Positions 1-64,000 of a DNA stretch of 64,000 bases are shown piece after piece (position 1 is the first letter of the stretch; every line of letters begins with the position of its first letter). The notes below the pieces were generated by a model. That model was given only the letters and a program-made list of their open reading frames with translations. It was not told where the DNA came from and did not search any database. Both the position numbers and the translations under genes were made by a program. Source of the stretch: Gemmatimonadota bacterium (GTDB taxonomy: Bacteria > Gemmatimonadota > Gemmatimonadetes > Gemmatimonadales > GWC2-71-9); contig JBGPDL010000002.1 in NCBI GenBank assembly GCA_041482275.1, positions 16,545-80,544 of the forward strand, in the 5' to 3' direction.

Positions 1-357
1 CGCCGCGGCTTCGGTATCCTCCTGGCGCACCACGGTGTCGGCACCCGCCGGGAGGGGGGCGCCGGTGAAGATGCGCGTGACCTGGCCCGGGCCGATCGGC
101 TTGGTGGGGAACTGCCCCGCGGCGACGGACTCGACCACCGTGAGCGTGACCTTGTGGTCCGGTCCGGCGCGCTCCATGTCGGCTGCCCGCGCCGCGTAGC
201 CGTCCATGGCCGAGTTGTCCCACCCCGGGAGGTCGATCGGGCTGGTCACGTCCTCCGCGAGCACCCGGTCGAGCGCGTCGCGTAGCGGCCGGCGAGCCGC
301 AGGGAGCGGCGCGATGTGCTCGAGGATCAGCCGCGCTGCGGCGGTAGGGGTCAGCAC
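1..357 (-). CDS. moeA: Molybdopterin molybdenumtransferase MoeA, N-terminal part (gene continues past the left edge)
   Basis: Not in ORF track (no stop inside window). My minus-strand translation from GTG at 357 reads VLTPTAAARLILEHIAPL...VTSPIDLPGWDNSAMDGYAARAAD...TRIFTGAPLPAGADTVV, the MoeA N-terminal signature. It starts 1 nt after the mobB stop. Confidence 0.75.
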   Translation of the reverse strand, partial: MLTPTAAARLILEHIAPLPAARRPLRDALDRVLAEDVTSPIDLPGWDNSAMDGYAARAADMERAGPDHKVTLTVVESVAAGQFPTKPIGPGQVTRIFTGAPLPAGADTVVRQEDTEAAA

Positions 358-358
358 G

Positions 359-892
359 TCAGGGCGGAAGGATCTTGGCCCGGTCCCACGCGAGGTTGGC
401 GAGGGTCACGAGCCAGGCCGTGTCGGAGAAGCGGAACACCGGAAAATCGGCGCGATACGCGGGGTTGTCCGTCACCATGGCCACCCAGTCACCGGGGTCG
501 TGCACGGCGGGGTCGAACAGCGGCTCGGGCCCCGCCGCGAGCCGGTACACTTCGATCTTGGGGAGCGGCGCCCGCTTGAATCCCTCCACCAGCACGATGT
601 CCGCCCCGCCTAGGTAGCGCCGCGCCAACGCGACCGGGTCGGACTCCTGCTCCGTCTTCTCCCACAACACCCGCTGACCGGGGCCCTCCATGAGCACGCG
701 CTCCGCGTGCCCCTCATGCCAATGGCGCCAGGAATCCTTGCCGCGCTGGTCGGTGTCGGCGGGATGGGTGCCGTGCTTGATCGTCATCACGCGGAACTTG
801 CGACGGGCGAGCTCCGCCGCGAGCGCGACCAGGAGCGTCGTCTTGCCCGCGTTCTTCCGACCGATGACGGACATCATCCGCGTCGCCGCCAC
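359..892 (-). CDS. mobB: Molybdopterin-guanine dinucleotide biosynthesis adapter protein MobB
   Basis: ORF 359..892. P-loop GRKNAGKTTLL, 177 aa, MobB-like throughout; sits between mobA and moeA. Confidence 0.85.
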   Translation of the reverse strand: MAATRMMSVIGRKNAGKTTLLVALAAELARRKFRVMTIKHGTHPADTDQRGKDSWRHWHEGHAERVLMEGPGQRVLWEKTEQESDPVALARRYLGGADIVLVEGFKRAPLPKIEVYRLAAGPEPLFDPAVHDPGDWVAMVTDNPAYRADFPVFRFSDTAWLVTLANLAWDRAKILPP

Positions 893-1497
893 ACCACCTC
901 CGCCCGTTGCAGGTCTTCAGGAGTGTTCACATTGAGGAACAGCTCTTCCGGGTCGCCGCACGCCCGGACGCGCTCGAGCGGTAGTGTACCGACCTGCACG
1001 TCGGCGTGAAAGCCGATGGCCCGGAGGTCGCCGCGGTCGAGCTGCCGCTCGATGGCGGGACCGCACGCGGGCCCGTACACGGCGCACAGCGGCTCCACGC
1101 CACGACGCCCGCGACCGGTAGGGAGTCCGTGAGGGTCGCTCTCGGGGAGGAACGCGTCCCAACCGGCCGATCCCTCCACCAGCGCGCGCAGCAGTTCGGC
1201 GGTGACGAACGGCATGTCCCAGGCGACGCACAGCACCGGTCCCACGCCGGACACGACGGCGGTGTAGATGCCGCCCAGGCTGCCGCAGTCGGGGCGCACG
1301 TCGGGGACGGTCTGGAGGTCGGGCCGCCAGGTGGGGCCCTCGGGAGCGTTGGCCACGAGCAGCGGGGCGGCGCCGGTCACGCCGGCGATCGCGTCCACCA
1401 CGCGGTCGAGAATGCGCTGCCCCCCGAGCTCGATCAGTCCTTTGGGCCGCCCGCCGTAGCGGCGCGCGGCGCCGCCCGCCAGCACGGCGCCGCGCAC
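874..1497 (-). CDS. mobA: Molybdenum cofactor guanylyltransferase MobA
   Basis: ORF 874..1551. AVLAGGAARRYGGRPKGL...LGG nucleotidyltransferase motif. I prefer the GTG at 1497 (VRGAVLAGG), 2 nt after the upstream stop; the alternative start is 1551. Confidence 0.85.
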   Translation of the reverse strand: MRGAVLAGGAARRYGGRPKGLIELGGQRILDRVVDAIAGVTGAAPLLVANAPEGPTWRPDLQTVPDVRPDCGSLGGIYTAVVSGVGPVLCVAWDMPFVTAELLRALVEGSAGWDAFLPESDPHGLPTGRGRRGVEPLCAVYGPACGPAIERQLDRGDLRAIGFHADVQVGTLPLERVRACGDPEELFLNVNTPEDLQRAEVVWRRRG

Positions 1498-1499
1498 GC

Positions 1500-1907
1500 T
1501 CAGACCCCGAGCGCCCGATGGTCGACCATCAGGCAGCGGTCCATCACGCACGGGATGCCGGCGGCGCGGGCGCGCTCCCCTGCGGCCGCGTTGACGACGC
1601 CCAGCTGCAGCCAGATCAGGCGGGGCTGCACCCGGATCGCTTCGTCGACGATCGGCCCGGCGAACTCGCTGCGGCGAAACACGTCCACCACGTCGATGGC
1701 CTGTTCGAGGGCGGCGGCCGCGAGGGTGGGGTAGCTGCGCTCGCCCAGAATGACGGCGTGGCGCGGATTCACGGGGACGATGCGGTAGCCCGCGCTCTGG
1801 AGGTAGTGTGCCACGCCGTGGCTGGGCCGTTCGGGCGTGGGCGACAGGCCGACCACCGCGATGGTGCGCGCCGCGCCGAGAATGTCGCGCAGCGCCTCCG
1901 CCGTCAC
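1500..1907 (-). CDS. CoA-binding domain protein (YccU-like)
   Basis: ORF 1500..1907. TIAVVGLSPTPERPSHGVAHYLQSAGYRIVPVNP is the CoA_binding_2 pattern. The GTG start overlaps the fdhD stop (GTGA). Confidence 0.8.
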   Translation of the reverse strand: MTAEALRDILGAARTIAVVGLSPTPERPSHGVAHYLQSAGYRIVPVNPRHAVILGERSYPTLAAAALEQAIDVVDVFRRSEFAGPIVDEAIRVQPRLIWLQLGVVNAAAGERARAAGIPCVMDRCLMVDHRALGV

Positions 1908-2755
1908 GCGTCCGGCCGGTGAACGTGTGGCGTCCCGCTCACCGCCCGCCCGACCAGCACGATCCCCGAGCGCCGCGCGATCGTCAGAGCGAGGGTCGAT
2001 GGCACGCTCGGCGTCGCCACGTAGGCGAGCCCCGCGCGCGCGGCCTTGTACGCGAGCTCGGCCGAAATGCGGCCGGTGACCAGCAGCCCGCGGCCGGCGA
2101 TCGGCGCGCGCGCCAACACCGCCGCGCCGATCACCTTGTCGACCGCGTTATGTCGCCCGATGTCTTCGGCGTGGAACAGCAGCCGCTCGTTGTCGGTGAG
2201 CGCGGCGGCGTGGATGCCCCCGGTGTCGTTGTAGCGCTCGCCGCGCCCGAACACTTCTTTGAAGAGCGCGCGCAGCCGCTCAGCTGCGGGCGGGTCCCCG
2301 CGCGCCGGCGCGTGCGCCACCGCGTGCGGATCGGCGAGGAAGGTCGACACCGCCCCACATCCCGAGGCGAGCACCCGCTTGCGGTCCTCGCCCTTCACCA
2401 CGGCGAGGCGCTCCGGCCGCACCTCGGCCCAGAACCCCAGGTCGGTGGCGCAGGGGCGCAGCTTCACCAGGTCGTCGAGCGTTTCGATGTACCCCTCGCC
2501 GTGCAGCCACCCGGTCGCCAGCTCTTCCAGCAGGTCGGGCGTGCACATCCACGTAACCGCCGGCTCGCCATTCACCTCCAGCCAGACGGGGACCTCTTCC
2601 ACCGCGGCGGATTCTGCGAGCATGCGCCCGCGGCGCGAGCCGGGCTGGTGCCCGGGGACCGTAGGGACTGACTCCGGGCGCAAGCCCGGGGTTGTCGAGT
2701 CGGGCTGCACCGAGGACCCCGGGCTGGCGCCCGGGGTTAGTGGGTCATGATTCAC
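1904..2755 (-). CDS. fdhD: Formate dehydrogenase accessory sulfurtransferase FdhD
   Basis: ORF 1904..2755. GGIHAAAL...EDIGRHNAVDKVIG motif and TPDLLEELATGWLHGEGYI are typical FdhD. Confidence 0.9.
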   Translation of the reverse strand: MNHDPLTPGASPGSSVQPDSTTPGLRPESVPTVPGHQPGSRRGRMLAESAAVEEVPVWLEVNGEPAVTWMCTPDLLEELATGWLHGEGYIETLDDLVKLRPCATDLGFWAEVRPERLAVVKGEDRKRVLASGCGAVSTFLADPHAVAHAPARGDPPAAERLRALFKEVFGRGERYNDTGGIHAAALTDNERLLFHAEDIGRHNAVDKVIGAAVLARAPIAGRGLLVTGRISAELAYKAARAGLAYVATPSVPSTLALTIARRSGIVLVGRAVSGTPHVHRPDA

Positions 2756-3164
2756 CGAAATACTCCGAATAGATATGCGGCCCCTCCTGCACCCGCACGG
2801 CGTGCAGCGTCACGCCCTGCGGCAGCCCCGAGGCGACCCGCTCCCACAGGTACGCGGCGATCGCCTCGCCGGTCGCGAGCCGCCGGCCGTCGCCGAACTC
2901 CGGCGCCGCCGCGTTGATGCTCTTGCCGTCGAACCGCCGCACCACCTCGGCTTCGAGCAGGGCGTCGAGGGCCTGCAGGCTCATTACGCCGCCGGCTTCC
3001 GCATGCAGTGGCCCTTTCACCGTGACCCGGCACTGGTAGCGGTGGCCGTGCTCTGCGGCCGCTTTGCCGAACTCGGCCCTGTTCTGCGCATCGCTCCAGT
3101 CCGCCCGCCGGATGCGGTGTGTCGCGTTAAACTCAACGATACGTGTAAGATAGCTGATTGGCAT
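2745..3164 (-). CDS. 6-pyruvoyl-tetrahydropterin synthase / QueD-fold protein (catalytically divergent)
   Basis: C-terminal 139 aa of ORF 2745..3464, from ATG at 3164 (MPISYLTRIVEFNATHRI...FGKAAAEHGHRYQCRVTV). PTPS fold with the His zinc ligands (THR, HGH) present, but Ala where PTPS has the catalytic Cys. Confidence 0.8.
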   Translation of the reverse strand: MPISYLTRIVEFNATHRIRRADWSDAQNRAEFGKAAAEHGHRYQCRVTVKGPLHAEAGGVMSLQALDALLEAEVVRRFDGKSINAAAPEFGDGRRLATGEAIAAYLWERVASGLPQGVTLHAVRVQEGPHIYSEYFGES

Positions 3165-3166
3165 GG

Positions 3167-4159
3167 CTACAACACGCGCACTGCGCTGGCCTTGAACGAG
3201 AACACCACCGGGCCGCCCGGTGTGAGCCCCAGGTCGCGCACCGCTGCTTCGGTGACCACCGCGACCAGCTCCACACCCACGTCGGCGGTGATGTGAACCA
3301 CGCCCGGACGCTGGTGCGTGAGGCGGATCACGCGTCCCGGAAACACGTTGCGTGCGGACGAGGCGAGCGGCTCGCGGCTCACGAAGATGTCCGTCGCCGG
3401 CACGGCGAGGATGGCGGGGCCGGTCTTGTCGCTCGTCACCGCGACTGCGATGCTGCCCACGCACACGTGTTTCAGATCGCCGCCTGCTGGCAGCTCCACC
3501 CGGAACAGGTTCTCGGGTGTGACCGGCGCGAGCCGGCCCTCGGCGAGGGCGCGCACGTCGTCAGTCCAGCGGTAGGCGTCTTCCAGCTGGTGCGAGGCGA
3601 GACAGATCGCGAGCGGGCGGCGGGCACGCTCTTCCGTGAGCGTCCGGTACAGCGCCTGCGCCGCCGCGCGGTCCGCCGAGCTCGTGGGCTCGTCGAGCAG
3701 GAGCACGTCGGGCTCGAGCGCGAGCGCGCGCGCGACCGCGGCGCGCTGCAGCTCTCCGTCCGAGAGCTCGTGCCGCCGACGCCCGAGCAGGGGCGTGATC
3801 CCGAGCCGTGCCGCAACGCTCTCTACTCTCCGCTTCGCCTCTGTGCGTCCCACTCCGCGCACCCGTAACCCGAATCCCAGATTGTCGAGCACCGTTCCGC
3901 GGAACAACACCGGGCGCTGCTCCACCATCGTCACCCGCCGCCGCAGCCTCGCCCGGTCTCCGGCTACGGCTGCGCCGTCGAGCCGTACCTCTCCTTCGCT
4001 CGGTCGCTCGAGCAACGCGAGCAGCCGCAGCAGCGTGCTCTTTCCCGATCCGTTCGGTCCTACGACGGCCACCGCCGCGCCGGGCGGGAGGGCGAACCGG
4101 TCGAGATCGAGCACAAGGCGGCCCGCGTAGCGATGGCGCACCCCGACGAGCTCAAGCAT
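3167..4159 (-). CDS. ABC transporter ATP-binding protein with C-terminal TOBE/Mop-like domain (tungstate/molybdate type, TupC/ModC-like)
   Basis: ORF 3167..4159. Walker A GPNGSGKST, signature LSDGELQR, Walker B LLLDEP, plus a roughly 100-aa C-terminal beta-rich domain like TOBE. Confidence 0.8.
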   Translation of the reverse strand: MLELVGVRHRYAGRLVLDLDRFALPPGAAVAVVGPNGSGKSTLLRLLALLERPSEGEVRLDGAAVAGDRARLRRRVTMVEQRPVLFRGTVLDNLGFGLRVRGVGRTEAKRRVESVAARLGITPLLGRRRHELSDGELQRAAVARALALEPDVLLLDEPTSSADRAAAQALYRTLTEERARRPLAICLASHQLEDAYRWTDDVRALAEGRLAPVTPENLFRVELPAGGDLKHVCVGSIAVAVTSDKTGPAILAVPATDIFVSREPLASSARNVFPGRVIRLTHQRPGVVHITADVGVELVAVVTEAAVRDLGLTPGGPVVFSFKASAVRVL

Positions 4160-4853
4160 GGCTCTCCCCCCGGCCCTGCAGCGTCTGCAATGCGATGTTC
4201 ACCAGCAGTGCGAGGAGCAGCAGGATGAGCCCGAGCGCGAGCGCGAGGCCGAAGTCGCCTTGACTCGTGTACAGGGCGACGGCGGTGGTGAGCGTGCGGG
4301 TCTGGCCGCGGATGTTGCCGCCCACGGTCATCGCAGACCCGATCTCGGCGACGATGTGCCCGAAAGCGGTCGTGACCACGGCGGCGAGCGCGAAGCGGGC
4401 CTCGCGCGCCACCGTCCACGCCGTCCGCCAGCGGCTCGCGCCGAGCGTCTCGGCGGTGCGGCGGATGCGGGGATCCACGCCCTGGACCGCGGCGGCGGCC
4501 AGCGCGGCGGCGATGGGCAGCGCGAGCAGCACGTCGCCTACGACGATGGCCTGCCAGGTGTACAGCCACTCCATCCCGCCGAGTGGCCCCCGGCGAGACA
4601 GCATGCCGTACAACAGGAGACCGATCACCACCGTGGGAAACGCGAGCGCCGTGTTCACCACGGTGAGAGCGGCGCGACGGCCCCAGAACGGCTTGGTCGC
4701 GAGGAGAAAACCGGCGGGGAGGCCCAGCGCGCAGGCGACGAGCGTGGCGAGAAAGCCGACCTTGAGCGTGAGGAGGGCGATGCCGTACACCTCGGCGTCA
4801 CCCGAGAAGAGCAGCGCGACGGCGCGGCGGAATCCCTCCGCTAGAAAGTCCAT
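4152..4853 (-). CDS. ABC transporter permease (TupB/COG4662-like, tungstate/molybdate type)
   Basis: ORF 4152..5027, start re-set to ATG 4853 (MDFLAEGFRRAV...). Five or six hydrophobic helices. Overlaps the ATPase start by 8 nt. Confidence 0.78.
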   Translation of the reverse strand: MDFLAEGFRRAVALLFSGDAEVYGIALLTLKVGFLATLVACALGLPAGFLLATKPFWGRRAALTVVNTALAFPTVVIGLLLYGMLSRRGPLGGMEWLYTWQAIVVGDVLLALPIAAALAAAAVQGVDPRIRRTAETLGASRWRTAWTVAREARFALAAVVTTAFGHIVAEIGSAMTVGGNIRGQTRTLTTAVALYTSQGDFGLALALGLILLLLALLVNIALQTLQGRGESHA

Positions 4854-5569
4854 CCCACGCCGATCGTGGCCCACGGGTGCGCCGTCCACTCGTCCAGCGC
4901 GGCGGTGACCGGGAGGACGCGGCCGCCGTCGATGGCATTCGGCACCTTGTAGGAGACGGGATACTTGAGCTTCCAGAGCAGCAGGCGAAAGTCGCCGCGC
5001 ACGGAGAGGCGCCGGGCGGGGTACCACCGCAGCCCGGCGTTGGGAGCCAGGGTGATCTTGGTGCCGAACTGGTAGCCGCTGGTGTCGCGCGCCACGGTGC
5101 TGCCGACGGCCACGCCGAGCGCTCCGCCCACATACGGGGCGAACCCGTGCCAGGTCTTCCGGCCGGTGAGCACCAGCTGGAGCCCGGCGTCGGCGAGCAC
5201 CACGGTGTTGTCGAACGGGCCGCTCTTGCGCGACAGAGAATCCTTGGTGGGGTCCGCCACGAAGCTCGTCGTCCGCCCGTAGGCGAGGCCGAGTGACGCG
5301 CCGATGGCGCCGAGCTGCGGCTCGTAGCGGATCCCCCCCGTCACGCCATTGGAAAGGCCGACGCCCACGCTCCCCCGGCCGCCGCCCAGATACCCGAACG
5401 TCACGACCGCCACGCCGCCGCGCCGGACGTCGCCGTACGGGGAATGGGCGGGGTCGTGGCCGACCTGGGCGGATAGCCGGTGAAACGGGTGGGCGGTCAG
5501 CAGCACCGCCGCTGCGACCATCGCCGCCGCTCTAATCGCCCACCCGTCTAACCGGCTCGCCTTTCGCAT
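4841..5569 (-). CDS. Small outer-membrane beta-barrel protein, function unknown
   Basis: C-terminal 242 aa of ORF 4841..6655, from ATG 5569 (MRKASRLDGWAIRAAAMVAAAVLL = signal peptide). Alternating beta-strand pattern, Gly/aromatic rich, terminal ...GVGWTF. The start shares 1 nt with the gpmI stop. Confidence 0.6.
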   Translation of the reverse strand: MRKASRLDGWAIRAAAMVAAAVLLTAHPFHRLSAQVGHDPAHSPYGDVRRGGVAVVTFGYLGGGRGSVGVGLSNGVTGGIRYEPQLGAIGASLGLAYGRTTSFVADPTKDSLSRKSGPFDNTVVLADAGLQLVLTGRKTWHGFAPYVGGALGVAVGSTVARDTSGYQFGTKITLAPNAGLRWYPARRLSVRGDFRLLLWKLKYPVSYKVPNAIDGGRVLPVTAALDEWTAHPWATIGVGWTF

Positions 5570-7110
5570 CAGTCCGTCTCCCTGAGATCGCGCCCCGTCA
5601 TCTCGGGCGGCGGTTCGATATCGAGCATGCGGAGCAGTGTCGGGCCCACGTCGCGGAGCGAGCCCCCATGGCGCAGCGGACCGCGGGTCTCGTCGCCCAC
5701 GATACAGAACGGCACCGGATTGGTCGTGTGCGCCGTGTGCGGGCCGTCGGTCGTGGGATCGATCATGAGCTCGCAGTTGCCGTGGTCCGCCGTGACGAGC
5801 AGGGTGGCCCCGCGTCGCTCGGCGCTCTTCACGACGCGTTCCAGACACCGGTCTACCGTTTCCACCGCCTTCACGGCGGCGCTTAGTACCCCGGAGTGGC
5901 CGACCATGTCCCCGTTCGCGTAGTTGCACAGGATGAAGTCGTGGTGTCCAGCCTCGATCGCTTTGCACAGTACATCCGTAACGCCCGGTGCGCTCATCTC
6001 GGGCATGAGATCGTAGGTCGCGACCTTCTGCGACGGCACGAGCAGCCGCTCCTCGCCCGCGTAGGGCGCTTCCAGGCCGCCGTTGAAGAAATAGGTGACG
6101 TGGGCGTACTTCTCCGTTTCGGCGGTGCGGAACATGGTCTTCCCCCGCTCGGACAGCACCTCGGCGACGATACGCCGCAGCGTGATCGGCTCGAAGGCCA
6201 CCGGGAAGGCGAACGTCTCGTCGTACTGCGTCATGGTAACGACGTCGACCGCGGGGCGGGCGCCCGCGTCGAAGCCGTCGAACCCTTCCGCTGCAAGCGC
6301 CCGCACGATCTGGCGCATGCGGTCGGCCCGGAAGTTGAAGCAGAACACCCCGTCGCCCGCGCGGATGCGGGGCGTGCCGGCGATCACCCGCGGGCGCACG
6401 AACTCGTCGGTCTCGCCGGCCTCGTACGCGCGGCGGATCGCGCTGAGCGGGTCGGGCGCGGGCTCGCCCACGCCGTGCACCATCGCGTCGTACGCGATCC
6501 TCGTGCGCTCCCAGCGCTTGTCGCGGTCCATCGGGTAGTAGCGGCCCACGACCGTCGCCACCACCGCCCGCCCGCCGTACTGGTCGAGCAAGTCCACGAG
6601 CTCCTGCATGAAGGCGAGCCCCGATTGCGGCGGCGTGTCGCGCCCGTCCAGCCACGCGTGGATGGCCACCGGCAGATCGTGCAGGTGGGCGAGCATGACG
6701 GCTGCGACGAGGTGCTGGTCGAGGGCGTGCACGCCGCCGCTGCCGATCAGCCCGAGCAAGTGAAGCGTCCCGCCGCGCCGCTTTACGGCCTCACACAGCT
6801 CGACGAGCGGCGGCAGCCGGAAAAACTCGCCCGACTCGATGGCCTGGGAGATGCGCACGATGTCCTGCGACACGACGCGCCCGGCGCCGAGGTTCAGATG
6901 CCCCACCTCGCTGTTGCCGATCTGTCCCTCGGGCAGTCCCACAGCGAGTCCCGACGCGTTGAGGAGAGTGCGCGGAGCCCGGCTCCAGAGGCGATGCCAG
7001 GTGGGCGTCTCTCCCAGCTCGATGGCGTTGCCCTCCCGGCCGGGACGGAAGCCCCAGCCGTCGAGCACGATCAGGACGACCGGGGTGCGCGGCCCATTCC
7101 TCTTTGCCAT
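5569..7110 (-). CDS. gpmI: 2,3-bisphosphoglycerate-independent phosphoglycerate mutase
   Basis: ORF 5569..7188, start re-set to ATG 7110 (MAKRNGPRTPVVLIVLDGWG). GNSEVGHLNLGAGR and ADHGN motifs. Confidence 0.92.
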   Translation of the reverse strand: MAKRNGPRTPVVLIVLDGWGFRPGREGNAIELGETPTWHRLWSRAPRTLLNASGLAVGLPEGQIGNSEVGHLNLGAGRVVSQDIVRISQAIESGEFFRLPPLVELCEAVKRRGGTLHLLGLIGSGGVHALDQHLVAAVMLAHLHDLPVAIHAWLDGRDTPPQSGLAFMQELVDLLDQYGGRAVVATVVGRYYPMDRDKRWERTRIAYDAMVHGVGEPAPDPLSAIRRAYEAGETDEFVRPRVIAGTPRIRAGDGVFCFNFRADRMRQIVRALAAEGFDGFDAGARPAVDVVTMTQYDETFAFPVAFEPITLRRIVAEVLSERGKTMFRTAETEKYAHVTYFFNGGLEAPYAGEERLLVPSQKVATYDLMPEMSAPGVTDVLCKAIEAGHHDFILCNYANGDMVGHSGVLSAAVKAVETVDRCLERVVKSAERRGATLLVTADHGNCELMIDPTTDGPHTAHTTNPVPFCIVGDETRGPLRHGGSLRDVGPTLLRMLDIEPPPEMTGRDLRETD

Positions 7111-7120
7111 ATTGGAGGGA

Positions 7121-8187
7121 ATGCAATCTAGCCGGGCCTTCAGCGCCCTTCCAGTTGTCCTATCGCTCGCGCTTCCCTTGCCGCTCATGGCCCAAGCGCG
7201 CTATCGAGTCACCACCGACGGCGCCTGGTTCTACCAGGAAGCGGGCGGCAAGCGCCTGGCGCGGCTGGCGCGCGGGGCCGTTGTCGTGGGCGGCGATGCG
7301 CAGGGCGACTGGCAGGGGGCCACCGTGGAGGGCTGGATCTTCGCGACGTCGGTGGCCCCGACCTCCCGCTCGGGCTACGATCTGGCCGTGACGCGCGCGC
7401 CCGAGGAGAACTTGCGCTCCGCCCCGGCCGGCGCCCTCATCGGCAAGCTGCCCCAGGGATTCCTCCTGAACCGCGTCGCCGAGGGTAGCTCGGACCGGTG
7501 GGTGCACGTGACCCGCGCCGGCTGGGTCGAGAAGACGGACCTCGAATCGGTGACCCAGGTCGCGAGTTCGCGTAGCGTCGCTCCTGCCGATTCGGACACC
7601 GGGGCGGCGCACTCCACGCCGATCCGGCGCCCCGTGGCCTCGGGCGACAGCATGCCGCTTCCCCCCGGGTCGGCTCCCGTCGACCCGGCGCGCGTCGAGT
7701 CCGCAAGGCGCACGGTGCTGTATCGCGCACCCGAGGGGCAGCCCGTGGGGACGCTGGCGCCGTCGGCCCCGCTCCGGGTGCTGGGGCGATCGGGGGAATG
7801 GACCCGCGTCGAGATCGAGGGATGGGTGAAGAGCGCCGACCTGGAGATCGCGCCGCCCGGCGTGCTCGTGGGGATCACGGCCGCCGAGCTGCGAACCGAC
7901 CCGCAGCGCTACACGGGCCAGGTGCTCCGCTGGACGCTGCAGTTCATCTCGGCGCAGAAGGCCGACGAGCTGCGGCCCGAGATGCCGAACGGTGCCACGT
8001 ATTTTCTGGCCCGCGGCCCGCTGCCCGAGCGGGGGTTCGTGTACGTCGTGGTTCCGGAGGCGAAGCGCGCTCAGCTCGAGGCGCTGGCACCGCTCGCCAC
8101 CATCCAGGTCACCGCGCGCGTCCGCGCCGGCCGCACCCGGTTCCTCGGCAACCCGGTGCTGGATCTGATCAGCCTCGAGACCCTGCC

Positions 8188-8191
<4 letters not shown>
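7121..8191 (+). CDS. Secreted protein with three SH3b-like repeats
   Basis: ORF 6839..8191, start re-set to ATG 7121 behind GGAGGG. Signal peptide MQSSRAFSALPVVLSLALPLPLMAQA. Three repeats of the type ...G.L..G..L.V......W..V...GW....DL. Confidence 0.6.
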
Positions 8192-9989
<1,798 letters not shown>

Positions 9990-10074
9990 CGCTTGACAGG
10001 CCCGCACCCCGGGCCTACTCTAGCCGCCGTCCCGCCGTCCACCCGACCGTTTCTCGAACCTCGCTGAGGAACGC

Positions 10075-11511
10075 ATGAACCTGCTCCGACGCAAGAGCGT
10101 CACCGATCTCCAGGCCGAGGCGCTCACGGATCACAGTTTGAAGCGCGCCCTCGGGGCCCTGAATCTCACGATGCTTGGGATCGGGGCGATCATCGGGACG
10201 GGCATCTTCGTGCTGACCGGGACGGTGGCCGCCATCAACGCGGGACCTGCCGTCGTGCTGTCGTTCGTGATCGCCGGCGTCGCCTCCATCTTCGCGGCGC
10301 TGTGCTACTCGGAGTTTGCCTCCCTCGTCCCCATGGCCGGCAGCGCCTACACCTACGGCTACGCCACTTTGGGGGAGATCTTCGCCTGGATCATCGGCTG
10401 GGATCTCGTGCTCGAGTATGCGCTTGGCGCCGTGACAGTCGCGATCGGGTGGTCGGGGTACGTCGTCTCGTTTCTGAAGGACATCGGGATCGCCGTGCCG
10501 CCCGCCCTGTCCGCCGCGCGTGGCACCGCGGTTACCCTGGCGGACGGCTCTACCATCACCGCGGTGTTCAACCTGCCGGCCGTCATCATTATCGCGATCA
10601 TCACCACCCTGCTCGTCATCGGCATCAAGGAATCCGCCAACGTCAATAACGTCATCGTGTTCGTGAAGGTGGCGGTGGTGCTGCTGTTCATCGTCGGAGC
10701 CGCGCACGCGGTCAACCCGGCCAACTGGCATCCGTTCATGCCGCCCAATCAGGGCCCCGGCATCTACGGATGGAGTGGCGTGATGACGGGGGGGGCGATC
10801 GTGTTCTTCGCGTACATTGGGTTCGACGCGGTGAGCACCGCGGCGCAGGAAGCGAAGAATCCGCAAAAGGACATGCCGATCGGGATCATCGGATCGCTCC
10901 TGATCTGCACCGTGCTCTACATCATCGTGTCCGGCATCGCGACCGGCGTAATGTCGTACAAGGAGTTGAACGTCCCGGATCCGATCGCCGTCGCGGCCGA
11001 CCGGGCCGGCCTGGGGTGGATGTCCTCGCTCATCAAGCTCGGTGCGATCGCTGGCCTTTCGTCGGTGATCCTGGTGATGCTGCTCGGGCAATCGCGCGTG
11101 TTCTGGACCATGTCGCGCGACGGCCTCCTCCCGCAGTTCGTCAACAAGATCCACCCCAAGTTCCAGACTCCCTACCTCACGTCCATCATCACGGGGATCG
11201 GCGTGGCGTTTGTCTCGGCGCTCCTCACCGTGCGCGAAGCGGGGAGCCTCGTGTCGATCGGCACGCTGCTGGCGTTCGTCATCGTGTCGGCCGGCGTGCT
11301 GGTGTTGCGGATCCGCGAGCCCAACTTGCCCCGAGCCTTCAAGACCCCGTGGGTCTGGTTCGTCGCTCCGATGGGTGCGTTCTCGGCCGTGTACTTGATG
11401 GCCTCGTTGCCGTGGCGCACGTGGGAGCGGCTGATCATTTGGTTCGTGGTGGGGATCGTGGTGTACTTCTTGTATGGGGTACGGCATTCGAAGCTTGCCG
11501 CGAAAGACTAG
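10075..11511 (+). CDS. APC-superfamily amino acid permease (cationic amino acid transporter-like), copy 1
   Basis: ORF 10075..11511. About 12 TM. GIGAIIGTGIFVLTG and FAYIGFDAVSTAAQEAKNPQKDMP motifs. Confidence 0.9.
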   Translation: MNLLRRKSVTDLQAEALTDHSLKRALGALNLTMLGIGAIIGTGIFVLTGTVAAINAGPAVVLSFVIAGVASIFAALCYSEFASLVPMAGSAYTYGYATLGEIFAWIIGWDLVLEYALGAVTVAIGWSGYVVSFLKDIGIAVPPALSAARGTAVTLADGSTITAVFNLPAVIIIAIITTLLVIGIKESANVNNVIVFVKVAVVLLFIVGAAHAVNPANWHPFMPPNQGPGIYGWSGVMTGGAIVFFAYIGFDAVSTAAQEAKNPQKDMPIGIIGSLLICTVLYIIVSGIATGVMSYKELNVPDPIAVAADRAGLGWMSSLIKLGAIAGLSSVILVMLLGQSRVFWTMSRDGLLPQFVNKIHPKFQTPYLTSIITGIGVAFVSALLTVREAGSLVSIGTLLAFVIVSAGVLVLRIREPNLPRAFKTPWVWFVAPMGAFSAVYLMASLPWRTWERLIIWFVVGIVVYFLYGVRHSKLAAKD

Positions 11512-11536
11512 CCGCGCCGAGTAGGGCGTTCGGTCC

Positions 11537-12394
11537 ATGAGACGGTTGAAATGGTTTGGCTTCTGGACGCTGCTCGGCATCCTGTCGGGCGCGCAGCTCC
11601 ATTTTGCCAATCAGCGCTTCGCCGCGCATCCTCCCTCCTGGTGGGAGGCCCTCGCCACCGCGCTGCCGGACTGGTACCTGTGGGGCCTGCTCGCGCTCGT
11701 GGTCGTGTGGCTGGGGCGCCGCTTCCAGGTCGACCGGGCGAACTTCAGCCGCCATTTCTTCATCCATCTGGGCGCGAGTCTCGATCTCGCGTTGGTGCAC
11801 CTGGTCGCCGCCGTGGCCGTGCAGGACGCGCTCCACGCCCTGCGCGGCGAGCCGTATCCGCTCGCGCAGCAGCTGATCGACAACTTCACGGTGTCCTATC
11901 ACTGGAACATCCTGATCTACTGGGCCATCCTGGCGGTGGTGCATGCCCTGGACTACCACCGTGATCTCGAGGAGCGCCGGCTCCACGCGGCGGGGCTCGA
12001 GGCCCGGCTGCAGGCGCTCACCGACGCGGTGGCCGCGGGCGGCGAGGAGCTGGCCGCGCGGCGCCACCCCGAACGGCTGCTCGTCGCGGACGACGGGCGC
12101 AGCTTCTTCGTGCGGACGGCGGACGTGGACTGGATCGAGGCGGCGCGGAACTACGTGCGGCTGCACGCCGGCGACCGAGTGCACACCGTGCGCACGACCC
12201 TCGCGGCGCTCGAGGAGCGGCTCGACCCGGGGCGGTTTCGGCGCATCAGCCGGTCGACGCTCGTCAACCTGGACCGCGTGCGCGAGGTGCAGCCGTGGTT
12301 CCACGGGGACGCGGTGGTGATTCTCGACGGCGGCGCTCGGCTCGGCCTGTCGCGGCGCTACCGGGCCAACCTGCTCGGTACTCCCACGCCGTAA
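11537..12394 (+). CDS. Membrane-embedded LytTR-domain DNA-binding protein
   Basis: ORF 11537..12394. N-terminal multi-TM region, then LytTR: FFVRTADVDWIEAARNYVRLHAGDRVHTVRTTLAALEERLDPGRFRRISRSTLVNLDRV. Confidence 0.8.
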   Translation: MRRLKWFGFWTLLGILSGAQLHFANQRFAAHPPSWWEALATALPDWYLWGLLALVVVWLGRRFQVDRANFSRHFFIHLGASLDLALVHLVAAVAVQDALHALRGEPYPLAQQLIDNFTVSYHWNILIYWAILAVVHALDYHRDLEERRLHAAGLEARLQALTDAVAAGGEELAARRHPERLLVADDGRSFFVRTADVDWIEAARNYVRLHAGDRVHTVRTTLAALEERLDPGRFRRISRSTLVNLDRVREVQPWFHGDAVVILDGGARLGLSRRYRANLLGTPTP

Positions 12395-12471
12395 GTCCCG
12401 CTCATCCCCCATCGAAGCCCGCCCGTCCCGCGCCTGTACGTGCGGACGGCGCGCGCGCGCAGATTGGGGGC

Positions 12472-13959
12472 ATGACCCTGTTCGCCACCAAGTCGATCGC
12501 GGTGCTCCGGGCCGAAGCGGCCGCGGAGTCCGAGCGATCCCTCAAGCGCACGCTCGGGCCCCTGAGCCTCACGGCGCTGGGCGTGGGCGCGATTGTCGGA
12601 GCCGGTATCTTCGTCCTCACCGGTGTCGCCGCGGCACTGTCCGCGGGACCGGCGGTCGCGATCTCGATGGTCTTTGCCGCGGTCGCCTGCGGCTTTGCGG
12701 GCCTGTGCTACGCCGAGATGGCGAGCGCGGTCCCGGTGGCGGGCAGCGCGTACACCTACGCGTACGCGACGCTCGGCGAGCTGGTCGCCTGGATCATCGG
12801 ATGGGACCTGATCCTCGAGTACGCGATGGGTGCGGCCACGGTCGGCGTGGGCTGGTCCGCGACGTTCGTGAGCTTGCTCAACCTGCTCGGCATCAGCATC
12901 CCCGCGTCGCTCGTCGGTCCGCCGTTTGCGTTCTGCACCGGGACCCAGGTCACGCAAGGCCTGGCGGGCTGCGCCGCCGCGGGGTGGCAGGCCACCGGCG
13001 CCATCGTCAACCTGCCGGCGGTGTGCGTCATCCTCACGATCACCGCGATCTTGGTCATCGGGATCCGCGAGGCGGCGGGGTTCAACAGCTTCATCGTGAT
13101 TGTGAAGACCAGTGTGCTCGTCGTCTTCGTGATCGCCGGACTCGCGTTCGTGAACCGCGCCAACTGGCACCCCTTCGTTCCGCCCAACACGGGCGCGTTC
13201 GGCGAGTTCGGCTGGTCGGGTGTGCTCCGGGGCGCGGGCCTGATCTTCTTCGCCTACATCGGCTTCGACGCGGTGAGCACGGCCGCACAGGAAGCGAAAA
13301 ACCCGCGGCGCGACATGCCCATCGGCATCCTCGGCTCGCTCGCCGTGTGCACCGTGCTGTACGTTCTCGTGTCCCTCGTGCTCACCGGCCTCGTCCCTTA
13401 CCGCGAGCTCAACGTTCCCTCGCCGGTCATTGTGGTCGTGGAGCGGATTCCCCAGCTCGCCTGGTTCCGCCCGGTCATCACCCTGGGTGCCGTGTTGGGC
13501 CTCGGGTCCACGATCCTGGTCATGCTGCTCGGCCAGTCGCGCGTGTTCTATGCGATGTCGCGCGACGGGCTCATGGGACCGTGGGCCGGGAAGGTCCACC
13601 CGACGTATCGCACTCCCTATCTGTCGACCATCTTCACGGGCATTGCCGTCGCCCTGTTCACCGGCCTCTTCCCGATCCAGATCCTCGGCCAGCTCGTGAA
13701 CATCGGCACGCTGCTCGCGTTCGTGCTGGTGTGCGGCGGCGTGTGGATCCTGCGGCATACGCGGCCCGACCTGGAGCGTCCGTTCCGGGCGCCGCTCGTT
13801 CCCCTCGTGCCGCTGCTCGGCATCCTCTCGTGCCTCGGGCTCATGCTCACCCTGCCGCTCGACACCTGGATCCGCCTCGTCGTGTGGCTCGTGGTCGGTC
13901 TGGCGCTGTATTTCTCGTACGGGCGGCGCCACAGCACGCTGCGTCGGCTCCCGCCCTAG
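12472..13959 (+). CDS. APC-superfamily amino acid permease, copy 2 (paralog of 10075..11511)
   Basis: ORF 12295..13959, start re-set to ATG 12472 (MTLFATKSIAVLR). About 69 percent identity to copy 1 over 113 residues that I aligned by hand. Confidence 0.9.
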   Translation: MTLFATKSIAVLRAEAAAESERSLKRTLGPLSLTALGVGAIVGAGIFVLTGVAAALSAGPAVAISMVFAAVACGFAGLCYAEMASAVPVAGSAYTYAYATLGELVAWIIGWDLILEYAMGAATVGVGWSATFVSLLNLLGISIPASLVGPPFAFCTGTQVTQGLAGCAAAGWQATGAIVNLPAVCVILTITAILVIGIREAAGFNSFIVIVKTSVLVVFVIAGLAFVNRANWHPFVPPNTGAFGEFGWSGVLRGAGLIFFAYIGFDAVSTAAQEAKNPRRDMPIGILGSLAVCTVLYVLVSLVLTGLVPYRELNVPSPVIVVVERIPQLAWFRPVITLGAVLGLGSTILVMLLGQSRVFYAMSRDGLMGPWAGKVHPTYRTPYLSTIFTGIAVALFTGLFPIQILGQLVNIGTLLAFVLVCGGVWILRHTRPDLERPFRAPLVPLVPLLGILSCLGLMLTLPLDTWIRLVVWLVVGLALYFSYGRRHSTLRRLPP

Positions 13960-14036
13960 AGGCTGGACGCTCCCGTCCCCGCCCGGTACGTTTGCCCGAG
14001 ATGGCGTGACCTCGGGCATTCGAGGAGGAGGGGGGA

Positions 14037-14495
14037 TTGGCGCGACGTGAGCGGTGTTACGGGGTGAGGAGCCTCGCGCTGGCAATCGCGACGACGGTCG
14101 CGGTCGCCGCCTGCGGTAGCGGTAGCGGCACCGGGCCGGTCCCCTGTAGCACCTACACCGGCGGGAAACTCTCCGGCAACTCCGGCGACCTGCCCGGCAC
14201 CTACACCCTCAAGTCCCTCTGCCAGGGAATGAAGCCGGACCTCGTCCCGCCGGACGCCTCCGGGACGGTCACCCTCGGCATGACGACCTTCACCGCGTCC
14301 ATCACCAATCAGGGCACACTCACCTCCTATAGCGGCGCGTACGCCACTCTCAATCCGGATGCAATCACCATCACCTTGACCAGCCCCCTGGCCGCCCAGA
14401 TCGTCGGCACGTTCCGGCTCCGGAACGACAGCCTCGCCGTCAGCGGTTCTCTGGGAGGCCAGAGCCTGTCGCTCGTTGGGACCCGCGTCCCGTAG
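14037..14495 (+). CDS. Small lipoprotein, function unknown
   Basis: ORF 14037..14495. TTG start behind GGAGGAGGGGGG. Lipobox TVAVAAC followed by GSGSGTG. Confidence 0.55.
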   Translation: MARRERCYGVRSLALAIATTVAVAACGSGSGTGPVPCSTYTGGKLSGNSGDLPGTYTLKSLCQGMKPDLVPPDASGTVTLGMTTFTASITNQGTLTSYSGAYATLNPDAITITLTSPLAAQIVGTFRLRNDSLAVSGSLGGQSLSLVGTRVP

Positions 14496-14503
14496 CGCCG
14501 GGT

Positions 14504-14530
14504 GAGGCGTTCGGGCAACGCCTCTTCATT
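14504..14530 (+). terminator. Candidate intrinsic terminator after the lipoprotein gene
   Basis: GAGGCGT (14504-14510), loop tcgggca, ACGCCTC (14518-14524), followed by TTCATT. This argues that nrnA starts at 14568 rather than 14502. Confidence 0.45.
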
Positions 14531-14567
14531 CGCCGTTCCCGTTCTACGCCTCGTTACCTTAGATGTC

Positions 14568-15581
14568 ATGACGACCAACGGCGTTTCGATTCCTCCCGAG
14601 CGCGCGCGGGCGGCGGCGGAAGTGGCCGCGGTGCTCGCGCCCGGCCGGCGCGTCGTGCTCACCACGCACGTGAACGCCGACGGCGACGGCATAGGGAGCG
14701 AGGTGGCGCTGTGGCATCTGCTCACCGCGCGGGGACTGCGGGCCACCATCGCGAATCCCACGCCGACTCCCGAGCGGTTTCAATTCCTGCTGCCGGCGGG
14801 AGCGGACCACTCGGAGCGCGCCGCGCGTGAGATCGAGTCCGCCGACGTCGTCGTCGTGCTCGACATCTCGGACGTGAGCCGTCTGGGCGATCTGGCGCGG
14901 GCGATCCGGCAGTCGCACGTGGTGGCGTGCATCGACCATCACGTGAGCCAGGGCTCGCTGCCCGGCGGCCCGCGGCTGGTGGCGCCGGAGGCGGCCGCCA
15001 CGGCGGAGCTGGTGTTCGACCTGGCGAGCGCCCTTGAGTGGTCCCTCTCTCCCGATGCCGCCCGGGCGCTGTACGTGGGGATTCTCACCGACACGGGGGC
15101 GTTCCGCTTCGCCAACACGACGCCGCGGGTGCTCCGGGTCGCCGGGGCGCTGCTCGAGCGCGGGGTGGACCCGGAGTCGATCTACGCGTCGGTGTACGCG
15201 AGCGCGCCGGAAGGGCGCATCCGCCTCATGGTCGAGGTGCTCGAAACGCTCGTCGTCGAGCACGAGCGCGGGCTCGCGTGGGTCACCGTGCCGCCAGACG
15301 CGCTGCAACGGCACGGCACCACCGCCGACGATCTGGACGGAATCGTGGAATACCCGCGCTCGATCGCGGGCGTGCGGCTGGCCATGCTGTTCCGCCAGCT
15401 CGCGAACGGGAGGGTGAAGGTGAGCTTCCGCTCGATGGGTGATGTGGACGTCGCCGAGCTGGCGCACCGGTTCGGGGGTGGGGGCCACAAGAAAGCGGCG
15501 GGGGCGTCGCTCGATGGCACGATCGCCGACGCCCAGACGCAGGTGCTGGCGGCGGCCCGGACGTATCTCAACGGGCGTTAA
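14568..15581 (+). CDS. nrnA: DHH/DHHA1 phosphoesterase (NrnA-type oligoribonuclease / pAp phosphatase)
   Basis: ORF 14502..15581, ATG 14568 preferred. HVNADGDGIGS, DHH (CIDHHVS) and GGGGHKKAAG (DHHA1) motifs. Confidence 0.85.
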   Translation: MTTNGVSIPPERARAAAEVAAVLAPGRRVVLTTHVNADGDGIGSEVALWHLLTARGLRATIANPTPTPERFQFLLPAGADHSERAAREIESADVVVVLDISDVSRLGDLARAIRQSHVVACIDHHVSQGSLPGGPRLVAPEAAATAELVFDLASALEWSLSPDAARALYVGILTDTGAFRFANTTPRVLRVAGALLERGVDPESIYASVYASAPEGRIRLMVEVLETLVVEHERGLAWVTVPPDALQRHGTTADDLDGIVEYPRSIAGVRLAMLFRQLANGRVKVSFRSMGDVDVAELAHRFGGGGHKKAAGASLDGTIADAQTQVLAAARTYLNGR

Positions 15582-16375
15582 CGCCGCAAGAACGCCCGCA
15601 CGAAGTTCCCTTTCGAGAAATCGCCTCCCGTCCACACCCGCCAGAACAGATCGTTCCCCGGCAGCGCCCGCCCGATCGCGCCCTCGCTCCAACCGCGGCC
15701 GTGTAGATCGTGGATCCGCTCACCCAACTCGACCAGGAATTCGAGCTTGAGCCGCAACCGCGCGGCGCCGTCTTCCACGCGCCCCCGGTGCTGGCAAAAC
15801 AGCAGACGCGGCTCGAGGGCCAGCACGCGGCGGAGTGAGTCCATCATCGCGTATACGTCCTCGTCGGCCCGGAGGTAGCGCAGCCGAGGTGCGAGATAGA
15901 GATCGCCCGAGAACAGCCAGCGGTGTTCCGGCTCGAACAGCGCCACGTGATCGGCGGCGTGTCCGGGCGTGTGGATGACCTGGAACCGGAAGCGCGGCGT
16001 CTCCAGGCGGTCGCCGAGCGCCGTCACTCGCGCCGGTTGTCGCTTGCCCCACGCCATCCGGCGGTACAACGGGGGACGCGCCTCCAATTGCGCCAGACGC
16101 GAGATCGCGGTGGCGTGGGCCAGCGGCGTGATGCGCAGCTCGCGGGCGAGCAGGCCGTGGTTCCCGGAGTGGTCTTCGTGGTGGTGCGTGGTGACGCACT
16201 GCCGCACGCCCAACTCCCCGACGAGTCGACGCACGTCCCGCGCGAGGTTGGGCGGCCCCGAGTCCACCAGGAGGCCGTCCACGAGGTAGACGCCGGTCCA
16301 GTAGATGGCCCGGCCGAGCAACGTCCGGGCCATGCGGAAGTAGCGGACGTCGTCGTAGTCGAAGCGCACGATCAT
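15578..16375 (-). CDS. MBL-fold metallo-hydrolase
   Basis: ORF 15578..16423, ATG 16375 preferred (MIVRFDYDD). THHHEDHSGN metal motif. Confidence 0.8.
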   Translation of the reverse strand: MIVRFDYDDVRYFRMARTLLGRAIYWTGVYLVDGLLVDSGPPNLARDVRRLVGELGVRQCVTTHHHEDHSGNHGLLARELRITPLAHATAISRLAQLEARPPLYRRMAWGKRQPARVTALGDRLETPRFRFQVIHTPGHAADHVALFEPEHRWLFSGDLYLAPRLRYLRADEDVYAMMDSLRRVLALEPRLLFCQHRGRVEDGAARLRLKLEFLVELGERIHDLHGRGWSEGAIGRALPGNDLFWRVWTGGDFSKGNFVRAFLRR

Positions 16376-16440
16376 GGGTGGGAGTGTAATCGCCGGACCG
16401 GCCCCTTGCCCTGCGGGCGTCATCGCTCCAGCTTGGCGCC

Positions 16441-17904
16441 ATGAAAAAGTCCTTCGTCGGCATTTTCGCCGTCGTGCTGCTGCTCGGCGTAGTCTCGCTC
16501 GAGCGTTCGCTCACATTCCACTCGCGCCAGCCGCAGGTGACGGCCGCGGCGCCGGAGCCGCTCGACACCGCGGCGCTGGCCGCGCGCCTCGCCGGCGCGC
16601 TCAGGTTCAAGACGGTGTCCTACCAGGACTCGAGCCAGTTCGAAGCGCGCGAGTTCGACGGGCTGCAGCGCTACCTGCGGGAGTCGTTCCCCAAACTGCA
16701 CGCCGCCCTCAAGCTCGAGAAGGTGAACGGGTACGGGCTGTTGTACGAGTGGACCGGCACGGACGCGACTCTCGCTCCAGTCGTGCTGCTAGCGCACCAG
16801 GACGTGGTGCCGGTCGAGCCCGGCACCGAGGGCAAATGGACCGAGCCCCCGTTCGAGGGTCGGGTGGCGGGCGGCTACGTGTGGGGACGGGGCGCGCTCG
16901 ACGACAAGGGGAGCTTGGTCGCGATCCTCGAGGCGGTGGACAACCTGGTGACGTCGGGGGCCAGGCCGCGACGCACCGTGTACCTGGCGTTCGGGTACGA
17001 CGAGGAGGTGGGCGGGCGTCGCGGGGCGGCGCGGATGGCCGCCGTGCTCGCGTCCCGGAACATCCATCCCCAGTTCGTGCTGGACGAGGGCGGTGCGCTC
17101 ACCACGGGGCTCGTTCCCGGCATCGGCGCTCCCGTGGCGCTCGTGGGCATCGCCGAGAAAGGCTACCTCACGATCGAGCTGACGGCGCACGCCGAGGGCG
17201 GGCATTCGTCCATGCCGCCGGAGCAGACCGCCGTCGGCATGCTGGCCGGCGCGCTCATCCGGCTGGAGCACCAGCAGATGCCGCGCGCCATCCGTGGGCC
17301 GACGGCCGCTATGTTCGACTACCTGGGCCCCGAGCTGTCGTTCGGGCCCCGGCTCGTCATGGCGAACCGCTGGTTGTTCGGCGGCATCCTCGCGGTGCAG
17401 TTCGGCGCCACCCCGCAGGGCAACGCCATGGTGCGGACCACGACGGCGCCCACGGTGCTCCAGGCCGGCGTGAAGGAGAATGTGCTGCCGTCCACGGCCC
17501 GCGCGCTCGTGAACTTCCGCATCCTACCCGGCGACAGCGTCACGGGCGTGGTCGAGCACGTCCGGCAGGTCGTGCACGACGCCGGAATCGGTGTGCGGGT
17601 GCTCGAAGAGACGGTGAGCAACCCTTCGGACGTGACCAGCGTGGATGCCGAGCCGTTCCAGCTGCTGGCACGCACCATCCGGCAGGTGGTTCCCGGAGCG
17701 GTGGTGACGCCGTGGCTCGTAGTGGGCGCCACCGACTCGCGCCACTACAGCCGGCTCACCCCCGACGTGCTGCGATTCGTCGGCGCCGGTATCGGGAAGG
17801 ACGACTTGCGTCGTGTGCACGGCACGGACGAGCGCGTGGGCGTGCAGGCGTACGCGGACGCGGTGCGGATCTACATCCAGCTCCTCAGGAACGCCGCGCT
17901 ATAG
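16441..17904 (+). CDS. M20/M25/M40 family metallopeptidase (secreted)
   Basis: ORF 16441..17904. Signal-like N-terminus. LLAHQDVVPV, GRGALDDKG and YDEEVGG motifs. Confidence 0.85.
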   Translation: MKKSFVGIFAVVLLLGVVSLERSLTFHSRQPQVTAAAPEPLDTAALAARLAGALRFKTVSYQDSSQFEAREFDGLQRYLRESFPKLHAALKLEKVNGYGLLYEWTGTDATLAPVVLLAHQDVVPVEPGTEGKWTEPPFEGRVAGGYVWGRGALDDKGSLVAILEAVDNLVTSGARPRRTVYLAFGYDEEVGGRRGAARMAAVLASRNIHPQFVLDEGGALTTGLVPGIGAPVALVGIAEKGYLTIELTAHAEGGHSSMPPEQTAVGMLAGALIRLEHQQMPRAIRGPTAAMFDYLGPELSFGPRLVMANRWLFGGILAVQFGATPQGNAMVRTTTAPTVLQAGVKENVLPSTARALVNFRILPGDSVTGVVEHVRQVVHDAGIGVRVLEETVSNPSDVTSVDAEPFQLLARTIRQVVPGAVVTPWLVVGATDSRHYSRLTPDVLRFVGAGIGKDDLRRVHGTDERVGVQAYADAVRIYIQLLRNAAL

Positions 17905-17906
17905 CC

Positions 17907-18362
17907 TCACACGGTGTCACGGCGTCGCTTTGGCGAGCCGCTCGCGCAGCGGCGGATAGAATTGGGTGAAGACACTTCGAAGCCGGGCAGCCGGTCGCCT
18001 TCGTAGAACCCGGCTCGCGCCGGCGTAGACTTGCGCGAGGGCTCGTAGAACGAGAGCACGAACATCGTCTGCTGCGGGAATGCGCCGGTCTTGAGGAACT
18101 CGCGGTATGCCCAGGGCTGCATGTAGACGTTGTGAAACATCCCGGGCGCTGCGCCCGCCGCGGGCGCGGCGCCAGCGTTGTACGAGAGCCCCGTGGACGA
18201 ACCGACCATCACCCACGCCTCCCATCCCTGGGGCGGCAGGAGCGCGCCGTCCTTGGCGAAATGGGGCAGCTGATCTGCCGGTGGGTCCTCGTCGCTCCGG
18301 ACTGGTCCACTTGCAGTGAGGAGGACAAAGACCCCCGCGAATGCCGCTGCGATGCGTTGCAT
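17907..18362 (-). CDS. Cytochrome P460-like domain protein, apparently truncated/frameshifted (no CxxCH); possible pseudogene
   Basis: ORF 17907..18476, from ATG 18362 (MQRIAAAFAGVFVLLTASG signal). GWEAWVMVGSS...FHNVYMQPWAYREFLKTGAFPQQTMFVLSFYE resembles P460-type domains. No heme motif is present. A family-like tail, VFTQFYPPL, is in another frame (ORF 17917..18693). Confidence 0.45.
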   Translation of the reverse strand: MQRIAAAFAGVFVLLTASGPVRSDEDPPADQLPHFAKDGALLPPQGWEAWVMVGSSTGLSYNAGAAPAAGAAPGMFHNVYMQPWAYREFLKTGAFPQQTMFVLSFYEPSRKSTPARAGFYEGDRLPGFEVSSPNSIRRCASGSPKRRRDTV

Positions 18363-18492
18363 GGTCGATTCTCCATTGAGGAGTGACACAACGCGCCTGC
18401 CGGTGTACGGTACTCGGGTATTGACGCGCGGCGCGACGACATGGTTGCGGGCGTCGTTGCCTCCATCTGGCATCACCCTCTAGCTTTCCCCC

Positions 18493-19590
18493 GTGCCCGC
18501 TTCCGATCCTCTCCGGGCGCGCATCGAGCGCGCTCTTGCCCAACTCAAGAATCCTCGCAGCGGGACCGACGTCCTGTCGGGCGGCATGGTCAAGGACCTC
18601 GCCGTGGACCAGGGGGGGACCGTCACGTTCACGTTTCTGCTCGGCCGCGACGATCCCGGGTCGCTCGCCCGCGACGTGCGCAGGGCCGTCCAAGGAGTTT
18701 CTGGCGTGACGGCTGTGCGCGTGAACGTCCTGGATGCGAGCAATGCCACGGAGGGTACCGCTCCCCGCCAGACCGCTCCCCGACCGACACCGGGGGCCGT
18801 CCCCCCCCCGCCCACGCCGGTCGAGCTACCCCACCTTGGGAAGGTGATCGCGATCTCGTCCGGCAAGGGCGGCGTGGGCAAGTCCACCGTCTCCACCAAC
18901 GTCGCGGTGGCGCTGGCGCGGGCGGGCCACCGCGTGGGACTGATGGACGCCGACATCTACGGGCCCAACATTCCGCGCATGATGGGTGCCGACGCAAAGC
19001 CCGAGGTGCGGGGCGGCAAGATCCAACCGCTCGAAGCCCACGGCGTGAAGCTCATGTCGCTCGGTCTGATCGTGGAGCGCGACGCCCCCGCCATCTGGCG
19101 CGGTCCGATCATCATGAAGGTGATCCAGCAGTTCGTGCGCGACGTGGACTGGGGCGAGCTCGACTACTTCCTCGTGGACCTGCCGCCCGGCACCGGCGAT
19201 GCGCAGCTGTCGCTCGCCCAGACGGTGCACATCCGAGCCGCGATCATCGTCACCACGCCGCAGGAGGTTGCGGTGGGCGACAGCCTGCGCGGTGCGAAGA
19301 TGTTCGAGCGGGTCGGCGTTCCGGTGCTCGGGGTGGTGGAGAACATGAGCTACTACGTGTGCCCGCATTGCGGCGAGCGCTCCGAGATCTTCCTCGCGGG
19401 CGGGGGAACCCGGCTCGCCGACGAGCTGGGCGTCCCGCTGCTCGGCCAGATCCCGCTGCAGGCGCGGATGCCCGATCTGGCCGACGCGGGCAGGCCGATC
19501 GTCGTGGCGGAGCCGGACTCACCCGCGGCCCAGGCGCTCGACGCCGTCGCCCGCCGCTTGACCGACGCGCTCGCCGCGCTCACGCACTGA
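18493..19590 (+). CDS. apbC: Fe-S cluster carrier ATPase Mrp/ApbC/NBP35 family
   Basis: ORF 18493..19590. N-terminal DUF59-like part, SGKGGVGKST deviant Walker A, and CPHCGE near the C-terminal half. Confidence 0.9.
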   Translation: MPASDPLRARIERALAQLKNPRSGTDVLSGGMVKDLAVDQGGTVTFTFLLGRDDPGSLARDVRRAVQGVSGVTAVRVNVLDASNATEGTAPRQTAPRPTPGAVPPPPTPVELPHLGKVIAISSGKGGVGKSTVSTNVAVALARAGHRVGLMDADIYGPNIPRMMGADAKPEVRGGKIQPLEAHGVKLMSLGLIVERDAPAIWRGPIIMKVIQQFVRDVDWGELDYFLVDLPPGTGDAQLSLAQTVHIRAAIIVTTPQEVAVGDSLRGAKMFERVGVPVLGVVENMSYYVCPHCGERSEIFLAGGGTRLADELGVPLLGQIPLQARMPDLADAGRPIVVAEPDSPAAQALDAVARRLTDALAALTH

Positions 19591-19591
19591 C

Positions 19592-20356
19592 GTGCGGGTG
19601 CTCGTGGCGGCGCTCTGGCTGCTGCAGCATCCCCGCGCCGGGCGGCCCGATCTGCGCGCCGGGCTCGACACGCTGTACGGCGGCGGGTTCCCCGTCGCCG
19701 CCGCCTATTTCGCCGAGCTCGCGGCCCGCGACACCACCGATCCCGCCCCGGTGACGTTCGAGGCCAGCGCCTACATCTGGTGGGCCGCCGCCCTCGAGAA
19801 CGATGCCTACGAAGCGGCGCGCATCGACTCGCTGCTCGACCTTGCGGTCGCGCGTGCCCGGGCCACCTCACCCGGTCCCGACGGTGATTTCTGGCTCGCC
19901 ACCGCCCTGGGGTACCGCGCGCGCCAGCGCGATCTGCACGGGCACTCCTGGGGTGCCGCCAAGGACGGCAAGGCGATGCGCGACGCCTACGCCCGCGTTC
20001 TCGCCGTCGACTCGAGCTGCGCCGACTGCTACCTGGGGCTCGGCGTGTACCAGTACGGCCTGGCGCGCGCCGGCGCGCTGGCGCGGTTGGTCGCGAAGAT
20101 CATCGGCCTCGGCAGCGGCAACGCGGAGCGCGGGATCGGCTACATACGCCGCGCCGCAACCGAGGGAGATCTGGCGAGAGTCGAAGCGGGCTGGGTACTC
20201 GCCGCGGCGCTTGAGCGCGAGGCCGCCCGCGACCCGGCGCAAGGCTCCGTGCTCGAGCGCGACGCCCGCGACGCGGTGGCCCGGCTCGCCGAGCGCCATC
20301 CCGGGAATCCCGTGTTCCAGCGGTTCCTCCGAGACGTCCCGCTCTCGCTCCCGTGA
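19592..20356 (+). CDS. Hypothetical protein (helical-repeat-like)
   Basis: ORF 19592..20356. The GTG starts 1 nt after the apbC stop. No motif I recognise; coding assumed from tight coupling and the absence of a better frame. Confidence 0.45.
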   Translation: MRVLVAALWLLQHPRAGRPDLRAGLDTLYGGGFPVAAAYFAELAARDTTDPAPVTFEASAYIWWAAALENDAYEAARIDSLLDLAVARARATSPGPDGDFWLATALGYRARQRDLHGHSWGAAKDGKAMRDAYARVLAVDSSCADCYLGLGVYQYGLARAGALARLVAKIIGLGSGNAERGIGYIRRAATEGDLARVEAGWVLAAALEREAARDPAQGSVLERDARDAVARLAERHPGNPVFQRFLRDVPLSLP

Positions 20357-20381
20357 CTGCGGTCACGACCCTTCCGGCGCC

Positions 20382-21722
20382 ATGACCAGCGTCGCCCGCA
20401 CGCCTGGCTCGCTCACCGTGGGGCCGCTCCGGCCGGTCATTCTGAAGCTTGCCGCGCCCGCGGTCGCGATGATGGCCTGCCACTTCTGCTTCAACCTCAT
20501 CGACTCCGTGTGGGTGGGCCGCCTCATCGGCCCCGCCGCCCTGGCCGCCGTCTCGACGGCGGGATTCTATGTCTGGGTGCTGCTGTCGCTCGGCGAGATG
20601 GTGGAGGTGGGCCTGATCGCGGTGGCCGCGCGCCGCCACGGGGAAGGGCGGCCCGACGCTGCAGCCCGCGCCGCGGGCGCCGCGGTGCTGTATGCACTGG
20701 CGGCGGGGACCGCCGTGTCTTTGTTGGGGTTCGCGCTCACGGCCGATCTGTTCCGCCTGATGAACGTGCCGCGCGAGGTGGCGACGCTGGGACACTCCTA
20801 TCTCGACACGTGGCTCTTGGGCGGGCCGCTCGTGTTCGGCTTCTTCGCGATCGAGGCGACGTTCCGCGCCTCCGGTGACACGCGCACGCCGTTCCTCCTG
20901 CTTATGGCCTCCGTGCTGTTGTCCATCGGGCTCGACCCGCTGCTCATCGCGGGGATCGGGCCTTTCCCCCGGCTCGGGGTGGAGGGTGCGGCCGCGACGT
21001 CCGTCATGGTGCGGGGCGGCGGGTTCCTGATCGGGATCGGGATCGCCTGGAAGCGCGGTCTCATCCGCCTCGACGCCCCCGACTGGCGCGCCATCCCGAC
21101 CGTGTTTCGCGTGGGCGCGCCGCTCTCCCTCGCCGGGGTGCTGCTTTCGATCGTCTACATGTGGCTCACCCGGTACACGTCGCGCTTCGGAACGGCGGCG
21201 CTCGCGGCGCTCGGCGTGGGGCACAAAGTGGAGGGGCTCGGCTTCATCGCGATTTCGGGGTTCGCGCTGTCGGCGTCCGCCCTCGTGGGCCAAAATCTGG
21301 GCGCCGGGCAGGAAGCCCGCGCGCGCCAGGCGGTGCGCCTGACGGTGGGCTATTGTCTCGCCGTCACGACGACCACGGCCATCGCGTTTCTCACGATCCC
21401 GCGCCTCCTGGTCGCGCTCTTCACCGACGATCCCGCGGTGATCGCGGACGGCAGTCTCTACCTACGCGTGATCGCTTTCGCGCAGATCGGCCAGACGTTC
21501 GAGATCATTCTGGAAGGAGCGCTCGCGGGGGCGGGGTACACCCTGTGGCCGCAGATTACCAGCACCACGCTCACGCTGTTGCGGGTGCCGCTCGGTGCCT
21601 GGTGGTCCGGCGCCTTCGGCTTGCTCGGCATCTGGTTGGCGCTTTCCGTCACCGCGATCTCCCGCGGCATCGTGATGACCCTCTTCTGGCTCCGTGGCGG
21701 CTGGCGCCGCGCGACGGTGTAA
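20382..21722 (+). CDS. MATE family efflux transporter
   Basis: ORF 19803..21722, start re-set to ATG 20382 (MTSVARTPGSLTVGPLRPVILKLAAPAVAMM). 12-TM MATE/NorM-like pattern. Confidence 0.85.
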   Translation: MTSVARTPGSLTVGPLRPVILKLAAPAVAMMACHFCFNLIDSVWVGRLIGPAALAAVSTAGFYVWVLLSLGEMVEVGLIAVAARRHGEGRPDAAARAAGAAVLYALAAGTAVSLLGFALTADLFRLMNVPREVATLGHSYLDTWLLGGPLVFGFFAIEATFRASGDTRTPFLLLMASVLLSIGLDPLLIAGIGPFPRLGVEGAAATSVMVRGGGFLIGIGIAWKRGLIRLDAPDWRAIPTVFRVGAPLSLAGVLLSIVYMWLTRYTSRFGTAALAALGVGHKVEGLGFIAISGFALSASALVGQNLGAGQEARARQAVRLTVGYCLAVTTTTAIAFLTIPRLLVALFTDDPAVIADGSLYLRVIAFAQIGQTFEIILEGALAGAGYTLWPQITSTTLTLLRVPLGAWWSGAFGLLGIWLALSVTAISRGIVMTLFWLRGGWRRATV

Positions 21723-21736
21723 CGGATGATTCGCTG

Positions 21737-22480
21737 ATGGCGACCCTCATTACCCTGGTTACGGATCTCGGCGGCGCCGACAGCTACGTGGGCGAGGTGA
21801 AGGGCGTGCTCCTGTCGCAAGTGCACGGGGCCGCCCTCGTGGACATCACGCACCACATCCCCCCGGGCGACGTGCGCGCGGCGCAGTACGTCCTGTCGCG
21901 AGTGTGGCACCGCTTCCCCCAGGGGAGCGTGCACCTCGCGGTGGTGGATCCCGGCGTCGGCACGGATCGCCGCGCGCTGGCCGCGTCGCTGGCCGGCCAC
22001 TTCTTCGTGGCGCCCGACAACGGCCTGCTCTCGTTCCTCCCGGCAGAGGCGCACTTCGCCGCATTGCCGGTCCCGGCGACGGCCGCTCCGACCTTCCACG
22101 CGCGGGACGTGTTCGCGCCGGCGGCGGGCAAGCTCGCGCTCGGCGCGTCGCTTTCGCACGTGGGTCATTCCATCACCGACGTGTACCGCTCCCCGCTCCC
22201 GGCCCCTCGTCACGACGGCACGGTGGTGATCGGCGAGGTGATCTACGTTGACCGCTTCGGCACGCTCATCTCGAACATCCCGGGCCAGGCGGTCGAGCCC
22301 GGCGTGCGCATCAAGGTCGCAGGCACGGAGATCGGCACGCTGGCGCGCACGTTCGGCGACGTGACGCGCGGGGCCCTGGTGGCGTTGGTGGGGAGCGGCG
22401 GAACGGTGGAGATCGCGGTGCGCGACGGCAGCGCCGCGCGCCTGCTAGGAGTCGGTGTGGGGGCGGAGGTGCGGGCCTGA
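21737..22480 (+). CDS. S-adenosyl-L-methionine hydroxide adenosyltransferase family protein (DUF62)
   Basis: Last 247 aa of ORF 21161..22480, from ATG 21737 (MATLITLVTDLGGADSYVGEVKGVL...VVDPGVGT...FVAPDNGLL). Confidence 0.85.
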   Translation: MATLITLVTDLGGADSYVGEVKGVLLSQVHGAALVDITHHIPPGDVRAAQYVLSRVWHRFPQGSVHLAVVDPGVGTDRRALAASLAGHFFVAPDNGLLSFLPAEAHFAALPVPATAAPTFHARDVFAPAAGKLALGASLSHVGHSITDVYRSPLPAPRHDGTVVIGEVIYVDRFGTLISNIPGQAVEPGVRIKVAGTEIGTLARTFGDVTRGALVALVGSGGTVEIAVRDGSAARLLGVGVGAEVRA

Positions 22481-22705
22481 GCGTGCGGGAATCTTCACCT
22501 TCGCCATCACCCGTTCTACGAAACCGAACTCCGGCGCGAAGCGCGTCAGTTGCGCCAGCTCGCGGATCAGCTTGCGCTCCCGCTCCGCCGTAGCGCGGCA
22601 CTCGGCGCACGCGGCCAGGTGGAAGTCGCGCGCGGCGGGCAAGAGACCCTGAGCCCACAACTCGATCTCGTCGGGCGGCAGGTGCTGGACGATGGGCTCG
22701 CTCAT
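22445..22705 (-). CDS. Soluble zinc-binding (ZAS, zf-HC2) anti-sigma factor
   Basis: ORF 22445..22705. H-x3-C-x2-C motif (HLAACAEC). 34 nt downstream of the ECF sigma gene. No TM segment. Confidence 0.6.
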   Translation of the reverse strand: MSEPIVQHLPPDEIELWAQGLLPAARDFHLAACAECRATAERERKLIRELAQLTRFAPEFGFVERVMAKVKIPARSGPHLRPHTDS

Positions 22706-22739
22706 GGTGCCGTCCTACGGCACGGGGGCGACGGCGGTT

Positions 22740-23435
22740 TCACGGGCGCCGGTCCTCGAGATGACCCCGTAATTCATTGCGCGCCCTGTGGATATACGTC
22801 TTCACGGTGCCCAGGGGCAGCTCCAGGATGCGCGCAATCTCCTCGTAGCTGTGCCCTTCGACGTGGCGCAGCAGGATGCAGGCCCGGTACTCGGGCCGCA
22901 ATCGGGCGATGGCATGCTCGATCGCCCCGCCCAGCTCGCGCGCCTCGAGCTCCTGGAGCGGGCTCTCGCCCTTGTCCCCGAGCTGCAGCGCGGTGGCCTG
23001 CATCTGGTCGGGGGTCGTGGCGTGGGGCGAGCCGTCGAGCGACAGTGTCTCGAGCTCGCGCCGCCGCAGTTGATCGATCGCGGCGTTGTTCGCGATCTTG
23101 AAGATCCACGACGAGAACTTGAACTGCGGGTTGTACGAGCCGATGGCGTTCAAGACCTTGATGAACGTCTCCTGGGCCAGGTCTTCGGCGAGCGAGCGGT
23201 CGCGGACCATCCGATACAGCAGCGAGAAGACGGGCCGCTCATAGCGGCGGACCAGCTCGCGAAACGCGGCTTCGTGACCTTGGGCCGCCCACGCCACGAC
23301 CTCTTGGTCGCTGGCGCCCGTCAGGTTGCCCGGCCTATCTTTCGCGCTTATGACGCCGTCTCCTGCGTTCGAGGTGGCCGCGCACTCGGGCGGCGACGCG
23401 AAGCGGTCGTACGTGCGCGGCATGTTCACGGCCAT
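22740..23435 (-). CDS. ECF-type RNA polymerase sigma-70 factor
   Basis: ORF 22740..23435. Region 2 FRELVRRYERPVFSLLYRMVRDRSLAEDLAQETFIKV and region 4 SYEEIARILELPLGTVKTYIHRAR. Start uncertain, because 23435 would overlap the divergent ubiE start. Confidence 0.85.
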   Translation of the reverse strand: MAVNMPRTYDRFASPPECAATSNAGDGVISAKDRPGNLTGASDQEVVAWAAQGHEAAFRELVRRYERPVFSLLYRMVRDRSLAEDLAQETFIKVLNAIGSYNPQFKFSSWIFKIANNAAIDQLRRRELETLSLDGSPHATTPDQMQATALQLGDKGESPLQELEARELGGAIEHAIARLRPEYRACILLRHVEGHSYEEIARILELPLGTVKTYIHRARNELRGHLEDRRP

Positions 23436-24081
23436 CGCGCCGCGCTACGACGTCTTGAACCATCTGCTGAGCTTCAACGCCGACCGCTCGTGGCGCCGCG
23501 CCGCCGTGCGGCGGCTCGGGTGGGAGCGGCGGCCCGACGGCACCTATCTCGATCTCTGCGCCGGCACGCTCGACCTCGCGGCCACCCTCGCCCGCGAGCC
23601 CGGGTTCTCGGGGTGGGTGATCGGCGCGGACTTCGTGGTGGCCATGCTGGCACGGGGAAAGGGCAAGGCGGCTTGCACCCGACCAGTCGGCGCCGACGCG
23701 CTCACGCTCCCCTTCGCCGACGCCCGGTTCGACGGCGCCATGGTCGCTTTCGGAGTACGGAACCTGGCGGATCTCGACGCCGGGCTCAAGGAGGCGCATC
23801 GCGTGCTCCGGCCCGGCGCACGCTTCGTGGTGCTGGAGTTCGCCACCCCGCGCTTCGCGCCGCTGCGCGCGCTGTACCTCTTCTATTTCCGGCGCGTGCT
23901 CCCCGCGATCGGCCGCGCGGTGTCGAAACATAGGGACGCCTATACCTACCTGCCAGAGTCCGTGCTCGGCTTCCCCGATCCCGACGCGCTCGCCCGCCGG
24001 CTCGAGGGCGCTGGCTTCTCCGACGTGAGCTACCAGCGCCTCACGGGCGGGATCTGCGCCGTCCATCATGGCACTCGATAA
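23350..24081 (+). CDS. ubiE: Demethylmenaquinone/ubiquinone C-methyltransferase
   Basis: ORF 23326..24081, ATG 23350 preferred. MFTAIAPRYDVLNHLLSF...LDLCAGT SAM-MTase motifs typical of UbiE/MenG. Confidence 0.85.
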   Translation: MTPSPAFEVAAHSGGDAKRSYVRGMFTAIAPRYDVLNHLLSFNADRSWRRAAVRRLGWERRPDGTYLDLCAGTLDLAATLAREPGFSGWVIGADFVVAMLARGKGKAACTRPVGADALTLPFADARFDGAMVAFGVRNLADLDAGLKEAHRVLRPGARFVVLEFATPRFAPLRALYLFYFRRVLPAIGRAVSKHRDAYTYLPESVLGFPDPDALARRLEGAGFSDVSYQRLTGGICAVHHGTR

Positions 24082-25546
24082 TCTGCGCGCCTTCCTGGAC
24101 GCGATCGACGCCCGGGGCGACCTGGTGCGCGTGGCGCGGCCCGTCTCGGTCGACAAGGAGATGACGGAGATCGCCGACCGCTGCATGAAGTCGCCGGGTG
24201 GCGGGCCGGCGCTCTTGTTCGCGCACCCCACGTTGACGTCGGGGGGAGCGGCGCGCTATCCCGTCGCGGTGAACCTGTTCGGCTCCGAGGCTCGCATGGC
24301 GCTGGCGCTGGGGGTGGAACGCCTCGACGACATCGGGGAGCGCATCGCGGTGCTCTTGAATTTGAAGGTTCCCGACAGCCTGCTCGGCAAGCTGGCGATG
24401 CTGCCGCAGCTCGCGGAGATCGCGAAATTCCCGCCCAAGACGGCGGGCGGACGGCCGCCGTGTCAGGAGACGGTGATCCGCGACCGGGACGTGGACCTGT
24501 CGCAGTTCCCGGTGCCCGTGTGCTGGCCGGAGGACGGCGGCCCGTACATCACCCTCCCGGGGGTGATCACGCGCGATCCCGGGACGGGCGTGCGCAACGT
24601 CGGGATGTACCGCATCCAGGTCATCGGCCGCAACGAGCTCGCGATGCACTGGCAGCGCCACAAAGTCGGGGCGGCGCATTGGCGCGAGATGGCGCGGCGC
24701 GGTGAGCGGATGCCGGTGGCGGTCGCGCTGGGCGGCGATCCCGCGTCCATATACGCGGCGTCCGCGCCGCTGCCGCCCACGATTGACGAGTTCCTGTTTG
24801 CCGGGTTCCTGCGCAAGGAGCCGGTGCGACTCGCCAAGGCCGTCACCTCGGATCTGGAAGTCCCGGCGGAAGCCGAGCTCGTGCTCGAGGGCTACATCGA
24901 TCCCCGAGAAGAGTTGGTGCTCGAGGGGCCGTTCGGCGACCACACGGGGTTCTATTCGCTCGCGGACTATTACCCCAAAGTCCACGTCACCGCAATCACG
25001 ATGCGCACGGACCCCATCTGGCCGCACACCATCGTGGGGCGGCCGCCGATGGAGGACTACTGGCTGGGTCATGCGACGGAGCGGATCTTCCTGCCGCTGT
25101 TGAAGCTCACACTCCCCGAGGTCGTGGACCTGCACATGCCGGCGGAGGGGATCTTTCACAATCTCGTGTTCGTGAGCATCGACAAGCAGTATCCGGGGCA
25201 GGCCTACAAGGTGATGAACGGGTTGTGGGGCCAGGGATTGATGTCGCTCGCCAAGGTGATCGTCGTGCTGGACAAGGATGTGAACGTGCGCGATGCCAAG
25301 GAGGCATGGTGGGTGGCGTTGAACCACATCGATCCGGAGCGCGACGTCCGTTTCAGCCTCGGACCGATGGATGTACTCGACCACTCGAGCCGCGGCTTCA
25401 CGTTCGGCTCGAAGATGGGAATCGACGCGACGCGCAAGTGGAGGGAAGAAGGGTTTGCGCGGGAATGGCCCGGCAAGATCGTCATGGACCCGGAAACGAA
25501 GCGGCGGGTGGACGAGATGTGGAGGGAACTTGGCATCGAGCTCTGA
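24068..25546 (+). CDS. UbiD-family (prenylated-FMN dependent) decarboxylase
   Basis: ORF 24068..25546. MALDNLRAFLDAIDARGDLVRV...GMYRIQV...GPFGDHTGFY are UbiD hallmarks. Confidence 0.9.
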   Translation: MALDNLRAFLDAIDARGDLVRVARPVSVDKEMTEIADRCMKSPGGGPALLFAHPTLTSGGAARYPVAVNLFGSEARMALALGVERLDDIGERIAVLLNLKVPDSLLGKLAMLPQLAEIAKFPPKTAGGRPPCQETVIRDRDVDLSQFPVPVCWPEDGGPYITLPGVITRDPGTGVRNVGMYRIQVIGRNELAMHWQRHKVGAAHWREMARRGERMPVAVALGGDPASIYAASAPLPPTIDEFLFAGFLRKEPVRLAKAVTSDLEVPAEAELVLEGYIDPREELVLEGPFGDHTGFYSLADYYPKVHVTAITMRTDPIWPHTIVGRPPMEDYWLGHATERIFLPLLKLTLPEVVDLHMPAEGIFHNLVFVSIDKQYPGQAYKVMNGLWGQGLMSLAKVIVVLDKDVNVRDAKEAWWVALNHIDPERDVRFSLGPMDVLDHSSRGFTFGSKMGIDATRKWREEGFAREWPGKIVMDPETKRRVDEMWRELGIEL

Positions 25547-26438
25547 GGCGCAGCGCGAGGGCCAGACCTACGCGGGCGAGAGCCTCCTGGTCCGCTACGC
25601 CAACTTCGTCAAGCTCCCGCACACGGTGTTCGCGCTGCCGTTCGCGCTGCTCGGCGTCGTGGCAGCGTCGTGGCGCGCGCCCGTCACGCCGCGGACGCTC
25701 GGGCTCGTGGTGCTGGCGTTCACGGCAGCCCGCTTCGTGGCGATGGGGTTCAACCGCATCGCCGACCGCGAACTCGACGCCCGCAATCCTCGCACCCGCG
25801 GGCGCGAGCTGCCCGCCGGCCGGCTGACGCTCGCTCAGGCGTGGGCGGCGGTCCTGGCCGCGGCGGCGCTGTTTCTCTGGGCGACCCGGGCGCTCAATCC
25901 GTTGTGCTTCCGACTTGCACCGATCGCGCTCGCGGTCGTCACCTTCTACAGCTACTCCAAACGGTTCACCTGGTGGTCCCACCTGTGGCTCGGTTTTGGC
26001 GACGCGATCGCCGGGCCGGCCGGTTTTCTCGCGGTGTCCGGCCAGTGGAGCGCGCCCTCGTGGCTGTTGTGGGTACTGGCCGCCGCCGTGACGTTCTGGG
26101 TGGGCGGGTTCGACATCTTCTATGCGCTGCCGGACGAGCACTTCGACCGCACCGAAGGATTGCACTCCGCGGTCGTGCGGTTCGGACAGGGGCGGAGCAT
26201 CGCCCTGGCGAAGGGGCTGCACGGGCTCGCGGTGGTTTCGCTGATCGCGTTCGGTGTGGGAGCGGGACTGGGGCCGGTGTACTACGGTGGCGTGGCGCTC
26301 GGCGCGGGGATCATCGCTTGGGAGCACCGGATGGTGAAACCGGGCGACCTGTCGCGGCTCAATGCGGCATTCTTTACCGCGAACGGCATCGTGAGCATTG
26401 TGGTGTTCCTGGGTGCTCTCGTGGATCGGGTGACATGA
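25530..26438 (+). CDS. UbiA-family aromatic prenyltransferase
   Basis: ORF 25371..26438. The conserved part begins at YANFVKLPHTVFALPFALLG. There is no ATG/GTG after the ubiD stop, so TTG 25530 (17-nt overlap) is my best guess. NRIADRELD motif. Confidence 0.78.
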   Translation: MASSSEAQREGQTYAGESLLVRYANFVKLPHTVFALPFALLGVVAASWRAPVTPRTLGLVVLAFTAARFVAMGFNRIADRELDARNPRTRGRELPAGRLTLAQAWAAVLAAAALFLWATRALNPLCFRLAPIALAVVTFYSYSKRFTWWSHLWLGFGDAIAGPAGFLAVSGQWSAPSWLLWVLAAAVTFWVGGFDIFYALPDEHFDRTEGLHSAVVRFGQGRSIALAKGLHGLAVVSLIAFGVGAGLGPVYYGGVALGAGIIAWEHRMVKPGDLSRLNAAFFTANGIVSIVVFLGALVDRVT

Positions 26439-26444
26439 ACCTCG

Positions 26445-26529
26445 TGCGTGGTGCGTGGTGCGTGGTCTCTCCGCCGCGTCGGAAGCCCCCGGTGCCACGG
26501 GGGCAACCACGTACCACGCACCACGTACC
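26445..26529 (+). repeat. Triple-heptad inverted repeat (23-bp stem, nested inner hairpin) in the ubiA-ubiX spacer
   Basis: 26445-26467 is GTGCGTG x3 + GT. 26507-26529 is ACCACGT ACCACGC ACCACGT AC. 21 Watson-Crick plus 2 G:T pairs, checked base by base. Inner stem 26486-26492 / 26499-26505. Confidence 0.9.
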
Positions 26530-26592
26530 GCCCCCGGCTCGTCCGCCCGCTCATCCGCGGCGCTCTCCCACTCCCAATCGCCGCGGGCGCTG

Positions 26593-27180
26593 ATGAGCAA
26601 GCTTCCCGTCATTCTCGCGATCACCGGCGCCTCCGGCGCGCCGTACGGTGTGCGGCTGCTCGAGATGCTCGCGGTGCACACCGTGCCCACGTGGCTGCTG
26701 ATCTCGAGCCACGGCTGGCGCCTGCTCACGCAGGAGTGCGGCATCAACGACGACCGCGAGCTCAAGAAGGCCACAGGGGGCGATTGGACGAGCGTGCGGG
26801 TGTTCGACGACAAGGACCGCGGCGCCGAGCCCGCGTCGGGCTCGGCCAGGACGGCGGGAATGGTGATCTGCCCGTGCTCCATGGGCACTGTGGCCGCGAT
26901 CGCGCACGGCACGAGCCGCTCGCTCATCGAGCGCGCGGCGGATGTGGTGCTGAAGGAGCGCCGCACGCTGGTGCTCGTGCCGCGCGAGACGCCGCTCTCG
27001 CTGGTGCACCTCCGCAATCTCACCCGCGCCACGGAGGCCGGCGCCATCGTGCTGCCGGCTGCCCCCGGGTTCTACCACAAGCCGCAGAAGGTGGCTGACC
27101 TCGTGGACTTCGTGGTGCAGCGCGTGCTCGACCACCTGGGGCTCGACATCGCGTTGGTCAAGCGGTGGCAGCAGGAGTGA
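26593..27180 (+). CDS. ubiX: Flavin prenyltransferase UbiX
   Basis: ORF 26455..27180, start re-set to ATG 26593 (MSKLPVILAITGASGAPYGVRLLEML). CPCSMGT motif. Confidence 0.9.
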   Translation: MSKLPVILAITGASGAPYGVRLLEMLAVHTVPTWLLISSHGWRLLTQECGINDDRELKKATGGDWTSVRVFDDKDRGAEPASGSARTAGMVICPCSMGTVAAIAHGTSRSLIERAADVVLKERRTLVLVPRETPLSLVHLRNLTRATEAGAIVLPAAPGFYHKPQKVADLVDFVVQRVLDHLGLDIALVKRWQQE

Positions 27181-27186
27181 AGCGGA

Positions 27187-27678
27187 TCATTTCTTCCCCC
27201 ACATCCACGTGGCCCACATCGCCCGCAGCGCGATTCTGGGAGGGAGGCGCATCGCGTTTTGCTTGAGCGCGAGCAGAATCTGCCCGCGGTGGTGGGCGTC
27301 GTGCGCGATGAGGTAATCCATCCAGCGTATGGGGCTCCCGTTGAAGGCCTTGACCCTGGTCCCCGCGGCCAGGGTCGTCTCGATCAGAGCCTCGACCGCG
27401 TTGCCAGATGCGAGGAAGGCGGACCTGAGTCCCGGCCGCGTGAGCGCGGGGCGCTTGGGCAAGCGGTAGAAGTATCCCCGCGCGCGTCCCGCGTTGTACG
27501 CGAGCCAGCCAAGCCGCACCCGATGCAGGTGGGCAAACTGCTCGGCCACCGTCCGTCCCTTGGAGCCGAGTGGCATCGCTTGGAGTCCCTTCGGGGAGAT
27601 CGCCCCGAGGAGCGCGAGCGTGATGCGGTTGTTCACGCGCCACGTCTTGAGGATTTGCGCGACGAGCCGATCGTTCAT
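27187..27678 (-). CDS. DinB-family protein
   Basis: ORF 27187..27708, ATG 27678 preferred (MNDRLVAQILKTWRVNNRITL). Conserved His positions (FAHLH, AHDAHHRGQ). Confidence 0.75.
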   Translation of the reverse strand: MNDRLVAQILKTWRVNNRITLALLGAISPKGLQAMPLGSKGRTVAEQFAHLHRVRLGWLAYNAGRARGYFYRLPKRPALTRPGLRSAFLASGNAVEALIETTLAAGTRVKAFNGSPIRWMDYLIAHDAHHRGQILLALKQNAMRLPPRIALRAMWATWMWGKK

Positions 27679-27691
27679 AGCGCCGACTAAT

Positions 27692-28165
27692 ATGCGGCTC
27701 GGCATCATTTCCGATACTCACGGGCTGCTCCGCCCCGAGGTGTTCGACGCCTTCCGGCAGGTGGATCACATCCTGCATGCCGGGGACGTGGGCGAGCGGG
27801 AGATCCTGATTGACCTCGAGGCCCTCGCCCCTGTGACCGCGGTGTACGGGAACGCGGACGGGCCTGAGCTGCGAGCGCGCTTGGCGCAGGTGGCCGAGGT
27901 CGAGCTCGACGGCTTCGCGGTCGTGGTGACCCATGGCGATCAGTTCGGACATCCGACTCCCGAGAAGCTGCACGCGGCGTATCCCAGGGCGGAGATCATC
28001 GTTTACGGGCACACGCACAAGCCGCTGCTCGAGCTGGTGGACCGGACGGTGACGGTCATGAATCCGGGGGGCGCGGGGCATCCGCGCTTCGGGATTCCGC
28101 CGAGCGTGGGCATCCTGGAGCTCGAGGCGGGGATCCCGCCGCGGGGGAGGGTGGTGGAGCTATGA
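27692..28165 (+). CDS. MJ0936/YfcE-family metallophosphoesterase
   Basis: Last 157 aa of ORF 27494..28165, from ATG 27692 (MRLGIISDTHG...HAGD...VYGNAD...THGD...GHTH). Confidence 0.85.
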   Translation: MRLGIISDTHGLLRPEVFDAFRQVDHILHAGDVGEREILIDLEALAPVTAVYGNADGPELRARLAQVAEVELDGFAVVVTHGDQFGHPTPEKLHAAYPRAEIIVYGHTHKPLLELVDRTVTVMNPGGAGHPRFGIPPSVGILELEAGIPPRGRVVEL

Positions 28166-28170
28166 ACGAG

Positions 28171-29022
28171 CTAGAACCCGCTGAGCGCGTTCAACCGCTC
28201 ATGTGCCTCCGGGCGCAGCCCCGCCCGCACGGCGGTGCGGGCGCGGTCCCACAGCGCTGCGAGCCACGCGGCCTCGTCGTCGCGCACGCGGCGGGCGGCG
28301 CCGTGGCGCGTGCGCCAGGCCGCAACCGTGTCGGCATAGGCGGCGAGAACCCGGTGTAGCGCTTCGGCATCTGGCGCGTCGCTGTCGAGCGCGCGCGCGA
28401 GCGCCGCCTCCCAAAACGTCTCCCCTCCGTCCACGAGCGAGAGCGCCTTGGCACAGGCGTCCGGCCCGCTGCGGGGCTCGAATCCCGCGCGGAGGTACGG
28501 CAACGCCCAGTTGAGTGGTGCGAACGCACCGGCCGGGTTGTCGACCCAGACCCAGGCGTGCAGTACCGCCACGCGCTCCTCCCGCGCGCCCGCCAGGGCG
28601 TCTTCGTGGCCCAGCTTCAAGCTCTCCTCTTCCACGCCCCCCGCGTGCGAGTGCCATCCGGCTCGACCGGCAGGGAAGTCCGGAGGCGACTCAGCGGCCG
28701 CGAGGGGCAGTGCGTACGCGACGCCCACCAGCGTGGGCCGCCCTTGAATCGGGGCGTACTCGAGAACCGGGGGATGGTCGGCCTCGAGCCGGGCGGCAAC
28801 GAGTCGGCCCGGATGGACCCAGTGCTGTCCCATCGCCGGCGCTTCCACGCCGATGGCGTGGTATCCATCCGCGATCGCGGCGGACCGGTCGCGGTAGCGC
28901 TCCGTGCCGGCCCGGGCGCGGGCGAGGAATGCCGCCGCACCGGAGTCCGTCTGCACTGCGGGCGCGCCGCGCGCCGCGCCGGGCAAGAGCCAGAGCGCGA
29001 GCCACGCGAGCCGCGATGTCAC
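28171..29022 (-). CDS. Secreted hypothetical protein (third gene of an envelope operon)
   Basis: ORF 28171..29022. Signal peptide MTSRLAWLALWLLPGAARGAPA. The GTG start overlaps the upstream stop (GTGA). Confidence 0.5.
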   Translation of the reverse strand: MTSRLAWLALWLLPGAARGAPAVQTDSGAAAFLARARAGTERYRDRSAAIADGYHAIGVEAPAMGQHWVHPGRLVAARLEADHPPVLEYAPIQGRPTLVGVAYALPLAAAESPPDFPAGRAGWHSHAGGVEEESLKLGHEDALAGAREERVAVLHAWVWVDNPAGAFAPLNWALPYLRAGFEPRSGPDACAKALSLVDGGETFWEAALARALDSDAPDAEALHRVLAAYADTVAAWRTRHGAARRVRDDEAAWLAALWDRARTAVRAGLRPEAHERLNALSGF

Positions 29023-29420
29023 GGCTCGAGAACGCGGAGCGAGTCTTGGTGATACGCGGCGAGCAGGGCGCGCACCCGCTCGGCGGATACGCCTTGCGGG
29101 AAGCGGCTGATCAGGCGCAACCGTTCCCGCGTCGCCGCGTGGGGCGCCTCGCCCTTGGAGATCTCCTCGGACACCTGGCCGAAGGTCGCTCCGCGAATCG
29201 CGCGGTAGGGCGCGAACACGAGTCCTGAATCGCTCGCGAGCAACAGCCCGGTGTCGCTTACGGACAGGAGCTCCGCGTCGAGTCTGGCGCCGCGGCTCTC
29301 CACGCTGACGGGCACACCGCCGGCGTGCGTGGCGGGGGCGAACGAGCCGACGCCCGTTCCCAGGTGGCAGCCGGCCAGCGCGAGGCCGCCGAGCAGCGCG
29401 ACACCGCGAATTACGGTCAC
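29019..29420 (-). CDS. Small lipoprotein, function unknown (second gene of the envelope operon)
   Basis: C-terminal 133 aa of ORF 29019..29894, from GTG 29420 (VTVIRGVALLGGLALAGC lipobox). The start overlaps the upstream stop (GTGA). Confidence 0.5.
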   Translation of the reverse strand: MTVIRGVALLGGLALAGCHLGTGVGSFAPATHAGGVPVSVESRGARLDAELLSVSDTGLLLASDSGLVFAPYRAIRGATFGQVSEEISKGEAPHAATRERLRLISRFPQGVSAERVRALLAAYHQDSLRVLEP

Positions 29421-30973
29421 CGCACGGGCACCCGGCTCGCGGCGAAGCGCCGCTCGTAGCCGGCCCGCTCGGCCTGCCAGCGGTGCAGCGCTTCGACCAG
29501 AGCGTCGTCCGAGGGCTCGAACGTGGCCGTGCGGTGAGCGCCCCGCACCCAGGACGCCCGCAGCCACTCGACGTAGTATCCCTCCGACACGAGGAGGAAT
29601 GTTTGCTCCGAATCGGCGCGGGCGGGCCCCGCGGCGAACCGGACCTCGAACCGCTGGCCGGGCGAGGTCACGAGATAGCGCTCGTCGGGAGCCCGCAGGC
29701 TCGCCCGGGCGGCCGTGTCGGGCAGGCCGTCTGCGCTCCGGACCTCGAGCGGCTCGAGCGCGGCGGCCGGCGGGCGACGCGCGCCGAGCGCCAGCTGGAT
29801 CCGGTCGATGCGCCAGTCGTCCGCCACGAACCCCAACCGGATGCGCAGGCTGTCGCCCGGAGGCACGGGGACGAGCACCGCGACGTCCTTCCACGCCACC
29901 GGGCCCGTGTCAGGGACGCGCGCGACTTCACGCCACGCCGTGCCGTCCCACACCGCTACGCGCAAGCCCATGCGCCCGGCGTACCAGCGCCCGAGGCGCG
30001 CCGCCGGGCCGATCTCCTGGAGCTCCCGTCCCATCCAGTCGAGGCTGCGCGCTCCGGGGTCGCGTAGCATCAGCTCGTAGAGCAGCACGGTGTTGAGGAG
30101 GCTGTTGCGCATTCGGAATGCCAGGGCGACCGTGTCGCTGCGGGCGGGAGCGGGGAAGCTGAGGGTGATGAAGTCGTTCAGGTCGGCGGCGGTCGCGCGC
30201 TCGGTGACGCCCGAATCCGTGCTGAACGCTGCGCCGTCGGCTGCGAGCAGCTCGGCCCGGACGTCGCGGCCCGCGCGGTCGCGTGCCGTCGCGGGCGCGG
30301 TCAGCCCGCGCAGCGCGAGTGCGTGGCCGCCGGCATCCGGGACCACCAGCTCGTCCGCCGTGTGCCGCACGGCGAGCAATCCGAGCTGGTTAATGTAGTG
30401 CGTCTCCAGCGCCTCGTTGCGGACCTCGAGCCGCACGTCTCCGGTGGCGCCCGCCTGCGTCCTCAGCCGGTCCACGTCGCGGGCCTCGAAGGCCGGCGCA
30501 ATGCTGTAGGAGAACCCCTCCGCTTCGAGCACCGGCTCGCCGGCGCTGTCGGCGTAGACGGTGGGGCAGGAGCCGAAGATCGCGACGGCGAGCGCCGCAG
30601 CCCCCAGGGCCGTGCCGGCGACCGCGAGCACGGTGAGCAGAGCGGACGCCGGGCCGTTGACGGCATTCCGGAAGGTCTCCATGCCGACGACGCTGTCGAG
30701 CGGGAGCGCGTCGGCGGGCGCCGAGTCGGCGAGCGTCAAGCCATAGCGGTACGCCGCACGCGCGCGGGCGCTGCGGATCGTGTCGCGCGCGATGACCACG
30801 CCTGCGCGGTACACCACGGTCGAGCCGTCGAGCAGGTGGGCCTTGACCGACGACGCCACCGCGACGGAGTCACCGGCGCTCGGCCGCGGCAATTCCGACA
30901 CCGCGGGCGTCTTGTAGACGGTGCAGGCGGCGATCAGCGCGAGCGGTACGGCACGAGCCGGAAGACGCGACAT
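29417..30973 (-). CDS. Large lipoprotein / membrane-associated hypothetical protein (first gene of the envelope operon)
   Basis: ORF 29417..30973. Lipobox LALIAAC, an internal hydrophobic helix (ALLTVLAVAGTALGAAALAVAIFG) followed by SCPTVY. No family recognised. Confidence 0.55.
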   Translation of the reverse strand: MSRLPARAVPLALIAACTVYKTPAVSELPRPSAGDSVAVASSVKAHLLDGSTVVYRAGVVIARDTIRSARARAAYRYGLTLADSAPADALPLDSVVGMETFRNAVNGPASALLTVLAVAGTALGAAALAVAIFGSCPTVYADSAGEPVLEAEGFSYSIAPAFEARDVDRLRTQAGATGDVRLEVRNEALETHYINQLGLLAVRHTADELVVPDAGGHALALRGLTAPATARDRAGRDVRAELLAADGAAFSTDSGVTERATAADLNDFITLSFPAPARSDTVALAFRMRNSLLNTVLLYELMLRDPGARSLDWMGRELQEIGPAARLGRWYAGRMGLRVAVWDGTAWREVARVPDTGPVAWKDVAVLVPVPPGDSLRIRLGFVADDWRIDRIQLALGARRPPAAALEPLEVRSADGLPDTAARASLRAPDERYLVTSPGQRFEVRFAAGPARADSEQTFLLVSEGYYVEWLRASWVRGAHRTATFEPSDDALVEALHRWQAERAGYERRFAASRVPVR

Positions 30974-31047
30974 CGAGGTGCTCCCTGAAATTCGCTCCCC
31001 AACTCTTACTGCACCCCAATCAAGGCCGCGTCAAGTCCGTGGCTGTC

Positions 31048-31875
31048 TTAGCGCTGGCAGTTCGGGCAGAACGTCGTCGCGCGGAGATCGATCGTGTGGG
31101 TGGTCACGAGCTTCTTGCCGCACGTGATGCAGCGCTCGCCCCCGCGCCCGTACACCTTGAGCTCGAACTGGAACCGGCCCGCCTCGCCCGTTCCGGTGCG
31201 GTAGTCCCGTACTGTCGTGCCGGATGAGCGCACCGCGCGCTTGAGCACGTCGGTCACCGCGGCGTGCAACCGCGCGAACTCGTCGAGCGACAACTTGCTC
31301 GTGGGCTTCGAGGGGTCGATGCCCGCCTGGAACAGCGCCTCGTTCGCGTAGATGTTGCCGACCCCCGCCAGGCGCCGCTGATCCATGATCGCCTTCTTGA
31401 TGGCGGTGCGCGTGCCCGCGAGCCGCTCGGCGAACACGAACGGGGTGAAGGTGTCGTCCAGCGGCTCGGGGCCGATGCGACTGGTGTAGGCCGCCCAGGC
31501 CCGCTCGTCGAGCAGCCAGACGGTGCCGAGGCGGCGCACGTCGCGGTACACGAACAGCCGGCCGTCTTCCAGGGTGCAGGTGAGGACGGCGTACTTCGCT
31601 TCGTCCTTGGTGAGGGGACGCTCATACACCACGAGCGAGCCGGTCATGCGGGGCTGCACCACCAGTCGGTGGCCGCTCGCGAGCCGGAACACCGCGTGCT
31701 TGGCGCGCCGGCTCACTTCCTCGACGGCGTTGCCGCGCAGTGTGCGGAGCAGGCGTGGCTTGGAGACCCGGCGCAGCACGTCGGTCTTCGCCAGGCGGGC
31801 GCGCGCGATCTTGAACCCCTCCAGCCGCGGCGCTAGCTCCCGGACGATCGTCTCAACCTCGGGCAGCTCCGGCAC
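31048..31875 (-). CDS. mutM: Formamidopyrimidine-DNA glycosylase
   Basis: ORF 31048..31875. (M)PELPEVETI N-terminus and C-terminal zinc finger CxxC...CPNCQ. Confidence 0.92.
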   Translation of the reverse strand: MPELPEVETIVRELAPRLEGFKIARARLAKTDVLRRVSKPRLLRTLRGNAVEEVSRRAKHAVFRLASGHRLVVQPRMTGSLVVYERPLTKDEAKYAVLTCTLEDGRLFVYRDVRRLGTVWLLDERAWAAYTSRIGPEPLDDTFTPFVFAERLAGTRTAIKKAIMDQRRLAGVGNIYANEALFQAGIDPSKPTSKLSLDEFARLHAAVTDVLKRAVRSSGTTVRDYRTGTGEAGRFQFELKVYGRGGERCITCGKKLVTTHTIDLRATTFCPNCQR

Positions 31876-33148
31876 GCCCCTCCCTGATCTCCCGCCAGCC
31901 GATGTCCCGTCGGTACGTCTTCCCCTGAAACGTGATCAGCTCACACGCGTCGCTGCTGCGCTTCGCCGCTTCGCCCACGGTTTCGCCCAGCCCGGTGATG
32001 GTGAGCACCCGCCCGCTGTGCACCCGCAGCGTACCGTCCGGGTCGCGCTGAGTTCCAGCGTGGAACACCAGCGTCCCGGGCTCGAGATCGCGCGGCACGA
32101 CGATGTCCGCGCCCAGCTGCGGGTTGTCGGGATAGCCCGGTGCGGCGAGCACGGTCGCCACTGCGGCGCGCGTCGCCGTGAGGGCCCGCTCGCGGGGCGC
32201 CCACCTGCCCGCCGCGATGTCGGCTAGGTGGCGCGTCACGCCGGGCAGCACGGGCAGGAGCGCCTGCGTCTCGGGATCGCCCAGGCGGCAATTGAACTCG
32301 AGTACGTAGAGCGTGCCGTCGGCGGCGAGCATCAGTCCGGCGTAGAGCACTCCCTGGAACGGGGTGCCCTGCGCCGCCAGCTCGCTGATCGCCGGCTCGA
32401 GCACCTCGCGCCGCACACGCTCGAGCATCCCGGGCGTCGCGACGCTGACGGGGCAGTACGCGCCCATGCCGCCGGTGTTGGGTCCGGTGTCGCCCTCGCC
32501 CAGTCGTTTGTGGTCCCGCGCGGCTGGGAGGAGCAGCAGGCGCTCGCCGTCGGTGAGTGCCAGCACCGAGAGCTCTTCGCCCTTGAGGAAGTCCTCGATC
32601 ACGATCTCGCGGCCGGCGTCGCCGAACGCGTCATCGGCGAGCATGGCGCGCGCCGCGCGCGCGGCCTCGGTGCGCCGGGCGCACACCACGGCTCCCTTGC
32701 CGGCCGCTAGGCCCGAGGCCTTCACCACCAGTGGCTCGGCGTGCCGGTTGACGAAGGCAAGGGCGGGCTCGAGCGCCGTGAAGGTCCGGCTCGCGGCCGT
32801 CGGGATCCCGACCCGCCGCATCAGGTCTTTGGCGAATGCCTTGGACGACTCAATGCGGGCCGCTCCGGCGCTGGGCCCGAACACGGGATGGCCCGCGGCG
32901 CGCAACGTATCGCTGAGCCCGGTGGCGAGCGGCATTTCGGGGCCGACGACGGTGAAATCGATGTTGTGCTGGCGCACGGCCGCGACGAGCTCGTTCGCCG
33001 AGCTGGCGGGAATCGCGAGATTGGTGCCGAGCTGTGCCGTGCCCGGGTTTCCGGGTGCAGCAAAGAGGGCCGCGTCGGGGGTGTCGCGCTTGAGCGCCCA
33101 GCAGAGCGCGTGCTCGCGGCCGCCCCCTCCGACGACCAGGATTCTCAC
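31853..33148 (-). CDS. purD: Phosphoribosylamine--glycine ligase
   Basis: C-terminal 431 aa of ORF 31853..34075, from GTG 33148 (VRILVVGGGGREHALCWAL). The start overlaps the M48 gene stop (GTGA). Confidence 0.92.
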   Translation of the reverse strand: MRILVVGGGGREHALCWALKRDTPDAALFAAPGNPGTAQLGTNLAIPASSANELVAAVRQHNIDFTVVGPEMPLATGLSDTLRAAGHPVFGPSAGAARIESSKAFAKDLMRRVGIPTAASRTFTALEPALAFVNRHAEPLVVKASGLAAGKGAVVCARRTEAARAARAMLADDAFGDAGREIVIEDFLKGEELSVLALTDGERLLLLPAARDHKRLGEGDTGPNTGGMGAYCPVSVATPGMLERVRREVLEPAISELAAQGTPFQGVLYAGLMLAADGTLYVLEFNCRLGDPETQALLPVLPGVTRHLADIAAGRWAPRERALTATRAAVATVLAAPGYPDNPQLGADIVVPRDLEPGTLVFHAGTQRDPDGTLRVHSGRVLTITGLGETVGEAAKRSSDACELITFQGKTYRRDIGWREIREGRAGAARG

Positions 33149-34140
33149 TTCTTCTTGAAAGCGTCCGCGAAGGCCTGGGCGGCCCGTTTGGCGCCGCCCA
33201 CCACGTCGTCCACCACCGCCTTCGCTTCCTTCATGTAGTGCTCGCGCGCCTCGTCGACGTCCTTGTCGATGGGGCGCTGCTCCGCTTCCGGTCCGCGGCG
33301 GGTGTATTCGCCCCGCAGCACGCGGTCGTAGTGTCCCTCTTCGATCCAGCGCTGCAGCTCGGCGGCGCGCAGCGTGTTGAACGGGTGCGATTGGGGAAGC
33401 GTGTTGAGGATCTTGAACACGCGGTCGAGCGCGCCACTCGACTCCTCGTACTCCTTGGCCTGCTGGAGGAAGGCGTTCAAGTCCATCTGCTTCATGTCGC
33501 CCCCGCCCGCCATCTTGAGAAACATGCGCATCGAGGCGGCCGCGTCCTGGGCTGCGAGCAGGCCCGCGCGATCGGACGAGAGCTCGCTCTTGCGATACCA
33601 CTCGAGCAGCGCGAACTGGATGGGTGCCAGCACGATGCCTGCCAGGAAGGGCAGAAAGTTCATCCCCACGAACACGATCAGCACCAGAATCGTGTGGTAC
33701 AATGCGTGGCCGCTCATCACGTGCCCCAACTCGTGTCCCAGCAGGACGCGCATCTCGTCGTCGTCGAGCAGGTTCAGCGCGCCCGAGTTGATGACGATGA
33801 ACGGGCGTTCCATGCCGTAGGCGCCGGCGTTCACGAACGGTGTCTGCGACACGAACAGTTCGGGCCGCTCGGGCCAATCGAGCGAGGTGAGCACGTCGGC
33901 GTAGAGCGCGTTCATCCGGGGGAATTGCGTCGGTCCCACGCGCACGGCGTTGGCCTGGAACAGCAGGCGGATGCCGCGCTCGCCGAAGAAGCCGACGATC
34001 TTCTTCACGACCTGATCGAAACCGGGGACGGACCGAAGCGTCTGCAGCGCGGCGCGGTCGGCGGGGTGCTCCCACGTGACCGGCGCGATCTGCGTGAGGA
34101 TCTTGCGCGGGCGCGCCGCCGGCAGGGTGGACTCTGTCAT
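33145..34140 (-). CDS. M48-family zinc metallopeptidase (membrane)
   Basis: ORF 33145..34140. HELGHVMSGH (HExxH) followed by TM helices. Confidence 0.85.
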   Translation of the reverse strand: MTESTLPAARPRKILTQIAPVTWEHPADRAALQTLRSVPGFDQVVKKIVGFFGERGIRLLFQANAVRVGPTQFPRMNALYADVLTSLDWPERPELFVSQTPFVNAGAYGMERPFIVINSGALNLLDDDEMRVLLGHELGHVMSGHALYHTILVLIVFVGMNFLPFLAGIVLAPIQFALLEWYRKSELSSDRAGLLAAQDAAASMRMFLKMAGGGDMKQMDLNAFLQQAKEYEESSGALDRVFKILNTLPQSHPFNTLRAAELQRWIEEGHYDRVLRGEYTRRGPEAEQRPIDKDVDEAREHYMKEAKAVVDDVVGGAKRAAQAFADAFKKK

Positions 34141-34198
34141 GTCAGGCTCCTGTACAAAGATGGGCTGTCACTACGCCGCGCCTGGCCGCGTGTTTCGC

Positions 34199-35371
34199 TC
34201 ATCCCGCCCCGGCCAGCGCCTGCTCCAAGTCCCCAATCAGGTCCTCCACTTCCTCGATTCCCACCGACAGCCGCACCAGGCTGTCCGTGAGCCCCATCGC
34301 CCGCCGCATGTCGGGCGGCACGCTGGCGTGCGTCATCGAGGCCGGATGACCGATGAGACTCTCCACGCCGCCGAGCGATTCGGCGAGAGCGAAGATCCGG
34401 GTGCCCTCGGCGAACCGCCTCGCCCGATCCACCGAGCCCAGCTCGACCGAGATCATGCCGCCGAACCCCTTCATCTGGCGGCACGCGAGCTCGTGCTGCG
34501 GGTGGGACGGCAGGCCCGGATAGTAGACCTGCTCGACCTTGGGATGCCGCGTGAGCCATTCGGCGATGCGGCGGCCGTTGGCGTCGTGCTGCCGCATCCG
34601 CAGCGCCAGCGTCTTGGTGCCACGCACCGCCAGCCAGCAGTCGAACGGCCCGGGCACCGCGCCGACGGCGTTCTGCAGGAAGCTGAGGCGCTCGGCGAGA
34701 TCGTCCCGGTTGACCACGAGCATCCCGCCGACCATGTCGCTGTGCCCGTTCAGGTACTTGGTGGTCGAGTGCAGCACGATGTCCGCGCCCAGCTCGAGCG
34801 GCCGCTGAAAGCAGGGCGTGGCGAACGTGTTGTCCACGACGAACAGGGCGCCGGCGCGACGCGCGATCTCGCCGGCGGCGGCCAGGTCGCACAGCCGCAT
34901 CATCGGGTTCGTGGGCGTCTCGGCGTAGATCATCTTGGTCCGAGGCGTCACGGCAGCCGCGATGTTGGCCGTCACGCCCGCGTCCACGAACGCGAACGTC
35001 ACCCCGAGCGGGGCCCAAATGTGCGTCATCTGGCGGTGCGTGCCGCCGTACACGTTCTCGCCGCTCACGACGTGGTCGCTCGCCGCCAGCAGCTTCAGCA
35101 CGGCGTCGAGCGCAGCGAGTCCCGAAGCGAAGGCCAACCCGTGACGCCCGCCCTCGAGCGCCGCCACGTTCCGCTCCAGCACATCCCGCGTGGGATTGCG
35201 GGTGCGTGCGTACTCGTACCCTTTATGTCGACCCAGGCCTTCCTGGATGTAGGTCGAAGTCTGATAGATGGGCGTCATCACGGCGCCCGCGAGCGGATCG
35301 GGAATGTGGCCCGCGTGCACCGCGCGGGTTCCGAAGCGCGTCTTCAGGTCGTCACCCGATACCTGCGTCAT
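34199..35371 (-). CDS. Cys/Met-metabolism PLP enzyme (cystathionine gamma-synthase / beta-lyase family)
   Basis: ORF 34199..35371. TRAVHAG...PIYQTSTY...YARTRNPT...HSTTKYLNGHSD (PLP-Lys). Confidence 0.88.
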   Translation of the reverse strand: MTQVSGDDLKTRFGTRAVHAGHIPDPLAGAVMTPIYQTSTYIQEGLGRHKGYEYARTRNPTRDVLERNVAALEGGRHGLAFASGLAALDAVLKLLAASDHVVSGENVYGGTHRQMTHIWAPLGVTFAFVDAGVTANIAAAVTPRTKMIYAETPTNPMMRLCDLAAAGEIARRAGALFVVDNTFATPCFQRPLELGADIVLHSTTKYLNGHSDMVGGMLVVNRDDLAERLSFLQNAVGAVPGPFDCWLAVRGTKTLALRMRQHDANGRRIAEWLTRHPKVEQVYYPGLPSHPQHELACRQMKGFGGMISVELGSVDRARRFAEGTRIFALAESLGGVESLIGHPASMTHASVPPDMRRAMGLTDSLVRLSVGIEEVEDLIGDLEQALAGAG

Positions 35372-35429
35372 GGCCGGAACGTAAGGGCGCCTTCCGTGCC
35401 GAGCAAGCGACCTTTACGTTACGCTCACG

Positions 35430-36530
35430 ATGCCAGAGCCGAACGCCGTCAAGTGCCTGGTGGTGGACGACGAGCCACGGCTCCGGCGAGTCCTCGTGCG
35501 GCTGCTCGAAGGCGAGGGCTTCACCTGTGGGGAAGCGGGGTCGGGCACCGAAGCGTTGGAGATGCTGCAGCACGATCCGGTGCCGCTCGTGATCTCTGAT
35601 CTGCGAATGCCGCAGATGGACGGGGTCACGCTGCTGCGCGAGATCGTCGCCCGTTGGCCCGACACGGCCGTCATCGTCGTGACGGCCGTGGCCGAGGTGG
35701 AAAGCGCCGTGGCGTGCCTGCAGCTCGGTGCACTCGACTACGTCGCCAAGCCGTTTCACCTGGACGAGGTGCGCGCCCGCGTGATGCAAGCGCTCGACAA
35801 GCGCCGTCTGAAGATGGAGGTCGAGGACTACCGGCACACGCTGGAGCAGCGCGTGCAGCACCAGGCGCGCCGCATCGAAGAGCTGTCGCTCGAGCGCCTC
35901 CAGGCCCTGGTGTACTTCCTCGAAGAAAAGGATCCCTACACGCGCGGCCATTCGCAGCGTGTTGCCGATTACTCGGCTCGCATCGGCCGCATGATGGGGT
36001 TGCCCGAGCCGGGGATGGACCTCATCGCCCTCGGCGCCGAGTTGCACGACATCGGCAAGATCGGTGTGAGCGAGGCCGTCCTCCACAAGGCGGGCAAGCT
36101 CACCGAAGCCGAGTACCGGCACATCATGGAGCACCCCGTGATCGGGGCTCGCATCCTGGCGCCGTTGATGCGCGACGTGCCTCCCGCCCTCGCCATCGTC
36201 CGATCGCACCACGAGCGCCTCGACGGCAAGGGGTTCCCCGACGGACTGCGGGGCGACGAGATCCCGCTCGAGGTACGGGTCGTCACCGTCGCCGACTCGT
36301 TCGACGCCATGACCAGCGTCCGCCCGTACCGGCCCGCGCTGTCGGTGCCGAAGGCGCTGCAGGAGCTCGAGGAAGGCAAGGACTCCCAGTTCCATTCCCC
36401 GGCGGTGGACGCCTTCCTCGCCGCCTTTCCCGACAAGACTGCGCTCCCGGTCTCGACCCCCGAGGTCCGACCCCTCCATCTGCCTGGCCCATCCATCGAG
36501 GCGCTCCGCCGCTCATCGGCACCGAATTAG
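35430..36530 (+). CDS. Response regulator with HD-GYP c-di-GMP phosphodiesterase domain
   Basis: ORF 35430..36530. REC (LVVDDEP...VISDLRMPQMDG...KPF), then HD (LHDIGK) and HHERLDGKGFPDGL. Confidence 0.88.
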   Translation: MPEPNAVKCLVVDDEPRLRRVLVRLLEGEGFTCGEAGSGTEALEMLQHDPVPLVISDLRMPQMDGVTLLREIVARWPDTAVIVVTAVAEVESAVACLQLGALDYVAKPFHLDEVRARVMQALDKRRLKMEVEDYRHTLEQRVQHQARRIEELSLERLQALVYFLEEKDPYTRGHSQRVADYSARIGRMMGLPEPGMDLIALGAELHDIGKIGVSEAVLHKAGKLTEAEYRHIMEHPVIGARILAPLMRDVPPALAIVRSHHERLDGKGFPDGLRGDEIPLEVRVVTVADSFDAMTSVRPYRPALSVPKALQELEEGKDSQFHSPAVDAFLAAFPDKTALPVSTPEVRPLHLPGPSIEALRRSSAPN

Positions 36531-36539
36531 ATTGTCCGC

Positions 36540-37936
36540 ATGACCGACACCTTGATGGTCGGGGTCTCGGGCGTCCGCGGCATCGTCGGGAAGGACTTGA
36601 CCGAGGAGATCGTGGCGCGCTGGGCCCGCGCGTTCGGGCGTTGGGTGCGCGAGGGGAGGGCCGGGGGACGGGGGACGCGTGTGTCCGTCGTGGTCGGGCG
36701 CGATGCGCGGACCTCGGGACCCGCGTTCACCGCCGCCGTGACCGCCGGCCTGACCGCTGCCGGCTGCGACGTGGTCGACGTCGGCCTCGTGCCCACCCCC
36801 ACGGTCCAGCTCGCGGTCGAGTACCACCACGCGGGCGGCGGGATCGCGATCACGGCGAGCCACAACCCGATCGAGTGGAACGCACTGAAGTTCATCGGCT
36901 CGGACGGGATATTCCTCGACGGGGACGACGGTCGCCGAGTGTCCGAGCTCGCCGCGCCGCAGGGGGAACGGGGGACCCTCAAGGACTCCCTGACGGTCGC
37001 GGGGGGAGGGGGAAGGGTAGAGACGGACGCCCACGCTGTCGAGCGGCATCTCGACGGAGTGTTGCAGCTGTCGGCGGTGGACCTTCAGGGGATTCGGAAG
37101 CGGAGGTTCGCGGTGGCACTCGATGCGGTGCGTGGGGCGGGAGGCCCCGTGATGCGCACGCTGCTCGAGCGGCTGGGCTGTCGTGTCGTGGGGATCAACC
37201 TCGAGACGGACGGTCGGTTTCCTCGTGCGCCCGAGCCGATTCCGGAGAACCTGGGTGAGCTCGCCGCCCTGGTGCGTCGCTCGGGCACGGATGTCGGCCT
37301 CGCCGTGGACCCGGACGTGGACCGGATGGCGATCGTGGACGACCGAGGCGCGCCGATCGGGGAGGACTATACGCTGGCGCTGGCGGTGAGAGCGGTGTTG
37401 GGGCAGGGGGAAGAGGGAAGACGGAAGGGTGCCGTCGTCGTTTGCAACCTGTCCACGAGCCTCGTCGTCGAAGACGCGGCGCGCGAGTGCGGCGCCGAGG
37501 TCGTGCGTACGCCGGTGGGCGAGGCTCACGTCGCACGGAAGATCATCGAGCTCAGGGCCCCGATCGGCGGCGAAGGGAACGGCGGGGTGATATATCCCGC
37601 GTTGCACGTCGGGCGCGACGCGCCGGTGGCCGCGGCGCTGCTGCTCACGCTGCTCGCCCGGGAGGGCCGTCGGGTGAGCGAGCTGGTGGTGGCGGCCCCG
37701 CGGTACGTGATCGTCAAGGCCAAGGTGCCCCGAGGCCCGGCGCTCGAGCCGGTGTACGCCGCGCTGCGCCGAGGGCTCGCCGACGCCCGGGCGGACACGC
37801 AGGACGGCTTGCGCCTGGCCTGGCGCGACCGCTGGCTCCACGTGCGACCGTCGAATACGGAGCCGATCATCCGGCTCATCGCCGAAGCGCCGACCGGCGC
37901 GGCGGCGCGGGACCTGGTCGACGAAGGACGGCGTCT

Positions 37937-37952
<16 letters not shown>
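36540..37952 (+). CDS. Phosphohexose mutase family (phosphoglucosamine/phosphomanno-mutase; glmM-like by context)
   Basis: ORF 36540..37952. Active-site TASHNPIEWNALKF and metal loop AVDPDVDR. Overlaps the glmS start by 16 nt. Confidence 0.85.
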
Positions 37953-39765
<1,813 letters not shown>

Positions 39766-39769
<4 letters not shown>

Positions 39770-40215
39770 GGGTCGTCCTGCAACGCGTGGCCCGTGCAGA
39801 GGTTCGCGTTGGTGGTCGCGTCACCGGATCCATCGGTGTGGGGTTCGTGGTCCTCGCGGGGTTCGCGCCCGCAGACAGCGAAGACACCCTCGGCTGGATG
39901 GCGGAGAAGATCCTCGGTCTCCGGCTGTTCGGCGATTCGCAGGACAAAATGAACCTGGCGCTCGCCGACGTCGCCGGCGGGCTGCTGGTCGTCTCGCAGT
40001 TCACGCTGTACGGCGACGCGAAGAAGGGACGGCGTCCGAGCTTCACGGACGCGGCGCCACCAGAGATCGCGATCCCGTTGTACGAGCGCTTCGTGGCGCT
40101 GCTCAAGGAGCGAGGAGCAGGGAGTGGGACTCGCGTGGAGACGGGAGAGTTCGGGGCAATGATGGAAGTGGAACTGGTCAACGACGGGCCCGTCACGTTG
40201 ATTCTCGAACGATGA
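39766..40215 (+). CDS. dtd: D-aminoacyl-tRNA deacylase
   Basis: ORF 39766..40215. (M)RVVLQRV...SQFTLYGD...GRRPSF motifs. The GTG overlaps the glmS stop. Confidence 0.9.
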
Positions 40216-40784
40216 TCGTCCTCGCGAGCGGCTCTCCGCGGCGGCGCCAGCTGCTCGAGATGCTCGGGATCCCGTTCCGGGCCGTGGCGCCCGAGGTGGA
40301 CGAGACGCGCGGGCCGGCGGAGCAGCCGGAGGGCTACGTCACCCGCTTGGCGCGCGAGAAGGCCACGGTCGTGGCGGCGCGGGAGCAGGGCGCCGTGGTG
40401 CTTGCGGCGGATACGACGGTGGTGCTGCGCGGTCGCGTGTTCGAAAAGCCCGCCACGCCGGACGAGGCGGTCGAGATGCTCAAGCGGCTGCAGGGGCGGA
40501 AGCATCAGGTGCTGACGGCGGTGGCGGTGGCGTGCGACGGCAGGGTCGAGCACGCACTCGACGTGACCGACGTGATGTTCCGGCGCCTCTCGGACCACCT
40601 GATCGCCGAGTACGTCGCCACGGGGGAGCCGCTCGACAAGGCGGGGGCGTACGCGATCCAGGGGAAGGGCGCCGCGCTGGTCGAGGGGATTCACGGCGAC
40701 TTCTTCGGCGTGATGGGGCTGCCCCTGCGGCTCGCGCTCGATCTGCTGGCGCGCTTCGGGGTGCCCTACCGCTTCACCCGGTAG
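40212..40784 (+). CDS. maf: Maf-like nucleoside triphosphate pyrophosphatase
   Basis: ORF 40212..40784. MIVLASGSPRRRQLL...AGAYAIQG. ATGA overlap with dtd. Confidence 0.9.
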   Translation: MIVLASGSPRRRQLLEMLGIPFRAVAPEVDETRGPAEQPEGYVTRLAREKATVVAAREQGAVVLAADTTVVLRGRVFEKPATPDEAVEMLKRLQGRKHQVLTAVAVACDGRVEHALDVTDVMFRRLSDHLIAEYVATGEPLDKAGAYAIQGKGAALVEGIHGDFFGVMGLPLRLALDLLARFGVPYRFTR

Positions 40785-42391
40785 ACCGGAATCTTCTTCG
40801 CTTTCCCCTTCATCTGGATCGGCTCCAGGGTCTCGACCTCGGGCGGCTGCTTGAGCTGCTGGAAGAACGGCTCGGAGATGAGTATCTCGTTTGGGCCGGC
40901 GCTGGAGCAGAGGCGGGATGCCGTGTTCACCGCGTCGCCGATCACGGTATACTCGAGCCGGCGGTCGGAGCCGATGTTCCCCGCAAACACCTCGCCGAAG
41001 TTGATGCCGATCCCGATGCCGAGCTCCTGCCGTCCCTGTTCCTTCCATTTGGCGTTGAGCTTCTCGAGCGCGACGAGCTGGTCGACGGCGCATGCGATGG
41101 CGCGCTGTGCGTCGTCTTCGTGCGCGATCGGCGCTCCCCACAGCGCCATGATCGCATCACCCATGAACTTGTCGAGCGTGCCGCCGTGCTCGAACACGAT
41201 CTCCACCATCTCGGTGAAGTACTCGGTAAGCAGGGTCGCGATGTCGTCCGGGCCCATCGTTTCCGACATGCTCGTGAAGCCGCGGATGTCCGAGAAAAAG
41301 ATCACGACCGGCCGCTTCTGGCCGCCGAGCTGGACCGCGCCCTCCTGCTGGGCGATCTGGGCGGCGAGGTTGGGGGCGAAATAGCGCTGGAAGTTCGACA
41401 GCACGAGCGCCTCGCGCCGCAGCCGCTCGGAGCGTTGCGAGTTCTCGATCGCCACGGCGGCGAGCGAGCCGAACGCGATGAGGAACTTGAGGTCGTCGTC
41501 GGAGAACGAGTGCGTGGCCGTCAGGTTATCCACGTACAGGATGCCGAGCACCTTCTGGTCGGTCCCCATGAGCGGCGTGCACATGGCGCTGCGGACGCTC
41601 TGGATCAGGATCGACTTCCCCTTGAACCGCTCGTCGGCCGCGGTGTTGTCCGACAGGATGGCGACGCGATCCTCCACCACCCGGCGCGCGATCGACTGCG
41701 GCACGTGCTTCGAGGCCGACGACTGGGCCGTGCGCCCTTTAGAGATCCGCGGCACCAGCTCCCCGGTCGCGGCCTCGAGCAGCAGGATCGATACGCGGTC
41801 GACGTTCATGACCTGGAACGTGAACTCGACCACTTTGTCCAGCAGCCGATCGAGCTCCTGCTGCTTGGACAGCTCCTTCGAGATCTCGAGCAGCAGCTCG
41901 AGCTTCTTTTCGCGCAGCTCCTCGAGCGACTTGGCCGTAACCTTCAGGTGCGAAGCGCCCGACGGAGCGGCGGTGACGATCGCGGGGATCCCGCCCGAGA
42001 CGCTGACGGGCAGCTGGCGCACGATGGTGCCGGCCGCGGCCTTGGCGCCCGCGAACTCGGCCGATGCGGGCGGCACGACTTGCGGCCGCGCGACGGGCGC
42101 GCTGACCTCCTTCACGCGGAAGGCCACCTTGCCGAACGTGATGACGTCGTTCTCGCCGGCAAGCGCCTCGGTGATTCTGGCGCCGTTCAGGAACGTGCCG
42201 TTGGAAGAGCCGACATCCTTCACTTTCACGCCGCCGTCGGTGAGCGACACCTCGGCGTGCCGGCGGGAGATGGTGGGGTCGTAGATCGGGACGTCGCTCG
42301 TCACCGCGCGCCCGACGACGATGGTACGGCCGGGCTGCAGGTCGATGGACTGCTCGCCCGTCGTGCTCAGCAGCTTAAACACAGCCGCCAA
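40766..42391 (-). CDS. FHA - GAF - class III adenylate cyclase
   Basis: ORF 40766..42391. FHA (GRAVTSDVPIYDPTISRRHAEV...SSNGTFLNG), central GAF, and cyclase (VIFFSDIRGFT...DKFMGDAIMALWGAP...IGDAVNTASR). TTG start 6 nt after the trpE stop. Confidence 0.85.
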   Translation of the reverse strand: MAAVFKLLSTTGEQSIDLQPGRTIVVGRAVTSDVPIYDPTISRRHAEVSLTDGGVKVKDVGSSNGTFLNGARITEALAGENDVITFGKVAFRVKEVSAPVARPQVVPPASAEFAGAKAAAGTIVRQLPVSVSGGIPAIVTAAPSGASHLKVTAKSLEELREKKLELLLEISKELSKQQELDRLLDKVVEFTFQVMNVDRVSILLLEAATGELVPRISKGRTAQSSASKHVPQSIARRVVEDRVAILSDNTAADERFKGKSILIQSVRSAMCTPLMGTDQKVLGILYVDNLTATHSFSDDDLKFLIAFGSLAAVAIENSQRSERLRREALVLSNFQRYFAPNLAAQIAQQEGAVQLGGQKRPVVIFFSDIRGFTSMSETMGPDDIATLLTEYFTEMVEIVFEHGGTLDKFMGDAIMALWGAPIAHEDDAQRAIACAVDQLVALEKLNAKWKEQGRQELGIGIGINFGEVFAGNIGSDRRLEYTVIGDAVNTASRLCSSAGPNEILISEPFFQQLKQPPEVETLEPIQMKGKAKKIPVYRVKR

Positions 42392-42397
42392 TATAGT

Positions 42398-43912
42398 TCA
42401 CCCTGCTGCCTTCGCGAGCGCCAAGGCCTTGAGCACGGCCTGCGCCTTGTCTTCGGTCTCGCGGAACTCGCGCGCCGGATCCGAGTCGGCCACGATCCCC
42501 GCGCCGGCCTGCACCACCACGCGGTCCCGGCGCACCAGCGCGCAGCGGATCGCGATGGCGGTGTCGAGGTTGGTGGCGCCCCAGCCGACGTACCCCACCG
42601 CGCCGGCGTAGGGCCCGCGGCGCTCGGGCTCGAGCTCGTCGATGATCTCCATCGCGCGGACCTTGGGCGCCCCCGTCACCGTGCCCGCGGGGAAGCAGGC
42701 CTTGAAGACGTCGAGCGCGTCGTAGCCGTCGCGCAGCTCGCCCCGCACCTCGCTCACGAGGTGCTGCACGTGGGAATAACGCTCCACAGCGAGCAGCTCG
42801 GTGACACGCACGGTACCGAACTGCGCCACCCGCCCTACGTCGTTCCGCCCCAGATCGACGAGCATCATGTGCTCGGCGCGCTCCTTTTCGTCGGCGAGGA
42901 GCTGCCGCGCGAGCGCCTCGTCTTCCTCCGGCGTGCGGCCGCGAGGGCGCGTTCCGGCGATCGGGCGGACGGTGACTTCGCTTCCCTCGACCCGGACCAG
43001 CACCTCGGGCGAGCTGCCGAGCAGCGTGAAATCGTCGAGCTGGAGGTGGAAGAGATAGGGGGCGGGGTTCAGGGCCCGGAGGTAGCGGTACAGCAGCAAG
43101 GGATCGACGGCGCCGGGGGCTTCCTGACGGCGCGACAGGACGGTCTGGAACGTGTCGCCCGCCCCGACGTATTCGAGCACGCGCGCCACGTCGCGCTCGA
43201 ACGCGTCGCGCGGGTAACGCGACTCGGTCGCCACGGGGGGGAGACCGTTCCGCAGGGCGAGGGGTGCGAGCTCGTGCCGGTCGCCGAGCCGCCCGATGAT
43301 CTCCTCCACCCGCGCCTCCGCCGCGTCGTACAGCCGCAGCCGCTCGGCGGGAGCCGCGCGGGGCGGCACCTCCACGTTCGCCAGGACGATCGCTCGCCCG
43401 AACAGGTTGTCGAGGATCACGAGCGTGTCGGCGATCATCAGGACGGCGTCGGGCACGTCGAGCGTGTCGGCGGGCGGATGGGGCAGCCGCTCGACGGTGC
43501 GCACCAGGTCGTAGCCCAAGTAGCCGACGGCGCCGCCCGTGAAACGCGGCAGGCCGGGAACCGGCGCGCCGGGGAGCGCGCGCATGCGCTGGGCGAGGTG
43601 GCCGATCGGGTCGTCCGTCTCGCCGGCGGCCTTCCAGCCGGTGCTCCGCGTCCAGCGCTCGACGGACCGGCCGCGGTAGCGCCACACCTCGCGCGGCTCG
43701 GTGCCAAGGAAGGTGTAGCGGGCCCAGCGTTCTCCGCCGACCACTGATTCGAGCAGGAACGCGAACGGCGGCCGGGCGACTTTCGCGAACGCCGCGAGCG
43801 GGGTGTCGCCGTCGAGCACGACCTCGCGCACCACGGGGACCATGCCACCGCGCTCCGCGCGGGCGAGGAACTCAGCGCGCGCGTCGGTCATACCGCGGGG
43901 GACGGGGTACAC
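42398..43912 (-). CDS. trpE: Anthranilate synthase component I (chorismate-utilising enzyme; PabB-type not excluded)
   Basis: ORF 42398..43912. Chorismate-binding domain motifs (RPIAGTRPRG, GRYGAVGY-like GPYAGAVGYV). Alternative ATG start at 43891. Confidence 0.82.
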   Translation of the reverse strand: MYPVPRGMTDARAEFLARAERGGMVPVVREVVLDGDTPLAAFAKVARPPFAFLLESVVGGERWARYTFLGTEPREVWRYRGRSVERWTRSTGWKAAGETDDPIGHLAQRMRALPGAPVPGLPRFTGGAVGYLGYDLVRTVERLPHPPADTLDVPDAVLMIADTLVILDNLFGRAIVLANVEVPPRAAPAERLRLYDAAEARVEEIIGRLGDRHELAPLALRNGLPPVATESRYPRDAFERDVARVLEYVGAGDTFQTVLSRRQEAPGAVDPLLLYRYLRALNPAPYLFHLQLDDFTLLGSSPEVLVRVEGSEVTVRPIAGTRPRGRTPEEDEALARQLLADEKERAEHMMLVDLGRNDVGRVAQFGTVRVTELLAVERYSHVQHLVSEVRGELRDGYDALDVFKACFPAGTVTGAPKVRAMEIIDELEPERRGPYAGAVGYVGWGATNLDTAIAIRCALVRRDRVVVQAGAGIVADSDPAREFRETEDKAQAVLKALALAKAAG

Positions 43913-43962
43913 CGGGTATGCCCCGTTGCCCGCGGACCCCCGGGCCGCAAGATTTCGGCCCG

Positions 43963-46011
43963 ATGCGCGCCGCGCTCGCCGCCGCCCTCGCCCTCGGCGT
44001 GCTCACCTCGCCGGCCCCGGCGCGCGCACAAGCGTGGAACTCGGACGCAGCGCTCGCCTTGGCGCGGCGCGCCGTGCTGCGGCGCGGCGGCGCGGTGGCC
44101 GATACCTCGCTGCACGACTACAAAGCCCAGGCGCACGGGTTCCTCTTCTTTCTCGGGGCGTTCGGCCAGGGGCTCGCCGAGCCCCCGCGCCTCGTCAAGG
44201 CCGATCAGCTGGAGCTGGAAGTGTACTGGAGGGCCCCGGCGAGCAGCAAGCAGCGGGTGGTCGGCTGGCGCGACCAGGCGCAGCTGCCCACCGACATCAA
44301 CTATCACCGCGACCACCTCGGCATCATCCAGAACAATTTCGGCGCCGCGATCCGGCTGGGCGAAGGGGACGAGGTGCGCGACGTGCCTCATCCCCTCGCA
44401 CCGATCGGCCCGGAGACGTACGACTTCGCGCTGGGGGACACGACCGTCATCGCGTTTCCGGAGCGCGAGGTCCGGGTGGTGGCGCTGCGCGTGCGGCCCA
44501 AGGATTTCGGCCTTCCCCGCATCGTGGGCACCTTGTACCTGGACGCCGAGACGGCGGATCTGGTGCGCATGGCGTTCAACTTCACGCCCCGCTCCTATCT
44601 CGATCACCAGCTCGAGGACGTGAGTATCGTGCTCGACAACGCGCTGTGGGAGCAGCGCTACTGGCTGCCCTACCGGCAGGAGATCGAGATCCGCCGCCGG
44701 GCGACCTGGCTCGACGTGCCGGTGCGCGGGATCATTCGGGCCCGCTGGGAAATCGACGGCTACGCGTTCAACCTCGGGCTCGCGAAGAGCTGGTTTGCGG
44801 GCGAGGAAATCACGTTCCTGCCGAAAGCCGAGCGCGATTCCTTCCCGTGGACGGAGCCGCTCAGCGCCGCGCTGCAGGACGTGGCCGAGCCGGTCCGCCA
44901 GAACGATCTGGCGCGCGTGCGGGCGGAGGTGGAGCAGATCGCCGGGCGCCGCGCCCTGACGGGGCTCAAGGGCCGCCGGCTCGGCGTCCGCGGCGTGTCC
45001 GACCTGCTGCGCGCCAATCGGGTGGAAGGGCTCACGCTCGGGGCCGGGATCGTGCTGCGCGGCGGCGGCGAGCGGCGCGAGCTGCGCGCACTCGGGAGCT
45101 ACGGCTTCGCCGACCATCGGCCCAAAGGGTCAGCGAGCGCGGTCGGCCGCCAGGGCCGGGTCGCGCTCGAAGCGGCGGTGTACCGCGAAGTGCGCGACGT
45201 GGGCGACGCGCCCGTGATCGCGCCGCTCCTCAATTCCCTTTCGTCCCAGGAATTCGGGCGCGATTACGGCGACTACTACCTGGCGGACGGCGCGCGCCTG
45301 ACGTACCGCCACGGCGTCGGCGCGCGCGGAGAGTGGCGCGCCAGCGCCGGGCGGGAGTTCATCGGCTCGCTCCCCGTCGTCGCCTCGCCCGCGAACGGCC
45401 GCTTCCGGCCCAACCCCGCCCTCGGCGAAACCGGCGTCGACCTGGTGCAGCTCGCGTTCACGCGCAAGAGCGAAGGCTTTGCCGTGCGGCGCGACCTGCA
45501 CGTGGAGGCCGCGCTCGAGGCGGGGCGGCAGGACGGCGGCGCCACCTATCTGCGGTTCTCCGCCGGGGGCCATGTCTTGTTTCCCGCCGGGGCCACGCAT
45601 CTCCTGGTCCGCGCCTCGGGCGGCGCCGCGAGCGCCGACTTGCCGGCGCACCGCGCCTTCGTGCTCGGCGGGCGCGGGACGCTCTTGGGCGAAGAGTTCC
45701 GCCGCTGGGGCGGCGCCCGCATGGCGCTCCTGCATGTCGAGTGGCGGGTCCCGGTGCCGTTCGTCGCCGTCGGCGTCGGTCCCTACGCGCGCACCCCGCG
45801 CACCCTCACCGTGGCGCCGTACGTCGCGCTCGGTTGGGCCGCGCGGCCGCTCGCCGGCACGCCGTGGGCGGCCACGCCCGGCACCCGCGTCACGCTTGGG
45901 CTCGGGTTCGAGTGGCTGGGCGTGTTCCGGTGGGACGTCGGGTTCGCCGCGGCCACGCACCGGGTCGGACTCGCGTTGGACGTCGCGCGCGATTTCTGGG
46001 GCATCCTGTGA
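43963..46011 (+). CDS. Outer-membrane protein with Omp85/surface-antigen-like C-terminal barrel
   Basis: ORF 43918..46011, ATG 43963 preferred (MRAALAAALALGVLTSPAPARAQA signal). The C-terminal third has an Omp85-like FVLGGRGTLLGEEF motif and beta-strand periodicity. I saw no recognisable POTRA. Confidence 0.5.
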   Translation: MRAALAAALALGVLTSPAPARAQAWNSDAALALARRAVLRRGGAVADTSLHDYKAQAHGFLFFLGAFGQGLAEPPRLVKADQLELEVYWRAPASSKQRVVGWRDQAQLPTDINYHRDHLGIIQNNFGAAIRLGEGDEVRDVPHPLAPIGPETYDFALGDTTVIAFPEREVRVVALRVRPKDFGLPRIVGTLYLDAETADLVRMAFNFTPRSYLDHQLEDVSIVLDNALWEQRYWLPYRQEIEIRRRATWLDVPVRGIIRARWEIDGYAFNLGLAKSWFAGEEITFLPKAERDSFPWTEPLSAALQDVAEPVRQNDLARVRAEVEQIAGRRALTGLKGRRLGVRGVSDLLRANRVEGLTLGAGIVLRGGGERRELRALGSYGFADHRPKGSASAVGRQGRVALEAAVYREVRDVGDAPVIAPLLNSLSSQEFGRDYGDYYLADGARLTYRHGVGARGEWRASAGREFIGSLPVVASPANGRFRPNPALGETGVDLVQLAFTRKSEGFAVRRDLHVEAALEAGRQDGGATYLRFSAGGHVLFPAGATHLLVRASGGAASADLPAHRAFVLGGRGTLLGEEFRRWGGARMALLHVEWRVPVPFVAVGVGPYARTPRTLTVAPYVALGWAARPLAGTPWAATPGTRVTLGLGFEWLGVFRWDVGFAAATHRVGLALDVARDFWGIL

Positions 46012-46065
46012 GCGTTTCGGGCTGGACGGCGCCGGTCGGCCGGGTAGCTTTGGAAGGTTGACCGA

Positions 46066-48321
46066 ATGACCACGACGAACTTCCCGGACGAATGGCTGGC
46101 GCACTCCCTCGAGGGAGTGGTCACCCCCGAGCTCCTCGCTGAGCTGCGGGAGAAAGCCGTACCGCAGGCGACGTTATGGGAGACGCTCGTGGCCCAGAAG
46201 GTCGCGAGTGACGAGCAGATCCTGACGGCGCTCGCGGCGCGCTTCCGGCTGAAGTTCGCCGACCTGCATCAGATGGATCCGGCGGCGAAGGAGCGCGTGC
46301 CCGAGGCGGTCGCCCGCCGCTACCACATCCTGCCGTTCCGCGCCACCGACTCCTACCTCGAAGTGGCGACCGCGAATCCGTTCGACCTCGATGCCGAAAA
46401 GGCGCTTGCCTTCGCGACCGCCCGTGAGATCCGGATGCTCTTGCTCGCGCCGTCCAAGATCGCCGAGAAGCTGGACGAGATGTACCGGCCAGAAAAAGCG
46501 GTCGACAAGCTGCTCGAGGGGATGGGGAGCTCGGCCGAGCTGGTCCAGCTCAAGGATCAGCTGGCCCCGGAGGAGATCGCGGCGTCCGAGGCGGAGGCGA
46601 GCCAGCGGCCGGTGGTGCGGCTCGTGGATCTGATCATTTCCGAAGGGATCCTGGCGCGCTCGAGCGACATCCACATCGAGCCGGAAGAGGGCGGCGTGGC
46701 GGTGCGCTACCGCATCGACGGCGTCCTGCGCCAGGTGATGAAGATCCCGCGCCAGGCTGGGCTGCCGCTCATCTCCCGCATCAAGATCATGTCTTCCCTC
46801 GACATCGCCGACCGGCTGCGGCCGCAGGACGGCCGCGCGCGTGTGGCGGTGAACGGCCAGCCGATCGACCTGCGCGTCTCGACCCTGCCCGCGTCGCAGG
46901 GTGAGAAGGTCGTGATCCGCATCCTCGATTCGCGTGCCACCGTGAAATCGCTCGACTCGCTGGGGCTGAACACCAACGAGACCGAGGGCATTAAGCGGCT
47001 GCTCGAGAACCACGAGGGGATTCTCCTCGTCACGGGTCCCACGGGGTCCGGCAAGACCACCACGCTCTACTCCTGCATCAACCAGATCAAGAGCGAGGGC
47101 GTGAACATCGTCACGGTCGAGGACCCGGTCGAATACCGGATGCAGGGGATCGTGCAGGTGCAGGTGCAGGAGAAGGCGGGGCTCACCTTTGCGGCGGCGT
47201 TGCGCTCGATCCTGCGCCAGGACCCGAACGTGGTCCTCGTTGGCGAGATCCGCGACCGCGAGACGGCGCAGGTCGCTGTGCAGGCGTCGCTCACCGGTCA
47301 CCTGGTGCTGTCGACGCTGCACACGAACGACGCGGCGAACGCGGTCACGCGGCTCGTGGACATCGGGGTCGAGGCCTACAAGATCGCGGCGGCGCTGCGC
47401 GGCGTGGTGGCGCAGCGGCTGATGCGCAAGCTGTGCCCCACCTGCAAGGAAGTATGGATGGAGGCGCCCGCCGACCGTCTCAGGAAATGGGTCCCGAAGG
47501 GCACGCCGCTGTACCGCGCCGCCGGGTGTCCCGACTGCGCCATGACGGGATACCGGGGCCGCTTCTCGATCGTCGAAGTCCTGACGGTGTCCCCCGAGGT
47601 CGAGCGGCGCATCGCCGCGGGTGAGACGGCGGACCACCTCGCCGCCGCGGCCCGCCGCTCCGGCATGAAGGGCCTGTGGGAATCCGGGTTGGAGCACGTG
47701 CTGCGGGGGGAGTCGACGCTCGACGAGCTGACGCGGGTCGTGGATATCCCGCAGGAGGACGAGCGGCCCTCCGGGCCTGCGGCCGCCCCACGCCGCGGGA
47801 GCGGCGGGATGCCGCAGGCACACCCGGGGCCCCACGCGGGCCACGGTGGCGTCGGCGAAGGCGCGCCGGCCTCCGCGTCGCTGACCGAGCACTTCGAGCT
47901 GCTCGAAGAGCCGGAGCCGCTGCGCGTTTCGGGGCCGCACGGCCTGCCGGCACGCAAGGTGCTGCTCGTGGACGATGAGGACAGCCTGCGCAAGGTCGTG
48001 AAGGATCTGCTCGAGCGCGACGGCTACATCGTCTCCGAGGCGCGGGACGGCGTGCAGGCGCTCGATCAAGTGGACCGGGTGGGCCCCGACATCATCGTGC
48101 TGGATCTCAACATGCCCGGGCTCGACGGCTACGGCGTGCTGTCGCACCTCCGCTCGCGCCCCGCCACGGCCGACATTCCGGTCATCGTGCTCACTGCGAA
48201 GGGCGACGAAGACAACGAGGTCCGGGTGTTCGAGCTCGGCGCCGACGACTTTCTCACGAAGCCGTTCCGCGCGCGGGCCCTGTCGGCGCGACTCGAGGCG
48301 GTGCTGGGACGGCGGCGCTAG
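46066..48321 (+). CDS. GspE/PilB-type secretion ATPase fused to a C-terminal response-regulator receiver domain
   Basis: ORF 46066..48321. T2SSE_N-like N-domain, Walker A GPTGSGKTTT, VLVGEIRD, LSTLHTNDA, tetra-Cys CPTC...CPDC. After a Pro/Gly linker there is a complete REC (LLVDDED, IVLDLNMPGLDG, VIVLTAKG, FLTKPF). Confidence 0.88.
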   Translation: MTTTNFPDEWLAHSLEGVVTPELLAELREKAVPQATLWETLVAQKVASDEQILTALAARFRLKFADLHQMDPAAKERVPEAVARRYHILPFRATDSYLEVATANPFDLDAEKALAFATAREIRMLLLAPSKIAEKLDEMYRPEKAVDKLLEGMGSSAELVQLKDQLAPEEIAASEAEASQRPVVRLVDLIISEGILARSSDIHIEPEEGGVAVRYRIDGVLRQVMKIPRQAGLPLISRIKIMSSLDIADRLRPQDGRARVAVNGQPIDLRVSTLPASQGEKVVIRILDSRATVKSLDSLGLNTNETEGIKRLLENHEGILLVTGPTGSGKTTTLYSCINQIKSEGVNIVTVEDPVEYRMQGIVQVQVQEKAGLTFAAALRSILRQDPNVVLVGEIRDRETAQVAVQASLTGHLVLSTLHTNDAANAVTRLVDIGVEAYKIAAALRGVVAQRLMRKLCPTCKEVWMEAPADRLRKWVPKGTPLYRAAGCPDCAMTGYRGRFSIVEVLTVSPEVERRIAAGETADHLAAAARRSGMKGLWESGLEHVLRGESTLDELTRVVDIPQEDERPSGPAAAPRRGSGGMPQAHPGPHAGHGGVGEGAPASASLTEHFELLEEPEPLRVSGPHGLPARKVLLVDDEDSLRKVVKDLLERDGYIVSEARDGVQALDQVDRVGPDIIVLDLNMPGLDGYGVLSHLRSRPATADIPVIVLTAKGDEDNEVRVFELGADDFLTKPFRARALSARLEAVLGRRR

Positions 48322-48341
48322 CCGCTCGCAGGGAAGTCCTC

Positions 48342-48809
48342 ATGACCGACGTGGAAGTTGCGTTCGTGGACGCGTACGTGCTCCGCGCGAGCGGGACGGG
48401 GCTCGAGGTGCTGGTGCTGCGGCGCGGGCCGGCGGGCCGCTCGCCCGGCTCGTGGGAGACGGTGCACGGTCACATCGAGCTCGGAGAGACGCCGGTGCAA
48501 GCGGCCCTGCGCGAGGTGCGCGAGGAAACGGGGCTCGAACCTGCGCGCTTCTACAACGTGTCGCGCGTGGAGGCGTTGTACCGCCACCGGACGGACGCGA
48601 TCGCGCTGATTCCGGTGTTTGCGGCGCTCGTGGACGGTGCGGCGCCGGCGCGACACTCGGGTGAGCACGATCGTGCCGAATGGCTCGCGCCCGCCGCCGC
48701 GGCCGGGCGGTTCTCCTGGCCCCGGGAGCGCAGAGCACTGGAAGACGTTTTGTCAATCCTCGGCTCGGGGGACGCGGGCTTGCTGGAGGACGTGCTGCGG
48801 GTATGCTAA
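48342..48809 (+). CDS. NUDIX hydrolase
   Basis: ORF 48342..48809. Nudix box GHIELGETPVQAALREVREETGL. Confidence 0.85.
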   Translation: MTDVEVAFVDAYVLRASGTGLEVLVLRRGPAGRSPGSWETVHGHIELGETPVQAALREVREETGLEPARFYNVSRVEALYRHRTDAIALIPVFAALVDGAAPARHSGEHDRAEWLAPAAAAGRFSWPRERRALEDVLSILGSGDAGLLEDVLRVC

Positions 48810-48879
48810 CAGGCGCCCGCGCTGGACGATGGCACGGCGGCGGTAGGTTGAAGGCGACCTCGAGGGATACCGACGGCAT

Positions 48880-49266
48880 GTGAATCCGTTCTACCATCGC
48901 ATCTATCGGATCGTCCGTCACATTCCCAAGGGCCGGGTCGCGACCTACGGCCTGGTGGCGCGGCTCGCCGGCCGGCCCGGCGCGGCCCGCACGGTGGGCT
49001 GGGCGCTCTCGGCATTGCCCGATGACTCGGATGTGCCGTGGTGGCGCGTTCTCAACGCCGCGGGCCGTATCTCGCTGTCCGGCACCGACCACGGCAGCGT
49101 GGTGCAGCGTGCCTTGCTGCTGCGGGAAGGGCTGAAATTTTCTGCGGGCGGTGCGGTGAATCTCGCGACCTTCGGCTGGCCGGCCGAGGCCTACGACAGC
49201 GCGGCCGCCCACACCCGCGCGGCTTCGTCCCGCAGATCGCGCAGGTTGAAAGGTTTGCGGACGTAG
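48880..49266 (+). CDS. Alkyltransferase-like (ATL) DNA-damage sensor, MGMT-fold without the acceptor Cys
   Basis: ORF 48880..49266. Collinear with E. coli YbaZ from memory (IPKGRVATYGLVARLAGRPGAARTVG...VPWWRVLNAAGRISL). Trp replaces the PCHRV cysteine. The 3' tail overlaps the convergent kinase gene. Confidence 0.8.
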   Translation: MNPFYHRIYRIVRHIPKGRVATYGLVARLAGRPGAARTVGWALSALPDDSDVPWWRVLNAAGRISLSGTDHGSVVQRALLLREGLKFSAGGAVNLATFGWPAEAYDSAAAHTRAASSRRSRRLKGLRT

Positions 49267-51296
49267 CGCAGGCCCAGACGCACCAGCGCATCGTCGGCCG
49301 CCGGCACCGCCCCCGTCGCCACCAGCACCCTACCTTTGAGTCCCGGGTGCGACTCCACCAATTGCTCCACGAACGGTTGATCGCGTGCCCGCGCCTCGCG
49401 GTCCGCGAGGATCAGGTCGTACATGCGGCTGCGGGCCAGATCGAGCCCGTGTTGGGCGTTGCGCGCCACCTCCACGGTGTGTCCCTCGCCCCCGAAGAAG
49501 GCCTTCACCATGCGGCGCACCGCCGGATCGTCGTCCACGAGCAGGATGGCGCGCTTCGCCGCGGCCGGAGCCACGGCCGCGTGAGGCTCGGGCGTGTCGC
49601 GGCGCGGGGCGTCGGCGGGCGCGACGGGCAGGTCGACCAGGAACGCCGCACCCCCGTCCGCCGGCTGCTCGACCGTGATCCGCCCGCCGTGCGCCTCCAC
49701 AATCGAGTACGTGATCGACAACCCCAGCCCCGTGCCCTGGCCCGGCTCCTTGGTCGTGAAGAACGGCGTGAACAGGTGCGGCAGCACTTCGTCGGCGATG
49801 CCCGGTCCCGAATCGGACACCCGCAGGCGGACACGGTCGTTCGCCCAGGTGTGCACCCGGATGGCGCGCGGCCGCTCCGGCGGATTGAGCGCCACCGCCT
49901 GCGCCGCGTTGTTCAGCAGGTTAATGACCACCTGCTGGAGTGCGTGGCGGTCCCCCAACACCGGCGGGACATGCGCCAGGTTTTTCTCGATGGTGATGTC
50001 CTTGAGCTGGAGGTCGTAGCTCATCAGCAGCAGGGTGCGCTGAATCACGTCGTTCAAATCCACCGTGACCCGCTCGCCTGGGCCTTGGCGCGCGAAGGTG
50101 AGCAGGTTCCGCACGATCCGGCCCGCCCGGTCGGCCTGCTCGTGAATCACGCGCAGGTGCCCGCGGTCCTTGCTTCCCAGCTCCTTCTGCTCGAGCAGGA
50201 ACTCCGACAGGCCCGCGATGGACGTCAAAGGGTTGTTAAGCTCGTGTGCCACGCCCGAGACGAGCTGCCCCACCGCGGCGAGCTTCTCGCTCTGGATCAG
50301 CTGGGCCTCCATCGCCTGCTGGTCCGTGACGTCCTCCACGAGCACCACGAGGTTCTGCTCCTGCGCCGGCGCCGGGATGCGGGCGGCGTTCACGCGGATC
50401 GTGCGGCCGAGCGTGGCGGAGCGGAGCACGAGCGGCTGCGGCCGGCCGCCGTGGCGCGCGGCGGCGACGAGCTCGGAGAGGGCGGGGGAAGGGCCGAGCA
50501 GCGCCTCGACTAGGTCACGCCCGATCACCGCCGGGATCGGCGCTCCCACGAGCGACGCGAACGCGTGGTTGGCGCGCCGCACCCGGCCGGCGTCGTCCAC
50601 CACGGCGATCCCCTCCGAGAGCGCGTCGAACGCCGTCTCCCACTGCTCCTTGGCGTGGCGCACCATCTCGAAGAAGCGGGCGTTGGCGATGACGATGGCG
50701 GCGTGCGTGGCCACGGTCGAGAGCAGGCGCGTGTCCTCGGGGCCGAACCCCCCCTCGCGCGGATTGGCAATCACGAGCGTGCCCACCACCACACCGTGCG
50801 CGCGCAGCGGGACGGCGGCCGCCGAATCCACCGTTAGACCGTCCATCAGCTGCGCCGGCTCCGCCCCCACGTTGCGCACCAGTTCGAGCCGCTCGCGGCC
50901 CAGCGCGCGCGCCACCAGGCCGGGATCGTCTGCGCGGACGGTGCGTCCCGTGAGCGGTGCCAGCGTCCCCTCGGCCGCCGTCACGCGCAGCAGGCGTGGC
51001 TCGCCCCCGCCTCCTCCTTCGCCGTCGGGCGCGAGGGCGATCAGCGCCCCCTGCGCGTCGAGGAAGCGCATCGCGTAGCCCACCACCTGCTCCACGATGC
51101 GGTCGAGCTGCAGCGAGCCGGACAGGATGTAGGACAGCTCCTGGAGGGAGAACAGCTCGGAAAGCCGCCGGTTCAACTCGTCGGCGGCGCGCTGCCGGTC
51201 CCGCTCGCTTTGGGCGAGGCGTCGCCGGAGACGAATCGCCCCCCAACCCAGGCCGGCGGCGGCGAAAAGCAACAGCGCGGTGAGGATGAGCTGCAT
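49191..51296 (-). CDS. Hybrid sensor histidine kinase (TM - GAF - PAS - HisKA - HATPase - REC)
   Basis: ORF 49191..51308, ATG 51296 preferred (MQLILTALLLF). H-box VAHELNNPLTSI, N/G boxes, and C-terminal REC (ILLVDDDP...LILAD...KPF). Confidence 0.88.
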   Translation of the reverse strand: MQLILTALLLFAAAGLGWGAIRLRRRLAQSERDRQRAADELNRRLSELFSLQELSYILSGSLQLDRIVEQVVGYAMRFLDAQGALIALAPDGEGGGGGEPRLLRVTAAEGTLAPLTGRTVRADDPGLVARALGRERLELVRNVGAEPAQLMDGLTVDSAAAVPLRAHGVVVGTLVIANPREGGFGPEDTRLLSTVATHAAIVIANARFFEMVRHAKEQWETAFDALSEGIAVVDDAGRVRRANHAFASLVGAPIPAVIGRDLVEALLGPSPALSELVAAARHGGRPQPLVLRSATLGRTIRVNAARIPAPAQEQNLVVLVEDVTDQQAMEAQLIQSEKLAAVGQLVSGVAHELNNPLTSIAGLSEFLLEQKELGSKDRGHLRVIHEQADRAGRIVRNLLTFARQGPGERVTVDLNDVIQRTLLLMSYDLQLKDITIEKNLAHVPPVLGDRHALQQVVINLLNNAAQAVALNPPERPRAIRVHTWANDRVRLRVSDSGPGIADEVLPHLFTPFFTTKEPGQGTGLGLSITYSIVEAHGGRITVEQPADGGAAFLVDLPVAPADAPRRDTPEPHAAVAPAAAKRAILLVDDDPAVRRMVKAFFGGEGHTVEVARNAQHGLDLARSRMYDLILADREARARDQPFVEQLVESHPGLKGRVLVATGAVPAADDALVRLGLRYVRKPFNLRDLRDEAARVWAAALS

Positions 51297-51316
51297 GAGG
51301 CACAACAATAAGCTGC

Positions 51317-51345
51317 TTGACCGCCGGAATCCCGACTTTTAGATT
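51317..51345 (+). promoter_or_regulatory. Candidate sigma-70-type promoter for the porin/FMN_bind/ApbE operon
   Basis: TTGACC (51317-51322), a 17-nt spacer, then TAGATT (51340-51345), inside the only clearly AT-rich spacer of the window, about 55 nt upstream of ATG 51401. Pattern match only. Confidence 0.3.
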
Positions 51346-51400
51346 CGGCTATCCGATCGCCTGATAATGGTTCTCAACTAATTCTCCCACAGGGTCGCTC

Positions 51401-52525
51401 ATGGCGAAGGCGGGCTGCAAGTGGGCGCTGGGTCTCGCCCTCCTGAGCGTCGTGCCGCGGGTCTGCGCCGCGCAGGAGCGTACCACGCTGGGCGGCTACG
51501 GCGAGGTCCACTACTCGAACCCCACGGGCCCGAGCACGCCGCCCGTCGTCAACCTGGCCCGGTTCGTCGTGTACCTCGCCCACAGCTTCGACGCCCGGTT
51601 GGCGCTCCGCTCGGAGCTCGAAGTGGAGGACGCGAAGGTTGAGGGCGGCGCCGCGGGCGGCGAAGTCTCGCTTGAGCAGGCTTATCTCGACTACCGCCTG
51701 AGCGACGGGCTGACCATTCGCACCGGCCTCGTCCTGCCGCCGGTGGGGATCATCAACGAGACGCACGAGCCGCCGACCTTCAACGGCGTCGACCGGCCCG
51801 GCTTCGATCACGACGTGATCCCCACGACGTGGCGTGAAATCGGGATCGGCGCTGTGGGCACGATGCCGGGTGGCGGCGGGCTCGTCTATCGCGTGTATCT
51901 CGTAAACGGGCTTCGCGCCGCTGGCTTCTCGGACGCGGAGGGAATCCGCGGCGGGCGGCAGGAGGGACGCCAGGCGAGCTTCGCCAATCCATCAATCACC
52001 GGGCGGCTCGAGTGGGCGCGCCCGGGCTGGAAGGTCGGTGGCTCGTTCTGGTACGGCGGCACGGCCGACACCAACACGGCCGTGGGGACGGGGAGCTTCG
52101 GGGCCCCGGTCACGCTGCTGGCGGTGGACGCGCGCCACGACGTCGGGGCGTTCGCGCTACGCGGCGTCCTCGCCGGCATCAGCGTGAGCGATGCGCAGGC
52201 GATCAACGCGGCGTACGGGCAATCGGTGGGGAGCCGCATCGCGGGCGGCTACATCGAGGTGGCCTGCAACGTGCTGCGCGCACTCGCCCCGGCTTCGTCT
52301 CAGAAGGTCGACGCATTCGTGCGCCACGAGCGCTACGACACGCAGGCGGACGTCCCCGTGGGCGTCACGCGCGACCGCGCGCTCGCGCGCCGGATCACCA
52401 CGCTCGGCCTGACCTACAAGCCTACCTGGAACACGGCGTTCAAGGGAGACTACCAGCTGGTGCGCAACGCCGCCGGAGCGGGGGAGCACGACGTCCTGAG
52501 TTTCGGGGTCGGCTACCAGTTCTGA
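51401..52525 (+). CDS. Outer-membrane porin-like beta-barrel protein
   Basis: ORF 51401..52525. Signal peptide ...VVPRVCAAQE, GGYGEVHY start typical of porins, ends ...SFGVGYQF. Confidence 0.6.
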   Translation: MAKAGCKWALGLALLSVVPRVCAAQERTTLGGYGEVHYSNPTGPSTPPVVNLARFVVYLAHSFDARLALRSELEVEDAKVEGGAAGGEVSLEQAYLDYRLSDGLTIRTGLVLPPVGIINETHEPPTFNGVDRPGFDHDVIPTTWREIGIGAVGTMPGGGGLVYRVYLVNGLRAAGFSDAEGIRGGRQEGRQASFANPSITGRLEWARPGWKVGGSFWYGGTADTNTAVGTGSFGAPVTLLAVDARHDVGAFALRGVLAGISVSDAQAINAAYGQSVGSRIAGGYIEVACNVLRALAPASSQKVDAFVRHERYDTQADVPVGVTRDRALARRITTLGLTYKPTWNTAFKGDYQLVRNAAGAGEHDVLSFGVGYQF

Positions 52526-52526
52526 C

Positions 52527-53000
52527 ATGAACGGCGTGCTCGCGGTTCTGCTGCTCGTGGCCCAGCAACCGGGTGCCCCGCCGGGCAGGGTCGCCGCCTC
52601 GCTCACACGGCTGTTCGGGCCCGGCGCGCGCGTCGACACCCTGCGGGTGGATAGCTTCACCGTGATGCGGGTGTCGCGCGCTGACTCACTGCTCGGCTTC
52701 GCCGCGGTGGGCAATGTGCCGGGCAAAGACCAGCCGATCACCTTTCTCGTGGCTGTCGACCCGGCGGACCGGCTCAGGGACGTGGACATCCTGGTGTATC
52801 GCGAGCCGTACGGCGGCGAGGTGGCCTACGAGGCGTGGCGGCGGCAGTTCCGCGGGAAGGGCACCGGCGACTCGCTCCGGGTGGGGAGAGAGATCCGGAG
52901 CATCTCCGGTGCCACGATCAGTGTGCACGCGGTGACCCTGGGGGTGCGGCGGCTGCTCGCGCAGCTGACCGCCTGGCACCAGAGCGGCGCGATCCAATGA
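52527..53000 (+). CDS. FMN_bind-domain protein (periplasmic, flavinylation motif present)
   Basis: ORF 52527..53000. N-terminal hydrophobic anchor. C-terminal ...IRSISGATISVHAVTLGV carries the S-G-A-T flavinylation motif of NqrC/RnfG/NosR-type domains. Starts 1 nt after the porin stop. Confidence 0.75.
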   Translation: MNGVLAVLLLVAQQPGAPPGRVAASLTRLFGPGARVDTLRVDSFTVMRVSRADSLLGFAAVGNVPGKDQPITFLVAVDPADRLRDVDILVYREPYGGEVAYEAWRRQFRGKGTGDSLRVGREIRSISGATISVHAVTLGVRRLLAQLTAWHQSGAIQ

Positions 53001-53485
53001 CGGTCACCTGGCGTACCGTACCGGCGACACTCCGCACCCTGGCGCGCTGGACGATGATCGTCCAGGTCGTGGGCTACACCACGTCGCTGGTGTTCGTGTG
53101 GCACACCACGCGGCTCACGCCGCCGGGGATCGCGTCGCGCTACCGCGGCGCGAACCCCGAGGCGGTCGAAGGCGCGATGCAGTTCCCGAAGTCGTTCGCG
53201 GAGATGCTCACGATCACCCACACGCACCTGCTCTCGATGGCGGTGATCTTCGTGATCACGGGGATCGGGGTGGCCTTGTGCGAGCGGATGGGGGAGCGCT
53301 GGAAGCGGCTGCTCGTGGCCGAGCCGTTCGCCGCCCTGCTGGTCTCGTTTGCGGCGATGTGGCTCATGCGTTACGGGGACGCGCGATTCGCGTGGCTGCT
53401 CGAGGCCTCGAGCTCGGTGCTGGCCGTGACGTTCTATGTGCAGTCCTATCTGATCCTCCGCGAGCTTCGTCGTGCAGCGGCGTGA
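52997..53485 (+). CDS. 4-TM membrane protein with conserved-looking His cluster (THTH), function unknown
   Basis: Last 162 aa of ORF 52835..53485. The ATG at 52997 overlaps the upstream stop (ATGA). Four hydrophobic helices, with His in WHTTR and ITHTHLL. Confidence 0.55.
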   Translation: MTVTWRTVPATLRTLARWTMIVQVVGYTTSLVFVWHTTRLTPPGIASRYRGANPEAVEGAMQFPKSFAEMLTITHTHLLSMAVIFVITGIGVALCERMGERWKRLLVAEPFAALLVSFAAMWLMRYGDARFAWLLEASSSVLAVTFYVQSYLILRELRRAAA

Positions 53486-54410
53486 CTTCTTGCAGGTGGT
53501 AGGCGCCGGCTGTTGGGCGCTGGGGACGGGTATGCCATGTCTCGACGTCCGGGACGACGTGTTCGTCGAGCGCTGGTCGTGGGCCATGGGCCAGGCGGTG
53601 CACGTCATGGTGTTCGCCGCCTCGGAGCAGGAGGGGCTCGATGGCTGCGCCGCGGCGCTCGCGGAGCTGCGGCGGGTGGAGACCCGGCTCACCCTGTTCG
53701 ACGACGCGAGCGACCTGTGCGAGCTGAACCGCTGTGCCGGCCGGAAGGGGATGCGCGTCGACCGGGATCTGCGCGCGGTGCTCGAGCTCGCCGGAGCGTT
53801 CCAACGGCAAACCGGCGGCGCGTTCGACGTTGCGGTCGAGCCGCTGATGCGCGTGTGGGGGTTTCGCCGGCCGCGGGCGAGCGCACCGGCGGCGTCTGAG
53901 CTCGCCGAGGCACGCGCCGCCGTGGCGGCGGCTGTGGTGCTGCTCCACGGGGACGTGGCCCGGCTGCCGAGCGCCCACACCCAGCTCGACTTCGGCTCGA
54001 TCGGCGTGGGCTACGGCATCGACCGGGCGCTTCAGGTGTTGCGCGGGCGCGGGTTGGGTCGGGCGTTCCTCGACGTGAGCGGCGACGTGGCCGCGCTCGG
54101 CGCGCCGCCCGGAGAGTCGGGTTGGTTGGTGGAGATCGCCGATCCAGACCGGCACCATCGCGCCGTGGCTGCGACGCGACTCCGCGACGCGGCACTCGCC
54201 ACCGCGGCGAACACGGAGGCGATCGTGCGTTACGGTTCGCTCGTCGCCGGGCACGTGATGGACCCGGCGACCGGGTGGCCGGCGCGGGCGCTCACGCAGG
54301 CCTCGGTGGTGACGCGCACGGCGACGGCGGCGGACGCGTTGTCCACGGCGATGCTGGTGTCGGGGCGGAAGCCGCTCGGCGCCCTTCGCAGCTACGCCGT
54401 ACGCTCCTGA
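53472..54410 (+). CDS. apbE: FAD:protein FMN transferase ApbE
   Basis: ORF 53472..54410. Tat-like N-terminus (QRRDFLQVVGAG). GGAFDVAVEPLMRVWGF and GVGYGIDRA motifs. Confidence 0.88.
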   Translation: MQRRDFLQVVGAGCWALGTGMPCLDVRDDVFVERWSWAMGQAVHVMVFAASEQEGLDGCAAALAELRRVETRLTLFDDASDLCELNRCAGRKGMRVDRDLRAVLELAGAFQRQTGGAFDVAVEPLMRVWGFRRPRASAPAASELAEARAAVAAAVVLLHGDVARLPSAHTQLDFGSIGVGYGIDRALQVLRGRGLGRAFLDVSGDVAALGAPPGESGWLVEIADPDRHHRAVAATRLRDAALATAANTEAIVRYGSLVAGHVMDPATGWPARALTQASVVTRTATAADALSTAMLVSGRKPLGALRSYAVRS

Positions 54411-55041
54411 ATCAGCCCCGCGATCGCCTCCCGCAGCTCCTCAATCCCTTCGATCCGCCGGGCGCTGGTCGCGATCACCTGATCGTCGCCCAGCTCGAGC
54501 GTCTGGCGCAGCTCGCGCTCTCGCCGCCCGCGCCCGGCGCGCGCCAGCGTGTCACTCTTCGTGAGGACCACGAGCACCCGCGTGCCGCGCTCGGCGAACA
54601 GCTCCTGCATCGCGCGGTCGTCCGCGGACGGCTCGTGGCGGATGTCGAGCAGCCAGAGTACCCCGACGAGGGTGGGGCGCTTGAGCGCGTGGGTGATGAG
54701 GAGGCGGAACGCCCGGCGGTCGGTCTGCGACGCGCGCGCGTACCCGTAGCCGGGGAGATCCAGAACGTACAGGGAGCGGGGAGCAGGGAGCGGTTCCTGA
54801 CGCTGCGCCGGAGGGCACCGCTCCCCGCTCCCCGCTCCCAGGACATACACGTTCAGCATCCGCGTCTTCCCCGGCGTGCCGGAGATTTTCGCGATCCGTC
54901 GCCCCGCCAGGGCATTCAGCAGGCTCGATTTGCCGACGTTGGAGCGGCCCAGCAGGGCGATTTCAGGGAGGGCGGGAGCAAGGGAAACGTCGGCCCGGGG
55001 AAACGAGCCGAGGAAGCGGGGCTCGGCGGGAGCGGGGGGGG

Positions 55042-55045
<4 letters not shown>
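54392..55045 (-). CDS. engB: Ribosome-biogenesis GTPase EngB/YihA (start codon unresolved)
   Basis: C-terminal part of ORF 54392..56194. [20 protein letters not shown] (G1), DLPGYGYA (G3), TKSD (G4). There is no ATG/GTG/TTG between the clpX stop and the conserved N-region. Candidates are CTG 55045 (CTGA overlap) or GTG 55108. Confidence 0.8.
54772..54839 (-). repeat. Triple-heptad inverted repeat (23-bp stem) embedded in frame in engB
   Basis: + strand: 54772-54794 is GGGAGCG GGGAGCA GGGAGCG GT; 54817-54839 is AC CGCTCCC CGCTCCC CGCTCCC. 22 Watson-Crick pairs plus one A:C, which is U:G in the engB mRNA. 22-nt loop. Checked base by base. Confidence 0.9.
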
Positions 55046-56292
<1,247 letters not shown>

Positions 56293-56333
56293 CTGGCCCT
56301 AGTATGGGAAAGTCGCCCGGCGCGCGCAAGGCG

Positions 56334-56954
56334 TCACTTCTTCTTCCCGTCGTCGATCTGCTGGAAGTTGGCGATTACGTGGTCAATAAGGCCGTAGTCT
56401 TTCGCCTCTTCCGCCGACATGAAGCGGTCCCGGTCCATGTCCTTTTCGATCTGGTCCAGGGGCTTGCCGGTGTGCTTGGCGTACAGCTCGTTGAGCTTAC
56501 CGCGCAGGTACAGGATCTCGCGCGCCTGAATCTCGATGTCGGCCGCGGTGCCCTGCGTCCCGCCCGATGGCTGGTGCATCATGATCCGCGCGTGCGGCAG
56601 CGCGGAGCGTTTTCCCTTGCGCCCGGCGGCGAGCAGGAACGAGCCCATCGAGGCGGCCATCCCCATGCAGATCGTGTTCACGGGGGCCCGGAGGAACTGC
56701 AGCGTGTCGTAGATCGCCATCCCGGAGGACACGAGGCCGCCCGGCGAGTTGATGTACAGGTAGATATCCCGCTCGGGGTTGTCGGCGTCGAGGAACAAGA
56801 GTTGCGCAATGATGATGTTCGAGACTTCGTCGTTGATCTGCGTGCCGAGGAACACGATGCGGTCCATCAGCAGGCGGCTGAAGATGTCGTAGGTGCGCTC
56901 GCCACGGCTCGAGCGCTCGATGATGTAGGGCGGGTAGATCTGGTTCGTCGTCAC
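56334..56954 (-). CDS. clpP: ATP-dependent Clp protease proteolytic subunit
   Basis: C-terminal 206 aa of ORF 56334..57158, from GTG 56954 ([28 protein letters not shown]). GMAASMG active-site Ser and MIHQP-like MMHQP. The start overlaps the tig stop (GTGA). Confidence 0.93.
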
Positions 56955-58198
56955 GTCTGCTCCACGGTGGATTGCGGGAGAAGGAACGCGAATACCTTCT
57001 CCTCGGTGAGGCCGCGCTCCAGGTCGCGCAGCCGCTTTGCCTTCTCGAGCGAGGCGCGGAGCTCGGCCGCCGGCACCCCGCGCCGCCCTGCCAGCTCCGC
57101 GAGCTTCTCCTCGAGCTCCGCTGCGGTCGCCCGCAGCGCGTGGTGGTCCACGACCCAATCGAGAATCAAGTCGCGCCGCACCTGCTGCTCGGCCACGGGC
57201 TGAAACTCGCGCGCGAAGTCGGGCCAGCGCTCTTCGGAGATCCCGTACGCCTGGGCGTAGACGTACAGCGCCCGCTCGACCAGCGGTCGCGGGGCCACCA
57301 CGCGATTCGCCTGCACAATCTGGTCGATCAGGTCGCGGCGCAGCTGGGCGTCGGCCTCGCGCGCCGCCTCCTTCTCCAGGTCCTCGCGCACGGCGCGGCG
57401 CAGCGCTTCGAGCGAGTCGAAGTCCCCTACCTCGCGCGCGAACGCGTCGTCGAGCTCGGGCAGCTGCTGCCGCTTCACCTCATGCAGGGTGATACGCACG
57501 TCGCGTGCCTGCCCCCGCTTCGCCTCCTCGGGAAAATCGCTCGGGAAGTGGACCGTGGCGTCGACCGTTTCTGCGGGCAGCAGCTGCATGATGCGCGCTT
57601 CGACGTCCGGGATCGCGCGCCCCTCCCCCAACACCAGCTGATGGGGCTGGGGATCCTTGACCGCGTCGCCGTCACGGGTCGCGAGGGTGACGTGCACCAG
57701 GTCCTTGGGCTTGGGCTTCTCCCCCGCCACGGGGGTCCACGGCGCCTTCTGCTCGCGCAACTCGTTGAGCTGGGCGAGCACGTGGTCTTCGGTGACCTTC
57801 GGCACGGTGCGCTTGAGCTGGAAATTCCCGAGGCGCTCGAGCGTGATATCGGGCTTCACCTCGACGTGGAACTCGAACGTGACCGGCGCCCCCACGTCCC
57901 ACTTGAGGTTGTGAATGTGCGGGTCGGCGATGGGCTTCAACGCTTCCTGCGCCAGCGCCGCGGTCCAGCTCTCGCGGATCAGCTCCTCGAGCGCGTGCTT
58001 CCGGATGTCTTCGGCGAACTGCTTCTTGACGAGCGCGGCCGGCGCTTTCCCCTTCCGGAACCCCGGCAGCCGGGCACGCCGCTGATAGTCGGACGTGGCG
58101 CGCTCCTCGACCTCGCGGACACGCTCCACGGGCACCGTCACCGCCAGGGAGGCGGCGCCGGGCTCTTCGGAGGTCTTCTTGATCAGGATGGCGGGCAT
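56951..58198 (-). CDS. tig: Trigger factor
   Basis: ORF 56951..58246, ATG 58198 preferred. [11 protein letters not shown] ribosome-binding signature. tig-clpP-clpX order. Confidence 0.9.
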
Positions 58199-58251
58199 CG
58201 GGAAGAAATCTAACAGGTCCAGCGGGACACGCAGGGAGCAGAACATGCCAC

Positions 58252-58301
58252 GGCTAGACGCACAGACGCACAGCAGGAGAGTTGGGGGGTCGCGTCTAGC
58301 C
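58252..58301. other. 10-bp perfect inverted repeat with a tandem 8-mer in the left arm, in the DUF421-tig spacer
   Basis: GGCTAGACGC (58252-58261) and GCGTCTAGCC (58292-58301). AGACGCAC is repeated twice at 58256-58271. TTTT follows on the + strand only, whereas the flanking genes are on the minus strand. Confidence 0.7.
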
Positions 58302-58322
58302 TTTTCCCGTTCTGTCCCCTGC

Positions 58323-58844
58323 CTACGGATTCCTGCGAATCGCCCTGATGCGGTGATGCGGTCGGTCGCCCGCCCTGATATCGTCGTATCGCACCACGCT
58401 GATCGCCCCGTCGGGCTCGAGGACGGCGACCATCACGTCGTGCATGTTCGCCACGCCGTGCTCGCGCAGCGCCTGCTGCAGCTCTTCGCGCGTGATCCCC
58501 GCGCGGCGGCAGTGGGCCTCGAGGATCTTGCCGTCGTGGATCAGCATGATGCCTTCGCCGGCGAGCAGCTTTGCGAAGCCGCGGAACCTGAGCCGCCACC
58601 AGTCGACCACCCGGTGCCAGCCGATCAGCACGCCGGCAGCCACCAGCCCGCCCGCGAGGCTCGTGTCGGGCCCCACCATCGCGTTCTGCACCGCATTCGC
58701 GATGATGAGGAGCAGCACCAGGTCGAACGTGGACATCTGGCCGAGCTGGCGCGTGCCAGTCAGCCGCAGGCCGACGAGCAGCGCGAGGTATACGATCGAC
58801 GTCCGCAGCGCGACGTCGAGCAGGGTGTGCAGGGGCGCGGTCAT
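58323..58844 (-). CDS. DUF421 (YetF-like) membrane protein
   Basis: C-terminal 173 aa of ORF 58323..59486, from ATG 58844 ([43 protein letters not shown]). ATGA overlap with the S9 peptidase stop. Confidence 0.75.
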
Positions 58845-60934
58845 CGCGTGTCGTACAGCGTCGTCGGTTTCCCCTGCAGGTACCTGTTGAACCAGTTCAG
58901 GATGTGCTGCAGCCGTTCCACGCGATGCACCGGCTTCCCGGAGCGCGACAGCTCGTGCGACTCGCCGGGGAAGCGGACCATCACGGTGGTCTTGTGGAGG
59001 TACTTGAGCGCCCGGAACATCGCCTCGCCCCCCTGGTTGGGCGGTGCGCGCAGGTCCGCGTCGCCCAGGATGAACATGAGCGGAGTGGTGACGCTGTCGG
59101 CGTAGCGGACGGGGGAGCGCGCGAGGAATTCCTGCGGATCGCGGAACGGCGTGGAGCGGAACCACGTCGGCTGAAAGAGCGTGAAGTCCGCGGTGTACCA
59201 GAATCCCAGCCAGTCGGCCACGTCGCGCTGCGACACCGCGGCGGCGAAGCGGTGCGTGTGTCCCACCGCCCAGTCGGTGAGCAGCCCGCCGCCCGAGCCA
59301 CCCGTCACGCCCAGCTTGGCCGGGTCCACGTAACCGCGGCGGACCACCGAGTCCACCGCGATCATCAGGTCCTTGTAGTCGTCGCCCGGATAGCGGTACT
59401 GGATGACGTTGCCGAACTCCTGCCCGTACGTCGTGCTCCCTCGGGGGTTGGGATACACCACCACGTAGCCCTGGGCGGCCATCCACTGCATCTCGTGGAA
59501 GAAGATGTATCCGTAGGCGGTGTGCGGCCCGCCGTGGATGTTGAGGATCAGCGGGTACTTCTTGCCGGGCGTGTAGCCCACGGGCTTCAGGATCCAGGTC
59601 TCGATCTTCTTGCCATCGAAGCTCGGATACCAGAAATCCTCGGGCGTCACGAGCTTGAGCTGCGCGAACAGCGAGTCGTTGACGTGCGTGAGCTGGGTGA
59701 GGCGCTTGGTCCGGGTGTCGAGGGCATACACGTCGGGAAGATGGGTGGGATCGCCGATCGTCAGCGCGAATGCGCGGGCGTCGGGCGTCGCGGTGTAGGC
59801 GAGCACGGCGTGATCACCGGTGGTCAGCGCCGCGCGCGCGCCTGTCTGGGCGTCGAACCGCACCAGGTTCGAGCGCCCCCGCTCGGTGGTCGTCACGATC
59901 ACCGACCGCCCGTCGGCGGTCCAGATGTTGGGGCTCGACCCTTCGCCGCCGCGCGGCGGCGCCTGATCGCCCAGCACGCCGCCGCCCATGTCGAAGTCGT
60001 AGTCGGCGGTGAGGTTCTGAGCGCGGCCCGCCCTCCACACGAACAGGTCCGACTGATCGTACGAGCGCGCCGCTCGTGGATTGATCCAGCCCCGGAAGGC
60101 CACGGCCTTGCCGTCGGGGGAGAGCGCGGGCCCGAACACGGGGCCGTCGATGTTCACGACCGTGTCGAGCGCTCCACCGGCGGCGGACACCGAGTAATAG
60201 TTGTTGTCGGGCGCGTAATAGTACGACTCGGGCACGCGGTCGGAGGCGAAGAAAATCCGCGCGCCGTCCGGGCTCCACTGCGGGGCGTTCTCGTCGAATG
60301 CGCCGGACGTCACCTGATGCGCGGTGGCGGCCTTGTCGCCAGGCATGGCGGCCGGCACGGTCCAGATGTGGGCGTGCTCGGCCGGATCCACGTACCCCTC
60401 GTCGTCGCTCCGGTACTCGGCCAGGGTGATGACCCGGACATCGCTTTTCGGGTCGTCCTTCCTGTCCGGCTTGGCGAGGTCTTCCGGCGTGGTCGAGCTC
60501 GTGAACGCGATCGTTTTCCCATCGGGCGACCAGGCGGCCGGCCCGGCCCCCTTCGGCAGATCGGTGAGCGGTTGTGCCTCGCCGCCTTCGAGCGATAGCA
60601 GGTGGAGCTGTGGGTGGCCGTCCTTGGGGCGGAGGAACGCGAGCGTCGCGCCGTCAGGCGACCAGCGCGGTGCCCCGTCCCGCAGTCCCGCCGTGAGCCG
60701 GCGCGGGGCGGAGGCGCCGTCCGTCGCGACCGTCCAGATGCTCGTCTCGTAGCCGTCGTGCTTCGCGTTCACGGTCACGAGCGCATACGCCACCTGGCGG
60801 CCGTCCGGTGAGATCTGCGGGCCCGCCACCCAGCGGAACGCGAACAGATCGCTATCCCTGATGGCGCGCTGCTGCGCAGCGAGCGGCGCCGCGCCGCACG
60901 CCGTGGCGAGGTACGCGAAGACGAGCCGGCGCAT
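58841..60934 (-). CDS. S9-family serine peptidase (beta-propeller + prolyl oligopeptidase/acylaminoacyl-peptidase domain)
   Basis: ORF 58841..60934. Signal peptide, PD40-like repeats (SPDG...), catalytic GGSGGG (GxSxGG) and a C-terminal His region. Confidence 0.88.
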
Positions 60935-60937
60935 CGC

Positions 60938-62389
60938 TCAGTTCCCCGCAGGCTCGGGCACCGTGGGGAGCGGATAGGCGCTCCGCAGGGCCGCGAGATA
61001 GTCGTCGTACAGGCCCTTCAAGCCGTCGAACTCCCGCTTGACGGTGGCCCGATAGGGCGCGTCGGTGGCGAAGTGGTACAGCACGGCCGCCATGGTCTGC
61101 GCGTCCACTAGAAAGCCGTGGTGGCCGACCTCGCCGAGCGCGTCCGCTTCCATTTCAAAGGTGTGGTAGCCGCCGTTCGAGCTGTGGGCCGTGAGGCCGA
61201 CGCCCGGAATCTGGGTCGCGACGGTTCCCGTCTCCTCGTAAGGCAGCGGCCGCCCCGGCTCGTCGTCCACCTTGGTGGCGCCGAACTTCTTCATGTAGGC
61301 GAACGCCACGTCGTCCAGGGCTGCGACCGAGATCCCGTTGCGGGACGACGAGTCCACGTCGATGCGCACCTTGGTCCCCGTGGCGAGGGCCGCGCCGCGG
61401 GCCGCGTCGTTCACGCGGTCGGTGACCTGTGCCAAGTACACGGGATCCGGGTACCGGATCCAGAATTCCGCCACGGCACGATCCGGGACCACGTTCGGCG
61501 CCTTGCCCCCCTCGGTGATGATCCCCTGAATCCTGGTTTCCGGCCGCAGCGTCTTGCGCAGGCCGTCGATATGGTTGAACAGCTCGATCACCCCCATCAG
61601 CGCGTCCCGCCCGTCCCACGCCTGCAGCTGGTGCGCCGGTGCGCCGGAGAAGACGTAGTGCATGACGTTGATGTTCATGCAGCAGCTGCCGAATCCGGGG
61701 CCGGGCGCCTGCGTCGCGGTGGACGAGTGGGAGCGGATGAGGATGTCCGCGCCCTGGAATACGCCGGCGTCGTACATCACGGTCTTGGCCGCGGGCGACG
61801 CGAGCTCCTCCGCCGGCGTGCCGTACACCGTCACGGTGCCGGGCGTCTTCGAGCTGGTGAAGAACTCCGCCACCGCCACTGCGGCGGCGAGGCCGACCGG
61901 TCCCTGGGCGCTGTGCTGGTCGCCGTGGAAGTCGCGACTGGTACCGCGCAGCGCGTCGTATTCGACGATGACGCCGAGGCTCGGGCCGGGCCTGCCTTTG
62001 GCATAGCGCGCGACGAATGCCGTCTTCAAGCCCGCGACGCCGGGCTCCACGGTGAAATCGTGGGCCTTCAAGTAGTCGGTGAGGATCTTCACCGAGCGTT
62101 CTTCCTTGTGGCCCGTTTCGGGATGGCGTGTGATGTCGTCGGCCATCGCGAGCAGCTCGCGGTCCATCAGGTCTTTGGCGCGGGCCACCACTGCGTCCCG
62201 GCGCGGATCGCGCGCCGCGGTGAGCCGCGCCACGAGCGCCGGCAGGGCGAGCGACCGCTCGAGCTCGCCCATGCGGCGGATGACGGCGGCGGCGGCGGTC
62301 TTCTCGGTAGGCGTCTCCTGGGCGGCGAGACACGCGGCGGGAGCGGCGAAGCAGACGGCAAGGGCGGCGATCGAACGCACGCAACGCAT
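60938..62389 (-). CDS. M20-family amidohydrolase (AbgB-like), secreted
   Basis: ORF 60938..62470, ATG 62389 preferred (MRCVRSIAALAVCFAAPAACLAAQ). GTPAEE metal-site motif. Confidence 0.82.
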   Translation of the reverse strand: MRCVRSIAALAVCFAAPAACLAAQETPTEKTAAAAVIRRMGELERSLALPALVARLTAARDPRRDAVVARAKDLMDRELLAMADDITRHPETGHKEERSVKILTDYLKAHDFTVEPGVAGLKTAFVARYAKGRPGPSLGVIVEYDALRGTSRDFHGDQHSAQGPVGLAAAVAVAEFFTSSKTPGTVTVYGTPAEELASPAAKTVMYDAGVFQGADILIRSHSSTATQAPGPGFGSCCMNINVMHYVFSGAPAHQLQAWDGRDALMGVIELFNHIDGLRKTLRPETRIQGIITEGGKAPNVVPDRAVAEFWIRYPDPVYLAQVTDRVNDAARGAALATGTKVRIDVDSSSRNGISVAALDDVAFAYMKKFGATKVDDEPGRPLPYEETGTVATQIPGVGLTAHSSNGGYHTFEMEADALGEVGHHGFLVDAQTMAAVLYHFATDAPYRATVKREFDGLKGLYDDYLAALRSAYPLPTVPEPAGN

Positions 62390-62499
62390 GGGATCCCTCG
62401 AGTCGAGGTGGGTGACGCCGGCAAAGTTACGGGTCGGTTCGAGCGGCGCCAGCGCGGCGGCCGGCGCCATCTTGCCCCCCGCGGGCGCCGCATCATACC

Positions 62500-62955
62500 T
62501 TGGGTCTCGTGAGTGCCAAGATCGTGCTCAACGGCAAGGAGTACGACGGCATCGAGTCGATGCCGCCGGATGTCCGCAAGGACTACGAGGCGGTACTGGA
62601 GAGTCTCAAGACCACGGGAGGCGAGGAAGTCCTCTCCCTGTTGCAGCGCGGCGAGCGCGCGAGCATCAAGGCCACCTTCCGGGAGCTCGTCGTCAACGGT
62701 AAGAAATACGGCAGCGTCGAGGAGATGCCCGCCGACGTCCGGCGCATCTACGAGCAGGCCGTGGCAGGGATGGGCTCTGCCGCTGCCCCCCCCGCCGCGG
62801 GGCCGTCTGCGGCGCGCCAGTCGCGACCCGCGCTGCGACCGCCCCCCGCGGTCGAGGACCGCGGCGCGCGGGGCGGCGGTCTGCGGATTCTCTTCTGGAT
62901 GGCCCTTGGCGCGCTGATCGCCCTGTGGATCATGCGCCGCGGCCATCTCTTCTAG
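62500..62955 (+). CDS. Tail-anchored hypothetical protein with a duplicated ~30-aa module
   Basis: ORF 62500..62955. KIVLNGKEYDGIESMPPDVRKDYEAVL and ELVVNGKKYGSVEEMPADVRRIYEQAV, then a Pro/Ala linker and a C-terminal TM (LRILFWMALGALIALWIM). Start is TTG 62500 or GTG 62509. Confidence 0.5.
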   Translation: MGLVSAKIVLNGKEYDGIESMPPDVRKDYEAVLESLKTTGGEEVLSLLQRGERASIKATFRELVVNGKKYGSVEEMPADVRRIYEQAVAGMGSAAAPPAAGPSAARQSRPALRPPPAVEDRGARGGGLRILFWMALGALIALWIMRRGHLF

Positions 62956-63434
62956 CGGAGCAGATCCCGCGCGGACACGACGATGCCGTCGGGGTCCGCG
63001 TACAGCCAGTGCCCCGGCGTGAACGTGACGCCGGCGAACGCGACCGCCACCTCCTTCTCGCCCGCTCCGGCCTTGGCGCTCTTGCGCGGCACAGCGGCGA
63101 GCGCCCGGACGCCGACGGCCAGCCTCGCGATCTCGGCGGAATCCCGCACGCAGCCGTTCACCACGATGCCCGCCCACCCATTGGTCAGGGCGAGCTGCGC
63201 CAGCCGCCCGCCGACGAGCGCACAGCGCGTCGAGCCCCCACCGTCCACCACGAGGATGCGGCCGCCGCCGGCGGTCTCGAGCACTTCGCGAACCAGGGCG
63301 TTGTCGTCGGAAACGCGGACCGTGGCGATCGGCCCGTGGAAGGTGGGGGTGGCCCCGAAGTCCCGGAACAATGGCACCGCCGCGTGGACGGCGTCGCCGA
63401 AAGCGTCGCACAGGTCGGCCGTGCTGAAGCGCAT
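62952..63434 (-). CDS. rraA: RraA-family protein (RNase E regulator / 4-hydroxy-4-methyl-2-oxoglutarate aldolase fold)
   Basis: C-terminal 160 aa of ORF 62952..63581, from ATG 63434 (MRFSTADLCDAF...ILVVDGGGS...GWAGIVVNGCVRD). Confidence 0.85.
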   Translation of the reverse strand: MRFSTADLCDAFGDAVHAAVPLFRDFGATPTFHGPIATVRVSDDNALVREVLETAGGGRILVVDGGGSTRCALVGGRLAQLALTNGWAGIVVNGCVRDSAEIARLAVGVRALAAVPRKSAKAGAGEKEVAVAFAGVTFTPGHWLYADPDGIVVSARDLLR

Positions 63435-63469
63435 GGAGATGGCAAACCGAACAGCGGGCCGCGGCGCCG

Positions 63470-64000
63470 TCAAGTGCGGACGAGCAGCTGGCCTGCGCGC
63501 TCGGTGGCTTTGACCACCGCCTTGATGAGGGTGACGCGCAGCTTCCCATCCTCCAGTTCGAGGATACCATCGATCGTGCACCCGGCGGGCGTGGTGACTG
63601 CATCCTTGAGCAGGGCGGGGTGGTCGCCCGTTTCGAGCACCATGCGCGCCGCGCCGAGCATGGTCTGGGCGGCGAGCAACGTGGCGACGTCGCGCGGCAG
63701 ACCTACCTTCAGCCCCCCGTCGATCAGCGACTCGAGGATGATGTACAGGAACGCGGGGCCGCTGGCCGAGAGCCCCGTCACGGCATCCATCAGCTTTTCC
63801 TCGACCACCACGGTGCGCCCGACGGCCTGAAACAACGCCCGTGCCGTCTCCAGGTGCGCCGCTCCGGCGAACCGGCCGGCACAGAGCCCTGTCATCCCGG
63901 AGCCGACCGCGCAGGGAGTGTTGGGCATCGCCCGCACCACCGGGATCTCCGCGCCGAGGTGCTGCTCGATGTACTGGGTGGGCACCGATGCGGCCACGGA
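63470..64000 (-). CDS. proC: Pyrroline-5-carboxylate reductase, C-terminal part (gene continues past the right edge)
   Basis: ORF 63470..63997. VRAMPNTP...GLSASGPAFLY...VTTPAGCTI motifs. The frame is open to the window edge. Confidence 0.85.
   Translation of the reverse strand, partial: SVAASVPTQYIEQHLGAEIPVVRAMPNTPCAVGSGMTGLCAGRFAGAAHLETARALFQAVGRTVVVEEKLMDAVTGLSASGPAFLYIILESLIDGGLKVGLPRDVATLLAAQTMLGAARMVLETGDHPALLKDAVTTPAGCTIDGILELEDGKLRVTLIKAVVKATERAGQLLVRT

Follow-up and report, generated by a model that had tools for sequence, protein, structure and literature searches.

A heptad-repeat hairpin within a conserved small open reading frame between ubiA and ubiX of a Gemmatimonadota bacterium, and the class of palindromes to which it belongs

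Results

The DNA analyzed here (the window) is a stretch of 64,000 nucleotides from a Gemmatimonadota bacterium (GCA_041482275.1, JBGPDL010000002.1:16545-80544) with a G+C content of 70%. It carries ubiE, ubiD, ubiA and ubiX on the same strand, with a heptad-repeat hairpin between the last two genes, and a second element of the same kind inside engB (Table 1). The relatives of its UbiX found in species-representative genomes (n = 80, 68-91% identity) all came from Gemmatimonadales/Gemmatimonadota MAGs, which places the window in an uncultured member of the order Gemmatimonadales. The initial annotation described the 154 nt between the ubiA stop codon (26436-38) and the ubiX ATG (26593) as a spacer, the only sizeable one in the gene string. 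Its length and its singular position were borne out, but the region, which gene callers left empty, is a conserved protein-coding small open reading frame (sORF) and not a spacer.

Table 1. Position of the genes, reading frames and hairpin parts discussed in the text
Feature	Position	Strand	Evidence or sequence
ubiE/menG	ORF 23326-24081; called gene start near 23350	+	Pfam
ubiD	24068-25546	+	Pfam
ubiA-family prenyltransferase	25530-26438	+	PF01040, E = 1.8e-49; gene call in identical contig
sORF, 52 codons, unannotated	26435-26593	+	translation MNLVRGAWCVVSPPRRKPPVPRGQPRTTHHVPPPARPPAHPRRSPTPNRRGR, then stop
Left, G-rich arm	26444-26466	+	GTGCGTG x3 + GT; peptide VRGAWCVV
Loop, 39 nt	26467-26505	+	contains the 7-bp GC stem; peptide SPPRRKPPVPRGQ
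Inner GC stem, 7 bp	26485-26491 with 26498-26504	+	loop GTGCCA; RNA fold
Right, C-rich arm	26506-26528	+	ACCACGT ACCACGC ACCACGT AC; peptide PRTTHHV
sORF, conserved C-terminal 20 codons	26531-26590	+	PPARPPAHPRRSPTPNRRGR; 45 loci
ubiX (flavin prenyltransferase)	26593-27180	+	PF02441, E = 4.3e-39; gene calls
Second class member, inside engB	54767-54844	-	on the engB sense strand: GGGAGCG x3, 24-nt loop, CCGCTCC CTGCTCC CCGCTCC + C

The left arm of the hairpin begins 5 nt past the ubiA stop codon. The structure, with three heptads in each arm, was present as first described, although every coordinate given there was one base too high, and pairing base by base gave the same count of 21 Watson-Crick and two G:T pairs (26446/26526 and 26460/26512). 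A repeat finder returned arms of 23 nt each, 91% complementary and 39 nt apart, and Tandem Repeats Finder resolved them into arrays of period 7 with 3.3 and 3.4 copies. The + strand RNA folded at -70.7 kcal/mol, compared with -48.6 +/- 3.8 kcal/mol for 200 shuffled sequences (z = -5.9, none of the 200 as good), and the - strand RNA at -66.1 kcal/mol (z = -4.3). With up to 3 mismatches the 23-mer of the arm matched the two arms only (shuffle expectation 0.00). Perfect heptad arrays with 2.8 or more units numbered just two in the 64-kb window, and each of them is a hairpin arm. The identical hairpin sequence was present in independent NCBI, JGI and Logan assemblies, ruling out an assembly artefact. 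The ubiA-ubiX hairpin is real and highly non-random. Short-read contigs of this region stopped at or inside it (the contig of related locus L004 at 26528, that of L005 55 nt into the element and a Logan contig at 26466), and several MAG contigs began just 5' of ubiX.

No T-run was found 3' of the right arm, where the stem is followed by CCGCCCCCGG, and a terminator scan gave no terminator-like match at the hairpin, in agreement with the earlier statement that this is not a canonical terminator. Rfam gave no match in the window at the gathering threshold; at E <= 10 the hairpin region drew only sub-threshold matches, none meaningful, among them generic miRNA-precursor models over the hairpin itself, and an unrelated sRNA model (CcsR1) matched downstream of it, at 26555-26586, likewise below threshold. 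A plasmid collection search also returned no match. The GTGCGTG unit has no GG(G) run, whereas the units of other members, such as GGGAGCG and GGGGAAC, do. The arms end in GTGC...GTAC with no conserved GTAG/CGTC tetranucleotide at the end of the palindrome, and the heptads vary between copies.

The sORF is joined to its neighbours at both ends, its ATG overlapping the ubiA stop codon as ATGA (26435-26438) and its TGA (26591-26593) sharing its A with the ubiX ATG (TGATG). The last codon of ubiA, before TGA, is the rare A-ending ACA, and an A-ending last codon (CTA, ACA, ATA, TTA or GTA) was found in most relatives. Gene ends that precede an element read ATGA in 17 of 24 cases and GTGA in 6, whereas elsewhere ATGA accounted for 31 and GTGA for 82 of 319. 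The overlap of the ubiA stop with the sORF start is probably under selection.

Translations of the sORF upstream of ubiX at about 50 loci ended in ...PPRPPAHP[KR]RSPTPNRRGR, with the stop codon overlapping the ubiX start. Over the last 20 codons, at 45 loci, the entropy was 0.66, 0.56 and 1.53 bits at codon positions 1, 2 and 3, and switches were seen between the TCN and AGY codons of serine and the CGN and AGR codons of arginine, which together point to selection on the sORF peptide. The frame was open in 17 ubiA-linked sORFs of the window's clade, which fell into 8 lengths from 49 to 61 aa and bore differing hairpins. The hairpin occupies the variable N-terminal two-thirds of the sORF. Since the only in-frame starts lie at 26435, 26444, 26462 and 26492, none of them 3' of the hairpin, translation of the C-terminus would require reading through at least the right arm. 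The loop peptide reads RRKPPVPRGQ in the window, and RRKPxVPRG is common to loci L010, L014, L020 and L034; the constraint on the loop seems to act on its peptide and not on a nested stem. In distant relatives the sORF was clean, 49 codons long and opened by an ATG with a Shine-Dalgarno sequence (MSKRPKENLIPQRGRGKPRPEKG..PKVPPPAPERHPV.TPTANRRGR), and this 49-aa version formed 7 clusters, named 'hypothetical protein' wherever a source gave a name. The sORF of the window, searched in frame against 1.84 billion representatives, matched nothing at E <= 0.001. At two loci where ubiX is not adjacent (L026 and L028) the sORF nevertheless adjoined ubiA. With its invariant C-terminus (HP.RSPTPNRRGR and stop), its N-terminus that varies and a stop/start overlap on either side, the sORF is reminiscent of regulatory or arrest peptides in its anatomy. 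At L037 a GGGGAAC hairpin (4300-4378) lay between ubiD and ubiA, in frame with ubiA from a GTGA at the ubiD stop, and its translation may lengthen UbiA at the N-terminus.

A census of tandem arrays with an inverted partner within 120 nt was made over the window and related loci (1.35 Mb). Period 7 stood out, with 59 of 235 arrays paired, compared with 3/144 for period 5, 0/253 for period 6, 5/22 for period 8, 1/7 for period 9 and 0/4 for period 10. In all, 83 inverted heptad pairs were catalogued, and the 80 of these with a loop of at most 130 nt, from about 1.3 Mb of Gemmatimonadales DNA, correspond to one per 14-18 kb. Arms usually had 3-5 units (median 3.7-4.1), loops had a median of 42 nt (range 17-129) and the median fold energy was -60 kcal/mol. 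The G-rich arm came first in 71 of the 80 pairs and the C-rich arm in 3, a polarity independent of the strand chosen. Possibly the C-rich arm is thereby never exposed as single-stranded RNA, so that Rho loading would be avoided in both directions of transcription. Because crude GC3-based gene calling was too noisy, stop- and start-anchored tests were used instead, and by these no more than 15 nt separated a facing stop codon from the start of the arm in 48 of 54 cases (median 2 nt). Forty distinct heptads were found. A common core, G-Y-G-A-R, was weak, and as a shared motif it was dropped because it barely exceeded the shuffled controls (174 against 162.7 +/- 4.6, with 2 of 100 shuffles reaching 174).

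Comparison of the ubiA-sORF junction in related genomes revealed a heptad hairpin in nearly every one of some 28 close relatives, built from differing sequences (GTGCGTG, GTGCGCG, GGAACGC, GGGAGCG, GCGGATT, GCGGAAT, GCGGGAT, GGGGAAC, GGGAAAC and others). In more distant genomes other operon junctions carried heptad hairpins as well. No heptad consensus in the window's clade (loci up to L037) had a stop codon in any frame of either arm, in part because the units use three letters (G/A/C or G/T/C), so that selection need not be involved. In the more distant genomes, on the other hand, most heptads contained TGA as G(T)GA (for example GGTGAAA, GTGAGCG and GAGACGT), so that each of the three frames meets a stop, and genes upstream often ended inside the array. 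Hairpins of this type were seen at successive operon junctions among L038-L081 (for example L042 8810-8933, L052 8900-9004, L058 8816-8920). There seem to be two designs, the elements of the window's clade being read through and the distant TGA-type elements not. The ubiA-ubiX hairpin itself is a member of an order-wide class, and no regulatory structure peculiar to the ubi operon.

Some further repeats were observed. A metagenome scan for GTGCGTG x3 gave 120 loci, most of them hairpin-less arrays of unrelated, lower-GC organisms; hairpins were present in 10 of the first 80 loci and, in a stricter rescan, in 8 of 120. The window holds G-rich arrays with no partner nearby at 36658-36677 and 37408-37427 (GGGACGG x2.9 and GGGAAGA x2.9), apparently coding, which may be half-elements or relics, and long inverted repeats not made of heptads at 2667-2741, 5475-5557 and 58231-58322 (arms of 26-31 nt, 77-85% complementary). 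A second palindromic module, GTCATCC(T/C)GAGCGAAGCGAGGGA..., which we take to be a repeat widespread in soil bacteria, lay in the loops of several elements (L052 12241-12411, L058 2944-3048, L065 8480-8713, L067 9778-9986 and L075 4773-4968) and suggests nested or composite elements.

The engB gene (TIGR03598 YsxC, E = 1.6e-43) carries its element in frame. The element folded at -63 kcal/mol and adds about 19-22 aa in the beta2-beta3 turn, where query residues 69-90 replace the 3-residue turn of B. subtilis YsxC (1sul). An in-frame insert of 11-38 hypervariable aa was present in about 95% of the 120 closest EngB homologues, from Gemmatimonadales, and only about six had the canonical turn of 6-7 residues. 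Wherever the peptide allowed the heptad family to be identified (GAGSGER..PLPAPRS; VRGAWCVV..TTHH; GSGEWGV..PLPTPHS; GARGSGL...), the insert had a 7-aa periodicity. All five inserts examined as DNA were hairpins (-31 to -70 kcal/mol), and four were built from heptads. The fifth, from the engB of L214 (10001-10615), was a perfect non-heptad 12-bp palindrome, TAGGGGCGCAGC ATGC GCTGCGCCCCTA, folding at -30.6 kcal/mol; some lineages, of the insert type VVGAQHAAPL, carried such a palindrome at the site. The TGTAYGTYCT flanks of the insert (VYVL/LYVL), considered as a target-site duplication, are the native beta2 and beta3 strands.

The force that maintains the hairpins was approached through their mismatches. 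The two G:T pairs of the ubiA-ubiX outer stem, which would be wobbles in the sense RNA, had been taken together with the engB element as a strand bias suggesting selection on an RNA structure. Over all copies the stem cells comprised 1622 Watson-Crick, 42 G:T, 52 A:C and 102 other pairs. The 51 copies with an assignable sense held 31 G:U-type, 25 A:C-type and 59 other mismatches (binomial p = 0.50), and the strand bias is a coincidence of two copies. The initial annotation had itself reasoned that A:C mismatches as frequent as G:U in the sense strand would speak against RNA-level selection, and the two were similarly frequent. Across 4 orthologues the outer helix was 92% paired, with 4 double-sided changes. 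At L014 one heptad position had changed from T to C in successive units of the left arm and from A to G at the partners, at columns 19, 26 and 33, and this spacing of 7 points to homogenisation of units rather than to independent compensatory mutation. The nested GC stem described earlier is present in the window but lineage-specific: in the same 4 orthologues it was 75% paired, 3 of its 7 pairs were broken somewhere, and no compensatory change was seen. Selection for pairing needs no likeness of units within an arm, which suggests that a generator (slippage or conversion) is at work; the known excess of heptamer simple-sequence repeats (SSRs) in bacteria supports this (PMC4679880, PMC4692102). 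Nothing found in these comparisons pointed to selection on RNA structure as the maintaining force.

The same families recurred at unrelated loci. The GTGCGTG hairpin was also present in the engB of L091 and L092, where it encodes the same VRGAWCVV..TTHH peptide, and the family of the window's engB (GGGAGCG, with loop ends TTCCT...GGAGGGYA) was also present in the ubiA-ubiX sORF of L018. Of 42 pairs of different loci within one genome, 19 (45%) had a heptad in common with 1 mismatch allowed, compared with 10% between genomes, and several copies of L042 had a loop of about 78 nt in common. The window lacks an element at the MatE/SAM_HAT junction (TAA, 14 nt, ATG), where five relatives carry a GGAACGC hairpin; in all five the hairpin lies within an ORF whose start overlaps the upstream stop as ATGA or GTGA and whose own stop precedes the next ATG by 1-2 nt. 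No target-site duplication was seen at the ubiA or MatE junctions, and no transposase or other mobility signature was found. The ubiA-ubiX hairpin has inverted arms but lacks a target-site duplication of the MITE type. L005 was 99.3% identical to the window over 5.9 kb, diverged at 26440 and bore GCGGAAC x3 (L005 5864-5919). Of its 39 mismatches, 20 fell within the last 210 nt of ubiA and 2 within the preceding 4.2 kb, a clustering which indicates import of another allele by homologous recombination. Transposition between these near-identical strains was rejected as the source of the heptad swap.

Discussion

We found no description of this class in Gemmatimonadota in the literature. The closest published description is that of Xanthomonas, whose genomes each contain 70-75 inverted pairs of the GGGAATC heptamer (Rehm et al. 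2015, PMC4692102), about 90% of them intergenic, just 3' of ORFs and mostly between co-directional genes, at loci conserved in related species but variable in length and sequence (PMC4692102). The likeness lies in the convergent tandem heptamer arrays with the G-rich arm first, their place close behind the upstream ORF, and the filling of the same loci in relatives with variable sequence. Xanthomonas differs in having one heptad with a GGG run per genome, read as G-quadruplex-forming (PMC4692102), whereas the heptads of Gemmatimonadales number in the dozens, frequently with several in the same genome, and many have no G-runs (for example GTGCGTG); copies also lie inside reading frames (sORFs, engB).

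The Rickettsia palindromic elements (RPEs; PMC10969869) are likewise palindromic, of several families, in frame in unrelated and even essential genes, and translated; they add surface peptides, and their means of mobility is unknown (PMC10969869). In agreement with this behaviour the sORF frame was kept through the hairpin in 8 length classes and the engB insert is in frame. However, RPEs measure about 100-150 bp, have a conserved sequence and peptide in each family and lack tandem-heptad arms, so that on description phylum and architecture set them apart from the heptad palindromes. A REP-like role, one of three suggested at the outset, came closest. Proteobacterial REP/BIME/REPIN sequences (PMC3733652, PMC3116915) are also short GC-rich multicopy palindromes after stop codons or between operon genes, in genome-specific families and without target-site duplication. 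They have a conserved GTAG or CGTC head, are mobilised by RAYT transposases, are extragenic by definition and do not have tandem-repeat arms; the ubiA-ubiX hairpin lacks the REP head, and the copies in the window lie inside engB and the coding sORF. The STRR heptamers of cyanobacteria and the TAACTGA repeats of Beggiatoaceae (PMC4679880) resemble the class in their tandem 7-nt units, abundant between genes, some of which stop all three frames as do the GTGA-type heptads of distant Gemmatimonadales. Most are direct arrays that lack an inverted partner, and they lie upstream of start codons; one inverted case was reported among 170 heptamer sets of the Guaymas 'Maribeggiatoa' (PMC4679880).

We lean towards reading the hairpin as a REP/RPE-like palindromic repeat derived from heptamer arrays, maintained by processes at the DNA level and tolerated at sites through which ribosomes pass. 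Replication slippage would keep the units within an arm alike, and hairpin-templated copying or gene conversion would keep the arms complementary and spread variants between loci; the sequence of the unit would drift or be swapped and the architecture would persist. Copies would be retained only at permissive sites of these compact genomes, in the window's clade translated ones such as the variable N-terminus of the sORF and the surface turn of EngB. Ribosomes ending ubiA would restart on the overlapping ATG of the sORF, melt the -70 kcal/mol stem, reach the C-terminus of the sORF and hand over to ubiX. Such read-through would neutralise the hairpin, leaving no stable duplex for RNases or termination, and would tie the output of the sORF and ubiX to the upstream ribosome flux. 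From this arrangement we infer a local relay or coupling effect on ubiX output, and effects of the hairpin at the RNA level are possible. Against this reading, the near-universal presence of elements at the ubiA-sORF junction and in engB, across deep divergence, would fit positive selection for the hairpin equally as well as a 'safe haven'.

A selected RNA element is a serious rival, although we consider it rather unlikely. The hairpin would block 3' exonucleases, offer a site to RNase III or throttle translation, setting the output of the sORF and ubiX relative to ubiE, ubiD and ubiA, and its place would be conserved by function. This would account for a hairpin after the ubiA stop in nearly every close relative despite differing sequence, for the filled operon junctions of more distant genomes, for the high stability of stems across the class and for the well-paired outer helix with its double-sided changes. 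The short distance from the ubiA stop to the stem also suits it; Liang, Rudd and Deutscher reportedly found in 2015 that E. coli REPs at such a distance from the stop codon lower upstream translation. However, no preference for G:U in the sense strand was seen, periodicity within the arms is unnecessary for pairing, and one family occurs in both orientations relative to its host gene. In addition, the copies of the window's clade lie in reading frames, so that ribosomes would hold them melted, and class members lie inside the essential engB coding sequence, where cleavage or termination would be harmful. The engB members equally oppose an intrinsic (Rho-independent) terminator or attenuator between ubiA and ubiX, a reading to which the GC-rich stem directly after a stop codon might lead; it is contradicted by the anatomy, since there is no T-run and the stem lies inside a conserved coding sORF translationally coupled at both ends, and we regard it as extremely improbable.

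The arrays might also be a by-product of simple-sequence formation in situ, with neither spread nor function; local slippage would give the arrays, template switching their inverted copies, and convergence from mutation bias the similar heptads at different loci. In many bacteria no other class of long SSR is as over-represented as heptamers, for which a polymerase-footprint explanation has been proposed (PMC4679880, PMC4692102); most metagenomic GTGCGTG x3 arrays lack an inverted partner, and solo G-rich arrays occur in the window itself. We nevertheless hold this origin to be improbable, since unrelated loci bear the same arms along with related loop ends, the copies of L042 have a loop in common, sharing of heptads is 4.5 times commoner within than between genomes, and a G-first polarity of 71 to 3 is unexpected from random template switching. 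A strict 7-nt periodicity, the weak core across the 40 heptads and the symmetrical use of both strands would agree, on the other hand, with a protein-binding site in DNA, that is, iterons for a recombinase, a transposase, a nucleoid protein or a single-strand binder (a cold-shock-domain protein, with 7 nt per domain). This is very improbable: several unrelated heptads occur within one genome, the core is only marginally above shuffles and fits the window's heptad poorly, and no candidate protein emerged.

Extending the preferred reading of DNA-level upkeep and read-through, it is possible, though we put this forward tentatively and with some doubt, that a self-homogenising, translation-compatible class has colonised the beta-turn of EngB, the N-terminus of a ubiA-linked micro-protein and stop-to-start 'relay' ORFs throughout Gemmatimonadales, and that its members are covered, and so neutralised, by host ribosomes or have been co-opted as translational throttles. 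If this is true, the heptad palindromes would be colonising elements and a bacterial counterpart of the Rickettsia palindromic elements, arising from a simple-sequence generator and not from a fixed sequence. The class joins two hitherto separate literatures, those on the unexplained excess of heptamer SSRs in bacteria and on palindromic selfish elements inside reading frames.

For the genomes themselves, what seemed a regulatory spacer holds a conserved micro-protein gene overlooked by gene callers, and essential genes such as engB bear hypervariable inserts derived from repeats. Heptad hairpins break short-read contigs at their arms and so leave Gemmatimonadota MAGs fragmented. The class offers a natural system for the coexistence of ribosomes with very stable mRNA hairpins, and it raises the question of whether relay ORFs are a general means of keeping translational coupling across an inserted element.

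Follow-up and report, generated by a model that had tools for sequence, protein, structure and literature searches.

The 64-kb window, by which we mean the whole stretch of DNA that was analysed, contains a run of genes on one strand in the order tig, clpP, clpX and engB, the last of which converges on an ApbE-family gene. engB, whose coordinates are given with those of the other features in Table 1, hosts the longest inverted repeat of the window. The likely start of the gene is a GTG at 55108, no other canonical start codon preceding the G1 motif, and the reading frame opened there overlaps the 3' end of clpX by 67 nt; the orthologs are annotated with the same start arrangement, and the conserved part of the protein begins near 55024. 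The motifs of the EngB family are present (G1, TPGKT, and G3 DLPGYG), the closest database relatives are Gemmatimonadales proteins named ribosome biogenesis GTP-binding protein YihA/YsxC, and the product matches both the solved structure 1sul (B. subtilis YsxC, E = 8e-29) and Pfam MMR_HSR1.

Table 1. Coordinates of engB, of the parts of its palindrome, and of related elements in the window
Feature	Positions	Strand	Description
engB/yihA/ysxC	54392..55108	-	Ribosome-biogenesis GTPase, host of the insertion; identified by motifs, orthologs, structure and Pfam matches
Arm 1	54772..54794		(GGGAGCG)(GGGAGCA)(GGGAGCG)GT on the + strand; in engB sense the 3' C-rich arm, encoding ..PLPAPRS
Central spacer	54795..54816		22 nt, between arms 1 and 2
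Arm 2	54817..54839		AC(CGCTCCC)x3 on the + strand; in engB sense the 5' G-rich arm, encoding GAGSGER
Sister element, (GTGCGTG)x3-GT arms	26444..26528 (arms 26444-26466/26506-26528)	+	39-nt spacer
Degenerate GGGAGCG half copy	18749..18790	-	GGGAGCGGTCTGGCGGGGAGCG-GTACCCTCCG; no matching right arm; exact core GGTACCCTCCG
Arm fragment GGGAGCGGGGAGCGGTAC	22183..22200	-	Encodes SPLPAPR in frame on the + strand
Composite hairpin in tig leader	58231..58322		31-nt arms, 77% complementary; contains GGGAGCAG and a AGACGCAC x2 octad

The engB element totals 68 nt, with three tandem heptads in each arm and a stem of 23 bp, and Tandem Repeats Finder reports period 7 x 3.1 on either arm. On re-reading the sequence, we could confirm the initial annotation in its coordinates, base pairs, wobble and loop length (22 nt): the stem holds 22 Watson-Crick pairs and an A:C opposition at 54785/54826, which turns into G:U when the minus strand, the sense strand of engB, is read as RNA. 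Folding of this sense RNA gave -65.2 kcal/mol (z = -6.2) with 23/23 pairs formed, and folding of the + strand RNA gave -61.5 kcal/mol (z = -8.0) with one internal mismatch; for both strands, 0/200 shuffles were as good. The ends of the spacer (GGT-GCCCTCCG on the sense strand and ..GGAACC before the other arm) match the inner core common to family members elsewhere. Several familiar readings of such a hairpin were tried. No Rfam family matched anywhere in the window at the gathering threshold, and no U-tract lies 3' of the stem, which rules out a terminator; the sole terminator-like match is elsewhere in engB, at 55011-54990. Each arm contains three GGG tracts, short of the at least four required for a G-quadruplex, and sister families such as GTGCGTG contain none, so that this structure is ruled out as a general explanation. 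Inserted and empty engB alleles were compared by eye in search of a target-site duplication, and no direct repeat consistently flanked the insert; the likeness of VYVL and LYVL on the two sides of the insert reflects two beta strands and was not seen in other genomes.

The palindrome lies in frame in engB, a point on which the translation of the ORF, the orthologs and the alignment to 1sul agree, and lengthens the beta2-beta3 hairpin at its tip by ~19-20 residues. Within the conserved part, the solved structure aligns only to residues 18-62 and 85-205, leaving a net insertion of ~19 aa. In an AF2 (AlphaFold2) model built from 38 orthologs (mean pLDDT 82.8), residues 64-83 connect strands 57-63 and 84-89, and pLDDT is <50 at residues 65-81; the insert is therefore predicted to form a disordered, solvent-exposed hairpin tip. 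The model thus bears out the exposed turn anticipated from the sequence and supports an insertion tolerated in a surface loop. The switch I-switch II stretch on the beta2-beta3 hairpin is a functionally sensitive region of GTPases.

To follow the same codons in relatives, the DNA between PGKTRxxN and LDLPGYG was extracted from 80 Gemmatimonadales engB loci. The segment is empty in ~30/80 genomes (27-30 nt, encoding VFEMPAYYL or VFLIDxSHYF), including P0025, a close relative with a 75% identical protein. Most of the remaining loci have 42-123 nt at this site, that is, 15-96 extra nt, and most of these segments fold as strong hairpins with tandem-heptad arms. The insert is thus lineage specific, as had been suspected: many Gemmatimonadales orthologs lack it, as do the solved EngB structures. 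Across the 80 loci, the site is occupied by at least 13 heptad types, grouped by clade (Table 2), gains and losses being placed on the phylogeny by eye. Since arms of GGGAGAA, GGGACGR, GGGGCTC, GTGGYCG and GGAGCAC are among them, the form GNGNGNG proposed in the initial annotation does not hold for heptads in general. The peptide changes completely with the heptad type (e.g., SGRWPVA..TTDH), and none of the heptads introduces a stop codon, whichever frame is read. At the identical codon position, L006, L007 and L055 carry a GTAG-tagged palindrome without heptads (GTAGGGGCGCAGCATGCTGCGCCCCTAC).

Table 2. Heptads found at the engB site
Heptad	Loci
GGGAGCG	window, L001, L002, L003, L010, L014, L023, L039
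GTGCGTG	L004, L005, L025
GTGCGCG	L011, L016, L063
GGGAGAG	L009
GGGAGAA/T	L020, L032, L075
GGGACGR	L041
GGGAGTG	L024, L028, L057, L080
GGGAGTC	L035, L067, L068
GGGGCTC	L012, L013, L015
GGGGCGT	L054
GTGGYCG	L052, L053, L056, L065, L074
GGAGCAC	L047

Full or partial copies of the family number 3-4 within the 64-kb window. The sister element is intergenic: it begins 6 nt past the stop of a UbiA-family gene, and a flavoprotein (UbiX-like) gene lies downstream of it. Its folding energy is -70.7 kcal/mol (z = -5.9). Its geometry is that of the engB element (3 x 7 + GGT/ACC), and its heptad is the exact heptad of the engB site in three relatives (GTGCGTG in Table 2). The earlier suggestion that the engB element and the element at 26445 form one class is upheld by this shared geometry and by the frequency of elements with 7-mer or 8-mer arms in 81 related genomes. 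The arm fragment falls within a SAM hydroxide adenosyltransferase-like gene, in the linker that joins the encoded domains, and the hairpin in the tig leader is the window counterpart of a second recurrent site found ~3.3 kb upstream of engB in relatives. The core motif GGTNCCCTCCG alone, with 1 mismatch, showed no enrichment in the window (11 found versus 11 expected), and core hits were counted as meaningful only if exact and adjoining heptad arms. Likewise, short arm seeds with 2 mismatches were weakly above chance, so that only exact or extended matches were used.

A scripted census of the window and the 80 engB loci (1.24 Mb) returned ~46 inverted repeats with period-7 arms and ~19 with period-8 arms. 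Paired arms of period 6 were absent from the 1.24 Mb, and period 5 gave GC-rich noise only. The G/GT-rich arm comes first in 63/65 of the census elements. Besides the engB codons and the site in the tig leader, elements recur directly after the engB stop, with period-8 arms such as GGCGGTTA, and ~2.3 kb downstream of engB, with GTGAGAG. In L003, L011 and L047, one heptad is used both at engB and at the -3.3 kb site, and this heptad differs from one genome to another.

Metagenomes were scanned with the pattern G[GT]G[AC]G[CT]G x3 + GT (GKGMGYG x3 + GT). Most hits, which came from many taxa and all GC classes, were plain arrays of (GTGAGTG)n or (GTGAGCG)n; heptad arrays as such are therefore not specific to the GGGAGCG palindrome family, and we restricted the metagenome evidence to the subset with a partner arm. 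In the sample, ~23 loci had a partner arm (>=18/23) 3' of the G arm and 0 had one on the 5' side. GGGAGCG palindromes were found at >12 unrelated loci in metagenome contigs of GC ~0.7, a value from which alone the taxonomic origin of the contigs was inferred, and they have the architecture (GGGAGCG)3-GT-ACCCTCCG ... CGGAGGGT-AC-(CGCTCCC)3 in common, with an inner core (GGTACCCTCCG) of the form GGT(A/G)CCCTCCG...CGGAGGG(A/T)ACC around a variable spacer. Three of these copies are in frame in intact genes, namely those for an HhH-GPD glycosylase, for LigD, where the copy lies in the linker joining the ligase domain to the primase-polymerase domain, and for an EamA transporter, where it lies in the first loop. 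Hence a peptide like that of the engB insert is found in unrelated proteins. A non-repetitive core shared at unrelated loci goes beyond what independent local slippage would give and therefore points to copying between loci, i.e., to probable mobility of the family.

How the arms change was read from an alignment of 17 engB-site inserts over the 23-bp stem. Ninety percent of the stem cells are paired, and 11/23 pairs have changed on both sides, amounting to 45 compensatory cells; 0/500 shuffles reached the real value, and slid alignments paired at 47-62%. Arm covariation of this strength is equally expected from a selected RNA structure. The variable stem positions recur with period 7 across all three heptads of both arms, and change in the arms is therefore concerted. 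When the window is compared with L001, identity covers 44/46 arm positions and 17/22 spacer positions, against ~76-78% for the engB flanks (derived from two-sequence column identities of 88% and 89%), so that a segment encoding a disordered loop is held more tightly than the surrounding gene.

The spacers tell a more local history. At the engB site they remain homologous even where the heptad type differs, with L009 (GGGAGAG) reading GCGCCCGATGCTCACCG and L011 (GTGCGCG) reading GCGCCCGATGCGCATCGG, and the spacers of L004, L005, L010 and L014 are related to this motif, which was not seen in the spacers of elements at other loci (census and metagenome GGGAGCG elements). Such site-specific homology argues for one ancestral insertion, and the GTAG palindrome at the same codons argues for repeated insertion or overwriting. 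The simplest account would be an old engB insertion whose arms were later homogenised and replaced and whose spacer was inherited.

Altogether, we consider it probable that the engB element belongs to a dispersed family of REP/REPIN-like palindromes whose arms are heptameric SSRs, that the loop tolerates it, and that its palindromy is maintained at the DNA level, without a function specific to engB. We propose a model in which a copy would have entered the codons of the beta2-beta3 hairpin tip of EngB in the ancestor of part of the Gemmatimonadales. It could have persisted there because ~20-30 extra disordered residues would be harmless at this position and because the heptads are free of stops in every frame. 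The upkeep of the palindrome would then result from concerted evolution of the DNA and not from the function of EngB: slippage may spread or remove heptad variants inside an arm, template switching or gene conversion within the palindrome may copy the changes to the opposite arm, and the arms may now and then be overwritten by the heptad family current in that genome.

The hairpin could instead be purely local, a short palindrome or SSR grown in situ by heptamer slippage and quasipalindrome template switching, with no mobile family involved. Asymmetric forms at the engB site resemble intermediates of such growth: in L015 and L080 the left arm counts 3-4 heptads and the right arm ~1, a C-rich array is all that L077 carries, and L025 has 2 heptads per arm with a 4-nt loop. 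The homologous engB-site spacers and the plain partnerless arrays widespread in metagenomes fit this origin as well, and a passage of PMC4692102 ascribes, by citation, heptamer excess to polymerase slippage. Nevertheless, growth in place accounts poorly for the non-repetitive core common to GGGAGCG elements at many unrelated loci, for identical arms at sites 3.3 kb apart in three genomes whose heptads differ, and for arms more conserved than the coding DNA that flanks them. We thus regard a purely local origin as rather unlikely.

We consider it improbable that the stem is a cis-acting RNA structure under selection in the clpX-engB mRNA, one that might tune EngB as a translational pause, through RNase cleavage or through mRNA stability, with the peptide as a by-product. 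The very strong compensatory changes would be accounted for, as would the stem unbroken in the sense RNA of the window and the maintenance of the site across >20% protein divergence. The wobble had been put forward in the initial annotation as a mark of the sense transcript; however, a hand count of sense-strand arm mismatches in the orthologous and sister elements gave 8 G:T versus 8 A:C, so that the bias is not reproduced and selection acting specifically on the sense RNA becomes less likely. Moreover, an RNA element tuning EngB is difficult to reconcile with its absence from ~30/80 relatives, P0025 included, with an insert length as variable as noted above (15-96 extra nt), with identical elements in unrelated genes and intergenic spacers, and with a stem lacking both a terminator signature and an Rfam match.

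An adaptive protein loop, Gly/Ser-rich and then Pro-rich, that would provide a new ribosome interaction, with the DNA palindrome incidental, agrees with the position on the beta2-beta3 hairpin, flanked by switches I and II, and with retention in many lineages. Yet the peptide is rewritten with each heptad type as DNA palindromy dictates, unlike what protein conservation would leave, its pLDDT is <50, it is absent from many orthologs, and the same peptide turns up in unrelated proteins; we consider this reading very improbable. Finally, a chance palindrome or an assembly artefact, for which the high GC content of the genome and nothing else speaks, is refuted by the folding shuffles (0/200 as good) and by the same insert in independent assemblies, e.g., P0002 (98% identity), L001 and L003, leaving it practically no probability.

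The palindrome family that we favour for the engB element may have implications beyond this gene. The engB codon position, which belongs to a universally conserved gene, represents a datable in-frame record of palindromic-repeat turnover across an order, in which arm covariation, heptad homogenisation and presence or absence can be read against the EngB tree. For the discovery of RNA motifs, it calls for caution, given that strong compensatory covariation in coding DNA can arise from DNA-level concerted evolution of repeats, and for annotation, proteins of these MAGs carry repeat-encoded low-complexity loops (GAGSGER...PLPAPRS). A bolder hypothesis, which we hold to be doubtful, is that heptad- and octad-armed hairpins constitute a distinct, phylum-spanning class of self-propagating DNA structures (Gemmatimonadota, Xanthomonas, cyanobacteria) with a fixed polarity, the G/T-rich arm always 5', and that they are built, homogenised and overwritten genome-wide by dedicated machinery, such as a RAYT-like single-strand transposase or a polymerase-specific template switch. 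If such a class exists, the engB loop would be a natural reporter site in which successive families are readable in frame.

Among known systems, MITEs share with the present elements a small size, multiple copies and inverted-repeat ends; the elements described here are much shorter (46-113 bp) and nearly all stem, no consistent direct repeat was seen by eye at the borders of the engB insert, and no parent IS was identified. Rickettsia palindromic elements (RPEs) are the classic case of in-frame repeats, 100-150 bp long, Rickettsia-specific and without tandem-heptad arms; they were reportedly found by Ogata et al. in 2000 in many unrelated, often essential genes. Like them, the engB element is a palindromic in-frame repeat that adds a tolerated, surface-exposed peptide segment. 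In sequence it is unrelated to RPE-1 through RPE-8; it resides in a Gemmatimonadales host, measures 68 nt and has heptad arms, and the resemblance is functional only. RPEs are also mentioned in passages of PMC3733652 and PMC10969869.

REP/REPIN elements, associated with RAYT transposases (Bertels and Rainey 2011, PMC3116915), are closer. They are short dispersed palindromes in genome-specific sequence families, as the present elements probably are too, REPs have a preference for the 3' ends of genes, an orthologous position can be kept while the sequence type changes, and occasional copies lie in frame inside genes. In Pseudomonas, orthologous intergenic spaces keep a REPIN whose type changes and "may be overwritten" (REPORTH preprint 10.1101/2024.10.14.618302), and two Xanthomonas species have different REPs at about the same site of recB (Di Nocera et al. 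2013, PMC3733652). REPs are normally extragenic, unlike the engB copy, yet REPs inside genes, often DNA repair genes, where they encode 20-30 residues, have been documented in the latter study. The arms of our elements differ from REPs in being internally tandem-repetitive and in lacking the GTAG or CGTC tag, although the palindrome of L006, L007 and L055 at the engB site is GTAG-tagged. No RAYT, IS200-like or other transposase was identified in the 64 kb of the window and the pieces of up to 20 kb from related genomes.

The closest parallel is provided by heptameric SSRs. Arrays of GGGAATC in Xanthomonas, with 70-75 convergent pairs per genome capable of forming stem-loops, and of GGGGAYT in Nostoc have been described (Rehm et al. 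2015, PMC4692102), so that the statement in the initial annotation that this architecture was undescribed outside cyanobacteria cannot be maintained. These SSRs, like the cyanobacterial STRR heptamers, are tandem heptamers of 2-4 or more units and often G-rich, as here. Their convergent pairs likewise begin with the G-rich array on either strand and are stem-loop capable, and the same positions are occupied in two Xanthomonas species with varying length and sequence, as between our related genomes. The Xanthomonas arrays are 89-93% intergenic, near the 3' end of the upstream ORF (PMC4692102), a location that the sister element fits; the engB copy, unlike them, is inside a gene, and it and several others are in frame. 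Three units are typical here instead of four, and a conserved non-repetitive inner core is present. Because many heptad families are devoid of G-tracts, not all being G4-capable (GTGCGTG, GTGGYCG), a G-quadruplex cannot be their common denominator.

In the literature searched, we found nothing on Gemmatimonadetes-specific repeats. Paired heptamer arrays in Xanthomonas and Nostoc, intragenic REPs and RPEs are already known; as far as our searches go, what is new is the Gemmatimonadales host lineage, extending the host range of heptameric-SSR hairpins from Xanthomonas and Nostoc to the Gemmatimonadota, together with many coexisting and turning-over heptad families that share an inner core, and a single engB codon position that records these families in frame across an order.

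The polarity of the hairpins with heptad or octad arms (tandem 7- or 8-mers) was near-absolute. In 63 of the 65 elements of the census, the scripted count of inverted repeats with tandem-repeat arms in the window and 80 related engB loci, the arm rich in G or G+T lay 5' and the one rich in C or A+C lay 3', on either strand, and the partner arm was found solely 3' of the G arm in the metagenome-contig sample (L081-L200). Candidate causes of this polarity are that a G-rich nascent strand folds back, that exposed C-rich RNA is avoided, or that transposition is strand-specific.

In many related genomes, octad-armed hairpins directly follow the stop codon of engB, with arm units such as GGCGGTTA, GACGGCTA and GGAAAGAT; the seven tabulated are examples, and further loci carry such hairpins. 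Such a spacer is lacking in the window, since engB shares its last 19 nt with a convergent gene of the ApbE family (53472-54410). The arm GCCGGTTAGACGGGTGGGCGATTAG (iPGM sense strand) of the inverted repeat following the window gene for 2,3-bisphosphoglycerate-independent phosphoglycerate mutase (iPGM) resembles a degenerate copy from the GGCGGTTA octad family.

Coordinates of hairpins, palindromes, repeat runs and the iPGM gene
Feature	Source	Position	Strand	Remark
Post-engB octad hairpin	L001	10613-10674		
Post-engB octad hairpin	L004	9452-9526		
Post-engB octad hairpin	L018	10650-10740		
Post-engB octad hairpin	L054	1400-1484		
Post-engB octad hairpin	L059	10589-10660		
Post-engB octad hairpin	L062	10581-10668		
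Post-engB octad hairpin	L080	6169-6256		
Inverted repeat	window	5475-5557		26-nt arms, 85% complementary; just 3' of iPGM stop
iPGM gene	window	5569-7188	minus	
GTAG-tagged palindrome	L006	10175-10246		engB site
GTAG-tagged palindrome	L007	10175-10249		engB site
GTAG-tagged palindrome	L055	4813-4884		engB site
GGGACGG x2.9	window	36658-36677		inside phosphoglucomutase/phosphomannomutase-family gene
GGGAAGA x2.9	window	37408-37427		inside phosphoglucomutase/phosphomannomutase-family gene

Two G-rich period-7 runs occur in the phosphoglucomutase/phosphomannomutase-family gene of the window (36540-37952). No partner arm was found for either run, and both may be remnants of half-arms or due to chance. 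At 1073-1300 of metagenome contig L143 (GC 0.48), a (CGCTCCC)n run passes into a long array of (CGTCCTC/CGTCTTC)n heptamers; heptad arrays of the CGCTCCC unit exist well outside Gemmatimonadota.

For engB in the window, the likely start codon is GTG 55108, which lies within the final 67 nt of clpX in a different frame (55042-55108). There is no other canonical start upstream of the G1 motif, and the annotation of orthologs includes this MRHRRP.. extension too. Just past the clpX stop, a terminator-like hairpin with a T-rich tail (55011-54990, minus strand), a consensus match only, falls inside the 5' part of engB. Gemmatimonadales-type engB genes were present on contigs labelled Chloroflexi (L045, VBIU01000222.1) and Steroidobacteraceae (L050, DATBIF010000029.1), which look like mis-binned contigs in their source MAGs; the engB inserts of L045 and L041 are identical.

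At the engB codon position of the heptad elements, three loci hold instead a palindrome that carries a GTAG tag and is not built of heptads, GTAGGGGCGCAGCATGCTGCGCCCCTAC; it encodes PVGAQHAAPLH, and L008 seems to retain a remnant of it (1387-1431). The palindrome's stem includes GGGGCGC, a heptamer that serves as a heptad unit in L013. In the window, a small hairpin, CCGGGC-N4-GCCCGGGG, occurs in three copies (2640, 2675, 2719) with GTAGGG close by; these copies (2640-2745) look like a cluster of another REP-like repeat in an intergenic spacer.
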